A stretch of DNA of 64,000 nucleotides. Source: an uncultured Actinomycetes bacterium. GTDB lineage: Bacteria; Actinomycetota; Acidimicrobiia; Acidimicrobiales; AC-9. Position numbers and translations under genes: made by a program. The stretch lies in contig CAVQWQ010000034.1 of the NCBI GenBank assembly GCA_963717645.1, forward strand, positions 256,232-320,231, written 5' to 3'. The notes below the pieces were generated by a model that saw only the letters and a list, made by a program, of their open reading frames with translations, was not told where the DNA came from and ran no database searches. Positions within the stretch are counted from its first letter, which is position 1, and each line of letters begins with the position of its first letter. Of this stretch, positions 1-64,000 are shown piece by piece.

Positions 1-223
1 GTGGGGGCGACGAGTGAAGTTGAGGAGAGGATGACTGTCCAAGTCCTGGAGCTGCCCGCAATGCCGTGGATCAGAAGGAGGAGCGGTCCCTCGCCGGCGC
101 AGCGGTAGCCACGTCCTGGCCATGAATTCGTACGTGCGCGAGTCGATACTTCATTGGCAATCATTCTCCCGCGAGATGGAAACGAGGGTGGGCTCCAGTT
201 GTCGCAAGCGTCAGAGACGAGCC

Positions 224-1141
224 TCAGCCCCGTGATGGCTTGGTAGTTGACACAGCTGCTTGTTCTTGACGATCTTCGATAGTCGCTCGCCCGACTTGCA
301 CCAGTCGCAAGACCGTGACGAGGCCGATCCCACCCACGAGATTGCCCAGGCAAGCCCAGGCGACGACGCGGAGCCAGTCGGCGTATCCGAACGGGGCGCC
401 AGCTTGAAGGGCGCTGAACATCTCCAAGGACGCGACGATCGTGTGCTCCAGCGGCCCGATCGCCAGGAGGAAAGCGGCCGCCAAGGCCGCAATGAGCCGG
501 GCTGGGACGGACTCGGTCGACCGTTCCATCCAAGTCATGAGAGTGATCACGGCCCCGCCGAGGACAGCGGACGCGAAGGACGTCCAGCCAGTCCCCAGGC
601 GCGGATAGACGCTGCCGACCTCGACCGCTGTATGACGCAGTCCTGGCGAGGACCCGATGACGATCGCCATCGTCACCCAACCGCCGATGAGGTTCATCAC
701 CAGGGCGCCGCCCCATAGCCGTAGGAGACGGTGCCACCGGGACCGGTTCGCGGCCAAGGCTGCGATTGGCACGAGGAAGTTCTCGGTGAAGAGCTCGCTG
801 TTGGCAAGGGTAAGGGCAATGAAGCCAATTCCGAAGAACAACGCAGCGAGAACCTCACTGCCGGTCTTCGACCGGACGGAGAGGAGGGCGAAGACGCCGA
901 TGCTGACGTCGATCCCTCCCACCGCGCCCGTGGCGAGCAATTGGGGCCAGCTGCGGTCCAGTCGCCGCTCACCGTCGGCGATGGTACGGTCGAAAACCTG
1001 GGGTAGCTCGTCGGGCAAGGTCCGCCTCCACCGGTGACGCTGGCCAGGGTCGAATCGAGATCGCTCGATCGGCTCGCGTCGTTCCGGCGCACTACCCGAT
1101 CGGCCCGGCAGCCAAACCGGCGCCGGTGGCGCCATGGCCAT
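224..1141 (-). CDS. Formate/nitrite transporter (FNT) family channel. The start is uncertain; the N-terminal ~70 codons of the long ORF are low-complexity.
   Basis: Motifs SELFTEN and GNLVGG and about six hydrophobic helices in ORF 224..1354(-). Start placed at MAMAPP. Confidence 0.6.
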   Translation of the reverse strand: MAMAPPAPVWLPGRSGSAPERREPIERSRFDPGQRHRWRRTLPDELPQVFDRTIADGERRLDRSWPQLLATGAVGGIDVSIGVFALLSVRSKTGSEVLAALFFGIGFIALTLANSELFTENFLVPIAALAANRSRWHRLLRLWGGALVMNLIGGWVTMAIVIGSSPGLRHTAVEVGSVYPRLGTGWTSFASAVLGGAVITLMTWMERSTESVPARLIAALAAAFLLAIGPLEHTIVASLEMFSALQAGAPFGYADWLRVVAWACLGNLVGGIGLVTVLRLVQVGRATIEDRQEQAAVSTTKPSRG

Positions 1142-1240
1142 ATCCCGCTCGGCAACCCGCTCGCTCACTGGTGCTGGGGCCACCTCGGTGCCAGACTTTC
1201 GACGCGAGCCCGTGATGGCTCGGTGGGAAGGAGATGGGCC

Positions 1241-1795
1241 ATGGGACTTCGCACCAGGCTTCTGTCGGCGGGCGTAGTCGTGGCGGGAGCACCGTCGATC
1301 TACAAGGCCGCAGTTCGATTGCTGATTCGCCGAAACATTCGGTCGATGAACCAAGGGAACTACAGGCCCGTACTCGCAATGTTCTCCAAAGACGCTGAGC
1401 TCACGTTCCCCGGAGACAACTCATGGTCCCGGCAGTACCGCGTCCCGCGGGCGAGCCGCGAGCCGTTCCCGACTCACCGGGGCCGAGCAGAGATCGAGAC
1501 ATTCTTGCGTACGTACGTTGACAACGGCATCCAGATGGAGGTGGAGGACATTCTCGTGGACGGCCCCCCGTGGAATACCCGGGTGGCCGTTCGGGTCCAC
1601 GATTGGATCCGAGGCGCTGACGGGAGCGACATCTACGCGAACCGTGCAGTGCTCATGGTTCACACCTCCTGGGGGAAGATCCGGAGTCAAGAGGACTACG
1701 AGGACTCGGAGCGAGCCGCGGCCCTCGACCGCCACCTCGCCGCTGTACCAGGCGCACATGAACGGAGAGATGAGGTCGAAAGGAGGCGGCCATGA
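1241..1795 (+). CDS. SnoaL/NTF2-like domain protein
   Basis: ATG at 1241 preceded by GGAAGGAG RBS. Sequence YRPVLAMFSKDAELTFPGD is typical of SnoaL-like proteins. The TGA stop overlaps the next start (ATGA). Confidence 0.55.
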   Translation: MGLRTRLLSAGVVVAGAPSIYKAAVRLLIRRNIRSMNQGNYRPVLAMFSKDAELTFPGDNSWSRQYRVPRASREPFPTHRGRAEIETFLRTYVDNGIQMEVEDILVDGPPWNTRVAVRVHDWIRGADGSDIYANRAVLMVHTSWGKIRSQEDYEDSERAAALDRHLAAVPGAHERRDEVERRRP

Positions 1796-2319
1796 TCGAG
1801 AGCGGTGAGCTGCTCATCGACGCCTTCGACAGGGTGCGTGGCGTCGTTCACGCCGTCGTCGAAGGCCTCACGCCCGATCAGCTAGAGTATCGGATCGATG
1901 ACACGGCCAACTCGATCGCCTGGTTGGTGTGGCATCTGACGCGCATCCAGGACGATCACGTCGCCGACATTGCAGGCGAGCAGCAGGTGTGGACGTCACA
2001 GGGTTGGGCAGAGCGGCTGGGGTTGCCCTTCGACGACTCGGCGACGGGCTACGGGGATGGGCCGGATGACGTGGCAGCGGTCAGCGTGGACTCGGGTGAT
2101 CTGCTGGCCGCATACCACGATGCCGTACACGAGCAGACGCGGCGCTATCTGGAGCGGCTGACCCCCACCGATCTCGGTCGCATCGTGGACGATTCGTGGG
2201 ATCCGCCGGTGTCACTCCGTGTCCGGCTGGTGAGCGTCATCACTGACGGTCTCCAGCATGCCGGGCAAGCGGCCTTCGTCCGGGGGGTTGGGCAGCGCCG
2301 ACGATGGAGACAGTCTTGA
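1792..2319 (+). CDS. DinB_2 / mycothiol-dependent maleylpyruvate-isomerase N-terminal-like metal-binding protein
   Basis: WLVWHLTRIQDDHVADIAG matches the DinB/MDMPI N-terminal four-helix pattern. 4-nt overlap with the upstream gene. Confidence 0.55.
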   Translation: MIESGELLIDAFDRVRGVVHAVVEGLTPDQLEYRIDDTANSIAWLVWHLTRIQDDHVADIAGEQQVWTSQGWAERLGLPFDDSATGYGDGPDDVAAVSVDSGDLLAAYHDAVHEQTRRYLERLTPTDLGRIVDDSWDPPVSLRVRLVSVITDGLQHAGQAAFVRGVGQRRRWRQS

Positions 2320-2417
2320 GCTCCTTCATCGGGAGCTGAACAGCCCGGGGGAGAGGGACCTCCTCACCTCGATTCCCCATGCCAGACTTAGCCAGCTTGC
2401 CGTCCTAGCATTATGAG

Positions 2418-2639
2418 ATGGACGAGTCGGTCGCCTGCCCGGTCTGTGGGATCGAAGCGGCCGACCTTGCGGCCCTCGCCGCCCATCTGGTGGAGCGGGC
2501 CGAGGTGAGCGACGCTACCCACGTCATGTGGCTCAACCGCAACGCCACCAAGCAGCGTACATCGGCCAGCGAGCTCGAGTTGCTGCTCGCCCATCCCTTG
2601 GCCGATGGAGGGTCGTCGAGTGACAGGATCCGGCGATGA
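2418..2639 (+). CDS. Small (73 aa) hypothetical protein with N-terminal CPVCG(x12)H...H zinc-ribbon-like motif. First gene of a three-gene unit.
   Basis: High GC3 and clean ORF. ATGA overlap with the downstream PqqC-like gene. Confidence 0.5.
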   Translation: MDESVACPVCGIEAADLAALAAHLVERAEVSDATHVMWLNRNATKQRTSASELELLLAHPLADGGSSSDRIRR

Positions 2640-3388
2640 GCGAGGCGATGGCGCGCCGGGTGGAAGAGGCAGTGGTCGACGGATGGTTCCGAGACCCGCC
2701 CCCGCTGATCGCCGCCATGGCGTCCGAGCCGACGCTGGGTGTTACCCGAGCCTTCGTTCTGCAATGGACGAAGTTCTCGCGATTGTTCCCGCGCTGGGTC
2801 GGGGCCATCATCTCGAACTGTCCCGAGTTCGCGGTCGTGGCCTACGAAGTCGAGAACCTCATGTCAGAGGTCGTGCGTGACCCGGCCGGCGACGACAACC
2901 ACTACGAGCTGCTGATCCGGCTGGGGGAAAGCGTCGGTCTCACCCGCGCCGACATCGAGGACCACCCAGTGTTGACAGAGGCGTCAGAGGCGTTCGGCTG
3001 GCTGTGGGAGAAGGCCCGCGATCCGGACTGGCTCGTCGGCTTCACCGCCATCAACGGGTTGGAGATCCTGGGCGATCGCAACCTGCCGCTGAAGTACGGG
3101 GTAGGAGCGGGTACGGGCCTGGCGCCCGAACCGTACGCCGAGGCGCTCGGTCTGGGAGAGGCCAGCCTGGAGTTCTTCGAGGTGAGCGATGAAGCCGATG
3201 CGGGCCATGGGCACGATACGGTCGAGATCATCGCCCACTACACACCGGGCGGACGCCAAGGCGACATCCTGGCGGTGCTCATCGAATCGATGGCGCGGCT
3301 GCGCCGAATGATGAACGCCGTGTGGGATCTGGCGATGGAGATCGATGTTGGGCTGAGAGCGGAGGCGAGGACCGATGGCCAAGGGTGA
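2636..3388 (+). CDS. PqqC/TenA-family protein with heme-oxygenase-like fold (iron-containing redox enzyme family)
   Basis: ISNCPEF matches PqqC ANCPD. IRLGESVGLTRADI matches PqqC LRLGEAVGLSRDDL. Acidic/His-rich EADAGHGHD segment. About 250 aa, as expected for the family. Confidence 0.6.
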   Translation: MSEAMARRVEEAVVDGWFRDPPPLIAAMASEPTLGVTRAFVLQWTKFSRLFPRWVGAIISNCPEFAVVAYEVENLMSEVVRDPAGDDNHYELLIRLGESVGLTRADIEDHPVLTEASEAFGWLWEKARDPDWLVGFTAINGLEILGDRNLPLKYGVGAGTGLAPEPYAEALGLGEASLEFFEVSDEADAGHGHDTVEIIAHYTPGGRQGDILAVLIESMARLRRMMNAVWDLAMEIDVGLRAEARTDGQG

Positions 3389-3680
3389 TCCCTGTGCCCT
3401 GTGCGGATCCACCTGGGGAGACGTCGACGACGAGGTCGGCGACCACTGGTACCACTTCTGTTGAAACCTCTGAGCTGACGCCTTCGCCAACCTGGTCGCT
3501 GCCATCGAGCAGCGTCTCGGTGGAGGCGTCGTCGTCCGGTCGGACGACGTCGAGGGAAACGAGGTCAGCGGCGCGGCGTGGCTGCACGACGGCGGTGGCC
3601 AGCAGCGCGGCTTCGTCGCGCTCTTCACCGACGACGGCGAGGTCCTCAGATGCTCGGTCGAGGGCACTGCGGCCGATTAG
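3375..3680 (+). other. Small Cys-rich ORF (MAKGDPCALCGSTWGDVDDEVGDHWYHFC-UGA-NL-UGA-ADAFANLVAAIEQRLGGGVVVRSDDVEGNEV...AAD) with two in-frame TGA codons. It could be a readthrough or selenocysteine candidate, or a nonsense-inactivated pseudogene.
   Basis: One continuous 102-codon frame with GC3 >80% on both sides of the TGAs (3462-3464 and 3471-3473). No canonical start downstream of the second TGA. The ATG at 3375 overlaps the PqqC-like stop by 14 nt. Confidence 0.35.
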
Positions 3681-3735
3681 CGCAGCTGCGCACCCCATCC
3701 GGGCCAATGGCTGCAGTAGGGCAACTGCAGCCCCC

Positions 3736-5361
3736 TCACACCCGGGGACTTTCCGCCCAGGTCCCGAACACGTCCGCGAGGGTGGTGACAATCTCACCGA
3801 GGGTTGCTCGGACGCGTACGGCCTCGACGATGGTGGGCATGAGGTTGGTCTCGGCCGACGAGGCCTCTCGGCTCAGCTGAGCCAGGGCCCGCCGCACGGC
3901 ATCGGGGTCGCGAGACCGGCGGACCTGATCGAGGCGCTTGCGCTGGATCTCCTCGCACTCGGGCCCGATGGACAGGATCGTAGGTGGACCCTCGTCGCCC
4001 TCGGTGTAGGCATTGACTCCCACCACGATCCGTCGCCCGTCGGCCAGACGGCGCTCCAACTGGTAGGCGGCCTCGGCGATCTCGGACTGGAACCACCCGC
4101 GCTCGATCCCCTGCAGCACCCCGGCGAGGATCGACCCGCTGCCGAGGTCCAGCAGGTGGGCGAACACCTCCTCGGCCTGGCGCTCGACCTCGTTGGTGAG
4201 GTGCTCGACGTACCACGAGCCGCCAAGCGGGTCGGCTACGTTGGCCACCCCGGTCTCGTGGGCGACGACCTGCTGGGTCCGCAGCGCGATTCGAGCCGCG
4301 CTGTCGGTGGGGAGGGCGAGGGCCTCGTCGTAGGCGTCTGTGTGGAGGCTCTGGGTGCCACCCAGGACGCCGGAGAGGGCCTGGAGGGCCACCCGGCCGA
4401 TGTTGACCTCGGGCTGCTGGGCGGTGAGGGAGACCCCGGCGGTCTGGGTGTGGAAGCGCAGCTGTTGTGAGCGGGGATCCTGGGCACCGTAGCGGTCACG
4501 GAGCCAGTGGGCCCAGATGCGCCGCGCGGCCCGGTACTTGGCGACCTCCTCGAAGAAGTCGCTGTGGGCGTTGAAGAAGAACGACAGCCTCGGAGCGAAG
4601 TCGTCGACTGACCCACCGCGGTCCCGAACCGCCTCCACGTAGGCGAAGCCGTTCGCAAGGGTGAAGGCCAGCTCCTGCACCGCGGTCGAGCCCGCCTCCC
4701 GGATGTGGTAGCCCGAGACCGACACAGGGTGCCAGCGGGGCATCTCGGCGGCGCAGAACCTGACCACGTCAGCCACCAGGCGAACCGACGGCTCGGGCGG
4801 GAAGATGTACTCCTTCTGGGCCTGGTACTCCTTGAGGATGTCGTTCTGAATGGTGCCGCCCAGGAGACGCCGCGAGGTGCCCGCCTCCTCGGCGGCCACG
4901 AGGTACATGGCCAGCAGCATGGGTGCCGGGGAGTTGACCGTCATCGAGGTGGTCACAGACGACAGGCCGATGCCGGCAAAAAGGTCGGCGACGTCTTCGA
5001 CGGTGTCAACCGCCACACCGCCTCGGCCGACCTCACCCAGGCTCCGGGGGTCGTCCGAGTCGCGGCCCATGAGCGTCGGGAGATCGAAGGCGGTGGACAG
5101 TCCCGTCTGGCCACCCCGCAGCAGCTCGTGGAATCGGGCATTTGTGTCCTCGGGCGTTCCATAGCCCGCGAACATGCGCATCGTCCACAGCTTCGAGCGG
5201 TACATCGAGGCGTACGGACCGCGGGTGTAGGGCCACTCACCGGGCCATTCGCCCTCGTCCGGCCCGTAAGCGGCATCGACGGGTACACCTGACAGGGTGG
5301 CGAACTCCTCGTCGCGAAGCGATGCCTTGGCGACGGCGTCTTCCCACTCGGCTCGGCCCAT
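3736..5361 (-). CDS. Methylmalonyl-CoA mutase family, catalytic (TIM-barrel) subunit without a B12-binding domain
   Basis: 541 aa. Sequence [42 protein letters not shown] is strongly conserved in the MCM/ICM alpha N-terminal domain. No C-terminal DxHxxG B12 domain. Confidence 0.85.
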
Positions 5362-5394
5362 GCACGTAGAATATCTGGACGTCCAGGTAATTGT

Positions 5395-5913
5395 CTAGCG
5401 GCCTCCGCTCGGAAAGTCCCCAGCTCCCACGCGCAGTTGCCGAACCACCGTTGTGAGCCGGCGAGCCTCTGCATCATTAAGGCCTTCCAATCCGAATCGC
5501 GCGGCACCGAGTGCTGCTGTGGCCCGCTCGACCAGACGCCGGCCGGCGGGTGAGATTCGGGCGAGGACGGTGCGCCCATCGGCCGGGTCTCCAGTCCGCC
5601 GGACGAGGCCTTGCGACTCGAGGCGATCGACCGCGTTCGTCACGCTCGTCGGGTGCACCATGAGCCGGGCGCCCATCTTCCCGATGGGAAGGGCCCCAGT
5701 ACGGCTGAGGTACAGCAGCGTCAGAGCCTCGTAGCGGGCGAAGGTCAAGCCGAACTCCTTGAGAACGCCGTCCACCCGGGCCTGGGCAATCTGCTGGGCC
5801 CGCATGATCGAGGTAGCGGCGGCCATGGCGTCGGCCGCCTCCCACCCCTGTTCGGTCCAGTGGCTATGTGCTTCGGCGATGGCGTCGAACGACAGAGAGG
5901 CACTCGTTCCCAC
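5395..5913 (-). CDS. MarR-family transcriptional regulator (start approximate; GTG candidate)
   Basis: FGLTFARYEALTLLYLSRTGALPIGKMGARLMVHPTSVTNAVDRLESQGLVRR is a winged-helix MarR core. Directly upstream of the mutase on the same strand. Confidence 0.65.
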   Translation of the reverse strand: MGTSASLSFDAIAEAHSHWTEQGWEAADAMAAATSIMRAQQIAQARVDGVLKEFGLTFARYEALTLLYLSRTGALPIGKMGARLMVHPTSVTNAVDRLESQGLVRRTGDPADGRTVLARISPAGRRLVERATAALGAARFGLEGLNDAEARRLTTVVRQLRVGAGDFPSGGR

Positions 5914-6086
5914 ACACCGACCATACACGCTTGGGGGGCCTGACGAGCTGGAGGGGAGCGGCCTGCACCTGGACAGGCCCACGCACGGAGCGGGCGGCAA
6001 ACGTCCTTTTTGCCCTCCTTGCGGAGGAGTATCACCAGGCACTCCGGCCCTTCGCGGTGAATCGCACCCACGTCAGCCGGTACGCC

Positions 6087-6494
6087 TCACCCCAAGCTGA
6101 ACTCGATGCGACCCCTCGGGGCAGTCGCGATGTCGAACCAGGCAGCCATACCGGTAGGTCGGGATACGAGGCCCCAACTCGTCGCCAGACCCTCCATGAC
6201 CCGTCGGCGAATCGAGGATTCGCCGTAGGAACCCACCTCGCGAGGGCCAGCGGGCTCCTTCTCACCGTTGATGACCATCACTTGCACACAGTCGGTCCAA
6301 TGCTGGATGATCAGGTGCAACGGAGGCTTGCCATGCCTCAAGGCGTCGGCCACCAGCTCGGATGTGCAAGCCAGGACCGCCTCCACATCGACGTCGGGCT
6401 CCCAGGCGGCTAGCGCCTGCTCGACGATTCGCCTGCTGGCGCCCGCAGCAGAGTGGCGAAAATCGAGAGACCTGGTCCGAGACCCCAGCAGCAC
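6087..6494 (-). CDS. HATPase-like anti-sigma regulatory factor (RsbW-like Ser kinase) candidate
   Basis: TSELVADALRHGKPPLHLIIQH resembles the N-box of GHKL anti-sigma factors. Small size. Confidence 0.4.
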   Translation of the reverse strand: MLLGSRTRSLDFRHSAAGASRRIVEQALAAWEPDVDVEAVLACTSELVADALRHGKPPLHLIIQHWTDCVQVMVINGEKEPAGPREVGSYGESSIRRRVMEGLATSWGLVSRPTGMAAWFDIATAPRGRIEFSLG

Positions 6495-6685
6495 AGTCCC
6501 TTACTCTTCCCAGCCGGGGTGCACTCAAATCCTTCGACACGGTCCGCGGCTGAGGCGCGGCCCCCCAGGCCAGAGGCGACACTTGCATCTCGCAGGGGCT
6601 CGCGTGACCCCTGGTCCTCACTACACCTGCCAGATCGTTGATGAACCGTGGTGGGCGGGTCATCGGAGGGGCGCGGGTTTGTTAG

Positions 6686-7465
6686 CTAGTTGTCAGCTCG
6701 TAGGTGCTCCGCAAACCACTCAGTTGCAGAGGTGGCAGCCCGCTCGAACTGATCGGTATAGGCGGAGAAGTGACCTCCGGGATACAACTCGAGCCGCTTG
6801 GGCGCGTGGGCCCGGTTGAATGCAGCGAGCGCAAGATCCGTCGGGCATACGACGTCAGCGTCCCCGACGATCATCAGGAGCGGAGTGGGTGAGATCCGCT
6901 CGACAAATGATCCCGGTTCGTACTCCGAGTACAGCTCGAGTGATCGCAGAGTTATCTCATTGCGCCACTTGCGAAAGCGCCACTGATCCTCCGGCGGCGC
7001 GTTCTTCCCGGTGAAGAACTCCCACGCGTCGGCGCTCGCGTGCGAGGCGGGGCCGCCCGCTGCGGGGTCTACGACCATCGAGACCATCGTGGGTGATTCG
7101 CCCGAAACGTAGCGTCGCTCAGCCCCCTTCCCCCCCGGATCGACGCCGTCGAGGGTCTGCGCAAACGTGACGGCGTGGCGATAGTCGCGCACCTGTAGCC
7201 ACGGATCCAGCTCCTGTCTCGGTTCGCCGTCGCTGCCACCGAAGTTCCGGTGGTCGTACGCCACTACGAAATGTCCGGCACGGGCGATCGATTCTGCGTA
7301 CTTGTCGAGATAGAGCTCCTTGAGACAGTTGTACCCGTGAGCCATGACGACGACAGGCGCCGCCGACACGCGGGAGCGGGGACGGTAGAGCCATCCCCGA
7401 AGAGTCGTGCCCTCGGCATCAAAGGCGATGTCGGTCAACTCGTAAGCATCATCGTGGTCGGCCAT
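6686..7465 (-). CDS. Alpha/beta-hydrolase fold protein (dienelactone-hydrolase-like)
   Basis: VVVMAHGYNCLKELY, then VGDADVVCP and a C-terminal GGHF. These give the Ser/Asp/His topology. Confidence 0.6.
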   Translation of the reverse strand: MADHDDAYELTDIAFDAEGTTLRGWLYRPRSRVSAAPVVVMAHGYNCLKELYLDKYAESIARAGHFVVAYDHRNFGGSDGEPRQELDPWLQVRDYRHAVTFAQTLDGVDPGGKGAERRYVSGESPTMVSMVVDPAAGGPASHASADAWEFFTGKNAPPEDQWRFRKWRNEITLRSLELYSEYEPGSFVERISPTPLLMIVGDADVVCPTDLALAAFNRAHAPKRLELYPGGHFSAYTDQFERAATSATEWFAEHLRADN

Positions 7466-7659
7466 GCCGCCATTTTGCCAGGACGATCGAGCGCGATCTC
7501 ACCTTCCCATGAAGAGAATGCCCTCAAAGAGGCCATGGCGGTGGTCGAGGAGCGTTCGAGCCAGACTTCGAGGACTTGGAGTGAGATCCGTGCGGCGAGC
7601 TCCCGTCAGGCTCGAGGCCCCTTCGAGCATCACCGGTTCCGTGAGTCCGATGCGCTTGG

Positions 7660-9207
7660 CTAGGTACCGGACCGGCGGACTGGTCCCGACTCCTGGACGG
7701 GCATGCGCTGCGTTGCCGGGAGCGGGTATGGAGGCACTGGGACGTTGATCTCGCTCAGTTGGGCCGGCTGACACTCCCGGACCACCGCAGCGCTGTTTTC
7801 CGCCGGCTGAGGGAGCAGGGGGATGGAAGTGTCCGGAGAGCTCAGCCGCAGAGTGGCGGTCAGATCGCCAGTAACGGAGCGACGCCAGGTGGATAGATTG
7901 GGCACTTCCACGCCGAAGCGGCGCTCGAGGAAGCGGAGCTGTGACGTGTGGTCGAACGTATCTGAGGAAACGTATCCACCGCGGCTGAAAGGAGAGATGA
8001 CTAGGAGGGGTACGCGGAACCCAAGACCGATAGGACCGGCGACTCCTTGGGCCTGATCGGGCAGTGGGTTCACGGTCAGGTACTCGCCGGGCGAGCCCTG
8101 GGGTGGTGTGGGCGGCGGCACGTGGTCGAAGAACCCGTCATTCTCGTCGTAGCTGACGAACAGTACGGTCTTGGCCCATACCTTGGGGTTGGAGACGAGG
8201 GCGCTGAGAACCTGATTGGTGAACACCTCACCACGCTCGGGGGGCGCGGGCGGGTGCTCGTCCTGACCGTTGGGAAAGGTGGGCGAGATGATCCACGAGA
8301 CCTGTGGAAGCCTACCGTTGGCGACGTCGGCAGCGAAGTCCGAGGCGAACGTGGGAAGGAAGGCGTTCTGGTAGAGCGGAGAGTCGGGGTTCGAGTACTG
8401 CTTGAAGTACAGAAGGATGTTGTCTGAGACGGCCTTGGCGAGAGGACTCGAGGGCCGGTAGAGGTCCCCGGTGGGGTTGTAGACCCTCCATGAGATCCGC
8501 TTGGCCTGAAGCTGCTCGGGCATCGTCGTCCACGACGCGCTGAACTTGGCAGATGGCGATGAGTTGGTGAAGAGGACCGGCCCACCGGCTCGGCCGTCGG
8601 GATCCAGCGTGCCAGACAAGGCGTAGAGACGGTTCGGGTCGGTCGGGCCCAACACCGAGCAGTGATAGCCGTCGCAGATGGTGAAGGCGTCAGCCAGCGC
8701 GTAGTAGAAGCCCAGGTCGCGACGCGAGTAGTAGCCCATCGTGAGGACCCCGTTGTCAGGGCCTTCATTTGCCGGATCGGTGTGGACCTCGACGAAGCGG
8801 TCCATGCGACCACCATTCCAGCATTGGTGCTGGGGGCCCCAGTTGTGGGTGAGGTCGAAAGTGCACTCGGCGTTGGTCGTGGCGGTGTCGAGGTGAAAGG
8901 GTAGGAGACGGCCGACGGGCGTCTTCGAGGTGTTGGCAGGCCAGGATTGGGCGAATGGCCCGAGTTCTGCTGCCCGATGGTCGTTGAAGCCGCGCACGCC
9001 CCGGTAGGTACCGAAGTAGTGGTCGAAGGACCGGTTCTCCTGCATGAGGAATACCACGTGCTCGATGGCACCGAGATCGGAGCCTGCAGGACTCACCGAG
9101 GCCGCCCGTCGCACTGTCGACCCCGTGCAGGCTCCGAGCAGGGCTGCGCCTCCGGCTGCAAGGCCGACGTTCAGCAGCTGGCGCCGGGAGATCGTTGTCG
9201 GGGTCAT
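7660..9207 (-). CDS. Phosphocholine-specific phospholipase C / phosphoesterase family, with Tat signal peptide
   Basis: SRRQLLNVGLAAGGAALLGAC twin-arginine signal. IEHVVFLMQENRSFDHYFGTYRGVRG is the phosphoesterase family signature. Confidence 0.8.
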   Translation of the reverse strand: MTPTTISRRQLLNVGLAAGGAALLGACTGSTVRRAASVSPAGSDLGAIEHVVFLMQENRSFDHYFGTYRGVRGFNDHRAAELGPFAQSWPANTSKTPVGRLLPFHLDTATTNAECTFDLTHNWGPQHQCWNGGRMDRFVEVHTDPANEGPDNGVLTMGYYSRRDLGFYYALADAFTICDGYHCSVLGPTDPNRLYALSGTLDPDGRAGGPVLFTNSSPSAKFSASWTTMPEQLQAKRISWRVYNPTGDLYRPSSPLAKAVSDNILLYFKQYSNPDSPLYQNAFLPTFASDFAADVANGRLPQVSWIISPTFPNGQDEHPPAPPERGEVFTNQVLSALVSNPKVWAKTVLFVSYDENDGFFDHVPPPTPPQGSPGEYLTVNPLPDQAQGVAGPIGLGFRVPLLVISPFSRGGYVSSDTFDHTSQLRFLERRFGVEVPNLSTWRRSVTGDLTATLRLSSPDTSIPLLPQPAENSAAVVRECQPAQLSEINVPVPPYPLPATQRMPVQESGPVRRSGT

Positions 9208-9461
9208 GAGCGGTCTCGACAATCCTAGGTCCAAACGACGACGGCGTTGATGATTGCGTGCCGGTGTCCAGATCGTCCTCGCCTCATGCGCAATCGGGCC
9301 TGTCGCCCGGTGGGGGATGGCAGCGGCTACGCCCCCCTCGAGCTCGACGGTGCCCATCGCGGGTCTGAGACGTGATCTCTCGGGTGGGGTCGGCGACGCC
9401 GCCCGCCAGCGCCACCGCTGGAGATGCCGCTCGTCGGCGGTCCTTGCCCTAAGATCACGAC

Positions 9462-10301
9462 GTGTCCGACTACGAAACGATCTTGTACGAGGAGCTCGAC
9501 GGTGTCGCATGGGTGACGCTGAACCGTCCTGAGGTCCACAACGCGTTCAACTTCCTGATGCAGCGCGAGCTGAAGGACGTCTGGAGGAGCCTCCGCAAGA
9601 ACGACGACATCCGATGCGCGGTGCTCACGGGCGCGGGGGACAAAGCCTTCTGTGTCGGCATCGACCGCAGCGAGGTGATGGGCGGCTGGGACACCGTCGA
9701 CGACGTCGAGGGGGCGAGAGCGACCGAGATCGGACCTGCCTCGGCGACGCCCTGGCATGTCGACGACCCGGGTGAGTACATCGGCCCGAAGACCAACGAT
9801 CTCTGGAAGCCGGTCGTCGCGGCCGTCAACGGCATGGCATGCGGGGGAGCTTTCTACATGCTGGGCGAGGTCGACTTCATCGTCGCCGCCGAGCACGCCA
9901 CGTTCTTCGATCCGCACGTGACGTTCGGCATGACAGCATGCTTCGAGTCGATCCACATGCTCCAGAAGATGCCCTTCGGTGAGATCATGCGGGTGGCGCT
10001 GCTCGGGGCGAGCGAGCGGATGACCGCACAGCGCGCCCATCAGATAGGCCTGGTGTCAGAGGTCGTTCCGGCGGACGGACTCCGGGACGCGGTCAAGTGG
10101 GCGACGACTGAGATCGCCAAGGCGCCGGCGGTCGCCATCCAGGGCACGGTGCGCGCCCTGTGGATGGCGAGAGAGCTTTCTCGCCTGCAGGCGCTTGACA
10201 ACGGGCGCGTCCTTATCAGACTCGGGAGCGACCCGAGGTCCCTGTTCGAGGGTCAGCAGGCGTTCGCCTCGGGCGAGCGTGTCAAGCCCCGTACGCGCTG
10301 A
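9462..10301 (+). CDS. Enoyl-CoA hydratase/isomerase (crotonase) family
   Basis: VAWVTLNRPEVHNAF and AVLTGAGDKAFCVGID are crotonase-fold motifs. Confidence 0.85.
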   Translation: MSDYETILYEELDGVAWVTLNRPEVHNAFNFLMQRELKDVWRSLRKNDDIRCAVLTGAGDKAFCVGIDRSEVMGGWDTVDDVEGARATEIGPASATPWHVDDPGEYIGPKTNDLWKPVVAAVNGMACGGAFYMLGEVDFIVAAEHATFFDPHVTFGMTACFESIHMLQKMPFGEIMRVALLGASERMTAQRAHQIGLVSEVVPADGLRDAVKWATTEIAKAPAVAIQGTVRALWMARELSRLQALDNGRVLIRLGSDPRSLFEGQQAFASGERVKPRTR

Positions 10302-10347
10302 CGAGGCTTTCGTGACGTCGGCAATCGGGGCTCCCCAATCCCACCAC

Positions 10348-11199
10348 ATGGATCTCGAAGGCAAGGTCGCGCTTGTCACCGGCGCGAGTCGCGGCGTCGG
10401 GGCGGCGACCGCGCTGGCCCTGGCCGAGGCCGGCTGCCGCGTTGCGTGCGCGGCACGAGCGACCACCGAGCAGCCGCAGCGAACTCCCGGGACCATCGAC
10501 GACGTCGTGAGCCGGATCGAGGACGCGGGTGGCCAGGCGATCGCCGTGCCCACCAACCTCGCCGATGAGAGCCAGGTGATGCGAATGGTCGCGGGGACCG
10601 TCGACCGCCTGGGCCGGGTCGACGTGCTGGTGAACAACGCCGCCATCACCTTCGTGGGCGATCTCGACATCCCACTCAGGCGGCATGACCTCGTCATGGA
10701 AGTCAACCTCCGTGCCCCTCTGATCGCCATGCGCGAGGCGACAGATCACATGATCCGCCAGGGCGGAGGAGCCATCGTGAACATCTCGTCGGCGGCCGCG
10801 CTCTACCCGCACCCGGGCCTCATGTCCTACGGCATCTCCAAGATCGGTCTCGAGCGCCTCACGGTTGACGCCGCCGCACAGCTGCAGCGGCACCACATCA
10901 CCGTGAACTGCTTCAGGATCGACGTCCCTGTGGCCTCAGAGGGCTTCGTGGCCAATACGCCCGGGGTGGACCGGTCGACCTGGGAGCCGTCCGAGGTTGC
11001 CGCCGAGGGAATCGTCTGGATGGTTCGCCAACCGATCACGTACTCAGGCCGGAGGGAGAGCATGTACGCGCTGCGCCGTCGCGAGTCGATCATGAAGTCC
11101 CGAGCGGCGCGAGAGTGGGATGGCCCACCGCCGCCGACCGAGGTCTTCGAGGGCATCGCGGAAGTGGGCGAGACCAGCTTCCGCGAGCCCTATGAGTGA
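10348..11199 (+). CDS. Short-chain dehydrogenase/reductase (SDR) family oxidoreductase
   Basis: GKVALVTGASRGVG, NNAA and YGISK catalytic motifs. Confidence 0.8.
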   Translation: MDLEGKVALVTGASRGVGAATALALAEAGCRVACAARATTEQPQRTPGTIDDVVSRIEDAGGQAIAVPTNLADESQVMRMVAGTVDRLGRVDVLVNNAAITFVGDLDIPLRRHDLVMEVNLRAPLIAMREATDHMIRQGGGAIVNISSAAALYPHPGLMSYGISKIGLERLTVDAAAQLQRHHITVNCFRIDVPVASEGFVANTPGVDRSTWEPSEVAAEGIVWMVRQPITYSGRRESMYALRRRESIMKSRAAREWDGPPPPTEVFEGIAEVGETSFREPYE

Positions 11200-11299
11200 C
11201 ATCGCGAGCCTCATCGATCCCTATGGCCTCGGGCGTCTGATGGACGGGGTTGGCTTGCCGGGGTCGGTTTGGCCGCCGATCGACTACGGGTAGTGCTCG

Positions 11300-12271
11300 A
11301 TGCGAGCTGCCCTGGTCCAGGCGTACGGCCCACCGGAGTCGGTCGGCGTCGAAATCGTGCAGGACCCCACTCCGGCCGCAGGTGAGGCGGTCATCGAGGT
11401 CCGCGCCGCCGCCGTCAACTTCCCCGACGTGCTGATAATCAAGAACCAATACCAGGTCTCGACGAGGCCCCCGTTCATCCCTGGCAGCGAGTTCGCAGGC
11501 ATCGTCCGAGACGTCGCCGACGATGTCACCGAAGTCCGACCCGGGGACCGCGTGATGGGCGCCACCTTCATCGGAGCCTTCGCAGAGCTGGTGGCGGCGC
11601 CGGTCGCGAGCCTCGTGAGGCTCCCGAACGGACTGGACTTCCGTGACGCGGCGGCGTTCTGGGTGACCTACAGCACCGCCTACCACGCCCTGAGAAGTGT
11701 CGCCCAGGTCGCGCCCGGCGATTGGGTCACTGTGCTCGGCGCGGCAGGGGGCGTGGGCATGGCGGCCGTGGACGTCGCCCAGGTGCTCGGCGGGCGGGTA
11801 CTGGCGGCCGCTTCCAGCGTCGAGAAGCTTGACGCGTGTCGGGCGAATGGAGCCGAGGTGACCGTCGATTACGGCGTCGAGGACCTCAAGGTGCGAATGC
11901 GGGAGCTCACCGGCGGCGGTACGGACGTGGTCCTGGATCCGGTCGGCGGTAGGTACTCCGAACAGGCCCTTCGATCGACACGGTGGGGGGGCCGCTTCGT
12001 GGTAGTCGGGTTCGCCTCCGGAGAGATCCCCTCGGTTCCCCTCAACCTCGTGCTCCTCAAGGGCGTGATCCTGCGCGGCTTCGAGATCCGCACCTTCGGC
12101 GAGCACGCACCGGCCGAGCTCGCCCGCGACCGCAGCGAACTGCTCGAGCTCCTCGGATCCGGGCAGCTACGCCCACTCGTGTCAGCCGTGTTTCCGTTGG
12201 AGCAGGTCGGTGACGCCGTAGCCCATCTCGGGAGCCGCCGGGCGATCGGAAAGGTCGTTATCGAACCTTGA
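11300..12271 (+). CDS. Zinc-independent quinone oxidoreductase / MDR-superfamily NADPH oxidoreductase
   Basis: GroES-like N-terminus and Rossmann motif VTVLGAAGGVGMAAV. Confidence 0.8.
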   Translation: MRAALVQAYGPPESVGVEIVQDPTPAAGEAVIEVRAAAVNFPDVLIIKNQYQVSTRPPFIPGSEFAGIVRDVADDVTEVRPGDRVMGATFIGAFAELVAAPVASLVRLPNGLDFRDAAAFWVTYSTAYHALRSVAQVAPGDWVTVLGAAGGVGMAAVDVAQVLGGRVLAAASSVEKLDACRANGAEVTVDYGVEDLKVRMRELTGGGTDVVLDPVGGRYSEQALRSTRWGGRFVVVGFASGEIPSVPLNLVLLKGVILRGFEIRTFGEHAPAELARDRSELLELLGSGQLRPLVSAVFPLEQVGDAVAHLGSRRAIGKVVIEP

Positions 12272-12329
12272 CGTTGTCGCACCTCTGCTCTCCAGATCTG
12301 CTCGTCGAGCTCGGGCCACGCCGGAGGGG

Positions 12330-12548
12330 GATTTCACCGAGTACCGGGTCGGACTCGACCATGTTGGCTTCGGCTGCGCGGACCGTGCGGAGCTGGAGCA
12401 ATGGGCGCGGCGGCTCGATGAGCTCGGAATCGAGCATGGGTGGAACGGAATCCAGCATGGGGGTGTCAAGGACGCGAGGTACGGATCCGGCGTCAGCTTC
12501 CGGGATCCTGATGGCATCGCACTGGAGTTCTTCGCCCCACCGTCCTGA
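12330..12548 (+). pseudogene. C-terminal remnant of a VOC/glyoxalase-family gene (no start codon)
   Basis: High-GC3 frame reading ...GDFTEYRVGLDHVGFGCADRAELEQWARRLDELGIEHG...GVSFRDPDGIALEFF. No ATG/GTG/TTG occurs after the upstream gene stop. Confidence 0.45.
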
Positions 12549-12727
12549 CTCGGATAGGACAGCGGAGGCCCCGAGAAAGTGCCGTCGGCGTCCCTGGCTG
12601 GACAGAGACTGGAAAGACTCCCTGCCTTTCATGGAACTTGGCCGCCAACTGGGACGCCTCTCTCATCCCTACCGTATGACGAGGCACATCGAGCGAGTGT
12701 GACGGAGCATAGGCAGCTGTCGCCGGG

Positions 12728-13603
12728 TCAGTTGGTCAATGTCACGATGTCGAGCTCAGCGATGCGCTGCGAATCTGCGGTCACGGTTATGGCGGCGATT
12801 CTTTCATCGACCACGGTGAACTGGATGACACTTCGGACGCGGCCGCCGGGCGCCCACGCCAGGGCCGTTACGCCATTGGCGAGGACGAGACGCGCGCCCT
12901 TCGCCCCTCCGCTCAGGGCTGACGCCACGTCCTTTGCTCCTCGGGTTTCGGGCAGCGACCCCATGCGCCTGGCGGCCTCGTCGGGTTCAAGCACGGCGTC
13001 AGGATGAAGAAGCCGCACCAGAGCTTCGAAGTCCCCCTTGCGGGCGGCTCGAAGAAAGGCCTCTACGAGTGCGCGATGCTTCACCAAGTCGACGCTCCCG
13101 ACAGCCGATGCACCTTGCACCCGGCGACGGGCCCGGCTGGCGAGCTGTCGTGCGGCCTGCGGTGAACGGCCGACGACCTCACCAATCGTGTCGAAAGGCA
13201 CGGCGAACACGTCATGGAGCACGAACGCAATCCGCTCCTCCGGAGCCAAGGAGTCGAGCACGACCAACAGGCCAGCACCGACCGACTCGGCCAAAATCGC
13301 TGCCTCAGCAGGATCGTGTTCTGTCGTGGAGTCCTCGGCCTCTGGGATGTCGACTCCCAAGGCGTCCTCTCGCCGCGCGCGGCGAGACTTCAGGCGGTCA
13401 AGGCACAGCCTTCCTGTCACGGTTGTCAGCCACCCGGAAAAGTTCTCGACAGTAGCTAGATCGGCTCGGACGACCCTGAACCACGCCTCTTGGACAGCGT
13501 CATCGGCCTCAGCACGGGATCCGAGCATCCGATAAGCGATGCCCTCGAGACTCGAACGGTTGGCTTCGAACTGCCTTGCGACCCACTCAACCTCTTCCAT
13601 CAC
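12728..13603 (-). CDS. ECF sigma factor with C-terminal SnoaL-like extension (ECF41/SigJ-like)
   Basis: Sigma-70 region 2 (DAVQEAWFRV) and region 4 (FVLHDVFAVPFDTIGEVVGRSPQAARQLASRARRRV), plus a ~100-aa NTF2-like tail. Confidence 0.8.
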   Translation of the reverse strand: MMEEVEWVARQFEANRSSLEGIAYRMLGSRAEADDAVQEAWFRVVRADLATVENFSGWLTTVTGRLCLDRLKSRRARREDALGVDIPEAEDSTTEHDPAEAAILAESVGAGLLVVLDSLAPEERIAFVLHDVFAVPFDTIGEVVGRSPQAARQLASRARRRVQGASAVGSVDLVKHRALVEAFLRAARKGDFEALVRLLHPDAVLEPDEAARRMGSLPETRGAKDVASALSGGAKGARLVLANGVTALAWAPGGRVRSVIQFTVVDERIAAITVTADSQRIAELDIVTLTN

Positions 13604-13746
13604 CCATCCTCGGCTCGGGACCCACCCCTATGACGACTCGGGCGAACGAAACGTGACGAGTTCAAGGGGCACCTCGACGGGGCCGACTTCGAGCCTGACT
13701 CACCCGGTCCCGGCCTGCCCGACCACGACGGGGCGTCAGAGCCGCA

Positions 13747-14928
13747 CTACTCGGGGGAGATTGTGGAGCTGCACCCGAACTCCCGATGGACGACCGCGGT
13801 GTGCTCGCCGAGCTGGGCGCCGACGTCGGCGACAGCGCCGGGCGTGCGGCTGAAGTGGGGCACGACCCCAGTCATCGGAAGGGTGAATCCGGCTCGAGCG
13901 GTCGCGCGCACCACCATCTCGCGTGCCAGGTAGTGAGGGTCGGTGAGCATGTCTGCTGCCGTGTAGACCCGTCCCGCTGGGACGGAGTGGTCGGCCAGCA
14001 CGGCCAGCAGTTCGTCGGACGCGACCGTCCGAGTCCACTGAGCAATCATCCCATCGAGATCGGGGGCGTTGTCGCCCCGTGCTGCGTGAGTGGCAAATCG
14101 CGAATCGGTGGCTAGTTCGGGACGTCCCATCGCCTCGCACAGGCGGCCGAAGACCGAGTCGGCGTTGGCGGCGATGAGCACGTCGTAGTCGTCGGAGGTC
14201 GGGTAGACGTTGGACGGGGCGACGCCGGGGAGCGTGCCGCCGGACCGGCCGCGCAACACCCCACCGACCTCGAGGTCGGCCATGGAGGACTCCATCAGGG
14301 CGGCGACAGCTTCATAGATGGCGACGTCGACCTCCTGGCCGCGGCCGCTCGCATCGCGCTCCCGTAACGCAGCGAGGGTACCGATGACGGCGAACAAGGA
14401 GGCGAGGGAATCACCAAGGCTGACGCCGCAGCGCGTCGACGGGCGGTCGGAGTAGCCGGTCGTGTGGCGAATGCCGCCGACGGCCTCGCCGATCGAGCCG
14501 AAGCCGGCCTCGCCCACGCGGGGGCCGGTCTGCCCGAAGCCCGAGACGTGCACCATGATCACGTTCGGGTTCGTGGCGTTGACGGCGTCGTAGTCGAGAC
14601 CCCAGTCGGCGAGGCGGCCGGGGCGGAAGTTCTCGATGATGACGTCGACCTCGGCCGCGATACGTTGCACGAGGCGCCGCCCCTCCTCGGTGCGCAGGTC
14701 AGCAGAGACAGACCGCTTGTTGCGACCGATGGTCGGCCACCACAGACCCTCGCCGTCGATGGTCGCACCCCACTGGCGCATCGGGTCGCCGCCGGGTGGT
14801 TCGACCTTGATGACGTCCGCGCCGTAGTCGCCGAGCAGTTGCCCGGCGAAGGGACCGGCGATGAAGTTGCCAAGCTCGAGCACGCGCAGGCCCACCAGAG
14901 GTCCCTGACGTCGGGCCGCCGCTGTCAT
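13747..14928 (-). CDS. Family III CoA-transferase (CaiB/BaiF)
   Basis: LVGLRVLELGNFIAGPFAGQLLGDYGADVIKVE, and downstream TTGYSDRPS. Confidence 0.8.
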   Translation of the reverse strand: MTAAARRQGPLVGLRVLELGNFIAGPFAGQLLGDYGADVIKVEPPGGDPMRQWGATIDGEGLWWPTIGRNKRSVSADLRTEEGRRLVQRIAAEVDVIIENFRPGRLADWGLDYDAVNATNPNVIMVHVSGFGQTGPRVGEAGFGSIGEAVGGIRHTTGYSDRPSTRCGVSLGDSLASLFAVIGTLAALRERDASGRGQEVDVAIYEAVAALMESSMADLEVGGVLRGRSGGTLPGVAPSNVYPTSDDYDVLIAANADSVFGRLCEAMGRPELATDSRFATHAARGDNAPDLDGMIAQWTRTVASDELLAVLADHSVPAGRVYTAADMLTDPHYLAREMVVRATARAGFTLPMTGVVPHFSRTPGAVADVGAQLGEHTAVVHREFGCSSTISPE

Positions 14929-14991
14929 GGCCCGCAGTGTACGCAATCCAGGACGCCTCCCCCAAAATGACGCCCATCGGGTGCTGGTCCC

Positions 14992-15021
14992 TTGACAAGT
15001 GCCCGCAACATTGCACACAAT
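14992..15021 (+). promoter_or_regulatory. Candidate sigma-A-type promoter (TTGACA - 17 nt - CACAAT) positioned for a leaderless transcript of the downstream VOC gene
   Basis: TTGACA at 14992-14997, a 17-nt spacer, then ACACAAT. The ATG at 15029 lies about 8 nt downstream, with no RBS. Confidence 0.35.
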
Positions 15022-15028
15022 CACGTCG

Positions 15029-15589
15029 ATGACTAGGCCATTCGAGTTCCGGGGCATCAACCATCTCGCTCTCGTGTGCAAGGACATGGCTCGTACCGTC
15101 GCCTTCTACCGCGACACCCTCGGGATGCCGCTGGTCAAGACCGTCGAGCTTCCCGCGGGGATGGGCCAGCACTTCTTCTTCGACTGCGGCAACGGCGACA
15201 TGCTGGCGTTCTTCTGGTTCGCGCAGGCGCCGGCCGCGGCCCCGGGGATCGCCGCCCCCGCAGCGCGTCCCGATTCGGGCGATCTGGTGTCGGCCCACGG
15301 CTCGATGAACCACGTCGCCTTCAACGTCGCCCCCGACGTCATCGAGGGCTACGTCGAGCGGCTGCGAGCCGCCGGCGTCGATTGCACCGAAGTGGCCAAT
15401 CACGACGACAGCGAGTGGGGCGTCAGCGAAGACCTCCACGCCGGAGTGTTCGTCCGCTCCATCTACTTCCAGGACCCCGATGGCATCCTCCTCGAGATCG
15501 CAGCCACGACTCGCGCGTTCACCGCCAACGACGTAGCGCACGTCCCCGCCACTGCCAATGACGCCGCTCGCCGCCAAGCGGTGAGCTGA
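15029..15589 (+). CDS. VOC (glyoxalase/bleomycin-resistance/dioxygenase) family protein
   Basis: INHLALVCKDMARTVAFYRDTLGM and a second betaalphabetabetabeta module HVAFNV. Confidence 0.7.
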   Translation: MTRPFEFRGINHLALVCKDMARTVAFYRDTLGMPLVKTVELPAGMGQHFFFDCGNGDMLAFFWFAQAPAAAPGIAAPAARPDSGDLVSAHGSMNHVAFNVAPDVIEGYVERLRAAGVDCTEVANHDDSEWGVSEDLHAGVFVRSIYFQDPDGILLEIAATTRAFTANDVAHVPATANDAARRQAVS

Positions 15590-15601
15590 ACGGGATCCTC
15601 G

Positions 15602-16252
15602 ATGCCCCGACTGCATCAAGTGACCCGCGCTGAGGCCTCCGCCCCGATCGTCACGGTCATGTACGACCTGCTGTTCGAGGATCGGGACCCGGTGGCCGAG
15701 CCGGGCACCGCGACGGGCTCGCCCGGCGATTGGTGGCCCGCGTTCTCGAACTCGCCTGACGTGCTGGAGCACGCGGTGCAGGGCTTCGGGCTCTACCGGA
15801 GCGCGAGCCGCAAGCTCGACCCGGTGCTCCGCGAGCTCGGGCAGACCCGCGCCGGGTGGGCGGCCGGCAGCCAGTTCGTCTTCTCCCAGCATTGCAAGTC
15901 GCTACGCAGCCTCGGCGTCTCCGACGACCGGATCGCCGCCGTCGCCCATTGGCCCGCCGCTTCGTGCTTCACCGAGGTGGAGCGTCTCGTGCTGGCGTAC
16001 ACCGACTGCCTCGTCTACGACCACGGACGAGTGCCCGATGGGCTGTTCGATGCCCTGCGCGGGCACTTCTCTGACGAGGAGCTCCTCGAGCTCACTTACA
16101 TCACTGCGCTGTATCTGCAGCACACGGTCATGAGCCGGGCGCTCCGTACGGAGTTCGATGACGTCGACGAGCGCGTCATCGAGGTGGCAGCGCCCGAAGG
16201 TGCTTGGGCGCGCGATGTTGGCAACGATACCAGCCTCCCTCAGGATCGTTGA
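15602..16252 (+). CDS. Carboxymuconolactone decarboxylase (CMD/AhpD-like) family protein
   Basis: AhpD-like helical core FVFSQHCKSLRSLGVSDDRIAAVAHW. Confidence 0.65.
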   Translation: MPRLHQVTRAEASAPIVTVMYDLLFEDRDPVAEPGTATGSPGDWWPAFSNSPDVLEHAVQGFGLYRSASRKLDPVLRELGQTRAGWAAGSQFVFSQHCKSLRSLGVSDDRIAAVAHWPAASCFTEVERLVLAYTDCLVYDHGRVPDGLFDALRGHFSDEELLELTYITALYLQHTVMSRALRTEFDDVDERVIEVAAPEGAWARDVGNDTSLPQDR

Positions 16253-16260
16253 GCGGTGCA

Positions 16261-16977
16261 GTGACCGAGTTGGCGGCTCTCGTCCGCGAACAACCGGAGA
16301 ATGTCTACGGTGAGATCCGACGGGCGGTGATCGAGGGCCGATACCCTCCGGGAGTCCGGCTTGTGGAACAACGCCTCGCCGAGGAGTTCGTGGTGTCGCG
16401 CACGCCGGTGCGGGAAGCCTTACGACGCCTGGAGGCCGAGGGCCTCGTCACCATGGAACGCAACTGCGGCGCCCAGGTACGTCAGCTGACGGCGCAGGAG
16501 ATGGCCGACCTCTACGACGCCCGGTCGCGGCTCGAAGCCTACGCCGCCGAGCTGGCCGCCGACCGTCGCACCGATGCCGACATAGACAATCTCGACGCAG
16601 CGGCCGAGGCCTTCGACATCGCTGTGGCGGCAGTGCGGACCAAAGGCGATGACCTCGCCCATGTTCGACGACTCGACGAGGCGAACGCCGAGTTCCACGG
16701 CAGCCTGCTGGGCGCCAGCCGTCACACCCGCCTCCGCCAGCTGGTGACGCGAACCGTTGACGTCCCGCTTGTGTTCCAGGCCTTCCGGCTCTTCGGACCC
16801 GCCGATCTGGCCCGTTCGAGCATGTTCCACCACCTGATCCGCGACGCGGTAGCCGGCCATGAGCCAGGCCGAGCCGGCCGCCTGATGACCGAACATGTCT
16901 TGCAAGGACGCGACGCCGTGCTCGATCGGCTTCAAGAGATCCAGGTCACCGAGTGGTTCGCCCACGATCAGCGATGA
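16261..16977 (+). CDS. GntR-family transcriptional regulator (FadR/FCD C-terminal domain)
   Basis: PPGVRLVEQRLAEEFVVSRTPVREALRRLEAEGLV is a GntR HTH. Confidence 0.7.
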   Translation: MTELAALVREQPENVYGEIRRAVIEGRYPPGVRLVEQRLAEEFVVSRTPVREALRRLEAEGLVTMERNCGAQVRQLTAQEMADLYDARSRLEAYAAELAADRRTDADIDNLDAAAEAFDIAVAAVRTKGDDLAHVRRLDEANAEFHGSLLGASRHTRLRQLVTRTVDVPLVFQAFRLFGPADLARSSMFHHLIRDAVAGHEPGRAGRLMTEHVLQGRDAVLDRLQEIQVTEWFAHDQR

Positions 16978-17888
16978 TCGCAACCGCGTTGCGCGACGTT
17001 GCCCTCCGCGACGGCCTCCAGGACGAGGCGCCAGTGCACACCGAGACCAAGGTGGCCGTGTTCGAGGCGCTCGTCGCGGCAGGGATCACCGACCTCGAGC
17101 TCACAAGCTTCGTGCGCCCCGACCGCGTCCCTGCGATGGCCGACGCCGAAGCCCTTTGCGACGCGACGAAGGGGCGGGGCATAACGCGCTGGGGTCTGGT
17201 GCTCAATCTCCGAGGCGCTCAGCGGGCCCTTTCCGCCGGTCTCACCCACCTCCAGTACGTCGTCTCGGTCAGCGACAGCCACAGTCGTCGCAACGCCAGC
17301 ATCGCCACCGACGGAGCCATGGCGGGCCTCGACCAGGTCGTGCAGATCGGCTCCGCCCGGGGTGCCGCGATCGAGGTCACCCTGGCCACGGCGTTCGGCT
17401 GCCCCGAGGAAGGACCCGTCGATCCCGGCCGGGTCGTCAAGCTGGCGGCACGGTCCGCCGCACTGGGCGCGTCGTGTGTCTGCCTGGCCGACACCATCGG
17501 TGTCGCAGTGCCCACAGAGGTGCGATCGCTGCTCGACGCCGTACATGGCGCGGTCGACGTTCCGATCGGGGTCCACCTCCACGACACCCGCGGCCTCGGC
17601 CTCGTCAACGCCCTGGCCGCCATCGACGCCGGTGCCGACCGCGTCGACGGATCAGTCGGCGGCCTCGGCGGCTGTCCGTTCGCCCCTGGCGCCCTGGGCA
17701 ACCTGGCCCTCGAGGACCTCGTTCACGCCCTCGACGCAATGGGCATGGCCACTGGACTGTCTGTCGGCGGACTCATCGCTGCCGCCGGAATCGCTTGCGG
17801 TGCCGTCGGGCGCCCAGTTGCCAGCCATGTGGGCATAGCGGGCCCCCGGTTCCCCCTTTCACCCCAACGGCCTCGAGCCTCGCCTTGA
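16974..17888 (+). CDS. HMG-CoA-lyase-like (DRE-TIM) family protein
   Basis: VALRDGLQ and GVHLHDTRGLGLVNALAAIDAGADRVDGSVGGLGGCPFAPGALGN. The start overlaps the GntR stop (ATGA). Confidence 0.8.
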   Translation: MIATALRDVALRDGLQDEAPVHTETKVAVFEALVAAGITDLELTSFVRPDRVPAMADAEALCDATKGRGITRWGLVLNLRGAQRALSAGLTHLQYVVSVSDSHSRRNASIATDGAMAGLDQVVQIGSARGAAIEVTLATAFGCPEEGPVDPGRVVKLAARSAALGASCVCLADTIGVAVPTEVRSLLDAVHGAVDVPIGVHLHDTRGLGLVNALAAIDAGADRVDGSVGGLGGCPFAPGALGNLALEDLVHALDAMGMATGLSVGGLIAAAGIACGAVGRPVASHVGIAGPRFPLSPQRPRASP

Positions 17889-18043
17889 CCTCCATGCGGC
17901 CGTCTCCGTCACCTTGCTTCGAAGGCAGAGTGGCGAAACCACGGTGTACTCCGCCGGCTCTCCGTCAGAAAGTCTGACAAGGGTTGGCTATGAAGCGAGC
18001 GCGACTCGGGGTGCGGGAAGCGTAGCGCCAGTATGGTAACGGA

Positions 18044-18910
18044 ATGAGCCACGACGAGCCGGCCGATCAATTCGACCAGGGCTCGACCGGTGGTGTCCTC
18101 AAGCAGACTGACAGCCCACGCAACAACTCTCGAGCTGCGCTCCTCGACGCCGCGTTCGAAGAATTCTCGAGCAAGGGCTATGAGGCGGCGACGGTCGCTG
18201 GGATAGCAGAGCGTGCCGGAGTCACGACTGGTGCGCTGTACGCCCACTTCGACGGGAAGCTCGGTCTCCTTCTCGAGACGCTCGGAATGACCCCCGTCCA
18301 GGACGTAATGCGGTCAATCGCCGACATTGCGTCCCAGCCGTGGAGCGAGGCGTCGAAGTTTCTGGGCCGCGGGATGGCAGCTCGTCCCGATCGCCGAACT
18401 CTCTTGCTATTGGACGTGATCGTTGTCGCACGCAGAGACCCGCATGTCGCAAGGATTCTCCGCCAAGGGTTGGAGATGTACCTGGGCGCGATGATGCGAG
18501 CGACTGATGCGGGCGTAGCGCTGGGCCTGCTCGACCCGGCGCTGGGGCCAGACGACCTGGCCCGGGTGCTGGCGCTGATGAACCTGGGAATGCTTGTCTT
18601 TACCGCGCTCGAGGAACGTTCGCCCTCCGAGCAGGCCTTTGGTCGCATTGCCGACCTCCTCCTCCAGTCAGCCGGGGCGAGCGACGAAAGCCAGCCCGCT
18701 GCACTTGCCCGCGTGCGTGGGCGTGCGGCCACCGCGGAGCGGGCTCGGCGCGCTCTCTGGGACGGAATCGTCGAAGCAGTGGGCGACGGACACAGCCTTC
18801 GGCAAGTCGCCGCCGCGGCTGGGTTGTCACACGAGCGTGTCCGGCAGATCTTGCGCGAACGGGGCACTGCCGCATCGGGAGCCTTTGCGCATGGGCGTCA
18901 AAAAGGTTGA
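18044..18910 (+). CDS. TetR-family regulator with an additional C-terminal HTH (sigma-70 region-4 / LuxR-like)
   Basis: N-terminal RAALLDAAFEEFSSKGYEAATVAGIAERAGVTTGALYAHF. C-terminal HSLRQVAAAAGLSHERVRQILRE. Confidence 0.65.
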   Translation: MSHDEPADQFDQGSTGGVLKQTDSPRNNSRAALLDAAFEEFSSKGYEAATVAGIAERAGVTTGALYAHFDGKLGLLLETLGMTPVQDVMRSIADIASQPWSEASKFLGRGMAARPDRRTLLLLDVIVVARRDPHVARILRQGLEMYLGAMMRATDAGVALGLLDPALGPDDLARVLALMNLGMLVFTALEERSPSEQAFGRIADLLLQSAGASDESQPAALARVRGRAATAERARRALWDGIVEAVGDGHSLRQVAAAAGLSHERVRQILRERGTAASGAFAHGRQKG

Positions 18911-18972
18911 CGACACTCGCCTGATTAGGCGGCGTCAGGAGACCTCAGGAAGGACTCTCTTGCCTAGAGGAG

Positions 18973-18992
18973 CATAATCTTGCTATCTTGAC
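18973..18992. promoter_or_regulatory. Operator-like motif CATAATCTTGCTATCTTGAC, copy 1 of 2 (see 24203)
   Basis: 17 of 20 positions identical to the site at 24203-24222. Lies between the TetR gene and the SCP2/ACAD/P450 operon. Confidence 0.3.
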
Positions 18993-19146
18993 GGTCTGCT
19001 GGGGTCCGTGCGCAGAGGGGAGCATCCGTGGTCAGACTCGACGACAGGGTCGCGATCGTCAGCCCATGAGTGCCTGACCCACCCACCGGCTAGAAGGCAC
19101 TGGCGCCGAATCAACCAACCAATGCCCAAGAATGGAGAGTCCCAAC

Positions 19147-19548
19147 ATGCCGCACCCGTTTCTATCCGACGAATGGCTTACCGAGGTCAAGAAGCTTGCC
19201 GCTGAAGGGGGGTCGGGGATGATGCCGAGTGGGGTGCAGGTGAACATGGTGGTCACTGGTTCGCCGGCGGGCGACAAAGAGCTGCACATATCGGATGGAT
19301 CGTTCGGGGCAGGCCTGGTGGACGGGTGTCAGACCAAGCTGACGATCCCTTACCTCGTCGCCCGCAACATGTTCATCAGTGGGGACCAGGCCGCTGCCAT
19401 GCAGGCCTTCATGAGCGGTCAGATCAAGGTCGAAGGCGACATGAGCAAGCTCATGGCAATGCAGAGCCAAGGTGCCGCGAACCCCGCTGGCTCGGCGGCC
19501 CAGGCGAAGATGCAGGACAAGCTACGCGAGATCACCGCGGACGACTAG
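19147..19548 (+). CDS. SCP2 sterol-carrier domain protein
   Basis: MQAFMSGQIKVEGDMSKLMAM is the SCP2 C-terminal signature. Confidence 0.65.
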   Translation: MPHPFLSDEWLTEVKKLAAEGGSGMMPSGVQVNMVVTGSPAGDKELHISDGSFGAGLVDGCQTKLTIPYLVARNMFISGDQAAAMQAFMSGQIKVEGDMSKLMAMQSQGAANPAGSAAQAKMQDKLREITADD

Positions 19549-19744
19549 CGACCACCGTTGACGGCCACTGAGACCATAGCCGGCGGGCGGATCCGTGAGG
19601 CCGCCAGGACCTGGTCGATACCGCCGACCTCCCCTCGACTTTCTCGACAGTCGCCCTCTAACACAACCTCGGCCTCGGCGATGCCGCCGTGGTGACCATG
19701 TACCGAGCGCCGACCGCGCCCGCCTCTGCACCCGGAGACTGACA

Positions 19745-21907
19745 ATGCCAATTGCAATCACTGACACTCACCGTGAGCTCGAGGCCGTCGCACGCGCCGT
19801 GCTCGACAAGGTCGGTGCTCGAGGCGAGGCGCGTCGCTTGCTCGACGCCTCCGAGGAGACGATGCCGCCCTTCTGGGATGATCTTGTGGAGCTCGGGTGG
19901 CTCGGGCTTCACCTTCCCGCGGAGCTGGGAGGTGGCGGCTATGGGTTCCCTGAGCTCGTTCTCATCGTCCAAGAGCTCGGCAGGACCGTGGCACCGGGTC
20001 CATATGTGCCCACGGTGATCGCCTCGGCCACCATCAACATGGGAGGCACATCGGCGCAGAGGAGTGCGTTGCTCCCATCACTCGCCGATGGCAGTCGTAC
20101 AGCGGCCCTCGGCCTCGGCGGCCAACTCCAGTTGAGTGCTGGTGTGCTCGAGGGGGACGCCGGCGTGGTGCTGGGCGCTGGGCTGGCTGACAGCTTCCTG
20201 CTCGGGGTCGGCGACGACATCGTGATCGTCGACAGGCACACCCCGGGGCTCTCGGTCACCGTCTCGGGGAACCTGGACGGCAGCCGTCGTAGTGGCACGG
20301 TGCGGCTGCAGAGCGTCGCTGTCGAGCAGGGGAAGGTCCTCATCGGCGCTGCGCGCACGGCCCGGAGCGTGGCGCGCACCCTACTCGCTGCCGAGGCCGC
20401 CGGAGGGGCCCAGGAATGCGTCGAGCGAGCGACCGAGTACGCGAAGCAGCGGGAGCAGTTCGGACGAGTGATCGGCATGTTCCAGGCCGTCAAGCACCAC
20501 TGCGCCAACATGCTCGTCGCATCCGAGCTGGCCACTGCCGCGGTGTGGGACGCCGCCCGCGCCGCGGGAGGTGCCGCCGAGCAGTTCGAGCTCGCCGGGG
20601 CCGTCGCCGCCGTCGAGGCGGTTCCTGCCTTTCTGGCGAACTCCCAGCTCAACATCCAGGTGCACGGCGGCATCGGATTCACCTGGGAGCACGACGGCCA
20701 CCTGCTGCTCCGCCGAGCAGCGACGCTCGCAGCATTCGTCGACGCCGATGGCGCCACCGCCGACGTTGCCGCCTGGCGTGCGGCCGGCACGACGCGCCAG
20801 CTCGGCCTGGACCTGCCGCCCGAGGCCGAGGCGCTCCGCGCCACGACGCGAGCGGCCGCCGAGGAGATCGCCGCCTTGCCGGCCGAGAAGCAGCGCTCGC
20901 AGCTCATCGACACCGGCTACATCCAACCTCACTGGCCCAAACCCTGGGGGAGGGCGGCGAGCGCGCTCGAACAACTGGTCATCGACGAGGAGTTCGAGCG
21001 AGCCAAGATCACGCGACCTCAGTTCGGCATCACCGGGTGGGTGATCCTGACGCTTACACAGCACTCGAACCCCGATCAGATCGCGCGTTGGGTCCGGCCG
21101 ACCCTCGATGGCGAGATGGTCTGGTGCCAGCTCTTCAGCGAGCCCGACGCCGGATCCGACGCCGCCGGGATCCGGACGCGGGCAGCGCGGGTCGACGGTG
21201 GCTTCCTCGTAAACGGCCAGAAGGTCTGGACGAGCGGCGCCCAACACTGCCACCGCGGTCTGGCGACCGTGCGCACCAATCCCGACGCACCCAAGCACAA
21301 CGGGATCACCACGGTCGTCATCGACATGCATGCGCCCGGAGTCGAGGTTCGCCCATTGCGTGAAGCCTCAGGGATGTCAATGTTCAACGAGGTCTTCTTC
21401 AACGACGTGTTCGTGCCAGATGACGATGTCGTGGGTCCCGTCGACGCCGGCTGGACCGTAGCCCGCTCGACGCTGGGCAACGAGCGAGTCAGCATCGGTG
21501 GCGGTGGCGGCGGGCTCGGCTTCAGGGTGGACCTTGTCGCTCTTCTCGGCGAGCACGGTGGCCGGATCGAAGGGGCCGATGCGTTGGTCGGCGCACATGT
21601 CGCCGAAGAGCAGACGATGCGCGTCCTCAACCTGCGGGCAGCGGAGCGAGCGGTCGCCGGTGGTGAGCCAGGGCCAGAGGGAAACGTCACCAAGCTCCTG
21701 AGCGCCGAGCACATGCAGCGCTGCGCTGACCTCGGGCTGCGGCTCCTGGGACCTGCGGTGGCAAGCCTGGACGGGCCGGGCTTCATGATCGGCCAGATGC
21801 TGATCTTCAGCCGGGCCATGACGATCGCGGGCGGCACCTCAGAGATCACCCGCAACCAGATCGGCGAACGTATCCTCGGACTTCCGAGAGATCCGCTGAT
21901 CCGATGA
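19745..21907 (+). CDS. Double-domain acyl-CoA dehydrogenase (two ACAD modules in one chain; FadE34-like architecture)
   Basis: First half: QFGRVIGMFQAVKHHCANM, a C-terminal ACAD helical domain. Second half: a complete ACAD with WCQLFSEPDAGSD and GGTSEITRNQIGERILGLPRD. Confidence 0.8.
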   Translation: MPIAITDTHRELEAVARAVLDKVGARGEARRLLDASEETMPPFWDDLVELGWLGLHLPAELGGGGYGFPELVLIVQELGRTVAPGPYVPTVIASATINMGGTSAQRSALLPSLADGSRTAALGLGGQLQLSAGVLEGDAGVVLGAGLADSFLLGVGDDIVIVDRHTPGLSVTVSGNLDGSRRSGTVRLQSVAVEQGKVLIGAARTARSVARTLLAAEAAGGAQECVERATEYAKQREQFGRVIGMFQAVKHHCANMLVASELATAAVWDAARAAGGAAEQFELAGAVAAVEAVPAFLANSQLNIQVHGGIGFTWEHDGHLLLRRAATLAAFVDADGATADVAAWRAAGTTRQLGLDLPPEAEALRATTRAAAEEIAALPAEKQRSQLIDTGYIQPHWPKPWGRAASALEQLVIDEEFERAKITRPQFGITGWVILTLTQHSNPDQIARWVRPTLDGEMVWCQLFSEPDAGSDAAGIRTRAARVDGGFLVNGQKVWTSGAQHCHRGLATVRTNPDAPKHNGITTVVIDMHAPGVEVRPLREASGMSMFNEVFFNDVFVPDDDVVGPVDAGWTVARSTLGNERVSIGGGGGGLGFRVDLVALLGEHGGRIEGADALVGAHVAEEQTMRVLNLRAAERAVAGGEPGPEGNVTKLLSAEHMQRCADLGLRLLGPAVASLDGPGFMIGQMLIFSRAMTIAGGTSEITRNQIGERILGLPRDPLIR

Positions 21908-22803
21908 GCTCGTCGCACACCGACGACGGGTCCGCGACCTACCCTCGACCTGCCGACCTCGACCTCATCCCGTTCGAGTTGGGGCCAGGGTCGAACACTG
22001 GTCGCTTCGAGCTCACCGCCGATCTCGCCCGCCACGACGGCGTCCTCTACGGCGGTACCGGTGCCGCGGCGGCGATCATGGCGATGGAAGCAGCGACACA
22101 ACGCGGCACGATCTGGGTCGTGACCCAGTTCGTCGCGCCGGCACGAGTCGGCGAGCACATCAACTGGGTCGTCCACACCCTGGCCCAGGGCGGGCGCATC
22201 GCGCAGCTTCAAGTTGTCGCGACGGTCGATGACCGAACGATCTTCTGCGCGCTCGGGGCTACCGCCGATCCGCGGCCTGGTGGCCTGACTGGGCAATACG
22301 ACACGATGCCGAACGTCACGTCACCGGAGGACAGCCCGCCACTGCGCCAACGGCCAGCCGCGATGGAGCTGCCGGACCTCGGGTTCCACCGGAACCTCGA
22401 GTTCAGAGAGGCCACTTTGGACGCTGGACAACCATCGGGCACAGTCGCGCTCTGGGCGAGGCTCACCTCTGGTGCGGAGCTCACCCGCGCCCGAGTCGCC
22501 TATGTGGCGGACATGGTGCCCATGGCCGTCGCTCGCGGAGCCGGGAAATGGGGAGCGGGGTTCAGCCTCGACAACTCCATGCGATTCGCCACGATCGCGC
22601 CGACCGATTGGGTCCTTCTCGAGCTCCACGGGCAAGTGGCGTCACACGGGTACGGCCACGGCTCACTCTCAGCTTGGACAGTCGACGGGACGCTGGTCGC
22701 TACCGGAAGCCAGACCGCGAACATGACCTACATGTTCGACGCCGATGACGACGACAAGCTCGAGGAGTGGCGCCGACAGATAGTTGACACAGCAACGCCT
22801 TGA
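21904..22803 (+). CDS. Acyl-CoA thioesterase II (double hotdog, TesB-like)
   Basis: Two hotdog halves: GVLYGGTGAAAAIMA and HSLSAWTVDGTLVATGSQTANMTYM. ATGA overlap with the ACAD gene. Confidence 0.75.
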   Translation: MSSSHTDDGSATYPRPADLDLIPFELGPGSNTGRFELTADLARHDGVLYGGTGAAAAIMAMEAATQRGTIWVVTQFVAPARVGEHINWVVHTLAQGGRIAQLQVVATVDDRTIFCALGATADPRPGGLTGQYDTMPNVTSPEDSPPLRQRPAAMELPDLGFHRNLEFREATLDAGQPSGTVALWARLTSGAELTRARVAYVADMVPMAVARGAGKWGAGFSLDNSMRFATIAPTDWVLLELHGQVASHGYGHGSLSAWTVDGTLVATGSQTANMTYMFDADDDDKLEEWRRQIVDTATP

Positions 22804-22849
22804 CCGCTGTTACGAGAGCCTCAAAGGACTTCGATCTCGGGGAGTGCCA

Positions 22850-24115
22850 ATGCCTACGCCGACTACAGCGCAGCTCGTCGATCCGGAGTTCTGGCGCCTG
22901 CCGCTCGCCGAGCGGATGGCACGGTTCGCCGAGCTGCGGGAGACTGCGCCGTTCATACCCGCCAAGTTCGAGAACTTTCTCACCGGCCTCGAGGAGTCTT
23001 TCCAGGTCACGACTCGCTACGCCGAGGTCGTCGACATAAGCCGCCGGCCGCAGGAGTTCTGCTCGGGTCGAGGCGCCGTATCTATACCCGACCTCCCCCT
23101 CGAGATGATGGAATTCTTCGGATCGTTCATCAACATGGACGATCCTCGTCATGCACGCCAGCGGGGTATCGTCGCTCGCTCGTTCACGCCGCGCCAGCTG
23201 CAAGTCGTGCTCGACTCGGTCGAGACGATCTGCGCAGAGGTCATCGACGGTGTGTGCGAACAGGGTGAAGTCGATCTCGTCAGGGCCTTCTCGCAGCCCT
23301 TCCCGCTGCTCGTCATCTGCGACATGATGGGGATCCCCCGCAGCGAGTTCCGCACTGTCCTCGACGCCACGAATGTCATCCTCGGCGCAGGCGACCCGGA
23401 TAGCCTCGGGGGGCGCGACCCCTTCACGGCCATGCTCGAAGCAGGCATGCAGCTGACGTCACTCGTCAACGAGCTCGCCGACAAACGCCGCGCCGAGCCG
23501 AAGAGCGACTTGACGTCAGCGCTGGTGCACGCCGAGGGCGGCGAGGACGCCTTGGCTCCCCACGAGATCGCCCCTTTCTTCATTCTCCTTGCCGTCGCCG
23601 GCAACGACACCACCCGAACCGCGATTAGTCACGGGATGAACCTGCTCTCGCAGAACCCCGATCAGCGACGGGTCTGGCAGGACGACGTCGACGGCGTCAC
23701 GCCAACGGCGGTAGAGGAGATCGTCCGTGTCGCCTCTCCCGTGACGTTCATGCGCCGCACCGCCACCAGGAACACGACCGTATCCGGGCACGAATTCTCC
23801 GAAGGCGACAAGGTGGTGCTGCTCTACGGTGTGGCGAACCGGGACCCACGCGAGTTCGACCACCCCGAGCAGTTCGATGTGCGACGCAACCCGAACGCCC
23901 ACGTCGGCTTCGGTGGTCCGGGACCGCACTTCTGTCTGGGCGCTCACCTCGCCCGCCGGGAGCTGGCGGTGGTCTTTCGGCAGCTTCTGACCCGCTTGCC
24001 CGACATCGAGGTCGTGGGCGAACCCGTGCCCCTCGAGGCCATGGGAATCCCGCTCGTCGGGGGCATCAAGCACCTGACGGTGAGGTTCACACCGACTGCC
24101 GCGTTGGGCGCCTGA
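22850..24115 (+). CDS. Cytochrome P450 (CYP124/125/142-like)
   Basis: FGGPGPHFCLGAHLARRELAVVFRQLL heme loop and AGNDTTR I-helix. Close paralogue of the gene at 46317. Confidence 0.85.
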   Translation: MPTPTTAQLVDPEFWRLPLAERMARFAELRETAPFIPAKFENFLTGLEESFQVTTRYAEVVDISRRPQEFCSGRGAVSIPDLPLEMMEFFGSFINMDDPRHARQRGIVARSFTPRQLQVVLDSVETICAEVIDGVCEQGEVDLVRAFSQPFPLLVICDMMGIPRSEFRTVLDATNVILGAGDPDSLGGRDPFTAMLEAGMQLTSLVNELADKRRAEPKSDLTSALVHAEGGEDALAPHEIAPFFILLAVAGNDTTRTAISHGMNLLSQNPDQRRVWQDDVDGVTPTAVEEIVRVASPVTFMRRTATRNTTVSGHEFSEGDKVVLLYGVANRDPREFDHPEQFDVRRNPNAHVGFGGPGPHFCLGAHLARRELAVVFRQLLTRLPDIEVVGEPVPLEAMGIPLVGGIKHLTVRFTPTAALGA

Positions 24116-24202
24116 CGGCCGGGTCGCGACCCAGATCGTCAGAATGGTTGACACATCAGGCCTCGGCGGCGCCGGACTTATCATGGCATTTGCCCAAGAA
24201 AA

Positions 24203-24222
24203 CATAGTCTTGCTACGTTGAG
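24203..24222. promoter_or_regulatory. Operator-like motif CATAGTCTTGCTACGTTGAG, copy 2 of 2
   Basis: Matches 18973-18992. Lies about 120 nt upstream of the secreted-protein gene. Confidence 0.3.
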
Positions 24223-24342
24223 AAGGAGTGAGCGCTGGGGGTTGTCGATCTGGCCAGCCTGAGCGGGGCCACGTCATGGCTCGGCCGCTGCCCGACGTGG
24301 CCGTGACATGGGGAAGGGGGCCGGCATGAGCTCACTGCGCCG

Positions 24343-25779
24343 GTGCGGTCCTACCGCAGGACCCTCGTCGGGGCCCTCGGCGCCGGTGGGGTGGTGATCG
24401 CCCAGGTCGTCGGCTGGCCGGTGCATGGTGCCGGGGCCCAGAGCGCGCCGGGGTTCGTGGTCGGGACCGCCAACGCCACCTCCCAGGCCATCCAGCTGGC
24501 GCCGAGCACGGGCGGGCTCAGCTACAACGTGACGCTGGCCGAGGCGCTGGCCGGCTATCAGAGCACCGAGGGACAGGCCCAGTCCCAGACCGTCGATCCC
24601 GGGGCCATCGGGCTTTCGTTGACCACCCAGCAGTGCAACGGGGCTCCGGCTCCGGTACAGCAGTCCCAGCTGCCCCAGCCCGCGGTGGCCGAGTCCAACA
24701 ACGGCGACGCCTCCCAGTCCAGGGCCGTCCAGGGCGCCAACGGCGCCGGTGTGGGCACCGAGAACGCGTCGGCGAGGACCACACCGTCGGGCTCGGCCAC
24801 CACGACGCTGACGGGCCTGGAGGTTCCCGGGGTCATCGAGGTCTCCGGCGGGACCTCGACGGCGGCGGCCCAGACGATCGCCAACAAGACCCGGGAGGCA
24901 ACGGCGTCCTCGGAGATCGCCCAGGTCTCGCTGCTCGCAGGCCAGGTGACCCTGGACGGCCTGCAGTGGCACAGCACCCAGCGCACCGGCGACGGGGCCA
25001 CCCAGCAGGGCAGCTTCAGTGTCGGGTCCCTGACCCTGCAGGGCAGGGCCATGCCGGTGGCCCCCGACCAGCTCCCGGCCACCCTCGCCCAGGTGAACAC
25101 GGTGCTGGCACCCACCGGGTTCCACATCACGCCGTCGAGCGCGACGAACCAGAGCGACGGGAGCCTGGTCGAGAGCCCCCTGTCGATCGGCATCGACGCC
25201 TCCGCCCTGGGCCAGCAGGTGCTGGGACCCGGCCTCGCCGCCGTCCAGCCCGTTCGTGACGCCATCACCAAGGCCCTGTTGCAGATCGACTGTCGGATCG
25301 CCATCCCCCTCCTGCTGGGCGACATCGCCGTCGGCCCCCTCGCCGGCGGCGGTGGCCTCGACGTCAACCTGGGGGGAGCGACGTCGCTCACCAACGGCAC
25401 CGCCTACGCCAACCCCTTCGCCGTCGACCTCGGCGCCAGCTCGCTCGGCGCCGGCGGCCCCGATGCAGGCGCCGGCGGCGGTGGCGCGGGAGCCCCCGGG
25501 GTGGGCGGCGCGGTGGGCGGCGCATCGCCGGGGACGGCCCTGGCCGGGTCGACGGCGCCGAGCCCAGGCGCCTCGCCGGGGCGCGCCGGCCCAGCGGGTG
25601 GGGCCGGCACCCCGCTCGGGGCGGTCGAGAACGCCTCCAGCCACCCCGGCGTCGGCGCCGCCGTGCCGGTCGGCCTGGGGGCCCTGGCCCTGGTGCTGGT
25701 GTTGGCCGGCCTGGACTACACCCGGGCCCGGCGCGCCCGGCTCTTCGACCCTGGGGGTTCGGGTGGCCCAACCGGTTGA
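24343..25779 (+). CDS. Secreted Gly/Ala/Ser/Thr/Gln-rich surface protein with N-terminal signal peptide and C-terminal TM anchor plus Arg-rich tail
   Basis: GTG start. Signal n-region RSYRR plus a hydrophobic core. C-terminal GAAVPVGLGALALVLVLAGLDYTRARRAR. The middle is low-complexity. Confidence 0.5.
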   Translation: MRSYRRTLVGALGAGGVVIAQVVGWPVHGAGAQSAPGFVVGTANATSQAIQLAPSTGGLSYNVTLAEALAGYQSTEGQAQSQTVDPGAIGLSLTTQQCNGAPAPVQQSQLPQPAVAESNNGDASQSRAVQGANGAGVGTENASARTTPSGSATTTLTGLEVPGVIEVSGGTSTAAAQTIANKTREATASSEIAQVSLLAGQVTLDGLQWHSTQRTGDGATQQGSFSVGSLTLQGRAMPVAPDQLPATLAQVNTVLAPTGFHITPSSATNQSDGSLVESPLSIGIDASALGQQVLGPGLAAVQPVRDAITKALLQIDCRIAIPLLLGDIAVGPLAGGGGLDVNLGGATSLTNGTAYANPFAVDLGASSLGAGGPDAGAGGGGAGAPGVGGAVGGASPGTALAGSTAPSPGASPGRAGPAGGAGTPLGAVENASSHPGVGAAVPVGLGALALVLVLAGLDYTRARRARLFDPGGSGGPTG

Positions 25780-25807
25780 GCCCCGGCCCACGGCGGCCAA
25801 GATCCGC

Positions 25808-27457
25808 ATGCCCTTCTCGGGCGCCGACAGCCGCCTGCTCAAGGGCTACGGGCCGCTGGTGGCCCTGCTCGTGGCCTTCGTGGCCATGGCCACGATGGTG
25901 CCCACCGCCCACCAGCTGGCCGGCTCGGGGTCGACCTCGGGCGGGCTGTCGGCGGGAAGCGCCGGCGGCGGCGGGTCGGGGACCCTGGCTGGGGCCGCGG
26001 GAGGCTCGGCGGGCTCGGCGGTGGGCCCAGGTCCGGCCGCCGGCGGGTCGGCCGGTGGCGGGGGAACCGGCGGGGGGTCGGCCTCGGGCCACAGCACCCC
26101 CTGTCCGGGTCGCCAGGTCCAAGGCGACCCCTACGCCCCGCCCTGCATCCAGTTCTCGGGCCCCAACGGCGGCGCCACCTCGACGGGGGTCACCGGCGAC
26201 ACCATCAACGTCGCCTACCGGGTCACCAGCGACCCCGGCTTCCAGCAGGCGCTGGCCAGCGTCGGTGGGGCCCAGCTCACCGACTCCCCCCAGGACATCC
26301 AGCGGACGGTCCAGGGCCTGGTCGACTACTTCAACACCCACTTCCAGTTCTACGGGCGCAAGATCAAGGTCAGCGCCTACAACGGACAGGGGAGCCAGAC
26401 CAACGAGCTGTTGGGCCAGGGCCAGGACAAGGCCAACGCCGATGCCATCACCGTGGGCCAGCAGATGCACTCCTTCGCCGAGCTCAACGGCACCACCGAG
26501 CCCTACGCCGACGCCCTGGCCAAACAGCACGTCATCGCCCTGGGCGTGCCCTACCTGTCCCAGCAGTGGATGGCCCAGCGGTCCCCCTACGCCTGGAGCA
26601 TCCTCACCGAGTGCAACGACGTGGTCGACACCACCACCGAGTTCGTCGACAAGGAGCTGGCCGGCCAGCCCGCCACCTTCGCCGGCCAGGGCCTGCAGGG
26701 CAAGCCCCGCAAGTACGCCATCATCGCTCCCGACAACCCCTGGTACCAGGACTGCGCCAACGAGGCGGTCAAGATCGGCGCCCAGCACAACACCCCGGTC
26801 TCTGACGACATCCAGTACCAGCTCAACCTGTCGACCCTGTCGAACCAGGCCGCCTCGGTGATCTCCAAGCTGTCCAACGACGGGATCACCACCATCGTCT
26901 GCGGCTGCGATCCGGTGTTCCCGGTCTACCTCACCTCCCGGGCCCGCGAGCAGGGCTACAACCCCGAGTGGGTCGTCGCCGGCGTGGCCCTCACCGACAC
27001 CGACATCGTGGGCCAGCTGTTCGACCAGAGCCAGTGGTCCCACGCCTTTGGGGTCAGCTACGCCGGGGCCACCCTGCCCAAGCAGGCCACCCTCGGCTAC
27101 AACGCCTACAAGGCGGTGCGACCCGACGAGCCCGCCAACGCCGTGGACCTCATCTACGCCCAGATGTACATGCTGGCCCTCGGCATCCAGATGGCGGGGC
27201 CCAACCTCAGCCCCCAGAGCTTCGAGCAGGGCATGTGGGCCTATCCGGGCAGCATCCCCGGTGCGCCCAACGCCGAGTTCGGGACCTGGCTCATGCCCCA
27301 GGGCCACTTCACCCCCCAGATCGACTCCCAGGTCATCTACTGGGACCCCTCCAAGATCTCGACCTACAACTCCAAGAAGGGCGCCTACGTCGTGGCCAGC
27401 CCCCGCTACCGCTCGGGCCAGTACCCGACCGGGCCCCCCCACGTGTTCGGACACTGA
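25808..27457 (+). CDS. Liv-type (type I periplasmic-binding-fold) solute-binding protein, membrane-anchored by an N-terminal TM and a ~70-aa Gly/Ser linker. Orphan: no permease or ATPase partner is present.
   Basis: N-terminal RLLKGYGPLVALLVAFVAMATMV. The SBP domain begins at INVAYRV, with KYAIIAPDNPWYQDCA and ITTIVCGCDPVFPVY. Confidence 0.65.
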   Translation: MPFSGADSRLLKGYGPLVALLVAFVAMATMVPTAHQLAGSGSTSGGLSAGSAGGGGSGTLAGAAGGSAGSAVGPGPAAGGSAGGGGTGGGSASGHSTPCPGRQVQGDPYAPPCIQFSGPNGGATSTGVTGDTINVAYRVTSDPGFQQALASVGGAQLTDSPQDIQRTVQGLVDYFNTHFQFYGRKIKVSAYNGQGSQTNELLGQGQDKANADAITVGQQMHSFAELNGTTEPYADALAKQHVIALGVPYLSQQWMAQRSPYAWSILTECNDVVDTTTEFVDKELAGQPATFAGQGLQGKPRKYAIIAPDNPWYQDCANEAVKIGAQHNTPVSDDIQYQLNLSTLSNQAASVISKLSNDGITTIVCGCDPVFPVYLTSRAREQGYNPEWVVAGVALTDTDIVGQLFDQSQWSHAFGVSYAGATLPKQATLGYNAYKAVRPDEPANAVDLIYAQMYMLALGIQMAGPNLSPQSFEQGMWAYPGSIPGAPNAEFGTWLMPQGHFTPQIDSQVIYWDPSKISTYNSKKGAYVVASPRYRSGQYPTGPPHVFGH

Positions 27458-27564
27458 GGGGCGGGCCGATGAACGCGCCGACGATCCCAGCCCCGAGAGC
27501 CCGAGAGGATGCGTCACGGCTGGACCGCGAGACAGTCCCTTCGCAGCGCAAGGAGTGAGCGAGC

Positions 27565-28119
27565 ATGTCGGATCAAACGGAGAACCTCGATAGCGCGGCA
27601 GTGCAGCTGCCCAGCGCCGCCGAGGGCCGATGGATACTCGATCCCGAACACTCCTCGATCCGCATTCAGCACAGGACGATGTGGGGGCTCGTCACCGTCA
27701 AGGGCGCATTCACGTCGATCAGCGGTGAGGGCGAAATCCGAGCCGACGGGTCTGCCCGCGGAACCCTCAGCATCGCTGCCGCCTCGGTGGACACAGGCAA
27801 CACCAGACGAGACGTCCACCTGCGGCACATGGACTTCTTCGAAGCGGCCGAGCACCCGTCGATCGTTTTCACTGCGAGTCGCGCCGTCCCTGATGGTCAC
27901 GGCACCGCCAAGGTGGTCGGTGATCTGACGGTCCGCGGCACCACACGGTCCCTGGCCTTCGTCGCCCGCGCCACAGAGGCCACGGCCGAGGCAGTTACCC
28001 TGGTTGCGCGAGTCATGATCGACCGCAGCGCGTTTGACATGACGTGGAACAAGCTCGGCGCGATGAGGGGCTTGACAACCGTGACTGCCACTACCCGCTT
28101 TACCCGCGACGCCGCGTGA
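27565..28119 (+). CDS. YceI-like family protein
   Basis: WILDPEHSSIRIQHRTMWGLVTVKGAF is typical of YceI. Confidence 0.75.
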   Translation: MSDQTENLDSAAVQLPSAAEGRWILDPEHSSIRIQHRTMWGLVTVKGAFTSISGEGEIRADGSARGTLSIAAASVDTGNTRRDVHLRHMDFFEAAEHPSIVFTASRAVPDGHGTAKVVGDLTVRGTTRSLAFVARATEATAEAVTLVARVMIDRSAFDMTWNKLGAMRGLTTVTATTRFTRDAA

Positions 28120-28238
28120 GCGCGCTGCTCGACCTCGGTGCTGATAACGAGTAGCCGAGCACCGACGACCTCTCCATCTCACTGGAGTCGACCTCGGGCC
28201 GTGGACCAACCCTGGTGCCTATGGGCGGCGCGAACGGA

Positions 28239-28616
28239 TCACGTCGGCGCGAATACTGATGCGACTGCGGACGGATCGAGGTACTCGAAGATGCGCACGA
28301 TCCGGCCGTTGGAGACGTGGAAGACGATGCAGACGTCAACGGCCAGCTCGCTTCCGTTCGCATTGCCATGGACGACATGACGTTGCACGACGCCGCCAGG
28401 GAACAGGTGGCGCTCGAGAATCTCGTAGCGCATGCCCTGGACGTTGCTGGACCAGAACCGCAGCAGCTCAGGGCTTGCCGTCTTGTCGAGGGCATTACCG
28501 GTTACGTTGTGCCAGACCTCGACATCGTCCGCGTACAGCGTGCCGATGGCATCGATATCGCCCCGTGTGATCGCTTCGAAGAACGCATCAAGTAGCAGGG
28601 AGGTTCGTTCGGTCAC
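28239..28616 (-). CDS. NTF2-like (SnoaL/DUF4440-type) protein; lower GC3 than its neighbours
   Basis: LLLDAFFEAITRGDIDAIGTLYADDVEVWH. The GTG start overlaps the upstream OMT stop. Confidence 0.5.
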   Translation of the reverse strand: MTERTSLLLDAFFEAITRGDIDAIGTLYADDVEVWHNVTGNALDKTASPELLRFWSSNVQGMRYEILERHLFPGGVVQRHVVHGNANGSELAVDVCIVFHVSNGRIVRIFEYLDPSAVASVFAPT

Positions 28617-29410
28617 GGGTGCGCGGCCTCCGTGGAGGGCACCCCCAGATACGCTGACTCGAGCATCAGGTCCTTGATGAGCGACTGGTATTCCACGTGG
28701 GCGTCGTGCCTGGTCGTACGCCAGGCCGAGCCCTCTTGCGCCGCCATGTAGGTCCGGTAAGCGGGCGCGCCCGGCACCCTGACGTTGTCGGCCACTACGA
28801 CCGCGCCGGGATGCAGCCACCCTCGGCTGAGGATTCGCTCGAGGTCGGGAAGGTACGCATCCTTGTCGTGGTCGAGGAAGACGAAATCGAGCGTCTCGCG
28901 TGCAAAGCCATGATTCGACTCCAGCCGGTTGATTGTCTTGCCTCCGTCTGCCAACGACCCTGTGATCACGGTCACCCTGTCCGTCACACCGGCGTGCTCC
29001 CAGATGCGTCGGGCGATGTTCGCGTTGGCCTCGACGAACTCGATTGAGTAGAGATGCGACTGCTTGGGCATGACTCGGACAGTCCGCAGCGCGCTGTAAC
29101 CACAGTACGTCCCGAGCTCCAGAAGCCGTCGTGGCTGAGCGCGCAGAACAGCCTGATCGAGGATCTCGCCCTTCTCGTCCCCGACATTCATCATGATGCT
29201 GCGGTGATAACAGAAGTCGTCGACCACGCGTACCACGTCGTCAATGTCGCCCTCGCGGGCGTGGCTCGTCACATAGGCGGCCAAGGACTCCTCTCGTCCG
29301 TCCCCGACTTGCCACTCCGTGGTCAGGCGCCTCGTGCCCAGCACCATCCGAAGGGCCGACCACCGGAGAAAAGGGAGTCGCTTGCCTCCGATCTCCAAGA
29401 GTCTGCTCAT
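28613..29410 (-). CDS. Class I SAM-dependent O-methyltransferase (catechol-OMT-like family 3)
   Basis: LLELGTYCGYSAL (motif I) and VFLDHDKDAYLPDL. Local GC of about 62% is below the window average. Confidence 0.75.
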   Translation of the reverse strand: MSRLLEIGGKRLPFLRWSALRMVLGTRRLTTEWQVGDGREESLAAYVTSHAREGDIDDVVRVVDDFCYHRSIMMNVGDEKGEILDQAVLRAQPRRLLELGTYCGYSALRTVRVMPKQSHLYSIEFVEANANIARRIWEHAGVTDRVTVITGSLADGGKTINRLESNHGFARETLDFVFLDHDKDAYLPDLERILSRGWLHPGAVVVADNVRVPGAPAYRTYMAAQEGSAWRTTRHDAHVEYQSLIKDLMLESAYLGVPSTEAAHP

Positions 29411-29618
29411 CGTCCGACGCACCTCCATCGCTCGGCTTAGCGCTGTTCCCAGCGAGCCGTTGTTGCGTTCTCTGGGTCACCGGCCTGATCCTCGCGAAAC
29501 GATTGCAGCGGACACAAGTTCGATACAGTCATCAGGCTCACTGGCACCGTCGCGTGCCCGTCCGACTGATGGCTAAGCGAGCACACGAACGAGACTTATC
29601 GGCCGCCCTTTAGGGTCG

Positions 29619-30212
29619 TTATCTCGGGGCCTTCGCCTTGAATGTGGCAGATCGATGCTGTCGTTCAGCCTCGGCCTGCACCGAGTCCAGGGTTCGGGTC
29701 ACAGCACGCTCCCACTGCTGAGCCACGAGGCGGCCCCACCGGTCGCCCAGCGCCCACAGATCGGTGGCCAATGTCCCTCGGTACTCGAATTGGGTGTCTC
29801 CGTTCACCTCCTCGAGCGTGAACGTCTCGACAACCTCCGGGACAGGACCCCGGACGAGCCGGAACGAGATCCGCTGAGGCCGGTCGAAGCCCACCGTCTC
29901 TACCGTGGTTGCCGTCATCCCCGTGCCCACGGGCGTGAAATGAGCGGCGAGGACCATGTCGGTGCCCCGCTCGATCACGCGCACCTTGTCCTCGAGAGCG
30001 TGGGGCGTCTTGCGCAGGTAAGGCAAGGCGATGATGTCAAAGACCGTTTCGCGCGGTGCGCTGATACGCCGCCGCAGCGGCCCGAGGTCTCGTGTGCGCC
30101 GTCCGATCCCGAGGTCGAGCGTCACGGCTCCCCGCACGATCCCGACGTAGCCGCCGGCGAGCGCGGTGACCAGCCCAGCGAGGCCTACGGCCCGCCGAAT
30201 GGGGGTACCCAT
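29619..30212 (-). CDS. SRPBCC (polyketide-cyclase/Bet v1-like) domain protein with N-terminal hydrophobic segment
   Basis: TM-like AVGLAGLVTALAGGYVGIV, followed by an SRPBCC-like beta/alpha pattern. Confidence 0.55.
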   Translation of the reverse strand: MGTPIRRAVGLAGLVTALAGGYVGIVRGAVTLDLGIGRRTRDLGPLRRRISAPRETVFDIIALPYLRKTPHALEDKVRVIERGTDMVLAAHFTPVGTGMTATTVETVGFDRPQRISFRLVRGPVPEVVETFTLEEVNGDTQFEYRGTLATDLWALGDRWGRLVAQQWERAVTRTLDSVQAEAERQHRSATFKAKAPR

Positions 30213-30603
30213 GGACGACAAGGCTATTGCTTCGTGAGCTGGGCCCCTAGCGAGGAAGCTCCGAGAGCGACCTCGACACCTGCGCGCTCGATTCGTTCGG
30301 CCCCCGGGTCGCCGGATTCCTTCGGAACCCATGGGGACGAAGTGTCGTACGGGACCAACGTCAACTGGCTCATGCTGGGACAGGTCGCCAGGCGTCCCGT
30401 GACGCGCAGTTGCTGGAAGTTGTAGACCTGCTGCATCGCCAGCTCCTGAGCCAGATCAAGTGGCTGAGGAGCCAAATCAAGGAGGCGACGCCTCAGGTCC
30501 TCCTAGCCTGACCTTGGAGACCGCATGGCGCGGACAGAAGGGAGCATTAGCCGACCAGCAGTCTTTCCAAGAGCAGCACCCAGCCGAGCTCGCTGTTGGT
30601 GAG

Positions 30604-30675
30604 TGCGCCCCCTGGGATTCGAACCCAGAACCTGCGGATTAAGAGTCCGTTGCTCTACCGTTGAGCTAGAGGCGC
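30604..30675 (-). tRNA. tRNA-Lys (anticodon CTT)
   Basis: Manual cloverleaf: acceptor GCGCCTC/GGGGCGC with one G-U pair; D-arm GCTC-AACGGTA-GAGC; anticodon loop CTCTTAA; T-arm CTGGG-TTCGAAT-CCCAG; discriminator A. CCA is not encoded. Confidence 0.85.
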
Positions 30676-30814
30676 CGTGTGGATGCTAGTAGCCGAGGCC
30701 GAGTGTCCCGCACCGGGGGGCGCCTTCGCCATCCTGGCCAGAGGCTCGGCTGGGGCCGCCGTATGGTTCCACCTTCTCTGGGCACGGCCGCGCTACAGCG
30801 CTGGCGCCCTCAGG

Positions 30815-31132
30815 TCACGCCCTCGTGCGACCCCCTGGGAGACGCTCGGCGATTCGCGCGACCCGCTCGCTGATTCCCTGCAGCGGCTCGACCGCGGCGG
30901 CCAGGACCGCGCTGGAGGCGTTGAGACGCTCGACCGCCCGGTCGATGGTCTCGAGCCGCGCGACCGTGGCCCTGGTCGTGTCGTCGAGCCTGTCCAGCCG
31001 GTCGAGCAGATCTACCTCGAAGTTGACCAGCTTGTCAGCTGTCTCAGCGAGGCGTCTGCTGGACGTGGCGAGAAGGTGGATGTCATCCCTCGCCTGCAGC
31101 AGAAAGCGAAGGGGAACCAGGATCGAGTTCAT
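30815..31132 (-). CDS. Hypothetical ~105-aa coiled-coil protein located between the two tRNA genes
   Basis: High-GC3 frame reading LAETADKLVNFEVDLLDRLDRLDDTTRATVARLETIDRAVERL. Function unknown. Confidence 0.35.
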   Translation of the reverse strand: MNSILVPLRFLLQARDDIHLLATSSRRLAETADKLVNFEVDLLDRLDRLDDTTRATVARLETIDRAVERLNASSAVLAAAVEPLQGISERVARIAERLPGGRTRA

Positions 31133-31324
31133 TCGCGGACAGAGCATAGGCGAGCAAGCGTTCGAGCAAAATGTCCGCCGCCGTGTGTTGCAAGCGTCGT
31201 GCCCACTTGCTAGCATCGAACACACGTTCGGGACCACAAGTTCCGTGCCTCGTGGGCGGGGCAGTCACCGCCCTCCTCTCATCAGTCGAGCGCGCGAAGG
31301 GCGCGCCGCGAGCGCGAGGAGCGG

Positions 31325-31700
31325 CATGGCCGAGCGGCCAATGGTGGCGAGCCGGGCCCTGCGGGAGGCGCTGGGCGGCCTGGAGCCCGAGCGGCTCGCA
31401 GGTGAGGACTGCGCCACCCTGGCGGAGGACCTGGCCCGCACCGAGAAGGCCTGCGCCGCGCCAGAGCGCCTGGCGGCCAGGGCGGCTGTGTGCGGGGCCC
31501 CGGTGCCGGTGGGCGTGGCGCGACGGGTGGCCGAGGAGGCCGCGATCAAGGCGGTGATCCACGACGGGGTGCGCATGAGCGCAAGGCCGAGGAGGACCGA
31601 CAGGCGGGGCTGCGGGGCAGCGGCGGGAACGGGCGGGCGCGAGAGCCGCCGTGAGCACGCCGTTGGGGGAGGGGCGAAGAGGGTGACCGAGGGGACTTGA
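31325..31700 (+). CDS. Small hypothetical ORF (possible remnant; its N-terminus loosely resembles DUF222/13E12-type proteins). The 3' end runs into tRNA-His.
   Basis: Very high GC3 over the first ~85 codons (MAERPMVASRALREALGGLEPERLAGEDCATLAEDLARTEKACAAPERLAARA). The C-terminus is low-complexity. Confidence 0.25.
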
Positions 31701-31756
31701 ACCCCCGACCTCCAGGGCCACAACCTGGCGCTCTAACCGACTGAGCTACGGCCACC
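31682..31756 (-). tRNA. tRNA-His (anticodon GTG) with encoded G-1
   Basis: Manual fold: G-1 pairs with discriminator C73; acceptor GTGGCCG/CGGTCAC; anticodon loop TTGTGGC; T-arm GGGGG-TTCAAGT-CCCCT. Confidence 0.85.
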
Positions 31757-31905
31757 GTGTGGTCCAAGCATGGCACAGCGTATGGGGGCCGCCGGCCGTC
31801 ACGGGTTAGCATCTCAGGGGCATGGGGTCGGCTGGGGACGACGGACGCCACGGGGTGGCGCCGGCGGCAAGAGGGGAGGATGTGCACGCCCGGGCGCTGC
31901 ACCAG

Positions 31906-33219
31906 ATGGGCGTGCGCGGGAATCGGATCTACCTGGGCGCGGGAGCGCAGGGTTGGGCCTTGGCGGCGCGGGAGTCGGCGGTGCTCGTGCTGGGTCCACC
32001 GCGTTCGGGCAAGACCACCGCCATCGTCGTTCCGGCCATCCTGGCTTCCAACGGCGCGGTGGTGTCGACGTCGACCAAGCTCGACGTGCTGAGCGCGACG
32101 GCAGCGGCGCGGGGGCGGCTGGGCACGTGTTGGGTGTTCGACCCGTCGGGCCAGGTCGCGGTGCCTGCCGGGGTGACGCCGCTGCACTGGTCGCCGGTCG
32201 CGGCTTCGCGCCGGTGGGACGGGGCCCTGGTGATGGCTCGCGGCATGTTGGGAGCCACCCGGCTGGCAGGAGGCGTCGCCGACGCGTCCCACTGGGTGGA
32301 GCGGGCCGAGACCCTCCTGGCGCCGTTGCTGCACGCGGCGGCGCTCGGTGGACACGCGATGGAGTTCGTGTTCCGGGCCGTCCACCGTGCCGATCTCGAC
32401 GCCGCGGCGACGATCCTGGCGGCCAACGACGCCGGGATCGCCCTGGATGTCCTACAGCGCATCGCCACCACCGAAGCACGCGAGCGCAGCAGCATCCTCT
32501 CCACGGCGGCGGGGGCGCTGGTCGCCTACCGGTCACCGGCTGCGCTGGCCCAGGCCAGCTCGCCGAACTTCGATCCCGCCCTCTTTCCGACCAGCCTCGA
32601 CACCATCTACGTGTGCGCGCCGGCGCGCCAGCAGGCGCTGGTCGCGCCCATCGTCGTCGGGCTCATCGAGGAGATCCGCTCGGCGACCTACGCGCATGCA
32701 GCGCACGAGCTCATCAAGGGAGCCACGGTGGACCCGCCGGTGCTGCTCGCGTTGGACGAGGTCGCCAATGTGGCGCCCCTTCCCGATCTGGCCGCGGTCG
32801 TGTCGGACGGAGCGAGCCAAGGTCTCCTCACTCTCGCCTGCCTCCAGGATCTGTCCCAGGCGAGCGCGCGCTGGGGGCACTCGGCGGACGGGTTCATGTC
32901 GTTGTTCGGGACAAAGGTGATCCTGCCCGGGATCGGCGACCACCGCACCCTCGAGCTCGTATCCGTCCTGGCCGGCGAGGCGGACGTCGCAGTGCGCTCG
33001 GTATCGAAGAGCCCGTGGCGCCCGAGGACCCGCGTTCCCCGCTCCAGCGTCACCACGTCGACGAGGCGACAGCGGCGGCTGCCGGTCGACTCGGTCGCCC
33101 AGGGTCGCGTCGGCCACGCCCTCGTGATCGACGGGCCCAAGGCTCCGGGGTGGATGCGGCTCACCCCGTGGTACGCCACCCCACCGTGGTCAGAGATCGC
33201 CCGCCCGCGTCAAGAGTAA
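31906..33219 (+). CDS. TraD/TraG/VirD4-family type IV secretion coupling protein (TraG-D_C-type), with no N-terminal TM segment
   Basis: Walker A VLGPPRSGKTT. VLLALDEVANVAPLPDL and GLLTLACLQDLSQASARWGHSADGFMSLFGTKVILPGIGD match the TraG-D_C region. Confidence 0.7.
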   Translation: MGVRGNRIYLGAGAQGWALAARESAVLVLGPPRSGKTTAIVVPAILASNGAVVSTSTKLDVLSATAAARGRLGTCWVFDPSGQVAVPAGVTPLHWSPVAASRRWDGALVMARGMLGATRLAGGVADASHWVERAETLLAPLLHAAALGGHAMEFVFRAVHRADLDAAATILAANDAGIALDVLQRIATTEARERSSILSTAAGALVAYRSPAALAQASSPNFDPALFPTSLDTIYVCAPARQQALVAPIVVGLIEEIRSATYAHAAHELIKGATVDPPVLLALDEVANVAPLPDLAAVVSDGASQGLLTLACLQDLSQASARWGHSADGFMSLFGTKVILPGIGDHRTLELVSVLAGEADVAVRSVSKSPWRPRTRVPRSSVTTSTRRQRRLPVDSVAQGRVGHALVIDGPKAPGWMRLTPWYATPPWSEIARPRQE

Positions 33220-34118
33220 CGGGCGTCGGGGGAGGGATTGCCCTCGCTCCGCACCCGCCCCGTCTCGACCAGGTGCAGCAGGTGTGCGTAGGTCGAACGG
33301 GCCGCGGCGGGATGAAGCTCAGGAGCGACGTCGGCGTAGATGACCGGGACCATCGCCTGGATCGTGTCTCGCCCGGCCGCCAGGCAGTCCATGATCTGCC
33401 CCTCGCGGTGCTCTCGATGGGCGATGAACGCCCGAACCAGCGCCTTGGGGTCGCGCACGGGCGGGCCGTGCGTGGGCCAGTAGACCTCATCGTCGCGCAG
33501 CAGCAGAAGCTCGAGGCTGCGGAGGTAGTCGCCCATGTGACCCTCGGGGGGCGAGACCACGCTTGTCGACCAGCCCATCACGTGATCGCCGGAGAACAGC
33601 CCGCGCTCCTCGACGAGGGCGTAGCAGACATGGTTCGAGATGTGGCCCGGTGTGGCGAGACACTCGATCGTCCACCCGTTCCCGTGAACGATGTCACCGT
33701 GGTGAACGGTCACGTCGGGCACGAAATCCGTGTCGCCCGCCTCCTCGAACCCCTCAGCGCCACCGACCGGATGCGGGCCCCAGCCGTAGGTGGGGGCGCC
33801 GGTCTGCTCCTGGAGAAGACGAGCCGCCGGTGAGTGGTCACGGTGGGTGTGGGTCACCAGGATGTGGCTCACCGTGGCGCCGCCGAGGGCGGTCATGATG
33901 GCGGCGACGTGCTCGGCCAGCTCGGGACCCGGATCGACGATGGCCACGCCGTCCTTGCCGACAAGATGGGTGCCCGTGCCGGTGAACGTGAACTTGTTGG
34001 GGTTGTTGGCCACCACCCGGCGGACGAGCGGCGAGATCTGGTCGGGGACGCCGTAGGCGAGCTCGATGTCCCGGCTCAGCGGCAGTGTCGGCGGTGCTCG
34101 CCTCACATTCCCGCCCAA
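33210..34118 (-). CDS. MBL-fold metallo-hydrolase
   Basis: ILVTHTHRDH (HxHxDH) and a downstream LATPGHISNH. Confidence 0.8.
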   Translation of the reverse strand: MGGNVRRAPPTLPLSRDIELAYGVPDQISPLVRRVVANNPNKFTFTGTGTHLVGKDGVAIVDPGPELAEHVAAIMTALGGATVSHILVTHTHRDHSPAARLLQEQTGAPTYGWGPHPVGGAEGFEEAGDTDFVPDVTVHHGDIVHGNGWTIECLATPGHISNHVCYALVEERGLFSGDHVMGWSTSVVSPPEGHMGDYLRSLELLLLRDDEVYWPTHGPPVRDPKALVRAFIAHREHREGQIMDCLAAGRDTIQAMVPVIYADVAPELHPAAARSTYAHLLHLVETGRVRSEGNPSPDARYS

Positions 34119-34354
34119 CCCCCACCCGACCGCGTCCCCGCCATCTCGTCGGGCCGGGACCGGCGACGACCCGAGCGGGCGATCGACTCCGGGCTGTCGC
34201 CGAGGTAGGAGGAGATCACGCCCGCGTCCCTCAGCACGGCGCCCGGCTCGCCGGCGGCGATGATCGTGGCGAGGCGCATTCGCACCAGGCGGTTGGCGAT
34301 AGGCGATACGAGCGGCACGTCGTGCTCGATGATGACAAACGCGGCTCCCGTCTG
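34103..34354 (-). pseudogene. C-terminal remnant of a branched-chain-amino-acid-type ABC transporter ATP-binding gene (LivG/LivF-like)
   Basis: AAFVIIEHDVPLVSPIANRLVRMRLATIIAAGEPGAVLRDAGVISSYLG is the characteristic C-terminus of LivG/F ATPases. There is no Walker A/B upstream; the rest of the ORF is low-complexity. Confidence 0.45.
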
Positions 34355-34553
34355 CTTCCTGACCTGCAGCGGCGGCTCGCCGAGGCCCTCCGTCGGGGGA
34401 CCTGGCCCGTTCCTGGCCCGCGGTGGACGCCCCTCACGGCGGTGCCGGCCGAGCATCTGGCCGGCTGTCGCCGTCAGCCCCGACCTCCGGGCGCCGCCTA
34501 GTGTCTCGGGGAACGCCCGCGTCCCGACCGCGGGGCTGCCAACGGGATGGGAC

Positions 34554-35417
34554 ATGAAGATCGCCCGCTTCAGCCATGAAGGTGTGACCCGGCTCGGAGT
34601 CGTGCTCGGCGAGGAGATCGCCGACCTCGGGGTCGACCGCTTTCCGACCGACCTCGGCAAACTCGTGGCCGACGACGGCCTCGAGGCGGCATCCGCCGCC
34701 GCGTCCTCCGCGCCACGCCTCGCGCAGGCCGAGGTCCGGCTGGAGGCGCCCCTTGCTCGCCCACCCGAGTTCCTCGCCATCGGCCTCAACTACCGCTCCC
34801 ACGCGGCCGAGACGGGCCAGCCGTTACCGAGCGTGCCGGTGTTCTTCAACAAGCAGTCGTCCTGCGTCGCAGGGCCGACGGCCGATGTCCACATACCGCG
34901 GGTTGCACCGGACCATGTCGACTACGAGGGCGAGCTCGGGTTCGTGATCGGCCGGCGATGTCGCCACGTACCGCGCGAACGCGCCAGTGAGGTCATCGCC
35001 GGGTTCGTGGTGGTCGACGACGTGAGCGTGCGGGACTGGCAGTGGGCTTCACCCACATGGACAATGGGCAAGTCCTTCGACACCCACGGTCCGATCGGGC
35101 CGTGGCTGGTCTCGCCCGACGAGGTCGGCGACCCTCACGCTCTGGGTCTCCGTACATGGGTGAACGGCGAGCTCCGTCAGGAAGCGAGGACCGACGACCT
35201 CGTCTTCGACTGCTACGACCAGATCGCCCATCTGTCGACTGCCTTCACCCTCCAGCCCGGCACGATCGTCTCCACCGGGACGCCCTCCGGCGTGGGGTTT
35301 GCCCGCACACCTCCCGCCCTGCTCGCCCCGGGCGACGTGGTGCGTATCGAGATCGAGCGGGTAGGCGCCATCGAGAACCGTCTCGTGCCCGAACCCGAGG
35401 ACACCGCCCTCCTCTGA
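34554..35417 (+). CDS. Fumarylacetoacetate-hydrolase (FAH) family protein
   Basis: FLAIGLNYRSHAAE, VDYEGELGFVIG and IVSTGTPSGVG. Confidence 0.8.
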   Translation: MKIARFSHEGVTRLGVVLGEEIADLGVDRFPTDLGKLVADDGLEAASAAASSAPRLAQAEVRLEAPLARPPEFLAIGLNYRSHAAETGQPLPSVPVFFNKQSSCVAGPTADVHIPRVAPDHVDYEGELGFVIGRRCRHVPRERASEVIAGFVVVDDVSVRDWQWASPTWTMGKSFDTHGPIGPWLVSPDEVGDPHALGLRTWVNGELRQEARTDDLVFDCYDQIAHLSTAFTLQPGTIVSTGTPSGVGFARTPPALLAPGDVVRIEIERVGAIENRLVPEPEDTALL

Positions 35418-35679
35418 TCATCAGCGTAAAGACCCCAGAAGATCAGTGGTTCTACTGATGACGGCCTCGATGGGCATCCGTGCGGCCTCCCAGGAGCTCG
35501 TGCTCCGATCCCTGACGAGAGGCGTGCCCGGATGTCCCTACATGCCCATTTCCGAGCCCACGCGCCGATCGCGTTCGTTCCCGACGCCCGCTCATCGGCG
35601 CGGAGGCTGCGGCCTGAACGGGGGCGCGTAGTCGGCAGATAGATTGACTGTTTCGCTCCACATCGTTTCTCGAGGGCTG

Positions 35680-36693
35680 ATGGCCGACACCATGATCGAG
35701 GTGTCCGGCGTCAAGAAGGCGTTCGGCACCACCCAAGCACTCTGCGGCGTCGACCTGGCTGCTGATCGGGCCAAGGTCCTCGGTCTGCTCGGCCCCAACG
35801 GCGCCGGGAAGACGACGCTGGTCCGCATCCTGGCCACGCTGCTGGCCCCTGACGAGGGGTATGCCCGCATCGCCGGCCTCGACGTCGTGCGCGACGCCGA
35901 CAACATTCGTCCCCTGATCGGCCTCGCCGGCCAGTACGCGGCGGTCGACGAGACGCTGACGGGGCGGGAGAACCTGCAGCTCGTCGGGCGCCTCTACCAC
36001 CTGGGCCGGGCGGAGATCAGCCGTCGGGCCGACGAGGTGCTCGAGCGGTTCTCGCTTACCCACGCCGCCGATCGCCAGGTGAAGACCTACTCGGGCGGCA
36101 TGCGGCGCCGCCTCGACCTCGGCGCCAGCCTCGTCGCCAACCCGCCGGTGCTCATCCTCGACGAGCCGACGACCGGGCTCGACCCCCGCAGCCGGGTCGA
36201 GATGTGGGGCTTCATCGAGAGCCTGGTGGCGGACGGCACGACCATCCTCCTCACTACCCAGTACCTGGACGAGGCGGACCGCCTGGCCCACCAGATAGCC
36301 GTGATCGATTACGGAAGGGTGATCGCCGAGGGCACGGCGGACGAGCTCAAGAACCAGCTGGGCGGCGACGTGGTCGAGCTGCGGGTCGCCAACGCGGACG
36401 AGCTGGACAAGGCCCTCGCCGCCATCGCCGGGCTCGGGGACGGGACGCCCCAGGTCGACGCCGATCAGCGGCGCATGACGCTGCCGGCCAAGGGTGGCGC
36501 CGCCACCCTGATGGCTGCCGCCCGCCGCCTCGACGAGAGCGAGGTCACCCTGGAGGACCTGAGCCTGCGCCGGCCGTCGCTCGACGACGTGTTCATGGCC
36601 CTCACCGGCCACGGCGCCGGCGCCGACGGTGAGGACGGCGACGAGCCGGCGCCAGCCGACGACGCCCCCCGCCGGCGAAGGAGGAGGACATGA
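35680..36693 (+). CDS. ABC transporter ATP-binding protein (DrrA-like)
   Basis: Walker A GPNGAGKTT, ABC signature YSGGMRRRL and Walker B VLILDEPTTGLD. Confidence 0.85.
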   Translation: MADTMIEVSGVKKAFGTTQALCGVDLAADRAKVLGLLGPNGAGKTTLVRILATLLAPDEGYARIAGLDVVRDADNIRPLIGLAGQYAAVDETLTGRENLQLVGRLYHLGRAEISRRADEVLERFSLTHAADRQVKTYSGGMRRRLDLGASLVANPPVLILDEPTTGLDPRSRVEMWGFIESLVADGTTILLTTQYLDEADRLAHQIAVIDYGRVIAEGTADELKNQLGGDVVELRVANADELDKALAAIAGLGDGTPQVDADQRRMTLPAKGGAATLMAAARRLDESEVTLEDLSLRRPSLDDVFMALTGHGAGADGEDGDEPAPADDAPRRRRRRT

Positions 36694-37499
36694 CCGCGAC
36701 CGTCACGACCGCTCCTACCGTGCGTCAGGCGCGACCGATCACGCCGCTGGTCGCCGTCGGCGACACCGCCGCCATCGCCAAGCGCAACCTGCTGCGCGTC
36801 GCCCGGACTCCGCAGCTGCTGGTGTTCTCCACCATCCAGCCGGTGATGTTCGTGCTGCTGTTCCGCTACGTCTTCGGTGGCGCCATCCATACGCCGGGGA
36901 GCACCTACGTCGACTACCTGATGGCCGGGATCTTCGTCCAGACCACCCTGTTCGGCGGCGCCCAGACCGCCGTCGGGCTGGCCGAGGACCTGCGAGGAGG
37001 CATCGTCGACCGCTTCAGGTCGCTGCCCATGGCTCGCTCGGCGGTGCTGGCCGGTCGCACCTTCGCCGATCTGGCTCGCAACGTCTTCGTGCTCCTCCTG
37101 ATGGTCATCGTGGCCACCGGGGTCGGATTCCGCTTCCACAACGGCCCCGTGCCGGACCTGGTGGCGATGCTGGTGGTGCTGGCCTTCGGGTACGCCTTCT
37201 CGTGGGTCTTCGCCTACATCGGGATGGTCGTCAAGGAGCCGGAGACGGCCCAGGTGGCGGGGTTCATCCCGCTGTTCCCGCTGGTGTTCGCGAGCTCGGC
37301 GTTCGTGCCGGTGGCGACGATGCCCGGATGGCTCCAGGGCTTCGCCCGCGTGCAGCCGGTGAGCGTCACCGTCAACGCCGTGCGCGCCCTCACCGAGGGC
37401 GGGCCCGTCTACCACTGGCTGTGGCAGATGGTCGTCTGGACCGGGCTCATCCTGGTCGTCTTCATCCCGCTGGCTGTCGCCCGGTACCGCCGGATCTGA
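36690..37499 (+). CDS. ABC-2 type transporter permease (DrrB-like)
   Basis: Six predicted TM helices. ATGA overlap with the ATPase gene. Confidence 0.8.
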   Translation: MTATVTTAPTVRQARPITPLVAVGDTAAIAKRNLLRVARTPQLLVFSTIQPVMFVLLFRYVFGGAIHTPGSTYVDYLMAGIFVQTTLFGGAQTAVGLAEDLRGGIVDRFRSLPMARSAVLAGRTFADLARNVFVLLLMVIVATGVGFRFHNGPVPDLVAMLVVLAFGYAFSWVFAYIGMVVKEPETAQVAGFIPLFPLVFASSAFVPVATMPGWLQGFARVQPVSVTVNAVRALTEGGPVYHWLWQMVVWTGLILVVFIPLAVARYRRI

Positions 37500-37514
37500 G
37501 CCGCCGGCCGCGCC

Positions 37515-38546
37515 CTACGGGTGCATGGACCGGCTCAGCGCCTCGAGCTGGGTTCCGGTGCCGATGGCGATGAGGATGTGGCCGGCCTCGATCTTCAGGT
37601 CCGGGCTGGGATTGGTCGTGAACTCGCCCGCCTCGTCCCTCATCGCCAACACGAGGGCGCCGGTCCGGTCCCGGATGCGGGCGTCGCGCAGGGTCCGCCC
37701 GTCGAGCGGCGATCCTTGGGGCACCGGCACCTCCTCGAGGCGGAACTCGAGGCTGCCGTCGTGCATCACCACGTCGACGAACTCGGCCACGTGGGGCTGG
37801 AGGGCGAAGGCGGCCATGCGGGCGCCGCCGACGCCGGCCGGGTTGACCACACGGTCGGCGCCCGCCTGGACGAGCTTGTCGATCGAGGCGTCGGCGTTGG
37901 CCCTGGCCACGATGAACAGATCGGGGCACAGCGAGCGCGCCGTCAACGTGACGTACAGGTTCTCGGGGTCGGCGTTGAGGGCGGTCACGAGCACACCGGC
38001 CCGCTCGATCCCCGCCGCCCTGAGCACGGCGTCGTCGGTGGCGTCCCCCTGCACGGTGAGGGCGGGCGTAGGCGGGAGTCGCGCCGGTGACACGTCGACC
38101 ACGACCATGTCGTGGTCCGTGCCGGCCACCTGGCGGGCAATGGCCTGGCCGACTCGTCCCCACCCGCAGAGGATCAGGTGGCCTCGCAGGTTCTCGATCC
38201 GTCGTTCCATGCGTCTCCTCGCCACCAGATCGGTCACATGGCCCTCGACAAAGCTGTCGACGAGCACGCTGAAGGTGTAGGCCGCCGTCCCCACTCCGGC
38301 CAGGATCAGGAAGATGCTGAAGATCTCGCCCGGGGCGCCGAAGTTGTGGACCTCGCGGAACCCCACCGTGGTGATGGTCACGATGGTCTGGAACAGGGCG
38401 TCTACGAAGCTGTAGCCCAGGCCGACGAAGCCGGCCGTGCCACACACGACGATGACCAGCAGGGCCAGGAGGCCGGTCCTCAGGCGGCGGGCGGTGCCCA
38501 GCCCCGACTCGCCGCGCCACCGCCGCCCCTCGCCGCGCCACCGCAT
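37515..38546 (-). CDS. Potassium-channel protein with pore helix/filter (TITTVGFRE) and TrkA-N/TrkA-C (RCK) domains
   Basis: Two TM segments plus TVGF, then a Rossmann-like HLILCGWGRVGQAIARQV and a TrkA-C region. Confidence 0.7.
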   Translation of the reverse strand: MRWRGEGRRWRGESGLGTARRLRTGLLALLVIVVCGTAGFVGLGYSFVDALFQTIVTITTVGFREVHNFGAPGEIFSIFLILAGVGTAAYTFSVLVDSFVEGHVTDLVARRRMERRIENLRGHLILCGWGRVGQAIARQVAGTDHDMVVVDVSPARLPPTPALTVQGDATDDAVLRAAGIERAGVLVTALNADPENLYVTLTARSLCPDLFIVARANADASIDKLVQAGADRVVNPAGVGGARMAAFALQPHVAEFVDVVMHDGSLEFRLEEVPVPQGSPLDGRTLRDARIRDRTGALVLAMRDEAGEFTTNPSPDLKIEAGHILIAIGTGTQLEALSRSMHP

Positions 38547-38605
38547 CGCCCTCACCACCCCATTGTGGCTGGCGCGTCTGGAACGGTCGCCGACCAACGC
38601 CCACA

Positions 38606-39844
38606 ATGGGCCCCATGCGCGCCCTAGACGAGGCTCCGTTCCTGGATCCCTTCACCGAGGAGTTCCAGGCCGACCCGCTGCCCATCATCGACCGGCTTCG
38701 AGCGCAGTCGTGGCTGGCCCGTACCCCTATCAGCGCCCTGGTGCTGGGCCGCGAGCAGGTCCACAAGCTGTTGTCCGACCCACGGCTGCAGAGTGCGCTG
38801 CTGCAGCTGACCCGACTCCAGGGGGTCGACGAGGGCCGCCTCTACGACCTGGTCTCCTCGGCCCTGCTCTCCTTGGACGGCGCCGACCATGCGCGGATCC
38901 GCGCCCTGGTGAGCCGGGCGTTCACACCCCGTGCCGTCGAGCCCTACCGGCCTGCCATGCGCGCCCTGGCCGAGGTGCTCGTCGAGCGTTTCGTCGGGAC
39001 GGGGGAGTGCGAGTTCATGGCGGACTTCGCCGACCACTACCCGATCGAGGTCATGTGCCAGCTCCTGGGGGTGCCGCCCGAGGACCACCTGCGCTTCGCC
39101 CGGTGGGGCGACGCCCTGACCCATGTGCTCTCGCTCGAGCTCGGCCTGCACCTCGACGAGGTCAACGAGGCCGTGGCCGGCCTCAACGAGTACCTCGACA
39201 GGCTGATCGGCGACCGCCAGCGCTCGCCCCGTGGGGACCTGGTGAGCCAGCTCATCGCCGCCGGCGACGACGGCGACCGGCTCAACCCGCTCGAGCTGCG
39301 GGCGCTGCTCGGCGGGCTCTTGTTCGCCGGCTACGACACCACGCGCAACCAGCTGGCGCTGGCCATGACGCTGTTCTGCGAGCACCCCGATCAGTGGCAG
39401 CTGGTGGCCGACCAGCCCGAGATCGCCGCACCAGCCGTCGAAGAGGTCATGCGCGTCGCCGGTGTCATCACCGTCACGCCCCGGGTGGCAGTGGAGGACA
39501 TCGAGCTGGACGGCTGGCGCATACCGGCGTGGTCGCTGGTGTCGTTGTCGCTGTCGGCTGCCAACCACGACCCCGCTGCCTTCGACGAACCCCACGGCTT
39601 CGACATCACGGCTCGGCGCGAACCGCAGCTGACCTTCGGCGGTGGCCCTCACTTCTGCCTGGGGGCGAACCTGGCGCGGGCCGAGATGCAGGAGGCCCTT
39701 CCGGTGCTGGCCCGGCGGCTGGGCCCGATCGCCCTGTCCGCTGCGCCACGGTGGCGCTCCACGACCGGGATCTTCGGGCCGGCCGCCCTGGCCCTGCGGT
39801 TCTCGCCGGCCGGCGCCGAGGGCCGGCTGGCCAGTCGCTCCTGA
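38606..39844 (+). CDS. Cytochrome P450
   Basis: FGGGPHFCLGANLARAEMQ heme loop, LLFAGYDTTR I-helix and an EVMR K-helix. Confidence 0.8.
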   Translation: MGPMRALDEAPFLDPFTEEFQADPLPIIDRLRAQSWLARTPISALVLGREQVHKLLSDPRLQSALLQLTRLQGVDEGRLYDLVSSALLSLDGADHARIRALVSRAFTPRAVEPYRPAMRALAEVLVERFVGTGECEFMADFADHYPIEVMCQLLGVPPEDHLRFARWGDALTHVLSLELGLHLDEVNEAVAGLNEYLDRLIGDRQRSPRGDLVSQLIAAGDDGDRLNPLELRALLGGLLFAGYDTTRNQLALAMTLFCEHPDQWQLVADQPEIAAPAVEEVMRVAGVITVTPRVAVEDIELDGWRIPAWSLVSLSLSAANHDPAAFDEPHGFDITARREPQLTFGGGPHFCLGANLARAEMQEALPVLARRLGPIALSAAPRWRSTTGIFGPAALALRFSPAGAEGRLASRS

Positions 39845-39873
39845 GTCAGGTGCGATGGTGGCGCCGGCGCTCC

Positions 39874-40878
39874 TCAGCCGTCGGGCGGGAGGCCAGTGGC
39901 CCGGGCGATCGGGAAGAACCGGTGGTGGTGGGCCCCCGTGACCTCGTAGATGGCGGTCCCGGTCGATCCGTCACTCGTACGGACCTCCATCTCGTTCAGG
40001 CCGCCGCCGAGGGGGCCGTAGCGCTGTGCCCAGCGCCCCTGCGCGTCGATCCCGATGGTTCCGCCCCCTTCCAGGACGAGGTCGACATGGCCGGACAGCC
40101 CGGCGACGTCGTCGCCGTCGCGTCCGTACTCGACCTGCCGGCCGCGCTCGTCCACCCAGCGCAGGTCGTGACGAAACTCGACCACGGGGACAGGCGTCCC
40201 CCCGCCCACGGGGGCGAGGCAGCCGTCGGTGTACACCCGGGCGCCGTTTGGGTACTCCCAGTGCCAGACGGCGATCATGGCGTCGGGTAGCTGGATGGCC
40301 AGCCACATCCACAACGGGCAGCGGGCGTGGTCGCGGATGCCCCACGAATGGTCCCGTTGACCCCACCAGTCCCGAACCTCGTAGCTCTGTCCCGCGTGCC
40401 GGTAGACGCCGTTGTAGGTACCCGACTGGACGAAATGGCTCTGGTCCCACACGATCTCGTGCCCGGCTCTCATCGTTCCACGGCGAAGGCCGTGGGCTCC
40501 GGTGCGGGCGGTGAACACGACGTCGAGAGCGACGGCTGCCTCCGGAGTGTCGTCCACCCGCAGGCGTACGGCCTCGAAGGGCTCGGCGATGTCGATCGTC
40601 ACGGGCCCGACGACCATCGAGTGTGGGTCGCCGTCGTAGCCGCGTTGATGATGGGCGAGGGCCGGACTGCCGCCCACCCGTCCGAGCTGAAGAGAGTCCA
40701 CGAGCTGGCGCGCAGGGAAGTGGGCTAGGGTGAGGATGATGACGTCGCCGCGGCCGGAGGGAGGGTGGAGGACGAAGAAGAGGCTTTCCCGCCAGTGCTC
40801 GTGAAAGGTGACGACATTGGGAAGCGGCTCTGGGATCTGATGGACGAACTGCTCGTCCATCGGGGTGAGGCGGGGCAT
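39874..40878 (-). CDS. Hypothetical protein (Trp/His-rich, possibly lipocalin/AttH-CrtC-like); not confidently assigned
   Basis: Clean 334-aa ORF with non-repetitive composition. No motif recognised. Confidence 0.45.
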   Translation of the reverse strand: MPRLTPMDEQFVHQIPEPLPNVVTFHEHWRESLFFVLHPPSGRGDVIILTLAHFPARQLVDSLQLGRVGGSPALAHHQRGYDGDPHSMVVGPVTIDIAEPFEAVRLRVDDTPEAAVALDVVFTARTGAHGLRRGTMRAGHEIVWDQSHFVQSGTYNGVYRHAGQSYEVRDWWGQRDHSWGIRDHARCPLWMWLAIQLPDAMIAVWHWEYPNGARVYTDGCLAPVGGGTPVPVVEFRHDLRWVDERGRQVEYGRDGDDVAGLSGHVDLVLEGGGTIGIDAQGRWAQRYGPLGGGLNEMEVRTSDGSTGTAIYEVTGAHHHRFFPIARATGLPPDG

Positions 40879-40924
40879 TGGGGATGACCTCTCGTGTGTC
40901 GATGTCGGTCGATGTGGGTCGATG

Positions 40925-41995
40925 TCAGCCGATCAGCTGCTCGGCCTCGAGGTCGATGGCGTGGCGACCGTGGCGCTGGGCCATGGTGACGAACATGTCG
41001 TCGCCCCGATCGGTCTGCTCGACCAGCATGGAGGCGGCGACGGCCATGATCAGCCCGCCGAACGCGTAGCGCCGGTACTGGGTCCAGCAGTCGCTCCAGC
41101 CGAGGCTCTCCACCCCGGCCGCCCGTAGCGCCCCGTGGTAGGCGCGGACGAGCTCGTCCTCGTGGGCGCGCCGAGTCTCGGGGACCAGACCGGCGCCGAG
41201 GAAGTAGCTCAGGTCGCCGATGCCGGGGCCGTGGGTGACGGTCTGCCAGTCGACCACAACCACCGGCGGCCCCGCCGCATCGGCGCCGAACAGAAGGTTG
41301 TCGAGTCGGAAGTCGCCGTGGGCGACCGTCCACGGCCCTCGGCGATCGCCGAGATAGCTCGGAAGCCTCGCCATGAGCCGCTCACCCAGGGCCATGATGT
41401 CGGCGTCGACGCGCCCGGCGTAGCGGTCGCAGAACCCGCCGAACAAGGCGGTCACCAGCTGGCTGGTGAAGGCCACGGCCTCCTCGGGACTGCGGTGGAG
41501 CCAGTCGACCCCGGCCAGGCCCGGATCACCCCACCGGGGCGCGTGAAGCCGGGGGAGCTCCTCCACGGCCACCGCCGCCTGGTCGACGCTGCAGCCCGCC
41601 AGCTGGTCGCCTTGACGCGCCGGGGCGACGTCTTCCAACAGGAGCACGAAATCCGTTCCCGTAGGGTCGAGGTGGGCGTGGTAGCAGCGGGGCGCGCGCA
41701 CGGGAAGCTGCGGCGCCAGCTGGCGGTAGAAGCTCACCTCGATCTCGTAGTTGCGCAACGCCGCTGCTGTCGCCCGGCTGGTGGGGTCGGCGGCGGGGAG
41801 CTTGGCGATCAGCGACAATGGCGCAGCCGTCGGGCCGTCGTAGGTCGGCGTCAGGCGCACGCAGTCGCTCATCTGCCCCGTGCCCACGGGGGCGCAGGCG
41901 ACCGAGCGGACGCGGATGTCGCCGAGCAGGGGCGACAGGGCGTCGGTGAGCCATTGCGGGGTGAGCGCGTCAGCGCTGGTCCAGGTCCCGGTCAC
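40925..41995 (-). CDS. Phosphotransferase-enzyme family (APH/choline-kinase-like) protein
   Basis: VAHGDFRLDNLLF (HGDxxxxN catalytic loop) and IGDLSYF (DxxYF). Confidence 0.75.
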   Translation of the reverse strand: MTGTWTSADALTPQWLTDALSPLLGDIRVRSVACAPVGTGQMSDCVRLTPTYDGPTAAPLSLIAKLPAADPTSRATAAALRNYEIEVSFYRQLAPQLPVRAPRCYHAHLDPTGTDFVLLLEDVAPARQGDQLAGCSVDQAAVAVEELPRLHAPRWGDPGLAGVDWLHRSPEEAVAFTSQLVTALFGGFCDRYAGRVDADIMALGERLMARLPSYLGDRRGPWTVAHGDFRLDNLLFGADAAGPPVVVVDWQTVTHGPGIGDLSYFLGAGLVPETRRAHEDELVRAYHGALRAAGVESLGWSDCWTQYRRYAFGGLIMAVAASMLVEQTDRGDDMFVTMAQRHGRHAIDLEAEQLIG

Positions 41996-42012
41996 GGGAT
42001 CGCGGGAGTCGC

Positions 42013-43383
42013 TCAGCGAGCGGTCTTGTCAGTCGCCGCCCTGTCGGCCGCTGCCTTCCCGGCCCCTGCCTTGTCGGCCGCTGCCTTCCCGGCCGCTGCC
42101 TTCCCGGCCGCTGCCTTCCCGGCCCCTGCCTTGTCGGCCGCTGCCTTGTCCGGGCCCGAATCGACCGCTCGCTCGACCGCCGGCCTTTCCTCGACCGCGG
42201 GTCGTGCCTCGGCGGCCTGGCCGTTGTCGCCCGGCCCCTCCACACCGAGGCCCTGGCGCAGCCCCTGGAAGAGGGTGAATCCCTGGCCCACCACCTGTCC
42301 GACCAGGTCGGCGAGGCCCTCGCCCCCGTTGAGGACGGTGAGGTTGGCGCCCGTCAGGCTCCTCGTGGCGGCGGCGACGATCTCGGGGAGGTGCTCGGCC
42401 AGCTGCTGGGTCACCAGGGCCTGCTGGTTGGCCTTGAGGGCGTCCGACCGCACCCGCAGCACCCCAGCCTCGCTCTCGCCCTTGACCTTGATGGCTTGCC
42501 CCTCGGCCTCGGCCTCGAGCACCCGGGCCTCCTTGGCCGACTTGGCCAGCGTCACCTGCCGGTAGGCCTCGGCGTCGGCCGGCCGGTTCACCGTGCTTTG
42601 GAGGCGCTGCTCCTCCCGCTGGGCCTCCAGCTTGGCCACCGCCGTCTCCGTCTGCACGACCTGCTGCTTGGCCTCCGCCTCGGCCAGGGGTCCGGCCTGG
42701 CCGGCCTGGGCCGCCGCACGGTCCACCTCGGCCTGGTAGCCGGCCTGCTTGATCTGGGACGCCCGCACGGCCTCGGACTTCAGGGCGTTGGCCTCCTGCT
42801 CGCGCTCGGTGGCCTCGCGGTCGGCGGCGGCCTGGGCGATGCGGGCGTCCTTCTGGACGACGGCCGTGTGGGGAGCGGCGATGTTGGCGATGTAGCCGCT
42901 CGGGTCCTGGATCTCCTTGATCTGGAGGCTGTCGACGGTGAGTCCGAGCCGCTCGACCTCGATGTCAGAGGACTTGATCACCTCCTGGCGCAGCCGCTCG
43001 CGGTCGCGGATGATCTCCTCCACGGTGAGGCCGCCGACGATCGATCGCAGGTGGCCCCCGAAGACTTGTCCCACCATCTGCTCCATGCGGTTCTGCTGGT
43101 CGAGGAAGCGCCGGGCGGCGTTGGCGATGCTGGCCGGGTCGTCGGCGACCTTGAAGACGCACACGGCCTGGACGCGAAGGGGGATGCCCTGGGTCGTCAC
43201 GCAGTCCTCGCCGAGGATCGCCTCCCGAACGTCGAGGGAGAGCTTGCGAGCGACCTTGCGGAAGGGAAAGACCCACGCGCCATGGCCGACCACGACCTGG
43301 AAGTCGGGGCCCGCGGGATCGGGGTGCTTGGCTCCCGAGATGATCAGTGCTTCGTTCGGTGCGGGGATGCGCCAGAAGAACAT
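42013..43383 (-). CDS. Flotillin / SPFH (band-7) domain protein with C-terminal (AGKAA)n repeat tail
   Basis: SPFH core QGIPLRVQAVCVFKV...EIQDPSGYIANIA, then a long Ala/Glu/Gln-rich coiled coil and an AGKAAAGKAAAGKAAAD tail. Confidence 0.85.
   Translation of the reverse strand: MFFWRIPAPNEALIISGAKHPDPAGPDFQVVVGHGAWVFPFRKVARKLSLDVREAILGEDCVTTQGIPLRVQAVCVFKVADDPASIANAARRFLDQQNRMEQMVGQVFGGHLRSIVGGLTVEEIIRDRERLRQEVIKSSDIEVERLGLTVDSLQIKEIQDPSGYIANIAAPHTAVVQKDARIAQAAADREATEREQEANALKSEAVRASQIKQAGYQAEVDRAAAQAGQAGPLAEAEAKQQVVQTETAVAKLEAQREEQRLQSTVNRPADAEAYRQVTLAKSAKEARVLEAEAEGQAIKVKGESEAGVLRVRSDALKANQQALVTQQLAEHLPEIVAAATRSLTGANLTVLNGGEGLADLVGQVVGQGFTLFQGLRQGLGVEGPGDNGQAAEARPAVEERPAVERAVDSGPDKAAADKAGAGKAAAGKAAAGKAAADKAGAGKAAADRAATDKTAR
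42028..42147. repeat. 15-bp tandem repeat (about 8 units; GCTGCCTTCCCGGCC and variant CCTGCCTTGTCGGCC), coding for the flotillin C-terminal (AGKAA)n
   Basis: Directly visible periodic units in the sequence. Confidence 0.8.
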
Positions 43384-43608
43384 CTACTCTCCTTCGGTCC
43401 AGTAGGGGGTGACGAGGACCGAGCGGGGAGACAGCTGCTCCACGACGACCACCGTTCGTCCGGTGGCGATGCTCCTGGGCTCGGCGGGATAGGCGGTGAA
43501 CGCCTCGGCTCCGCCCCGCACCTCGATCAGCACCTCGCCGCCACCTTCGGGAGGGATGCTGCACGAGACCCGGCCGAGCTTGCCCTTCAGGGCTACGGCC
43601 TCAGCCAT
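43384..43608 (-). CDS. NfeD-like C-terminal (OB-fold) domain protein; flotillin partner
   Basis: GKLGRVSCSIPPEGGGEVLIEVRGGAEAFTAY. The stop abuts the flotillin start (TAGATG). Confidence 0.6.
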   Translation of the reverse strand: MAEAVALKGKLGRVSCSIPPEGGGEVLIEVRGGAEAFTAYPAEPRSIATGRTVVVVEQLSPRSVLVTPYWTEGE

Positions 43609-43714
43609 GGAGCCTCCCGATTCGCCTCGTCCGTGTGACGACTTCCAGGCGATCGTACCGGAGACCTGGCTGCTACCGGTTTCGCTGCCGGCGGCCCTTG
43701 CCTGGGCCCGAGCC

Positions 43715-44491
43715 TCAGCTCTCCGTCGAGGGCCGGGGGATATCGGACGGCTCGACGCGGCCGGGCGGCACCGGCTCCTTTTCGCGCTCCGGCACGAACA
43801 GATAGCCCCAGACGACGGCGGCGATGGCGCCGCCCACCAAGGGCGCCACGATGAAGAGCCACAGCTGACTGAGGGCGTCCCCGCCGACGATCAGCGCCGG
43901 ACCGAGGCTGCGCGCCGGGTTGACGGAGGTACCGGTGAGCGGGATGCCGACGAGGTGGACAGTGGCCAGGCCCATGCCGATTGCCAGGCCGGCAAAGCCA
44001 GCCGAGGTCAAGTGGCTGGTCGCGGCCAGCACGACGAGGGCGAAGAGGAACGTGAGGACGACTTCGGCGGCGAACGCTCCACCGACATTGAGGTGAATGA
44101 GCGAGTGCTTGCCCCAACCGTCGGTGCCCAGGCCCTGGTTGCCGGTGCTGTAGCCGGGGGATCCGGTGAAGATGCCCCAGAGGGCCAGCGCCCCGAGGAT
44201 GGCGCCGACGAACTGGGCGATCCAGTAGGCGATGCCCTCCTGGAGAGACATGCGCCGGGAGGTGACGAAGGCCATGGTCACCGCCGGGTTGACGTGGCAG
44301 CCCGAGATGGGTCCGATGGCGTAGACCAGGGCCAACAGGACCAGGCCGAAGGCCAGGGCCGTGGCCACCACGCCCGCCGAGGTGCTGCTCCCGGCGAACT
44401 TGAACCCGAGTGAGAGCGTTGCCACCCCGACGGCGAAGAAGACCAGGATCGCCGTGCCGAGCAGCTCGGCGACGAGCTTGCGCGTCTGCAT
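43715..44491 (-). CDS. Aquaporin (MIP family, AqpZ-like)
   Basis: Two NPA boxes, SGCHVNPAVT and GTSVNPARS, and six TM helices. Confidence 0.85.
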   Translation of the reverse strand: MQTRKLVAELLGTAILVFFAVGVATLSLGFKFAGSSTSAGVVATALAFGLVLLALVYAIGPISGCHVNPAVTMAFVTSRRMSLQEGIAYWIAQFVGAILGALALWGIFTGSPGYSTGNQGLGTDGWGKHSLIHLNVGGAFAAEVVLTFLFALVVLAATSHLTSAGFAGLAIGMGLATVHLVGIPLTGTSVNPARSLGPALIVGGDALSQLWLFIVAPLVGGAIAAVVWGYLFVPEREKEPVPPGRVEPSDIPRPSTES

Positions 44492-44582
44492 TTGACCACC
44501 ACCTGCTGCGTTGATGACCCGGCTAATGCTCGCGCACCGCCAGCCGCGAGGGAATGATCCCATCCACGAGCTGTGGGGAGAT

Positions 44583-44924
44583 CTAGACGGGGATGGCGAG
44601 GACGACCGCGGCCACGGCGATGGCCACGGTGCCGAGCGACATCACCTTGAACGCGACGGCGCGCGGCATCGGGTCGCCGGCGCCGCCCGCTCTCCGGCTG
44701 TAGATGCTCGCCCCTAGCATCCACATGGCGACTGCTGCCCCGAAGAGCACTGCACCGACGGGGTAGGCGACGCTCGGCAGGTCTCCCTGGGCGCCACGGC
44801 GCACCGCCAGGGCTCCGATCGCAGCCAGAGCCAGCGCCGACCTCGTCCACGCGAGCGCGGTCCGCTCGGTCGCCAGCCCCCGGTCGGGCTCGTCCGGCCG
44901 TCGACCAATGGCGTCGGTTCCCAT
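44583..44924 (-). CDS. DUF202 (YidH-like) membrane protein
   Basis: ERTALAWTRSALALAAIG. Confidence 0.55.
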   Translation of the reverse strand: MGTDAIGRRPDEPDRGLATERTALAWTRSALALAAIGALAVRRGAQGDLPSVAYPVGAVLFGAAVAMWMLGASIYSRRAGGAGDPMPRAVAFKVMSLGTVAIAVAAVVLAIPV

Positions 44925-45373
44925 CACTTGGCGATCAGGTCGGCGATGACGAGGATCCCGGCGGCCACGCCGATGACCGAGATCCCCACCGCCACGAGCT
45001 TGCCGACCGACGAGTAGGACAGCGGCAGGCGCAATCGAAGGCGGCGTTCGTTGCCCTCCCATTGGCGGTAGCTGGTGACGGCGGCCAGCGCGCCAAGGGC
45101 GATCAGCGGGAGGGCGATGATGAGGCGGACGCCGCCGAAACCGAAGTGCAGGAGCTGGGCCGCAGCCAGTCCGGCGGCGATGAGGGCGAGCGCGGTGCGG
45201 CTCCAGGCCAGGAAGGTGCGCTCGTTGGCGAATGTGAAGCGCGGATCGGGCGCCTCTCCGCACTCGGCGAGCGGCGTGGCCTGGTGCTCGCGCAACCGCT
45301 GCTCGACCTCGGCCGGCGAGGGCCGTCCCTCGCCTTCGGGTGCCGGCTGAGAGGCCGGACTCGGTCGTGCCAC
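44924..45373 (-). CDS. DUF202 (YidH-like) membrane protein, tandem paralogue
   Basis: ERTFLAWSRTALALIAAG. The stop overlaps the downstream start (GTGATGG). Confidence 0.55.
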   Translation of the reverse strand: MARPSPASQPAPEGEGRPSPAEVEQRLREHQATPLAECGEAPDPRFTFANERTFLAWSRTALALIAAGLAAAQLLHFGFGGVRLIIALPLIALGALAAVTSYRQWEGNERRLRLRLPLSYSSVGKLVAVGISVIGVAAGILVIADLIAK

Positions 45374-45400
45374 ATCTTCAACGGTAGACGGGCCAGCTGG

Positions 45401-45805
45401 GTGGCTCAGGGCACGCAGGGAAAGGCGGGTGTAGAATCAGATGGAGCAGGGAGGGGAGCCACGAGCACCGACGATAGAGCCACGCAGGGTGCACCGCCGC
45501 CCACGCCGGGAACGGCGCCGGCAGGGGCGACGCCGCGGCCCAAGGACAAGCGGGACGTAGGTGAGATCGTTCGGCTGATCGGCCTGGCCATCGTGGCCGG
45601 GCTGCTGATCGCCTTCATCGTCGAGAACAGCGGCACGGTCACCGTTCACTTCGTCTTCTTCACGGCCCACGTCTCGCTCATCTGGGCCCTGATCCTGGCC
45701 GCCGTGCTCGGGGCCCTGCTCGACCGTCTCGTCCCCGCGTACCGACGTCGCAGGCGAACGAAGCAGGCCAAGCAAGCCCAGAAGGTGCGACAAGGATCCG
45801 GCTAG
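45401..45805 (+). CDS. LapA-domain (DUF1049) small membrane protein; the start is uncertain
   Basis: IVRLIGLAIVAGLLIAFIVEN...TVHFVFFTAHVSLIWALILAAVLGALL followed by a basic tail. A GTGTAGAAT -10-like element lies at 45430. Confidence 0.4.
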   Translation: MAQGTQGKAGVESDGAGRGATSTDDRATQGAPPPTPGTAPAGATPRPKDKRDVGEIVRLIGLAIVAGLLIAFIVENSGTVTVHFVFFTAHVSLIWALILAAVLGALLDRLVPAYRRRRRTKQAKQAQKVRQGSG

Positions 45806-46230
45806 TGCGGGTCATCGGCAACATCCTCTGGTTGCTGTTGGGAGGGTTGGTCATGGCCGTCAGCTACGCCGTGGCCGGCCTGATCTGCTTCGTCCTGATC
45901 ATCACCATTCCCTTCGGCATCCAGGCCTTCAAGCTCGCCAGCTTCACGCTCTGGCCGTTCGGCTCGGCACTGGTGACGATTCCCGGCACCGTGCCGTCGG
46001 CCGTCGGCAACGTGCTGTGGTTCATCCTCTTCGGCTGGTGGCTCGCCCTCGCACACGTGATCTCCGGCGTGATCTGTGCGATCACGATCATCGGCATCCC
46101 GTTCGCCATCGCCCACTTCAGGCTCGCCGGTGCCGCCCTCTTCCCGTTCGGTCGGACCGTGGTGTCGTTCGAGGAGGCGAGGGCGATGGAGGGCGCCTAC
46201 GTCGTGCAGCCCTGGGGAGCGGCGCGGTAG
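45805..46230 (+). CDS. YccF-like (DUF307) inner-membrane protein with internal duplication
   Basis: Two repeats: NILWLLLGGLVMAVSYAVAGLICFVLIITIPFGIQAFKLA and NVLWFILFGWWLALAHVISGVICAITIIGIPFAIAHFRLA. Confidence 0.7.
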   Translation: MRVIGNILWLLLGGLVMAVSYAVAGLICFVLIITIPFGIQAFKLASFTLWPFGSALVTIPGTVPSAVGNVLWFILFGWWLALAHVISGVICAITIIGIPFAIAHFRLAGAALFPFGRTVVSFEEARAMEGAYVVQPWGAAR

Positions 46231-46316
46231 GCGTACCTGCCGTCAGCTCCCCGAACCGTGCCGATCGGCGCTAGACAGGGGACGAAGGTCTGCCGAGCCG
46301 ACGCTGGAGGAGAACA

Positions 46317-47591
46317 GTGGAATCGCGCCAAGTGCTGACGATCGACGATATCGACCTCTCTGACCTGGCCTTCTGGGCCCGGCCGCTCGACGAGCGGGAA
46401 GCGGCCTTCGAGGCCCTCCGCCGGCACCGACCGATCGCCCACTTCGACGATCCGGAGCCACCACCCGGCATCACCGTCCCTATTCCGCTGGACGGCTCGG
46501 GCTACTACGCCGTCACCCGCCACGCCGACGTCGTGGAGGCGAGCCGCGAGCCCTCGTCGTTCTGCTCGGGTCGGGGGGCCACGAGCATCTTCGACATGCC
46601 GACCGAGTTCCTCGAGTTCTTCGGCTCCATGATCAACCTCGACGATCCGCGCCACGCTCGCCTGCGGCGCATCGTGTCGGCCGCCTTCACTCCTCGGATG
46701 GTCAAGAAGATCGAGGACGAGGTGAAGCGGTCGGCGTCGCTCATCGTCGACGACGTGATCGAGAAGGGGACGTGCGACTTCGTGACCGAGGTGGCGGCGA
46801 AGCTGCCGCTGCGGATCATCTGCAACATGATGGGCGTGCCCGAGCCCGATCACGACTTCGTCTTTCACCACTCCAACGTCATCCTCGGCGGCATGGATCC
46901 CGAGTACGTTCCCGAGGGCAGCGACGTCGTCATGGCCCTGCTCACCGCGGGTCAGGAGCTCACCCAGCTCATGGAGGACCTGGCCCGGCAGCGGGCCGAG
47001 CGGCCCGGCGACGACGTCACCTCGGCCCTGGTCACGGCCAACGTCGATGGCGAGCAGCTGACCAACCAGGAGCTGGCCTCGTTCTTCATTCTCCTCGTCG
47101 TGGCGGGCAACGAGACCACCCGCAACGCCATCAGCCACGGGATGAGACTGCTTACCGACCATCCCGATCAGCAGGCGGCCTGGGCGGCGGACTTCGAGTC
47201 GCTGGCACCGACGGCGGTCGAGGAGATCGTCCGGATCGCCTCGCCGGTGATCTTCATGCGCCGGACGGCCACCAGGGACGTGACGCTGGGCGGCGTCGAT
47301 CTCGCCGAGGGGGCCAAGGTATTGCTGATGTACTGGTCGGCCAACCGCGACGAGGCGGTGTTCGAGGAGCCCTACCGCTTCGACATCCGCCGTCACCCCA
47401 ACCCCCACGTCGGTTTCGGCGGCCCAGGACCGCACTTCTGCCTGGGGGCCCATCTGGCCCGCCAGGAGATCACCGCGATGTTCCGCGAGCTTCTCGGCCG
47501 GGCACCCGGCATCCACACGACTGGAGATCCCGAGCGGCTGCTGTCCAACTTCATCAACGGCATCAAGCATCTGCCCGTCGCCGCCGCCTAG
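46317..47591 (+). CDS. Cytochrome P450 (CYP124/125/142-like), paralogue of the gene at 22850
   Basis: FGGPGPHFCLGAHLARQEITAMFRELL and AGNETTR. Long blocks identical to the 22850 protein. Confidence 0.85.
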   Translation: MESRQVLTIDDIDLSDLAFWARPLDEREAAFEALRRHRPIAHFDDPEPPPGITVPIPLDGSGYYAVTRHADVVEASREPSSFCSGRGATSIFDMPTEFLEFFGSMINLDDPRHARLRRIVSAAFTPRMVKKIEDEVKRSASLIVDDVIEKGTCDFVTEVAAKLPLRIICNMMGVPEPDHDFVFHHSNVILGGMDPEYVPEGSDVVMALLTAGQELTQLMEDLARQRAERPGDDVTSALVTANVDGEQLTNQELASFFILLVVAGNETTRNAISHGMRLLTDHPDQQAAWAADFESLAPTAVEEIVRIASPVIFMRRTATRDVTLGGVDLAEGAKVLLMYWSANRDEAVFEEPYRFDIRRHPNPHVGFGGPGPHFCLGAHLARQEITAMFRELLGRAPGIHTTGDPERLLSNFINGIKHLPVAAA

Positions 47592-47701
47592 CCCTGGGGG
47601 GTGCACGGCGACTGCAACGCCTCCGTGGCTTTCGGCGACGCTGATGGCAACGGCTGGTTGACGCAGGAGGTCCGAGCACCGCCGCGTGAGCGGCGTGAGC
47701 G

Positions 47702-48436
47702 TCAGCCGAGTGCCTCGGGGTCGAGGCCCAGATTCGCAGGGAGAGCCGCCCGCCCAGAGGCGTTGACCCGCACGACCCGGCGCTCGGTTCGTGACACCCA
47801 GCCGAGGGCGACGAAGCGCTCGAGCAGCGCCGCGCCGAGCCATCCGCTGATGTGGGGGCGCTGCTCGCTCCAGTCGACGCAGTAACGGACGAGCGGGCGG
47901 CGCGTCGGGGGATCGAGGGGGACCTCGAGGCGGCCGAGGACGTCGCGGCCGTGCGGTGTCAGCACGAACCGCTTCGCTCGTCCGGCGCCGAGAACCGGGT
48001 CACCAGGACCATCCGGGTCGGTCTCGACCCGCAGGACACTCCGGGAGACCAGCGCGTCGCAGAGCGCCACGCCGAGGCGGCCGGCGAGGTGGTCGTAGCA
48101 GGTGCGGGCCCGCCGGATCGCCTCGGCGTGGGTGGCCTGGCGCAGCGAGCGGACCGGCTGAGCCGGCGCGATCCGGGCGAGCGCCTCCACGGCCTCGGCG
48201 ACCTCGGCGCTTCCAAGGCGGTAGTAGCGGTGTCGGCCTGAGGTCTCGACCGTGACGAGGCCCCCGTCGACCAGGCGGCCCAGATGGCCGGAGAGGGTGG
48301 AGGGGGCGACCCCGGCCTCCGCCGCCAGGGTGCTCGCGGCCAGGGCGCGCCCACTGGCAAGAGCCAGGAGGACGGTGGCCCGAGGCGGCTCGCCCATGAG
48401 GGCGGCCACCCTTGCGATGTCGGCGTCGCCTGGCAT
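47702..48436 (-). CDS. ArsR/SmtB-type winged-helix regulator with ~150-aa C-terminal extension
   Basis: RATVLLALASGRALAASTLAAEAGVAPSTLSGHLGRLVDGGLVTVE. Confidence 0.6.
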   Translation of the reverse strand: MPGDADIARVAALMGEPPRATVLLALASGRALAASTLAAEAGVAPSTLSGHLGRLVDGGLVTVETSGRHRYYRLGSAEVAEAVEALARIAPAQPVRSLRQATHAEAIRRARTCYDHLAGRLGVALCDALVSRSVLRVETDPDGPGDPVLGAGRAKRFVLTPHGRDVLGRLEVPLDPPTRRPLVRYCVDWSEQRPHISGWLGAALLERFVALGWVSRTERRVVRVNASGRAALPANLGLDPEALG

Positions 48437-48501
48437 CGCACCGAGCCTACGTCCGTGACACTTCGGGGCAGACCGAAACGTTGAGTGGTCAGTCTGGGCC
48501 C

Positions 48502-49956
48502 GTGACACGACTCGAACAGGCCGTCGAGCAGGCCGACGATCGCGCCGTCCGGACACCGCATCGCCAGGTTGCGCCGTGGGCCCTGGTGGCGATCTGCGCC
48601 GCCTACTTCATGGTGATCCTCGACACCACGGTGGTCAACGTCGCTTTGCCGGCGCTGTCGGAGGGCCTGCACACGACGACGACCGAGCTCGAGTGGGTGG
48701 TGGACGGCTACAGCCTGGTGTTCGCCGCCCTGTTGTTGTCGACCGGCGCACTCGGGGACCGGCGGGGCGCCAAGAGTGTGTTTCAAGCTGGTGTGGGCCT
48801 CTTCACCTGCGCGTCGCTCGCGTGCGGTCTCGCTCCCTCGACGGGCGTGCTGGTGGCAGCGCGCTGTGTGCAGGGTCTCGGAGCAGCCCTCGCCGTACCC
48901 GCCTCATTGGCGCTGTTGCAGGACACGTACTCGGACCAGGCGGCTCGACGTCGGGCGCTCGGGGTCTGGGGCGGCGTGGCGGGTATCGCCGCCGGTGCCG
49001 GACCCGTGATCGGTGGCGCGCTCGTGTCCGGGCTCGGCTGGCGCTCGGTGTTCTTCCTGAACGTGCCCATCGGAGTGGCCGGACTGGCGCTGGCCGGCCG
49101 GGTCCTTCCGTCGTCGGGCCGGCGTCCCCACGGCGTCGACCCGGCGGGGCAGCTCGCCGGGATCGCCGCTCTGGCTGGTGTGACGGTGGCCCTCGTCCAG
49201 GCGGGTCATGACGGCTGGGGATCGACAATCGTGCGTGCAGCGTTCGCGGTCTTCGTGGTGGCCGGCGCCGCCTTCCTCTTCATCGAGCGCCGAGCGCGAT
49301 CTCCGATGCTCCCGCTGGGCCTGTTCACGGCGTCGGGCTTCTCCGGCGCCACCGCCGTCGGATTGCTGATCAACCTCGGCTTCTACGGCGAGCTGTTCGT
49401 GATGAGCCTCTACCTTCAGCGGATCCACCACCTGACCCCGGTCGTCACCGGGTTGGCCCTGTTCCCCCAGATGGCGATGGCCATCGTGGGCTCGACCACG
49501 TCAGGTCGGGTCATGGCCCGCCGCGGCCCCCGCCGCCCGATGCTCACGGGCCTGTGCCTGGGAGGGGCCGGTCTTCTCGTCCTCGCGGTCGTCGTCGGCA
49601 GACACGGCGCCTATGCCCTGCTGCTCGTGCCCTTCGTTTCCGTTGGCCTCGGCATGTCCTTGACCATGCCCGCCGCCACGGCGGCGGTCATGGAAGCGGC
49701 GCCGACCGACCGGGGAGGGCTGGCTTCGGGCACCATCAACGCCGCCCGTCAGGTCGGTGGGGTGATCGGCGTGGCCCTCCTCGGGACCCTCGTCGCCGGC
49801 CGCGCCGCGTTCATCCCGGGTCTGCGCGTCGGCCTGACTGTCGCTGCCGCCGCATTCCTGCTCGGCGCTGTCCTCACGGCGCTGACCGTCGAACGCCCTC
49901 GTGCTGTGACAGAGCGCCAGGTGACAGTCCCGACAGCCGGCCGCCCTCGCGGGTGA
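48502..49956 (+). CDS. MFS transporter, DHA2 (14-TMS, EmrB/QacA-like)
   Basis: MVILDTTVVNVALPAL and GALGDRRGAK, with about 14 hydrophobic segments. Divergent from the ArsR gene. Confidence 0.8.
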   Translation: MTRLEQAVEQADDRAVRTPHRQVAPWALVAICAAYFMVILDTTVVNVALPALSEGLHTTTTELEWVVDGYSLVFAALLLSTGALGDRRGAKSVFQAGVGLFTCASLACGLAPSTGVLVAARCVQGLGAALAVPASLALLQDTYSDQAARRRALGVWGGVAGIAAGAGPVIGGALVSGLGWRSVFFLNVPIGVAGLALAGRVLPSSGRRPHGVDPAGQLAGIAALAGVTVALVQAGHDGWGSTIVRAAFAVFVVAGAAFLFIERRARSPMLPLGLFTASGFSGATAVGLLINLGFYGELFVMSLYLQRIHHLTPVVTGLALFPQMAMAIVGSTTSGRVMARRGPRRPMLTGLCLGGAGLLVLAVVVGRHGAYALLLVPFVSVGLGMSLTMPAATAAVMEAAPTDRGGLASGTINAARQVGGVIGVALLGTLVAGRAAFIPGLRVGLTVAAAAFLLGAVLTALTVERPRAVTERQVTVPTAGRPRG

Positions 49957-50001
49957 GGAGGGCCTGGTGGGCGTACCCGGCTGCAACGGCGAGATTCTTT
50001 G

Positions 50002-50463
50002 TCACGATGTATCGGCGGCCGACCACTCGATCAGAGGAGGGCGCACGGCGGCGCACAGGGGATTGCCCTTTCGATCGGTGAGGCCGAGCCGCGCCACAAT
50101 CGATCCGCCCTCGACCGCACGGTCGAGCACCGGGGGAGGGATCGCGTCGAGCCACAGCTTCGCCCGTCGGAAGAGCATGAAGCTGTCGCCGTCATCGACG
50201 ACGCCCCACGACAGATAGATGAACCGGCGACCCGGCGAGCCCTGGATGTAGGCGCCCTTGACGTCGACACCAGTCGCCGTGCGCACGGCGGTGCAGTCGA
50301 GAGTCCAGATGGCCGAGGGCGCATCGCCGGGGACCAGATCGAGCAGGTCGTCCCGCTTGTTTCGACGTTGCACCCCGACATGGATGTTGTCATAGCCGGG
50401 AAAGTCACGGCTGGCACCGCAGGAACTTCCTGGCAGGTCGGCGCCTTCGATGCGGATCTGCAT
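50002..50463 (-). CDS. Hypothetical protein (DUF)
   Basis: Compositionally normal 153-aa ORF. No motif recognised. Confidence 0.4.
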   Translation of the reverse strand: MQIRIEGADLPGSSCGASRDFPGYDNIHVGVQRRNKRDDLLDLVPGDAPSAIWTLDCTAVRTATGVDVKGAYIQGSPGRRFIYLSWGVVDDGDSFMLFRRAKLWLDAIPPPVLDRAVEGGSIVARLGLTDRKGNPLCAAVRPPLIEWSAADTS

Positions 50464-50537
50464 ACCGTCAGTATGGTCGCTCTAGAGCGCGGTTTTGACG
50501 GGTACCTGTAGCCTCCATTCGACGTGGATGGATCGAG

Positions 50538-50660
50538 GTGGGAGGACCGATGTCGAGAGACGTCATGTCGGGGAAGATCGCCCTCGTCACAGGCGCGACG
50601 TCCGGGATCGGGGAGAGCACGGCTCGACGCCTCGCCGCCATCGGTGCCACTGTCGGTGTG
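50538..50660 (+). pseudogene. N-terminal remnant of an SDR gene
   Basis: GKIALVTGATSGIGESTARRLAAIGATVGVVGRSEE, then the frame degenerates into Arg/Ser-rich text. Confidence 0.4.
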
Positions 50661-50865
50661 GTTGGTCGTTCCGAGGAACCTGCTCGGAGCTCATCCCCCG
50701 CCGGGCCCAAGACCTTGCCCAGCGCCGCCAGGTCGGCGTGCAAGAGGAGCCGGCTGTGTAGGTGGGCAAACGCCCGGTAGAACCACTTGCCTACGGAACA
50801 ATGCTCACCTGTGCCACGGGGCGCGTACCTGATGAGGGGCAGCGGCACGGCCCACCTCAGCCACG

Positions 50866-51849
50866 TCAGGCTGGCGCAAGTGCGGCGACCGATCGGCGAA
50901 CTGCCTCCTCTACGCCGACCGCAGGCCGATAACCGAGCGACTCCAGCTTGCTCACGTCGTAGCGCGGCCCGACGCCGATTTCCCGGACCGCATAGCGGGT
51001 CATCAGCGGGCGCGTGGCGCTCCGCCTGGCCCGAGCCACGGCCTCCGAAACGGCTCCCATCCCCAGCCCCACGGAGTAGGGGACCGAGAAGCGGGGTGGC
51101 CGCAGTCCTGCTGCCTTGGCTACGAGCTCGACGAAGCCTTTGAAGCTGAGACCGAAGCCGTCGGAGACGATGTATCCCTCTCCCGCCGCCTGCTTGGAGC
51201 CGGCGACGAGAGCGATGGCATCGGCCAGGTTCTCGTTGTAGGTGAGCTCCATCGCAGCCTTGCCCCCGCTGAAGTACACCAGCTGGCCCGACCGCAGCCC
51301 GCGCACCAGCTCGGGGACCAGATGACGGTCACCTGGTCCGAAGATCCAGGTCGGATAGACCACCGACACCTCCATGCCGCGATCCTGGAAGCTCCAAGCC
51401 AGGTTCTCGGCCTCCAGCTTGGTTCGGGAGTAGGGATGGTCTACCCCTACCTTGGGGGTCTCCTCGTCTATCACGACGTCGTTGCGGAAGCCGAACACGT
51501 CGATGGTGCTCACGAAGACGAATCGGCCCACTCGGCTGCGCTGGGCCTCCTCAAGAAGCGCCTTGGTCCCCTCGCAGTTGGCCTGGTAGAAGGCCTCCTC
51601 GGCTCCCCAGTCATCGACCATCGCCGCAGTATGGACGACCGTGTTGGCGCCGTTGCATAGTTCACGAAGGCTGTCGGGTCGCGTGAGATCTCCCACATGC
51701 TCCGTGTAGCCATCCGCGTTTTCCGCCCAGCCGGCACCTTTGTCGCGCACAAGGCCGCGCACCTCGTAGCCCCGAGCGGCGAAAACGCGGGCGACCGCGG
51801 ATCCCACACAGCCCCCGACGCCTGTAACGACCGCTATGCCTTCCGACAT
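50866..51849 (-). CDS. NAD-dependent epimerase/dehydratase (3-beta-HSD-like extended SDR)
   Basis: IAVVTGVGGCVGSAVARVF (GxxGxxG) and YSRTK (YxxxK). Confidence 0.8.
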   Translation of the reverse strand: MSEGIAVVTGVGGCVGSAVARVFAARGYEVRGLVRDKGAGWAENADGYTEHVGDLTRPDSLRELCNGANTVVHTAAMVDDWGAEEAFYQANCEGTKALLEEAQRSRVGRFVFVSTIDVFGFRNDVVIDEETPKVGVDHPYSRTKLEAENLAWSFQDRGMEVSVVYPTWIFGPGDRHLVPELVRGLRSGQLVYFSGGKAAMELTYNENLADAIALVAGSKQAAGEGYIVSDGFGLSFKGFVELVAKAAGLRPPRFSVPYSVGLGMGAVSEAVARARRSATRPLMTRYAVREIGVGPRYDVSKLESLGYRPAVGVEEAVRRSVAALAPA

Positions 51850-52009
51850 GACCTGTGCCTTCCCCTGGTCTGTTTCCCTACGCTGAACGAGCCTCATCAC
51901 ATCTAGGCCACCATGCCCTGCGCCTTCGAGACAACCCCTAGCACGCCGTGAGGCTGCCATACGCCGCTTCCAACTCCGGGGCGGCGGTCAACGCCCAGAA
52001 GGCCAGCGT

Positions 52010-52309
52010 TCATCCTGGAACGTCTTCGTCCGCTCCGGTTCGGCCAATCGTGTCGAGCGCGTGGGCCACGATGTGGTCATCGTCCATGTGGCAGGCGGCA
52101 TTCAGTCGGGTCGAGCCGCAGACCAGGATTGCTCGGCCTGAGCTTGGTCCCAGATGAAGACCCACCGTTTCGATCGCCTTGCCGTCCCGCATGTGTGACA
52201 CCCACGTCTCGTTGCCCTCCAATGTCTTCCCATCTCATTCAAAGGAGAAGTGCAGGAGGGCCACGACGTGCTCATCGTTGCCCACCACGTCTTGGATGGT
52301 CACCTTCAT
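52010..52309 (-). pseudogene. NTF2/SnoaL-like gene interrupted by a single in-frame TGA (MKVTIQDVVGNDEHVVALLHFSFE-UGA-DGKTLEGNETWVSHMRDGKAIE...)
   Basis: Minus-strand ORFs 52235..52540 and 52010..52222 are in the same frame, separated only by TGA at 52232-52234. Trp at that position gives the SnoaL-like FSFEWDGK. Confidence 0.4.
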
Positions 52310-52673
52310 CGAGTCACGAGTCGCCTGCGCAGATTGCATCAGAAGGGCGTAGGCCGTATCACGCCCTTGGTGACTCCCGCTCACCCAACTCTGACCAGGA
52401 CACATGTGGAGCACTGCATCGGGTGTGCTTCTCGCGGCGATCGACAATGATGACAGCACAAGCGGAACCACGAACGGTTGTTGACGGCCCGTCAGGTGCG
52501 GGGCCGGCGGTGCAGGGACCACGACCCAACATGGAACCACCCACTTCTGTCGGAAACTGCGAAGCCCGCCGGCCGTGCACTAGCGCATCCGGCCGTCACC
52601 CACGCACGCGGTGAGTCGTCCGGTGGCAACGGTCATTGAGGAGCACAACGCACGAGTTCGCCGGGTCGCTGTC

Positions 52674-55334
52674 TCAGAACGCCTGGCGGAACACTTCGAG
52701 GACCTCGGCGGGATCGCTTACCGGGCGGGCGTTGAACAGTGTGGCTGTGTCACCGAGGGCGTGCAGCGCTGCCGCCTCCAGGGCGTCCTCGGGGACACCA
52801 AGCCCTCGCAACGTCATCGGGTGATTGATCTCCCTCATCAACTCCTCGACGGCGTCTGCCGCGGCAAACGCAGCGTCGTGATCGGCCAAACCGGCCGTGT
52901 TGACGCCGAGCGCCTGTGCCGCCATGGCCAGCTTGTCGGCAGCGTACTCGGCGTTGAAGCGCATCACCTTGGGCAGCACGATCCCGCATGCGGTGCCGTG
53001 GTGGACGTGGTGTAGTAACCCAACGGTGTGCGCCATGGAGTGCGCGAGGCCGACCTGCGCCGTCGAGAAGGCCCAGCCAGCCATGCACGCCGCCACCGAC
53101 ACCTGAATTCGCGCCTGCTCGTCCACGCCGTTGGCCACGGCTCGCGGCAGGTACTCCTTCATGAGCCGGAGGGCGTGCAGGGCCTGCCCGTCGCAGACGG
53201 TCTGAGATAACGTGCTCGTGAGCGCCTCGATGGCGTGCGTTATCGCGTCCATGCCCGTCGCTGCCGTGAGGTGAGCCGGAAGGGTGATTGTCATGCGGGG
53301 GTCGAGGATGGCAACGTTCGGGACGATGTTCGCGTCGACGATATATACCTTCTGGTTAAGCGTCGTGTTGTGGATCACCGCAACGTCGGTCACTTCGCTC
53401 CCGGTTCCGGCAGTGGTCGGGATGGCGATGTGCGGTGTCTGCGGCTCGCTCAGGCGCATGAGCGCGATGTGGTCGTTCGCCTCTCCGCCGTTCTTGAGGG
53501 TCACGCAGACCCCCTTTGCGGTGTCGATGACGCTCCCGCCCCCGACGCTGACGATACAGTCGGCACCGAGCTCACGGGCCTTCGCGGTGGCCGAGTCGAC
53601 TGCAGCCAGATCGCTGTCCGACGGGATGTCATCGAAGGCTCCCACGTAGAAGTCGCAGAGCGCATCCCGGACGAGCTGGGCGAGCCCCGCCTGGCGGACA
53701 CCGGAATCGGTCAGGATCAGGGCCCGGCGGCAGCCGAGGCTGACCACCGCCTGCGGCAGCGCGGCGAGCGTGCCATGGCCGGCGATGACGTTGGTAGGCG
53801 ACTTGTACTGGAGCGCGTCGAGTCGCGGGTTGTCCGCGAAGAGGTTCATCGTGAAGTTGGCCTGTCGCGAGGCGGCGGAGCTCACGTGTATGCGCTTGAT
53901 CTGGGTGTACTCGGCGAGCCCCACGGCTCCGAACTCTCGACCGACCCCCGACTGCTTGTAGCCGCCGAAGGGAGCGAAGTCGCCGAAGATGTGGAAGTTG
54001 TTGATCCACATGGTGCCCGTACGGACCTGACGGGCTATCCACTCCGCCCTGGCGTTGTTGTTCGAGAAGACCCCGCCCGCCAGCCCGTACACGGAGTCGT
54101 TGGCGATGCTGACCGCTTCTTCATCCGAGTCGAACCGCTCGACACAGACGACCGGCCCAAAGATCTCCTCCTGGGCGATTCGCATGTCGTTCCGCACGTT
54201 CGCGAAGATGGTCGGCGCGTAGTAGAAGCCACCTTCGAAACCCGGTATCTCGACGCGGCTCCCGCCCGTGATCAGCTCCGCGCCTTCCTCTGTTCCCAGC
54301 CGGACGTAGCGTTCGACGGTCGCCAGTTGGGCGGCGCTGACCAACGGTCCTTGGTGCGAGCCGGGGAGGAGCTGGTACCCCACCCGCAGCTCTTCGGTGC
54401 GCTTGCGCATGCGCTCGACGAATTCATCGTAGATCTTTCCGGCAACCAAGACCCGGGTACCCGATTCGCAGACCTGTCCCTGGTGGAAGAACGTGCCGAA
54501 GATTGCCCCCTCCACCGCCAGGTCCGCGTCAGCGTCGTCCAGGATGATGTTGGCCGACTTGCCACCCAGTTCCAGGGTGACCTTCTTGACGGTGTCCGAG
54601 GCCATCCGCATGATCTGGGCGCCGACGGAGGTGCTGCCGGTGAACGCGATCTTGTCCACCTCGGGGTGGGTACACAACGTCGCGCCCAACTCCGCGCCCG
54701 GGCCGGTAAGAACGTTGATGACACCAGCGGGGATGCCGGCGTTCTGGGCGGCCTCGGCCATGATGAGCGCCGTCAGCGGGGTGACCGATGCCGGCTTCAG
54801 GACGATGGTGTTCCCCATCACGATGGCGTGAGCGATCTTCCAGGAGGCCATGCTGATCGGGAAGTTCCAGGGAATAATGCCGACGCAGACCCCGATCGGC
54901 TCGCGGCGGATGTACTCGCGGGCGGGTGCGAAGACGTTTCCGGAGTAGGGAATCTCCTCTTCCCAGGGGAACTTCGTGGCGGCGTAGTGGCCGAGGTTGC
55001 GCAGCGTCCCAGACGCGAGCATTCCCCAGAACTTGCTGAGCCCGATGACCTGGCCGGAGTCCATCGACTCCACCACGGCCAGTCGAATGCCTTGCGAGGC
55101 GATGTGGTCGGCGAAGTTGTAGCACTTGCGCGCTCGTACCTCTGGCGTCAGACGACTCCATTCTCCATGGTCGAAAGCGTGCCGCGCCGCGGCGATCGCC
55201 GCCTCGGCGTCAGCTATGCCAGCCCGCGCGACCTGGGCGATGGGAACGCCTGTGCCGGGATCGATGGACTCGAACGTCTCACCGCTCTGTGCATCGAGGA
55301 ATTCACCATTTATGAACAGCTTGTACACATCCAT
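52674..55334 (-). CDS. Fusion protein: N-terminal NAD(P)-aldehyde dehydrogenase (non-acylating type) plus C-terminal iron-containing alcohol dehydrogenase
   Basis: The ALDH domain has FTGSTSVGAQIM, ELGGKSANIIL and a catalytic FFHQGQVCESGTR. The Fe-ADH domain has SVGGGSVIDTAKG and AIPTTAGTGSEVT plus His clusters. 886 aa. Confidence 0.85.
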   Translation of the reverse strand: MDVYKLFINGEFLDAQSGETFESIDPGTGVPIAQVARAGIADAEAAIAAARHAFDHGEWSRLTPEVRARKCYNFADHIASQGIRLAVVESMDSGQVIGLSKFWGMLASGTLRNLGHYAATKFPWEEEIPYSGNVFAPAREYIRREPIGVCVGIIPWNFPISMASWKIAHAIVMGNTIVLKPASVTPLTALIMAEAAQNAGIPAGVINVLTGPGAELGATLCTHPEVDKIAFTGSTSVGAQIMRMASDTVKKVTLELGGKSANIILDDADADLAVEGAIFGTFFHQGQVCESGTRVLVAGKIYDEFVERMRKRTEELRVGYQLLPGSHQGPLVSAAQLATVERYVRLGTEEGAELITGGSRVEIPGFEGGFYYAPTIFANVRNDMRIAQEEIFGPVVCVERFDSDEEAVSIANDSVYGLAGGVFSNNNARAEWIARQVRTGTMWINNFHIFGDFAPFGGYKQSGVGREFGAVGLAEYTQIKRIHVSSAASRQANFTMNLFADNPRLDALQYKSPTNVIAGHGTLAALPQAVVSLGCRRALILTDSGVRQAGLAQLVRDALCDFYVGAFDDIPSDSDLAAVDSATAKARELGADCIVSVGGGSVIDTAKGVCVTLKNGGEANDHIALMRLSEPQTPHIAIPTTAGTGSEVTDVAVIHNTTLNQKVYIVDANIVPNVAILDPRMTITLPAHLTAATGMDAITHAIEALTSTLSQTVCDGQALHALRLMKEYLPRAVANGVDEQARIQVSVAACMAGWAFSTAQVGLAHSMAHTVGLLHHVHHGTACGIVLPKVMRFNAEYAADKLAMAAQALGVNTAGLADHDAAFAAADAVEELMREINHPMTLRGLGVPEDALEAAALHALGDTATLFNARPVSDPAEVLEVFRQAF

Positions 55335-55739
55335 GGCATCAGTACCGTTTTCGCCGTGTGTGCAGGGGATTTATTGACTGTGCGCTCCACGGCCGCGGAG
55401 GAGTAGAGCCGATGGTCCCAAGTCGCGCTGTCGGAATCAGCGCCGTCTCCTGGTCGATCCGGGCGAGACCAGTGTTGCTTCGTGCTTGGGCGCCGGATCC
55501 AGGACCAGCAAAGTGCTGCAGAGTCCCCCAGAGGAGTGAATGGCAGGTCGCTAGGGGAGTCGCTGCTACAGGACTCCAGGTTCTCCAGGGACGCCGGCTT
55601 CCTCCATGGACGTCGTCTCGTCCTCGGCCATCTTCGGGACCTCTGTCGGTCACGCCGCCGCTGAAGCCGATACGTTCGGCAGGCCAGAAGCCCACCAGCC
55701 GGGGCGTGGCCGTCTGGCCGGTCGGCCCGTCAGCTGGAG

Positions 55740-56445
55740 GTGGACGTGATCCATGGGTGTGACTTCTCCTTGGGCATGCTCCAGCACGCATCGAGGCGGG
55801 GGGACAGTGGCTGGGTTGCCGAGAGACTCCCCCCGCGCTCGGCTTCGATGGACGCGGTGATCTCGACCGAGTCGTTCCACTGGTTCCCTGATCCGGACGC
55901 CGCCCTCGCCGAGTCCCCCCCGGGGTACTGGCTCCTGAGAGGAGGGCCCCGCGCTCGTGGTTGCCAACGACAGCGGAACCAACCTGATGCCCGACGCCGG
56001 GGCGCTGTACGCTGCTCTCGTGCGCCACCGGGGAATCGATCATCCGACGTACTCACCGGCCTACGACGCGCTTTTCGCTGCCCGGGCTCGACTCGACGCT
56101 TCGGCGCTCGGGCGTGCTTCCGGCCAGTCCAGCCAATGCCGAGGCCGCCCTCGACCAGGGCGGCGTGGTGGTGGTCTATCCCAGGTACTCCAGCCACTGG
56201 ACTGGTCGGCATGGTGGGACCGAGAGGATGATCCAGCTGCCGTGCACCGCTGCTACGAGGAGACCGAAGCCGTTCTCCAGCACGGGCTCGATCATCTCGT
56301 CTCGGAGACCCCAAATGCGCTGCTCGCCCGGTTCAGGAGAGGGCCGGCCAACCGCGGCGCAGCGCGAGCGGGAGATGCCGAAGAGGGGAGGGAGACCGAC
56401 AGACCTGCAGTCCACGTCACTCCCCAGGAGCCCGTGGCCGCGTAG
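55740..56445 (+). pseudogene. Class I SAM-methyltransferase remnant, N-terminally truncated and frameshifted
   Basis: CDFSLGMLQHA...SMDAVISTESFHWFPDPDAALAE (post-I/II/III motifs) with no motif I. The frame breaks at a C7G4 homopolymer near 55914-55924, and plausible protein continues in ORF 55957..56445. Confidence 0.4.
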
Positions 56446-56885
56446 GGGGATCGGCCCGCACAAGGCGGCGGCGCCATTGTGGCCGTGGTGGTTACGTTGA
56501 ACGTCGGACTCTACTCGACGATGTTGTGACGCGCGGTGACAGCAGACCTCTACTCAGGAGACTCTCCGATGAGGTTCGCTCGCTCCGGAGCTGACTGACC
56601 CCACCATTAAACGATACCTAGGTGGCGGCCTCTTCTCTCGAGGCCCACACTTGCCAAGCTCCCGAAATGAGGCCGGCGTTTGGCCGGCTCTCAATCGTGA
56701 CGAACCGAACCTGGTCGGCGACCCCGACGGTGTAGTGGTCGTTAGCAAGGGACCAGTGAGGACCGGTCATCGGGATCTTATGGAAATCGTCAGTCGACTC
56801 CGGGCGGAGTACCTTGGTGCTGAGGCTCCAATAGTCGGGTTGCCGCAAAGCACTCCGCCTCTCGGCGCGGAGGGAGGGCCCAGCG

Positions 56886-58655
56886 ATGGTGGAGGCCGTG
56901 CAGGTCGGGGAAGCTGGAGCCAAGGAGCCGAACGCGCTCGCCCGGGCGCTGTGGTACCGCCAGCTGGGTCGATACCCGAACACCGGGCCTCGCTACTTCT
57001 ACCTGGGCATCGTGGTCGTCGGCACGATCATGCTCTACTACCAGCTGTACGTGGGGGGTGCCGTAGCTCCCCAGATCACCACCTCGCTCCACATGTCGTT
57101 CCCCTTCTTCGTGTACATCCTGGTGATAGGCAACGCTCTGGGCGCCTTTGGATCGCTCTTCGCCGGGTTGGCCGACCGTTGGGGGAGGGCCAACCTCGTC
57201 GCCTACGGCCTGGTCTTCACGGGCGCCATGATCGCCTTCGGCGTGCCCAACGCACCGAACAAGTACGCCTTCATCGTGATGGCCTCCTCGATCGGCTTCG
57301 TGGAAGGCATCATCCTGGTGGCCACGCCGGCTCTCGTGCGAGACTACTCCCCGCAGATCGGGCGAGCCTCGGCCATGGGGTTCTGGACCCTTGGGGCGGT
57401 CATTGGCAGCCTGATCGTGAGCCTGGTCTCCAGCCACACCGTCAACGACCTGCACTTCTGGTACTCAGGGGTCAACGGGGTGGTGTGGCAGGACCAGTTC
57501 GTCATCTGCGGGATCGTCGGGCTGGTGGTTGCCGCCGTCGCCGTGGCCTTCCTGCGAGAACTGTCCCCCCGCCTCCGCGACCAGCTGATGGTGACAATGC
57601 GCGACCGGGTGCTCATCGAGGCCCGAGCCAAGGGGCTCGATCTCGGGGCTGCACTTCGCCATCCCTGGCGCCAGATGCTCCACCTCGACATCGTGGGCTC
57701 GGCGTTCGCCATCAGCTTGTTCCTGATCGTCTACTACACCCTGATCGGCTTTGCGGTCCTGTACTTCGTCTTCGTATTCGGTTTCACCACGCAGCAGGCC
57801 AACAGCCTCGGGAACTGGATATGGGCATTCAACGCCGGGGCCCTGGTGTTGGTGGGCGTGGTGTCGGACTGGCTGCGGGTTCGCAAGCCCTTGATGGTGG
57901 TGGGCGGCCTGGGCGCCATCGCCATGACGTCGCTGTTCGCCTACCAGACCTACAACGTCCATACCGGCTACTACACCTTTGTCTGGATCCTGAGCCTGAT
58001 GGCCATCTTCATGGGTGTGGTCTTCGCCCCGTGGATGGCGAGCTTCACCGAGACGGTCGAGAAGCGCAGTCCCGCCCTCATCGCCACGGGCTTGGCCGTG
58101 TGGGGATGGATTATCCGAGCGGTGATCTCTGTGTCGTTCTTGATCCTTCCCTACGTGGTCACCACCATGAGCCCGCTCTTCGAGATCGGGACGACGGCGC
58201 AGGCAATCCAGGCCAAGTATCCCGCCCAGGTGAAGACCCTGCAGACCCTCAACGTTGTCGCCGACTCCCAGACGCTGGCCGCCCTCAAAGCCAATCCCAA
58301 TGACCTCACCGCCGGCCTCAAGGCTGCCGGTGAGTTCGCGGCGGCAGAGCACATCCCCCTCAGCCAGGCGGTGACGCAGCTCCAAGCCACCCAGAGGATG
58401 CCCGCCTCGGACATCGCCTACCTGAACGCCCACGGTACCCGGTTGCAGAACGCTCTGAATGCCGCACCCCGGGAGGGGAGGACGTGGTGGTGGGTGTGTG
58501 TCGGGACGGAGGCTGTGTTCATCCCCTTCATCTTCGTGATGGCGGGACGTTGGAGCCCTCGGCGGGCGAGGCGGGACGAGCGCGAGCATGAGCAGCTGGT
58601 TGAACGGGAGTTCGAAGCCTTGCACGCGTCCGGTGGTCTGGCCGCGCCCATCTGA
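56886..58655 (+). CDS. MFS-type transporter (large, about 12 or more TMS with a soluble C-terminal tail)
   Basis: Many hydrophobic helices and an MFS-like GxxxDRxGRA pattern (GLADRWGRAN). Confidence 0.7.
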   Translation: MVEAVQVGEAGAKEPNALARALWYRQLGRYPNTGPRYFYLGIVVVGTIMLYYQLYVGGAVAPQITTSLHMSFPFFVYILVIGNALGAFGSLFAGLADRWGRANLVAYGLVFTGAMIAFGVPNAPNKYAFIVMASSIGFVEGIILVATPALVRDYSPQIGRASAMGFWTLGAVIGSLIVSLVSSHTVNDLHFWYSGVNGVVWQDQFVICGIVGLVVAAVAVAFLRELSPRLRDQLMVTMRDRVLIEARAKGLDLGAALRHPWRQMLHLDIVGSAFAISLFLIVYYTLIGFAVLYFVFVFGFTTQQANSLGNWIWAFNAGALVLVGVVSDWLRVRKPLMVVGGLGAIAMTSLFAYQTYNVHTGYYTFVWILSLMAIFMGVVFAPWMASFTETVEKRSPALIATGLAVWGWIIRAVISVSFLILPYVVTTMSPLFEIGTTAQAIQAKYPAQVKTLQTLNVVADSQTLAALKANPNDLTAGLKAAGEFAAAEHIPLSQAVTQLQATQRMPASDIAYLNAHGTRLQNALNAAPREGRTWWWVCVGTEAVFIPFIFVMAGRWSPRRARRDEREHEQLVEREFEALHASGGLAAPI

Positions 58656-59016
58656 CGGCCTGACGGCGCGCGGCGAGCAGTCTCATGCCCGACAACCTCG
58701 TACTCTCGCGCCATAGGCCCAAAGCGCTAAAGCTCGCCAGGGTGCCTACGCTGCCTGGTGAGTAGCGGGAGGGAACCTACCCGTGGGTGCCGAAATTGCG
58801 TCGCTACATCGACGCCGCGCCTCCCCGTTTGGCCGGAGGTGGCTTTCAGCCAGCAAGCTGAGGTTCATGGCGCTTCGATTCCTCTACCGTGCGGCCAGTC
58901 GCGCCCTTGACCAGGTCGTGCTCCGCTTCCGGGCCGGCGATGACACCGCCATCCTGCAACGCGAGTGCGGTAGGTTTCTCCCGGCCGAGCTGCCCGAATC
59001 ACCTTAGAGTGGGCAC

Positions 59017-59680
59017 GTGGCGACCGGCGCTGTCGTGGACATGGACCGAGCCTTGCTCACAGGCCGGGCCGGACGGATCCTGCGCAGCCGTCTGCGCCAG
59101 GCGGGCATTCGTGACGCACCAGGCCTGCACCCGGGAGCTGTCTTCCGGCCGATCGTGGACGCAGCCGGGCGCTCGCTGGTCACGCAGCTGGCGCTGCTCA
59201 CGGCCCAGGCACAACAGGGGTGGCCGGAGGAAGCGGTTCGCGAGGCTGCTGGTGCGGCTGCCGACGAGCTCGTGGACCACGTCGCCCCTTATGCTCGGCA
59301 GCTGCTCGATAGCCACCGGGAGGCTGGCCATCGCCTCGTTCTGGTCAGCGCCGCCCCTGCGTCCGTCGCCGAGCCGCTCGGCGAACGCCTGGGTGTCGAG
59401 CGGGTAGTCGGCACGGGCTGGCCCGAAGTTGCGAACAGCGTGCTCGCCGCTCTCGAGGGGTCGGTCATATGGGGATGGGCCAACGCCCTGGTCGTCAGTC
59501 AGTGGGCGACCTCGACCGGAGTAAACCTCCAGCGGAGCCACGCCTACGCCGACAACTACTTCGCCGCTCCGGTGCTCGCCTCGGTCGGCCACCCCACGGC
59601 CGTGGAACCGGACGCCCGGCTGGCTGTGATCGCCCGGACGATGCGGTTGGCCGGTCCGCCACCTCGATGGTCCCGAAGGG
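59017..59680 (+). CDS. HAD-IB-type hydrolase domain (5' part of a probable HAD::PlsC bifunctional gene that is split by a frameshift)
   Basis: AVVDMDRALLTG (DxD), LVLVSAAPASVAEPLGERLG and ASVGHPTAVEPDARL. The frame runs on as junk through the PlsC gene. Confidence 0.5.
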
Positions 59681-60433
59681 GTGGTGAAGATCGCGGGTCG
59701 CCAGCTCCAGGAGCTCCTCAGGCCGCTCACCCGCGCCTGGATTGTTCCCGGCGTTCGCTTCGAGAGCCACGGTCTCGAGCACATCCCTCGCCAGGGCGGC
59801 GCCATCGTCTGCTTCAACCATCGCAGCTATTTCGACCCGGTGGTGATGAACCTGATCGCCGTCCGGGCCGGGCGCGTCATGCGGGGCCTGGGCAAGAAGG
59901 AGGTGCTCGACGCTCCGGTCGTTGGCCTTCTGGCTCGCGCTGCTGGCACCATCCGAGTCGAGCGAGGCACGGGCTCGGACGAACCCTTGGAAGCGGCGGC
60001 CCGGGCGTTGCGGGCAGGCGATCTCCTCGCCATCGCCCCGCAGGGCACGATCCCGCGGGGACCTGCGTTCTTCGAGCCCGAGCTGGAGGGGCGGTGGGGA
60101 ACAGCCCGCCTGGCGGCGATGACCAGAGCACCGGTCATCCCCGTGGGGCTGTGGGGCACCGAGCAAATATGGCCCCGGAGTGCCCGGTTGCCGCGGCTCA
60201 ATCCTGCACAGCGGCACCTCGTGACCGCACGGGTGGGACGGCCGGTCGAGCTGAGCTACGAAGACGTGGACTCCGACACGAAGCGGATCATGGCCGCCAT
60301 CATGGACCTGCTGCCGCCCGAGGCCAGACAGCGTCGCGTCGCCAGCGAGGCGGAGCTGCTCCTCACCTACCCGCCTGGCTATCACGGGACTCCCAGCCTC
60401 GAGTCCGAGCGTCGGCCGGGTCGCGACACCTAG
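59681..60433 (+). CDS. 1-acyl-sn-glycerol-3-phosphate acyltransferase (PlsC family)
   Basis: NHRSYFDP (HxxxxD) and a PQGTIPRG (xxEGTR-like) block. Confidence 0.7.
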   Translation: MVKIAGRQLQELLRPLTRAWIVPGVRFESHGLEHIPRQGGAIVCFNHRSYFDPVVMNLIAVRAGRVMRGLGKKEVLDAPVVGLLARAAGTIRVERGTGSDEPLEAAARALRAGDLLAIAPQGTIPRGPAFFEPELEGRWGTARLAAMTRAPVIPVGLWGTEQIWPRSARLPRLNPAQRHLVTARVGRPVELSYEDVDSDTKRIMAAIMDLLPPEARQRRVASEAELLLTYPPGYHGTPSLESERRPGRDT

Positions 60434-60471
60434 GAGACATTGCCCGGTCACGATAGGAAGGTCGGTCCGAT

Positions 60472-62175
60472 ATGAAGAAGATCGAGGCGCTGAGGCCGTC
60501 GACTGCGAGTCGAGCTCGCGGTGTCTTGTCCTTCTCGCTGCTCGGCCCGGTTGAGTCGCTGGCTCGGCCCCTATCGGGCGCCCTCGAGACGTTCCGGGCG
60601 CTCTTCCAGGTTGGGCTTCTCCGTCCGATTCGGCCTGACCAAGCGGTGGCGATGGTGGCAGCCCTGAGACGCTGGGGCCTGACTCCGGCTGCCGGATACG
60701 CCGCCTGCGCTATCCGAGACCCTCACGCCCCCGCCCTGATCGACGAGGCCGGCACACTCAGCTTCCAGGAGGTGGACCGGCGCACGACCGCGCTGGCCAA
60801 GGGGCTGGCTCGTTCGGGCATCGACGCCGGTCACATCGTGGGAGTCCTGTGCCGGAACCACCATCTCCTCATCGAGGCCACGGTGGCCCTCACCAAGCTG
60901 GGTGCCAACTCTCTTTATCTCAACACTTCCTTCGGGGGGCCCCAGCTGGCAGGTGTCCTACGGGAGGAGAGGGCGTCAGGGCTCATCTACGACCAGGAGT
61001 TCGCCGAGATAGCCAAGAGCGGAGCCAGGAGGCGAAAGCGCTTTGTCGCCTGGGTCGACGGCCCGCCTCGCGGGGGAAGGCGCGACCTCACCATCGAGAG
61101 CCTCATCGAGACCGGCAAGTCACTCGAACCCCTGGCACCGACAAAGCCCGGTGGCCAGATCCTCCTCACCTCCGGAACCACGGGACGACCCAAGGGGGCC
61201 AACCGAGCACTGCCTTACACCCTCAACCCTCTGGTGGCGTTCGTCTCCCGCATACCACTGCACCACAGGGACATCACCTTGATCTCCGCTCCTCTCTACC
61301 ACGCGTGGGGCGTGGGCAGCGTAGGAATGTCCCTGATCTCGGAGGCGACGGTAGTACTGCAGCGGCGCTTCGATCCCGAGGCCGCCCTGGCCGCCATCGA
61401 GGCACACCACGTCAGCGTTCTGGCCGCGGTGCCGGTGATGGTCCAGCGGATCATGGCATTGCCCGAGGCCACCCGCCGGCGTTACGACACGGCCTCTCTG
61501 CGGATCGTGGCCTTGAGCGGGTCAGCTCTGCCTGGCCCCGTGTCCGAAGCGTTCATGGACTACTACGGAGAGATCGTCTACAGCCTCTACGGGTCGACCG
61601 AGGCGGGGTGGGGTGCTATCGCGACCCCTGGAGACCTGCGAGCCGCCCCCGGTACGGCTGGGTTCCCCCCGAAGGGGGCCGTGGTACGCATCGTCGACGA
61701 GGCAGGCCGGGATGTACCCATCGGTCAGACCGGACGCATCTTCGTCGGCAGCGAGCTGTTGTTCGAGGGCTACACCAGCGGCCACACGAAGGAGATGCTC
61801 GAGGGCCTGATGTCCACCGGCGATGTCGGACATTTCGACGAGTTGGGGCGCCTGTTCGTTGATGGCCGGGAGGACGAGATGATCGTCTCGGGAGGAGAAA
61901 ATGTCTATCCTCAAGAGGTGGAAGACCTGCTGCGGGCGCACGACGCCGTGGCTGACGCGGCTGTCATCGGAGTGCCTGATGAGCACTTCGGCCAGCGCCT
62001 GAAGGCCTTCGTTGTAGCGGAGCAGAGTCGAGCTGTCTCCGAGAAGGAGCTCAAGGACCATGTGCGGTCGACCTTGTCCCGCTACAAGGTCCCCCGGGAC
62101 GTGGAGTTTGTCGGGAACTTACCCAGGAACCCGACCGGCAAAGTTCTGAAGCGGGAGCTGGACAGGCTGGCCTAG
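60472..62175 (+). CDS. AMP-dependent acyl-CoA synthetase/ligase (FadD-like)
   Basis: LTSGTTGRPKGA AMP-binding motif, GEIVYSLYGSTE and a C-terminal GKVLKREL. Confidence 0.85.
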   Translation: MKKIEALRPSTASRARGVLSFSLLGPVESLARPLSGALETFRALFQVGLLRPIRPDQAVAMVAALRRWGLTPAAGYAACAIRDPHAPALIDEAGTLSFQEVDRRTTALAKGLARSGIDAGHIVGVLCRNHHLLIEATVALTKLGANSLYLNTSFGGPQLAGVLREERASGLIYDQEFAEIAKSGARRRKRFVAWVDGPPRGGRRDLTIESLIETGKSLEPLAPTKPGGQILLTSGTTGRPKGANRALPYTLNPLVAFVSRIPLHHRDITLISAPLYHAWGVGSVGMSLISEATVVLQRRFDPEAALAAIEAHHVSVLAAVPVMVQRIMALPEATRRRYDTASLRIVALSGSALPGPVSEAFMDYYGEIVYSLYGSTEAGWGAIATPGDLRAAPGTAGFPPKGAVVRIVDEAGRDVPIGQTGRIFVGSELLFEGYTSGHTKEMLEGLMSTGDVGHFDELGRLFVDGREDEMIVSGGENVYPQEVEDLLRAHDAVADAAVIGVPDEHFGQRLKAFVVAEQSRAVSEKELKDHVRSTLSRYKVPRDVEFVGNLPRNPTGKVLKRELDRLA

Positions 62176-63631
62176 AGGGTGGAGGCGCGGCATTCACTGA
62201 AGCGTGAACTGCTCGGCTGGCCTGTGGCGCAACGCCATTCCGTGCTCTCGAATCTCGTGCGTGCTACGAGCTAGCGACCTTAGCCTGCCAGCCCTGCACC
62301 TCTTCGAGGGTGAAGGCGCTCTGGCCTTGGAGTGCGAACGCCCGCGAGCCACGATGGCATCTGTGCTTTGACCGCTAACTCTTGGTCGGGATAGGTGATG
62401 ATGCTCAGGAGCACTTGATCGGAGCACAGGTGCGTTTCGATGTGGCCCCCGTACTTGGCAACAATGTCGAGGGCGAGGGACTGCTCCGTCAGACGCTGGT
62501 CTTGGTTCGTGTCCGCGCACGCAGGTGTCAAAGTCAGCTTGGACGCAACTCGATGTGCCATTGCCCCTCGATGCCGTGCATGATCACCGGCACGTCGGAG
62601 GGGATGGCGCCGGCGTGGTTAGCGATGAGGAGCGCGCCTCGCTCGTCGGGATCTTCTCCAGGCCTTCCCACGCGACCCGAAACCACAGCGGTCCGTAGAC
62701 CTGCCGGGCAACGGCCCGCATGTGCTCGGAGCGGCCCCACTCGTCGACGTCGGACAGCCGGGAATCATGGGACTGCGCCTCCTTGGGGCTCAGTGGGAGT
62801 CGCTGGTCTCGTCGCCTCGACGAACCCGTCTCCAGCCGCCACGGGATGGTTCTCCTTACTCAATTGCTACTGGCAGGGCAAGAGTCAGCCACTCTTCGGG
62901 TGACTAAATCCACGCCCTGCTCCCCGACTCAAATCACCGTCCCAGCGGAGCTGCGGCGCCATGGTTGTCCTCGGCATCAGTCATCGCTGTCGGTTCCCGC
63001 TTCGTCTTCGAGTCCCGCAGAGCTGACGCCGCAAGGGAGAACACGTACACCGCCGCCCCAACAACCAGCGCTATGAAGAGCACCGGTACGAGGATCAGCA
63101 GTCCCATCGTTTCACCTCCTCACTCCGAAGAGAAGGCTCGAACAATTACGACCCGGATAGTTCCAATTGACTATGCAAAACGCTCTCATCATCTCTCCTC
63201 TGCTTGTGAGGCTATGCGTCAACCCCGGGATAGCGCCACGGTCAAAGGTCCTGCTCTCCACGTGTCTAAAGACATCAGTCGCCTGGCGGATCCTCGTCGG
63301 CTGTCCGAGCTGCATGCGCGTCGCCGAGGAGCAAGCGCTTGTCAACGCCGGCCGAAGCGGGTTGGGGCCTCCCGGCTCCGGAGCCCGGGGAGAGCCGTGG
63401 TCCCCTCGAGCCCACAGTGTCCAACCCTGCCTGCGTCACGAGCGAGGGTCCGGGGCGTCGAAGCCGCGGTCCGATCCAACCCTCGGACTGGAACTCATTT
63501 GCTTTCACACAGACAGGCGCCATCGTGCTGTTGACTCATCCAGAGCGGCCCGAGGGACCTGGCCCTACGACGGCCCGGCAACCGGCCTGCAGGCACGGTG
63601 CCAACGCCAGTGACGATGAGGAGGCAGCAAT

Positions 63632-63715
63632 ATGTCTATCAAGTCCTTCGGTCTCGCCGACGACACCGAGATCTGCCCGGCCTGCTTCGCGCTGCGAGGG
63701 CTAATGATTGATTGA
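63632..63715 (+). CDS. Candidate 27-aa peptide MSIKSFGLADDTEICPACFALRGLMID with strong Shine-Dalgarno
   Basis: GAGGAGG lies 7 nt upstream of the ATG and a TGA stop is followed by further stops. Lies in a lower-GC, gene-poor terminal region. Confidence 0.25.
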   Translation: MSIKSFGLADDTEICPACFALRGLMID

Positions 63716-64000
63716 TAGGCCGCCCGGCGCCCGGCAGCTCTGCGACTGCGAGATTTCGGAACTCGTCGCCAGGGGACAGGAGGTGCCTCGCTATGGCCAT
63801 GACTTACACACCACGGCTGAGCTGTGCCGTTGTTGCGGGGTGGACTTGGTGTGCTCGGGTTCGAAGTGGGCGAAGTGGTTCTGTCGGGAGTATGAAACGG
63901 GGTCCCTGTGACACCCGCTGCCCAGCCAGACAGGTCACAGGATAGGAGTTCTGGACCCCTACACCACGGGCTCGGCACACTGGCCCCTCTTCAGCAGATC

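Follow-up and report, generated by a model that had tools for sequence, protein, structure and literature searches.

A small reading frame interrupted by two in-frame TGA codons, on the forward strand of a 64-kb stretch of DNA (the whole stretch analysed, hereafter the window) from an Acidimicrobiales-like actinobacterium, is best read, with fairly high confidence, as an unannotated selenoprotein gene of the Ta0938 family (Pfam PF11494), in which selenocysteine (Sec, U) takes the place of two conserved cysteines. Conservation of both codons, their alignment with Cys in homologues, homology of the sequence that follows them, and a structured RNA downstream support this reading, while the biochemical function of the protein is inferred only. 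We found no annotation or description of this family as a selenoprotein in the sources checked: a 2026 review that lists 119 prokaryotic families does not mention PF11494, Ta0938, CCxxC, UUxxU or CUxxU, and literature searches on Ta0938, PF11494, 2FQH, 4LQX, SSO2700 and DUF5810 found nothing relevant. Gene callers split the gene everywhere, and a library of 1.84 billion proteins holds only 37-79-aa fragments of it. With two or three Sec in five residues, the family would join the small subset of prokaryotic selenoprotein families that have two or three Sec residues, and it occurs in a lineage (soil and sediment Acidimicrobiales) whose selenium use is little described.

A three-gene locus with two in-frame UGA codons

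The locus comprises three overlapping genes on the forward strand. Gene 1 (2418-2639) encodes 73 residues and gene 2 (2636-3388) encodes 250, with an ATGA start/stop overlap between them, while gene 3 (3375-3680) is a 101-codon frame that overlaps the end of gene 2 by 14 nt and terminates at a TAG (3678-3680). A Shine-Dalgarno-like GGAGG (3361-3365) lies 9 nt upstream of the gene 3 ATG, inside the end of gene 2, as expected for translational coupling, and purine-rich GGAGG or GAGGAG is also present in L006 and L007, two of the related loci. The in-frame TGAs of gene 3, at 3462-3464 and 3471-3473, occur in the context HFC*NL*ADAF. The initial annotation had reported this arrangement, and its observation holds, all of its coordinates being correct. 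Loss of the third-position GC signal on re-analysis had been named there as an argument against a functional unit, but GC3 is 0.79 before and 0.85 after the TGAs, against 0.83-0.84 in the two neighbouring genes (GC2 is about 0.47). No ORF of at least 40 residues with an ATG, GTG or TTG start begins after the second TGA in that frame. Nor is the genetic code reassigned (UGA as Trp or Gly), since TGA ends 22 of 29 long, high-GC3 ORFs in the window, including genes 1 and 2.

The interpretation offered in the initial annotation is only partly supported. That the three genes are a real functional unit, and that the UGAs may be selenocysteine codons in a UxxU motif, are supported, whereas the alternative of a WxxW gene killed by TGG-to-TGA transitions is refuted, and the analogy with peptide modification by PqqC, resting in part on a PqqA-like Glu/Tyr motif (DDEVGDHWY) in the small ORF, is not supported. 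This motif is not conserved, the Tyr being Phe in several orthologues, and the small ORF is a folded Ta0938-type domain rather than a precursor-like peptide, so that the idea of a PqqA-like substrate was rejected.

Conservation of UGA at cysteine positions

When read through, the gene 3 product matches PF11494 end to end, with 44.2-45.0 bits (gathering cut-off 27) over residues 6-91 on profile positions 3-87 of 92, against 20 bits for the N-terminal piece alone. In the alignment to the solved structure of Ta0938 from Thermoplasma acidophilum (PDB 2FQH), F-C-C-D-I-C-A faces F-C-U-N-L-U-A, and both TGAs fall on Cys; the cluster residues of the window protein are C7, C10, C29, U30 (3462-3464, the second Cys of the CCxxC motif) and U33 (3471-3473, the last). 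An hhalign comparison of the parts downstream of the TGAs with the C-terminal halves of Cys-type homologues gives E 9.8e-6, colinear over 58 columns. The window protein and Ta0938 share the same domain from end to end, the CALCG-TWGD motif, the CCxxC column pattern, the C-terminal beta/alpha part and the same neighbouring genes (L051 is the Thermoplasma locus), at a sequence identity of about 30-37%. Ta0938 and the other archaeal-type members nonetheless use Cys at all five positions, while the window protein would have Sec at two of them.

Which residue orthologues carry at the two positions had been singled out in advance as the telling comparison, TGG at both, with no Sec machinery in the genome, being the outcome expected of a plain pseudogene. 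We searched with patterns lying outside the TGA columns, so that the sample is unbiased. All 21 intact orthologues, from three Acidimicrobiales-type MAGs and more than 13 metagenomes (44-77% identity), keep TGA at both columns, including all three genome hits and all 16 close metagenome hits; carriers include the MAGs behind L005 (DASZKW01), L006 (CAWAEC01, a 737-kb contig) and L007 (JAJPHE01). With the window, TGA is present in 22 of 22 sequences at both columns, a recurrence far beyond chance. The preceding column (3459-3461; columns 10-12 of the nucleotide alignment), a TGT codon for Cys29 in the window, is TGA in 13 of the 22, giving UUxxU, and no TAA or TAG appears in 57 occurrences. Seventeen distant Cys-type homologues, mostly archaeal, carry CCxxC; homologues thus have Cys, not Trp, at both columns.

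Inactivation of a Ta0938-family gene by two point mutations (TGG or TGY to TGA) is therefore very unlikely. In its favour are two stop codons three codons apart, the fact that no Sec machinery was seen locally, one relative (L027) that has lost its C-terminal half, and a dN/dS of 0.71 in the last third of the protein, a value too weak to serve as evidence on its own. Yet the identical TGAs are shared by all 22 sequences, from at least 16 independent samples, with no indels or loss of frame, N-terminal dN/dS is 0.27, the C-terminal half is still homologous to the Cys-type proteins, and a conserved RNA structure is specific to these genes. The divergence among the sequences excludes their being copies of one recently spread dead allele, and conservation has effectively refuted this reading.

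It is also unlikely that UGA is a true stop that yields a 29-residue CxxC...HxC peptide, with the downstream ~65 codons either translated separately from an internal start or left as an untranslated structured 3' region (attenuator or terminator). Gene callers do annotate exactly this, as 29-aa plus 61-64-aa ORFs with GTG, TTG or ATG starts, and the hairpins described below could act as a transcriptional or translational regulator. However, the internal starts are not conserved and the window has none, a peptide ending before the CxxC knuckle would lack two or three of the five cluster residues, and the two halves stay in frame without indels. The second and third TGAs would be pointless after a real stop, yet they are invariant, the Cys/TGA interchange at column 29 is the Sec signature, and the C-terminal half is homologous to the contiguous Ta0938 domain.

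RNA structure downstream of the UGA codons

The range 3465-3560, proposed beforehand as the place to look for a SECIS-like hairpin, does contain a structure, made up of two successive hairpins. Hairpin A (3477-3530, ~54 nt) starts 3 nt after the last UGA, with a lower stem GACGCCUUCGCC / GGUGGAGGCGUC (RNAalifold stem at columns 29-39/70-80) and an upper stem that varies in sequence but forms in each orthologue. Hairpin B (3531-3548) has a 7-bp stem, GUCGUCC/GGACGAC, and an apical loop GGUC (3538-3541) identical to that of E. coli fdhF; it encodes V-V-R-S-D-D, and is the only 8-bp GGUC hairpin in the window. Its core is nearly invariant in 22 of 22 sequences, and the three changes in the stem (in L010 and L015) keep wobble pairs. 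Third-position entropy is 0 over six consecutive codons (GTC GTC CGG TCG GAC GAC), which include four-fold and six-fold degenerate Val, Arg and Ser, against 1.2-1.9 at other conserved Gly, Thr, Ala and Pro codons, and dS is halved in this region (0.40 against 0.89 and 0.74). The two-hairpin fold is the minimum free energy structure in 19 of 22 sequences, one hairpin being shortened or shifted in the other three, and the fold z-score is -3.55 (n=22) against +0.27 (n=17) for the same region of the Cys-type genes, from which hairpin B is absent.

This structural evidence rests on conservation, not covariation. In hairpin A 95.9% of cells are paired, and 97.3% in the test of structural support, but changes are one-sided and wobble-compatible (UA/UG 10:10, GU/GC 12:9), no double compensatory change occurs, and shuffle controls are not significant, a result that leaves covariation support undecided and on which we base no claim. 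Part of the conservation of hairpin B could, moreover, be protein-level or inherited, since one locus, L004, keeps it without the Sec-bearing half. As for the bacterial SECIS consensus (the bSECISearch model as given in PMC13188914), hairpin B conforms in its loop, with G in the first position, and in its stem of at least 4 bp, but not in its distance from the UGAs, 64, 73 and 76 nt, as compared with 18 nt in fdhF and 16-37 nt in the consensus. The loop of hairpin A does lie within range, though its sequence is not conserved and often lacks the G. No Rfam SECIS model hits: a scan of 3300-3750 at E up to 10 returned only chance miRNA and snoRNA matches. The spacing of the proposed signal violates a rule built into SECIS-based predictors, which explains why it would be missed. 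Other in-frame-TGA ORFs and other GGUC hairpins in the window and related loci gave no convincing further selenoprotein candidate, a 14-bp GGUC hairpin in L006 lying in a gene with no TGA.

Proposed selenocysteine decoding

What the sequences establish directly is that the UGAs are conserved and align with Cys, that the sequence beyond them is homologous to the C-terminal half of Ta0938, that a structured and synonymously frozen RNA follows them only in the TGA-bearing genes, and that UGA is otherwise the ordinary stop codon in this genome. That the UGAs are decoded by SelB and Sec-tRNA(Sec), and that hairpin B recruits SelB, is inferred, as is the role of hairpin A as a compact folded spacer, which would place hairpin B about 12 nt (linear path) from the invariant middle UGA, close to the spacing of the E. 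coli fdhF mini-helix, so that one element would serve two or three UGAs lying within 15 nt. In this view the five-cysteine cluster that forms the metal-binding loops of the family, CxxC...CCxxC, has in an Acidimicrobiales-type lineage acquired U30-x-x-U33 as its second knuckle.

The Sec machinery was a further point that the initial annotation had proposed to check. No tRNA-Sec was found by ARAGORN in the window and 22 loci, and tblastn with E. coli SelA, SelB and SelD found nothing in the window or in any of the loci (about 320 kb of related sequence); whole genomes of the carriers were not examined, and the genome's Sec trait is therefore unverified. There is no experimental evidence of selenium incorporation, of the bound metal or of an interaction with the enzyme. 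Sec machinery has been reported in the class Acidimicrobiia (Actinomarina; bioRxiv 10.64898/2026.04.03.716425). A tblastn search of the window with FdhF likewise found nothing, despite a formate/nitrite transporter at 224-1354.

A Sec-independent recoding, in which the hairpins stimulate read-through by a near-cognate or suppressor tRNA (Trp or Cys), or SelB inserts Cys, so that the mature protein carries no selenium, is unlikely but has some points in its favour, namely the non-canonical spacing and the lack of evidence on the Sec machinery, and downstream structures promote read-through in other systems. Against it, conserved TGA aligned with Cys and TGY/TGA interchange are the criteria used to define selenoproteins (PMC13188914), the GGUC loop equals the SelB-contacting loop of fdhF, three consecutive inefficient read-through events would give very low yield, and no reason is apparent to keep TGA rather than TGY if Cys were the product.

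Among prokaryotic selenoproteins with UxxU motifs or several Sec residues, the Sec forms of the FmdB zinc ribbon (TIGR02605), the metal-binding protein NF041115, MbdU (NF045648) and Prx-like UxxU proteins also have Sec in place of the Cys of a CxxC metal-binding or redox knuckle in a small protein, with two or more Sec per chain (PMC13188914). The fold family here is different (PF11494), no NCBIfam model, including these, matches the read-through protein even at E up to 10, and up to three Sec fall within five residues. It is possible, though less likely than not, that the locus exemplifies a distinct class of bacterial SECIS, with a SelB-binding GGUC hairpin 64-76 nt downstream of the UGAs brought into the canonical register by a conserved, folded 54-nt spacer hairpin, and with one element directing insertion of two or three selenocysteines within five residues (U-U-x-x-U). 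The product would then be a metal-(Cys)2(Sec)2-3 centre and the obligate partner of an uncharacterised CADD-like dimetal oxygenase, and the gene offers a compact natural case of how SelB might reach a distant hairpin and serve clustered UGAs.

The neighbouring zinc-finger and CADD-like genes

Gene 1 encodes a single C2H2 zinc-finger protein (CPVC...H...H) that matches Pfam PF16293 (zf-C2H2_9) with 62.8 bits (cut-off 29), as well as DUF5810. Gene 2 encodes a putative dimetal oxygenase of haem-oxygenase fold, which matches PF14518 (Haem_oxygenas_2) with 48.3 bits (cut-off 28.9). A structural-genomics entry of unknown function, PDB 4LQX ('TENA/THI-4 domain-containing protein'), is a true orthologue of the two together: gene 2 gives E 3e-17, gene 1 matches residues 22-74, and the profile E-value is 6e-140, covering both the zinc finger and the haem-oxygenase-fold domain. 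It is, however, one fused chain of 322 residues, and in archaeal-type loci the finger is the N-terminal domain of the enzyme, whereas in the window and all Sec-type loci finger and enzyme are separate, overlapping genes.

The enzyme family is closer to CADD (CT610, PDB 1RCW) and 4-aminobenzoate synthase (8VA9, 9PJ4) than to PqqC. Its profile hits 1RCW and 8VA9 at E 1e-10, and E78, H89, E143, D188 and H191 align with five of the six metal ligands of CADD, but the third His ligand is Gly/Ser (the H174 equivalent is missing), TIGR04305 scores only 38.9 bits against a cut-off of 200, CADD has no zinc-finger or Ta0938 partner, and nothing here shows pABA synthesis. Similarity to PqqC structures is weaker (E 0.014 with the single sequence, 2e-6 with the profile) and covers only part of the domain, no NCBIfam equivalog cut-off is reached, and no conserved neighbours lie beyond the three genes.

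It is inferred, with low confidence, that the Ta0938-like protein is the dedicated partner of the co-transcribed, translationally coupled oxygenase and its zinc-finger module, acting as a rubredoxin-like electron or metal donor through a metal-(Cys)2(Sec)2 or selenide/diselenide centre, in which Sec would lower the redox potential and resist irreversible over-oxidation next to an O2-activating site. The absence of conserved homologues of the small ORFs, which would have argued against a functional unit, was not what we observed. The gene order zinc finger, CADD-like enzyme and Ta0938-like protein is kept in every locus with enough flank, bacterial and archaeal, Sec-type and Cys-type, and forms a module conserved from Thermoplasma and other archaeal-type loci to Actinomycetota, which ties the orphan structures 2FQH and 4LQX together and gives a concrete handle on the function of an uncharacterised CADD-like oxygenase.

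Organization of the locus and the interrupted reading frame

The initial annotation had described three tightly packed genes, the last of them interrupted by two in-frame TGA codons, and this observation held, with all its coordinates exact. Gene 1 spans 2418-2639 (73 aa), and gene 2 spans 2636-3388 (250 aa) and overlaps gene 1 through an ATGA. The third frame starts at an ATG at 3375, 14 nt before the stop of gene 2 and with a GGAGG lying 9 nt upstream of that ATG, and runs for 101 codons to a TAG at 3678-3680, crossing TGA codons at 3462-3464 and 3471-3473 (HFC-TGA-NL-TGA-ADAF). GC3 is 0.79 before and 0.85 after the TGAs, the same as in the neighbouring genes. The window is 67.6% G+C, and TGA ends 22 of its 29 long high-GC3 ORFs, including genes 1 and 2, so that UGA is an ordinary stop codon here. 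The interpretation offered with that observation, a redox or peptide-modifying unit built around a PqqC paralogue and possibly using selenocysteine (Sec), was only partly supported, since our data favour Sec and a genuine three-gene module but provide nothing in support of a link to PQQ.

The third gene belongs to the Ta0938 family

The 29-residue piece before the first TGA gives a sub-threshold hit to Pfam PF11494 (Ta0938), and the 68-residue piece after the second TGA gives none, whereas the read-through product matches PF11494 from end to end (residues 6-91 on profile positions 3-87 of 92, at 44-45 bits against a cut-off of 27). The solved Ta0938 structure (PDB 2FQH) aligns as KSKGCALCGATWGD...FFCCDICAAEF against KGDPCALCGSTWGD...YHFCxNLxADAF, and both TGA codons fall on cysteines of the CCxxC motif. 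When only the parts downstream of the TGA or Cys motif were aligned, profiles of the Sec-type (TGA-bearing) and Cys-type sequences were still colinear over 58 columns (hhalign E 9.8e-6), although dN/dS in the C-terminal third is 0.71. The downstream 67 codons are therefore the C-terminal half of the same domain.

Conservation of the TGA codons among orthologues

Homologues of the third ORF, and the residues they carry at the two TGA positions, had been named in advance as a test of whether the frame is functional or dead, and were examined in two ways. A protein search returned only 61-79-residue fragments that begin just after the TGA region, and their contigs show the same split, with loci L001 and L002 reading HFC-TGA-DL-TGA-ADAF and L003 reading HF-TGA-TGA-DL-TGA-ADAF. 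Genomes and metagenomes were then scanned with peptide patterns that lie N-terminal to the TGA columns, so that the search was unbiased with respect to them. This yielded three species-representative MAGs (Acidimicrobiales, Acidimicrobiaceae and Actinomycetota; L005-L007) and 45 metagenome loci. All 22 intact Sec-type sequences, counting the window and with 44-77% protein identity to it, have TGA at both columns, and 13 of the 22 also have TGA in place of the preceding Cys codon, while the other 9 have TGT or TGC. No TAA or TAG occurs at any of these columns, and there are no indels between the N- and C-halves. One relative, L027 (960-1055), has the N-terminal half and both TGAs, but unrelated sequence follows the second TGA and no C-terminal half is present anywhere on its 2.4-kb contig, which makes it either a decayed copy or a chimeric assembly. 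Seventeen more distant homologues, mostly from low-GC, archaeal-type loci and including the Thermoplasma Ta0938 locus itself (L051), all carry FFCCxxC.

Conserved TGA, alignment with Cys, and Cys/TGA interchange are the criteria used to call selenoproteins (PMC13188914). Base-call error had been raised beforehand as something to rule out, and gene inactivation as the simpler alternative, but sequencing error and a private pseudogene are excluded by the number of independent samples. The Sec machinery, which had likewise been proposed as a check, was sought only locally and not across whole genomes: no tRNA-Sec, SelA, SelB, SelD or FdhF lies in the window or in about 320 kb of related loci, and the only support for Sec use in the lineage is a preprint reporting complete Sec machinery in Actinomarina, of the class Acidimicrobiia (bioRxiv 10.64898/2026.04.03.716425). 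A 2026 review of 119 prokaryotic selenoprotein families (PMC13188914) does not mention PF11494, Ta0938, CCxxC, UUxxU or CUxxU, and a literature search for Ta0938 returned a single, unrelated paper. No NCBIfam model, including those for the UxxU/CU metal-binding selenoproteins, matches the read-through protein, and a library of 1.84 billion protein representatives holds only truncated fragments of it. We regard this as a new, probable selenoprotein family, found through Cys/Sec pairs, with a non-canonical SECIS arrangement.

A conserved RNA structure downstream of the UGA codons

A SECIS-like hairpin just downstream of the UGAs was among the features that the initial annotation had suggested looking for, and a structured element does occur there. 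The codons GTC GTC CGG TCG GAC GAC (window 3531-3548) have zero third-position entropy across the 21 sequences used for the entropy calculation, whereas other conserved Gly, Thr, Ala and Pro codons of the same gene show 1.2-1.9 bits, and synonymous divergence in this stretch is half that of the flanks. RNAalifold and the per-sequence MFE folds agree on two adjacent hairpins. Hairpin A (3477-3530) starts 3 nt after the last UGA and has a lower stem, GACGCCUUCGCC/GGYGNNGGCGUC, and an upper stem that differs in sequence between orthologues but forms in each. Hairpin B (3531-3548) has a 7-bp stem and a GGUC loop, and the three changes found in its stem (in orthologous loci L010 and L015) are non-synonymous yet keep G-U pairs. 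The stretch after the last UGA folds much better than dinucleotide shuffles in the Sec-type genes (mean z -3.55, n=22), but the same stretch of the Cys-type genes does not (mean z +0.27, n=17). There is, however, no double compensatory change and the shuffle control for covariation is not significant, so that the structure is supported by conservation and thermodynamics and not by covariation. The protein motif V-V-R-S-D-D, the translation of the palindromic hairpin B, occurs only in the Sec-type proteins, while the Cys-type proteins have [IV][DE]EL.I at this position, so the RNA element appears to have dictated the protein sequence.

The E. coli fdhF SECIS, which we examined directly, consists of the UGA, 18 nt, and then a GGUC apical loop. 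Here the loop sequence is identical but lies 64, 73 and 76 nt after the three possible UGAs, outside the 16-37 nt of the bacterial consensus (PMC13188914), and no Rfam model hits. It is also unexplained why the identical GUCGUCCGGUCGGACGAC hairpin is retained, without a UGA, in L004 (139-378), a 79-residue homologue of only the C-terminal half that has no Cys/Sec-bearing N-terminal half on its 500-nt contig. We infer that hairpin A is a folded spacer, for if it is skipped the distances become 10, 19 and 22 nt, and the base of hairpin B then lies about 12 nt from the invariant middle UGA, close to the fdhF geometry.

A conserved module with a putative CADD-like oxygenase

Gene 1 encodes a single C2H2 finger (PF16293, 62.8 bits) and gene 2 a haem-oxygenase-fold protein (PF14518, 48.3 bits). 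By tblastn, the finger, the enzyme and the Ta0938-like gene occur in that order in every locus with enough flank, both Sec-type and Cys-type, and nothing else is conserved around them. PDB 4LQX (322 aa, annotated only as a TENA/THI-4 domain protein) contains the finger (residues 22-74) and the enzyme (residues 93-299) in one chain. The two are similarly fused into one ORF of about 300-320 aa in the Cys-type, mostly archaeal-type loci among L023-L051 (for example L023:3269-4231 and L051:5076-5963), whereas in all Sec-type actinobacterial loci they are two overlapping genes.

A profile of the enzyme family hits CADD (1RCW) and 4-aminobenzoate synthase (8VA9) at 1e-10, and PqqC only at 2e-6. CADD has six metal ligands, and E78, H89, E143, D188 and H191 (window numbering), invariant or nearly invariant in the family, align with five of them, while the sixth, a His, is Gly or Ser in this family. 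The identity and numbering of the CADD ligands were not checked in this analysis. The family does not reach the CADD NCBIfam cut-off (38.9 bits against 200), and we view gene 2 as a putative CADD-type dimetal oxygenase that is not a CADD orthologue.

Taken together, the analysis demonstrates a recoded, conserved gene of the Ta0938 family with two to three UGAs, a dedicated RNA structure downstream of them, and tight operonic and translational coupling to a CADD-like enzyme. Beyond this, it is by inference that we propose SelB-dependent Sec insertion directed by hairpin B, with hairpin A acting as a spacer, and a U30-x-x-U33 knuckle that, with C7-x-x-C10 (and C/U29), would form the metal or redox centre. 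That this centre serves the O2-activating enzyme as an electron or metal donor is the most tentative step, which we regard as possible but no more than that.

Other features of the window

A perfect 8-bp inverted repeat, GGCTGCAG(TAGGGCAA)CTGCAGCC, lies at 3709-3732, between the convergent ends of the Ta0938-family gene (3680) and the methylmalonyl-CoA mutase gene (3736); it has no U tract and was not called by the terminator scan. A short ORF on the minus strand at about 52100-52310, MKVTIQDVVGNDEHVVALLHFSFE-TGA-DGKTLEGNETWVSHMRDGKAIETV, has an in-frame TGA at about 52237 with high GC3 on both sides, but has no Pfam hit and no GGUC hairpin following it, and may be a gene fragment or pseudogene. 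The genes neighbouring the module are a formate/nitrite transporter (PF01226; 224-1354, minus strand), a mycothiol S-transferase (NF047843 equivalog, which points to Actinomycetota; 1792-2319, plus strand), a methylmalonyl-CoA mutase large subunit (3736-5361, minus strand) and a MarR regulator (5395-6042, minus strand), none of which is conserved next to the module in other loci.

Follow-up and report, generated by a model that had tools for sequence, protein, structure and literature searches.

A BdhE-type aldehyde–alcohol dehydrogenase fusion from an uncultured actinomycete with a predicted hydrolytic aldehyde dehydrogenase half

AdhE of Escherichia coli (b1241) joins an aldehyde dehydrogenase (ALDH) to a C-terminal iron-type alcohol dehydrogenase (Fe-ADH) in one chain of about 890 residues, channels the aldehyde between the domains of neighbouring chains, and assembles into helical filaments (spirosomes). 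Its ALDH half is of the acylating EutE/PduP type, with a His-Thr dyad and no glutamate base. The same domain order and channelling, in a closed tetramer ring rather than a filament, are found in BdhE (bifunctional dehydrogenase E), which Konno et al. described in 2025 as a monophyletic family of ALDH-ADH fusions independent of AdhE (Nat Commun, PMC12454647). Cryo-EM of the Halomonas eurihalina enzyme (PDB 9LDL / EMD-63004) revealed the ring-shaped tetramer and a connected inter-domain tunnel (PMC12454647). Enzymes of the same classes take alcohols through aldehydes to acids in Bacillus GbsA/GbsB (choline to glycine betaine) and E. coli AldA/FucO, in both cases as two polypeptides with no fused tunnel. 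When the literature was searched for the physiology of BdhE orthologues and for other accounts of the fusion, Konno et al. 2025 was the one paper found.

The window analysed here, a 64,000-nucleotide stretch of DNA from an uncultured Actinomycetes bacterium, carries an intact minus-strand reading frame for a protein with this architecture (Table 1). Pfam assigns residues 13–481 to Aldedh, 513–679 to Fe-ADH and 690–885 to ADH_Fe_C, in agreement with the first-pass annotation, which had read the frame as a single 886-residue protein with an ALDH followed by an Fe-ADH, as in AdhE. GC content at the third codon position is 0.81–0.90 across most of the ORF, the flanks being little periodic, and the bias by codon position runs evenly over the ALDH/ADH junction. 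DNA homology to the closest relatives starts and stops within a few bases of the ORF coordinates, and the ATG start agrees with homology, residue 1 pairing with residue 1 of 9LDL. Scanning 51.9–56.95 kb for promoters and terminators was uninformative in this high-GC organism, yielding two promoter-like matches, both inside the ORF, and no terminators.

Table 1 Features of the bdhE-type gene, with positions given in the coordinates of the window
Feature	Position	Strand	Basis
bdhE-type gene, complete CDS, 886 aa	52674..55334	-	ATG to TGA; ORF, GC bias, 9LDL match
N-terminal ALDH domain, aa 13-481, predicted hydrolytic (non-acylating) type	53892..55298	-	Pfam PF00171, E 1.3e-160; BetB similarity
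KFPWEEE loop (aa 121-127) that BetB lacks	54954..54974	-	Alignment
Asn157 codon	54864..54866	-	Pairs with BetB Asn; Thr in AdhE/EutE; invariant 112/112
Glu255 codon, within LELGGKSA	54570..54572	-	Val/Ala in AdhE/EutE; invariant 112/112; rule of PMC4762007
Putative catalytic Cys289, then family-typical Glu290-Ser291	54462..54470	-	Motif, alignment and family conservation
Inter-domain linker, aa 482-512, least conserved part of the protein	53799..53891	-	9LDL alignment, family conservation, AF2
Group III (iron-type) alcohol dehydrogenase domain at the C-terminus, aa 513-885	52680..53798	-	Pfam PF00465 and PF25137

Against 9LDL, the protein aligned from residue 1 to residue 886 without a gap (65.5% identity, 1314.7 bits; by halves, 70% for the ALDH and 61% for the ADH), the next-best PDB sequence, which was also the best single-domain entry, scoring 408 bits. 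A Foldseek search with an AF2 monomer model likewise gave 9LDL as the top match (E = 3e-96); AdhE chains followed at 24% identity (E = 1e-38 to 1e-41). The model (pLDDT 76) is of low confidence at residues 123–144 and 445–511, segments that fall on the family-specific loop and on the linker, with values below 50 at residues 484–511; whole-chain TM-scores to 9LDL were low (0.43) because the domains are oriented differently, and the model was therefore used only to rank matches. The two proteins have in common their length of 886 residues, the domain order, the motifs LELGGKSA, GQVCESG and KFPWEEE, and the candidate metal ligands. They differ in that H. eurihalina BdhE is gammaproteobacterial, and so from another phylum, while the window gene is closest to Acidimicrobiaceae MAGs, and in their linkers, which are 23% identical over residues 491–512; conservation across the family is also lowest in this region (block 481–520). 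Konno et al. delimited BdhE from AdhE by identity below 30% at coverage above 90% (PMC12454647). E. coli AdhE shares 29.2% identity with the window protein over 805 alignment positions, equal to 91% of the 886 residues, and the latter has the architecture of the family, a single polypeptide of more than 800 residues with an N-terminal ALDH (PF00171) and then an Fe-ADH. On these comparisons, the gene is almost certainly an intact orthologue and member of BdhE. The first-pass annotation had recognised, from sequence alone, an uncommon architecture distinct from classical AdhE; it is indeed uncommon and not AdhE, while its discovery was pre-empted, since the architecture had been published as a new family in 2025 and its structure solved as 9LDL.

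The ALDH half resembles E. coli BetB (40% identity over 485 residues, 329 bits) far more than it does AdhE, to which it gave a local match of 152 residues (60 bits), or EutE (39 bits). An alignment of this kind had been proposed beforehand as a way to refute a non-acylating assignment; it sets the N-terminal domain apart from the acylating AdhE/EutE ALDHs. Acylating and non-acylating ALDHs are told apart by the Glu general base and by the His(-Thr) near the catalytic Cys, acylating enzymes having a small hydrophobic residue in place of the Glu (PMC4762007). In the window protein, Asn157, Lys180, Glu255, Cys289 and Glu390 all match BetB and show little or no variation across 112 members of the family; Lys180 is Ser or Ala in AdhE/EutE, Leu418 stands where these carry the acylating-type His-Thr, and Glu389-Glu390, which belong to an EE-FGP motif, align to BetB and are conserved in the family. 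Position 183, which bears on the choice between NAD+ and NADP+, is occupied by Ser or Thr and in no case by Glu. We equate Asn157 with ALDH2 Asn169, which contributes to the oxyanion hole in hydrolytic ALDHs, and Glu255 with ALDH2 Glu268, the general base that hydrolyses the acyl-enzyme. LELGGKSA at residues 254–261 conforms to the glutamate signature that PROSITE lists for ALDHs, and Cys289 lies within FFHQGQVCESGTR. The PROSITE cysteine signature is left unmatched because Glu-Ser follows Cys289, these being the only two positions to fail; C-E-S, overlooked in the first-pass annotation, is a hallmark of the family, present in 108–110 of the 112 homologues. Both motifs that had been put forward as marks of a non-acylating enzyme, ELGGKSANIIL and that of the catalytic Cys, were thus found together with the hydrolytic residue set, and they indicate that the ALDH half is a hydrolytic (non-acylating) NAD(P)-ALDH of the class 1/2/BADH-like kind.

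No indel separates the window protein from the solved BdhE, and relative to BetB both carry the seven-residue insertion KFPWEEE. In the 29 family members compared, F122, W124 and E126 do not vary, P123 and E127 are at least 90% conserved, and KFPW is retained even in clusters P0121 and P0122 (51% and 41% identity). The insertion may be one of the elongated, family-specific loops through which, according to Konno et al., ALDH and ADH meet, presumably their loop 3 or 4. The C-terminal half is 35.5% identical to EutG, the partner of EutE, and 33% identical to the homologous ADH half of AdhE, the two fusions being independent (overall identity 29%). It has the features expected of a group III alcohol dehydrogenase: PROSITE Fe-ADH signature 1 matches at residue 675, and GGGS at 598–601 as well as Asp696, His700, His765/His769 and His779 are invariant (112/112). 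By analogy with the FucO-type Fe-ADH site, we assume the Asp and His residues to be the candidate metal ligands.

In the reaction that we propose, the Fe-ADH domain would oxidise a primary alcohol to the aldehyde with NAD(P)+ as oxidant, and the aldehyde would pass through an inter-subunit tunnel, as in the solved ring tetramer, to the ALDH domain of a partner chain. There, Cys289 would form a thiohemiacetal and then an acyl-enzyme, which water activated by Glu255 would split to give the free carboxylic acid; the net result would be conversion of alcohol to acid with production of two NAD(P)H and no release of the toxic aldehyde. The tetramer, the tunnel and the in vitro oxidation of ethanol and choline are data on the H. 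eurihalina orthologue (PMC12454647), the window protein being known from its sequence. A CoA-independent, hydrolytic second step would make the process essentially irreversible and give it a catabolic or detoxifying direction. We have good confidence that the protein is a BdhE orthologue in which a BetB-like ALDH was fused to an iron-type ADH independently of AdhE and which works from alcohol to acid. The hydrolytic alcohol-to-acid mechanism as such is probable, to a somewhat lesser degree, and the odd Glu290 beside the catalytic Cys could alter its chemistry. For the family as a whole, we lean towards BdhE being a channelled, irreversible alcohol-to-carboxylate oxidiser and no twin of AdhE, whose true substrate would not be ethanol/acetyl-CoA and need not be choline, and whose product would go to separate acyl-CoA synthetases. 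The irreversible direction is suggested because every member retains the hydrolytic Glu base and is without the acylating His-Thr dyad. If this is true, the 'shared activity' and the 'redundancy with AdhE' that have been published would represent assay promiscuity. Whether the enzyme depends on CoA would decide if AdhE and BdhE converge in function or in architecture alone, and would redirect the search for the substrate.

A different possibility, which we consider unlikely, is that BdhE is a functional analogue of AdhE, with a CoA-linked ALDH and reversible interconversion of acyl-CoA, aldehyde and alcohol, serving alcohol fermentation or the utilisation of ethanol where AdhE is missing. To our knowledge, neither the window organism nor the Acidimicrobiaceae and Solirubrobacteraceae are obvious fermenters, a point against such a role, while many other BdhE hosts are anaerobic (Smithella, Desulfatitalea, Dehalococcoidia). 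Acetyl-CoA-dependent NADH oxidation is unexpected from a strictly hydrolytic ALDH. Exactly this activity was recorded in vitro for H. eurihalina BdhE, together with NAD+ reduction in the presence of ethanol and CoA-SH, and AdhE and BdhE co-occurred in 0 of 25,877 genomes; the paper describing the family favours the AdhE-like reading on the grounds of activities common to both enzymes (PMC12454647). In those assays, however, rates were below those of AdhE, CoA-SH was present in the ethanol assay, and neither a CoA-free control nor product identification is described. The sequence of the ALDH half also speaks against CoA linkage, as its Glu base is invariant, the His-Thr dyad is absent, and it is barely alignable to AdhE or EutE despite its similarity to BetB; the whole-protein NCBIfam AdhE model PRK13805 scored 300.4 bits against a cutoff of 951, missing it by a factor of three.

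Still less probable, in our estimation, is an enzyme dedicated to oxidising choline via betaine aldehyde to glycine betaine, a fused equivalent of GbsB and GbsA active in osmoprotection or choline catabolism. This would be the alcohol-to-acid mechanism narrowed to one substrate. The best NCBIfam models point this way, namely betaine-aldehyde dehydrogenase for the N-terminal half and GbsB choline dehydrogenase for the C-terminal half, yet the window protein reaches only about 50–80% of the equivalog cutoffs (TIGR01804, 526.9 bits vs 668.6; PRK13252, 464.4 vs 593; NF053866, 283.3 vs 550). With the ADH half alone, lactaldehyde reductase (281 bits), ErcA (272) and 4-hydroxybutyrate dehydrogenase (251) scored about as well as GbsB (283), and these profiles do not reveal the substrate class, because five ADH equivalogs each reach about half of their own cutoff. 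Phe158, Trp165 and Phe283, which we take to be the mappable aromatic-box positions, do not discriminate in favour of a betaine-aldehyde dehydrogenase, since they are equally typical of ALDH1/2. The orthologue of the halophile H. eurihalina did oxidise choline in vitro, but E. coli AdhE produced the same signal in that assay, which therefore says little about specificity (PMC12454647). Many hosts, moreover, come from peat bog, groundwater and freshwater sediment.

Genomic context gave no further support to choline. Among the nearest neighbours of bdhE in 80 loci, neither BCCT/Opu transporters nor GbsR/BetI regulators nor other genes of choline metabolism recurred, and up to about 15 kb from bdhE the window revealed none either. 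Neighbourhood mining across the same 80 loci returned no conserved operon around bdhE, and in the window the neighbouring genes are miscellaneous, one of them FadD12-like. The proposal that the substrate is tied to adjacent lipid, choline or sterol genes thus gained no support, as flanks differ even between relatives with 81–87% DNA identity and choline-related families do not recur beside bdhE in the 80 loci. What does appear are weak fatty-acid and aldehyde themes (acyl-CoA synthetase, aldehyde:ferredoxin oxidoreductase (AOR), thiolase, SCP2). An acyl-CoA synthetase gene accompanies bdhE in 15 of 80 loci, being 5 kb distant and on the opposite strand in the case of the window, and an AOR gene does so in 7 of 80; these neighbours would fit the free-acid product of a hydrolytic enzyme, which requires separate activation, although 15 of 80 loci make this a weak hint.

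The degraded-looking flanks of the window gene, with no convincing gene over ~700 bp downstream and 1.5 kb upstream, might suggest neighbouring genes joined by a frameshift in sequencing or assembly, or a decaying pseudogene, but such an artefact is already disproved by the alignment, free of gaps, with the structure of an orthologue that was purified and solved as one polypeptide, and is exceedingly improbable given the uniform codon-position bias over the junction, the recurrence of exactly 886 residues in independently assembled homologues (111 of the best 120), and the presence of both domains in all matches listed.

The BdhE family is much wider spread than the 47 members originally reported (Konno et al. 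2025, PMC12454647), and unusually uniform. Among the 80 species-level genomes retrieved, bdhE is present in at least 78, from Desulfobacterota, Chloroflexota, Actinomycetota and other phyla, and catalytic and metal-binding residues are invariant among the best homologues. Halomonas eurihalina, Desulfatibacillum alkenivorans DSM 16219 and Desulfatitalea alkaliphila are carriers that can be cultivated. The nearest relatives of the window gene are 81–87% identical at the DNA level, their flanks not being common to them, and bdhE appears to move as a single gene. These relatives, together with the FadD12-like neighbour, suggest an Acidimicrobiaceae-like origin for the window. Single-domain relatives (P0126, P0128, P0130 and P0132) were found at 49–53% identity. 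Three other long matches considered as further fusions (P0133, P0147 and P0256) were set aside as apparent tandem-ALDH proteins, Pfam having assigned two segments of each to the ALDH family and none to any other. Upstream of bdhE, a divergent gene for a 742-residue protein with no Pfam or NCBIfam match is present in 26 of 80 loci, and one for an IscA/HesB-like protein in 17; if BdhE is the irreversible oxidiser outlined above, these two proteins would be parts of an undescribed alcohol/aldehyde-handling module.

The 886-aa ALDH-Fe-ADH fusion encoded in the window is a new member of BdhE (bifunctional dehydrogenase E), a known family whose architecture was published together with a structure in 2025. 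The best match in a PDB sequence search was 9LDL, an entry of 886 aa titled 'aldehyde dehydrogenase family protein' (1314.7 bits), which aligned gap-free from residue 1 to 886; the runners-up, at about 400 bits, were single-domain ALDHs. The 9LDL entry holds the cryo-EM structure of Halomonas eurihalina BdhE (Konno et al., Nat Commun 2025, PMC12454647), described there as a fusion family of origin independent of AdhE, with both halves falling in clades apart from AdhE and the protein assembling into a ring-shaped homotetramer instead of a spirosome filament. Identity to 9LDL was 65.5% overall: the ALDH half reached 70%, the ADH half 61% and the linker 23%. Identity to E. coli AdhE was 29.2% over 805 aligned columns, which fits the 'quasi-AdhE' signature of the same authors (identity under 30% with coverage over 90%). 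A structure search with an AlphaFold model (pLDDT 76) likewise returned 9LDL first (E 3e-96), followed by AdhE chains (E about 1e-38 to 1e-41, 24% identity) and then hydrolytic ALDHs.

The gene is complete, with third-position GC of 0.81–0.90 across most of the ORF and little such periodicity in its flanks. The first-pass annotation had placed it exactly, and both the two motifs that it quoted and the AdhE-like domain order that it proposed were recovered. The PROSITE ALDH cysteine signature was unmatched because Glu-Ser follows the catalytic Cys.

Coordinates of bdhE, its protein features and the genes and regions discussed
Feature	Position	Detail
bdhE	52674-55334 (-)	ATG to TGA, 886 aa
ALDH domain	residues 13-481	Pfam, E 1.3e-160
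Iron-type ADH domain, two halves	residues 513-679 and 690-885	Pfam
LELGGKSA	residue 254	motif search
GQVCESG	Cys289	motif search
Cys289-Glu290-Ser291	54462-54470	
KFPWEEE	residues 121-127	7-residue insertion relative to BetB
Span compared with relatives	52661-55340	
Upstream region	55335-56886	1.55 kb
Methyltransferase-like ORF	55740-56231 (+)	
Downstream gap	51961-52673	about 700 bp
P450 genes	38606-39844 (+), 46317-47591 (+)	
EcKL/APH-type kinase	40925-41995 (-)	
OleD/HpnA-like SDR	50866-51960 (-)	2-alkyl-3-oxoalkanoate reductase-like, 165 bits, below cutoff
FadD12-like acyl-CoA ligase	60472-62175 (+)	570 bits, below cutoff
bdhE paralogues in locus L005	8000-10633, 12997-15630	about 2.3 kb apart
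742-aa protein, example	L005:5454-7682 (-)	
IscA/HesB-like protein, example	L044:977-1327 (+)	

We compared each half with E. coli AdhE, EutE, EutG and BetB, taken from the annotated K-12 genome. The N-terminal half matched the hydrolytic BetB at 40% identity over 485 aa (329 bits), versus a local match of 152 aa to AdhE (60 bits) and 39 bits for EutE; the C-terminal half matched EutG (35.5% identity, 190 bits) and the ADH half of AdhE (33%, 168 bits). Asn157, Lys180, Glu255, Cys289 and Glu390 are present in the window protein and in 9LDL exactly as in BetB, whereas AdhE and EutE have Thr, Ser/Ala and Val/Ala in place of the first three. Leu418, within a BetB-like YGLAGG, occupies the site of the AdhE/EutE His-Thr dyad (His367-Thr368 in AdhE). 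In acylating ALDHs a small hydrophobic residue takes the place of the Glu general base, and a conserved His, absent from non-acylating enzymes, lies near the Cys (Tuck et al. 2016, PMC4762007). The N-domain thus did not side with the acylating AdhE/EutE ALDHs, and therefore the first-pass interpretation of a non-acylating ALDH half, distinct from AdhE, stands.

The best-supported mechanism is conversion of an alcohol via an aldehyde to a free acid. A primary alcohol would be oxidised by the Fe-ADH domain, and the aldehyde would be channelled to the ALDH domain of the adjoining chain, to be oxidised via a Cys289 acyl-enzyme; the tetramer and tunnel assumed here come from Konno et al. (PMC12454647). 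Judging from the catalytic residues, the acyl-enzyme would then be hydrolysed by Glu255-activated water. This final step conflicts with the functional reading of Konno et al., who report acetyl-CoA-dependent NADH oxidation by H. eurihalina BdhE and argue that the enzyme is redundant with AdhE. Several features of the same study (PMC12454647) weaken that reading: CoA-SH was present in the ethanol assay, neither the main text nor the supplement legends describe a control without CoA, analyse the products or discuss the catalytic residues, BdhE rates were lower than those of AdhE, and the choline assay gave an 'oxidised choline' signal with AdhE as well. A dedicated choline-to-glycine betaine enzyme is a possible, weakly supported alternative: BADH and GbsB were the top NCBIfam models, but both fell well short of their cutoffs, several Fe-ADH equivalogs besides GbsB scored about equal to it, and no choline-related family recurs beside the fusion in the 80 loci, nor is any of its neighbours in the window choline-specific. 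The link to neighbouring lipid, choline or sterol genes suggested by the first-pass annotation found no support.

Conservation within the family is high. Among the 120 best database matches, 111 are exactly 886 aa long and align gap-free to the window protein at 60–85% identity, and 306 positions are at least 98% conserved among homologues. Little or no variation occurs at Asn157, Glu255, Cys289, a GGGS motif or the putative metal-binding residues Asp696, His700, His765, His769 and His779. Position 183 is always Ser or Thr, never Glu; we take it to correspond to ALDH2 Glu195, which disfavours NADP. Glu-Ser follows the catalytic Cys in 108–110 of 112 members. An acidic residue beside the nucleophile (Glu290) is unusual, and is not discussed by Konno et al. 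(PMC12454647). KFPWEEE is almost invariant, and is a plausible candidate for an interface loop of the kind published for BdhE.

The architecture is uncommon, as the first-pass annotation proposed: when 1.84 billion 50%-identity representatives were searched exhaustively, only two full-length clusters among the best 150 shared it, P0121 (51% identity) and P0122 (41%), both keeping the KFPW core, and the rest were single-domain ALDHs, fragments or long proteins with only an ALDH domain by Pfam. A scan limited to one genome per species yielded 80 loci, of which at least 78 have a full-length or contig-truncated bdhE, a distribution well beyond the 47 published members (PMC12454647). Counted by record title, about 54 loci belong to Desulfobacterota or 'delta proteobacteria' (including Smithella, Desulfatitalea and Desulfatibacillum alkenivorans), 12 to Chloroflexota, six to Acidimicrobiia, two to Solirubrobacteraceae and two to Gammaproteobacteria/Pseudomonadota, with single loci in Dormibacterota, Spirochaetota and Myxococcota. 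Several genomes carry two paralogues (within L005, and in the locus pairs L020+L033, L008+L041 and L063+L075), which hints at substrate diversification.

DNA homology to the closest relatives (Acidimicrobiaceae/Acidimicrobiales MAGs, 81–87% identity) is confined to the ORF, give or take a few bases at each end; in comparisons with L001–L004, L078 and L030 the flanks were unrelated, and no gene order was shared among Actinomycetota loci. Both observations agree with the horizontal transfer inferred by Konno et al. (PMC12454647). The Dormibacterota MAG locus, L030, has 86% DNA identity to the window gene over 1087 nt, which points to a recent transfer between phyla or else to an error in binning.

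Within the window, bdhE stands alone. No convincing gene was found in the upstream region, where codon-position GC bias is weak; an ORF there resembles part of a SAM-dependent methyltransferase at its start (…CDFSLGMLQHA…AVISTESFHWFPDPDAAL) but decays further on, and is probably a pseudogene remnant. Downstream, a gap separates bdhE from the SDR gene, and both flanks have lower GC (about 0.65) than the 30–50 kb region (0.69–0.72). The wider neighbours are two P450s, the kinase, the acyl-CoA ligase, two MFS transporters, an aquaporin and a HAD-IB protein, none of them choline-specific. The P450s, kinase, SDR and acyl-CoA ligase give the region a loose lipid or xenobiotic-oxidation flavour, without conserved linkage to bdhE. 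The window encodes no second ALDH or Fe-ADH.

No conserved operon surrounds bdhE across the 80 loci. Acyl-CoA synthetases occur nearby in 15 loci, the window included, aldehyde:ferredoxin oxidoreductase in seven and SCP2 in four. A 742-aa protein lacking Pfam and NCBIfam matches lies divergently upstream in 26/80, in Desulfobacterota and relatives, and could act as a dedicated regulator or partner. In 17/80, mostly Chloroflexota and including most loci of that phylum, an IscA/HesB-like protein (about 116 aa) is encoded directly upstream on the same strand. Apart from the synthetase, none of these recurrent partners is encoded elsewhere in the window. The IscA/HesB-like protein matches Pfam Fe-S_biosyn and NCBIfam IscA_HesB_Se (69 bits, below cutoff), and one might speculate that it supplies metal to the Fe-ADH domain.
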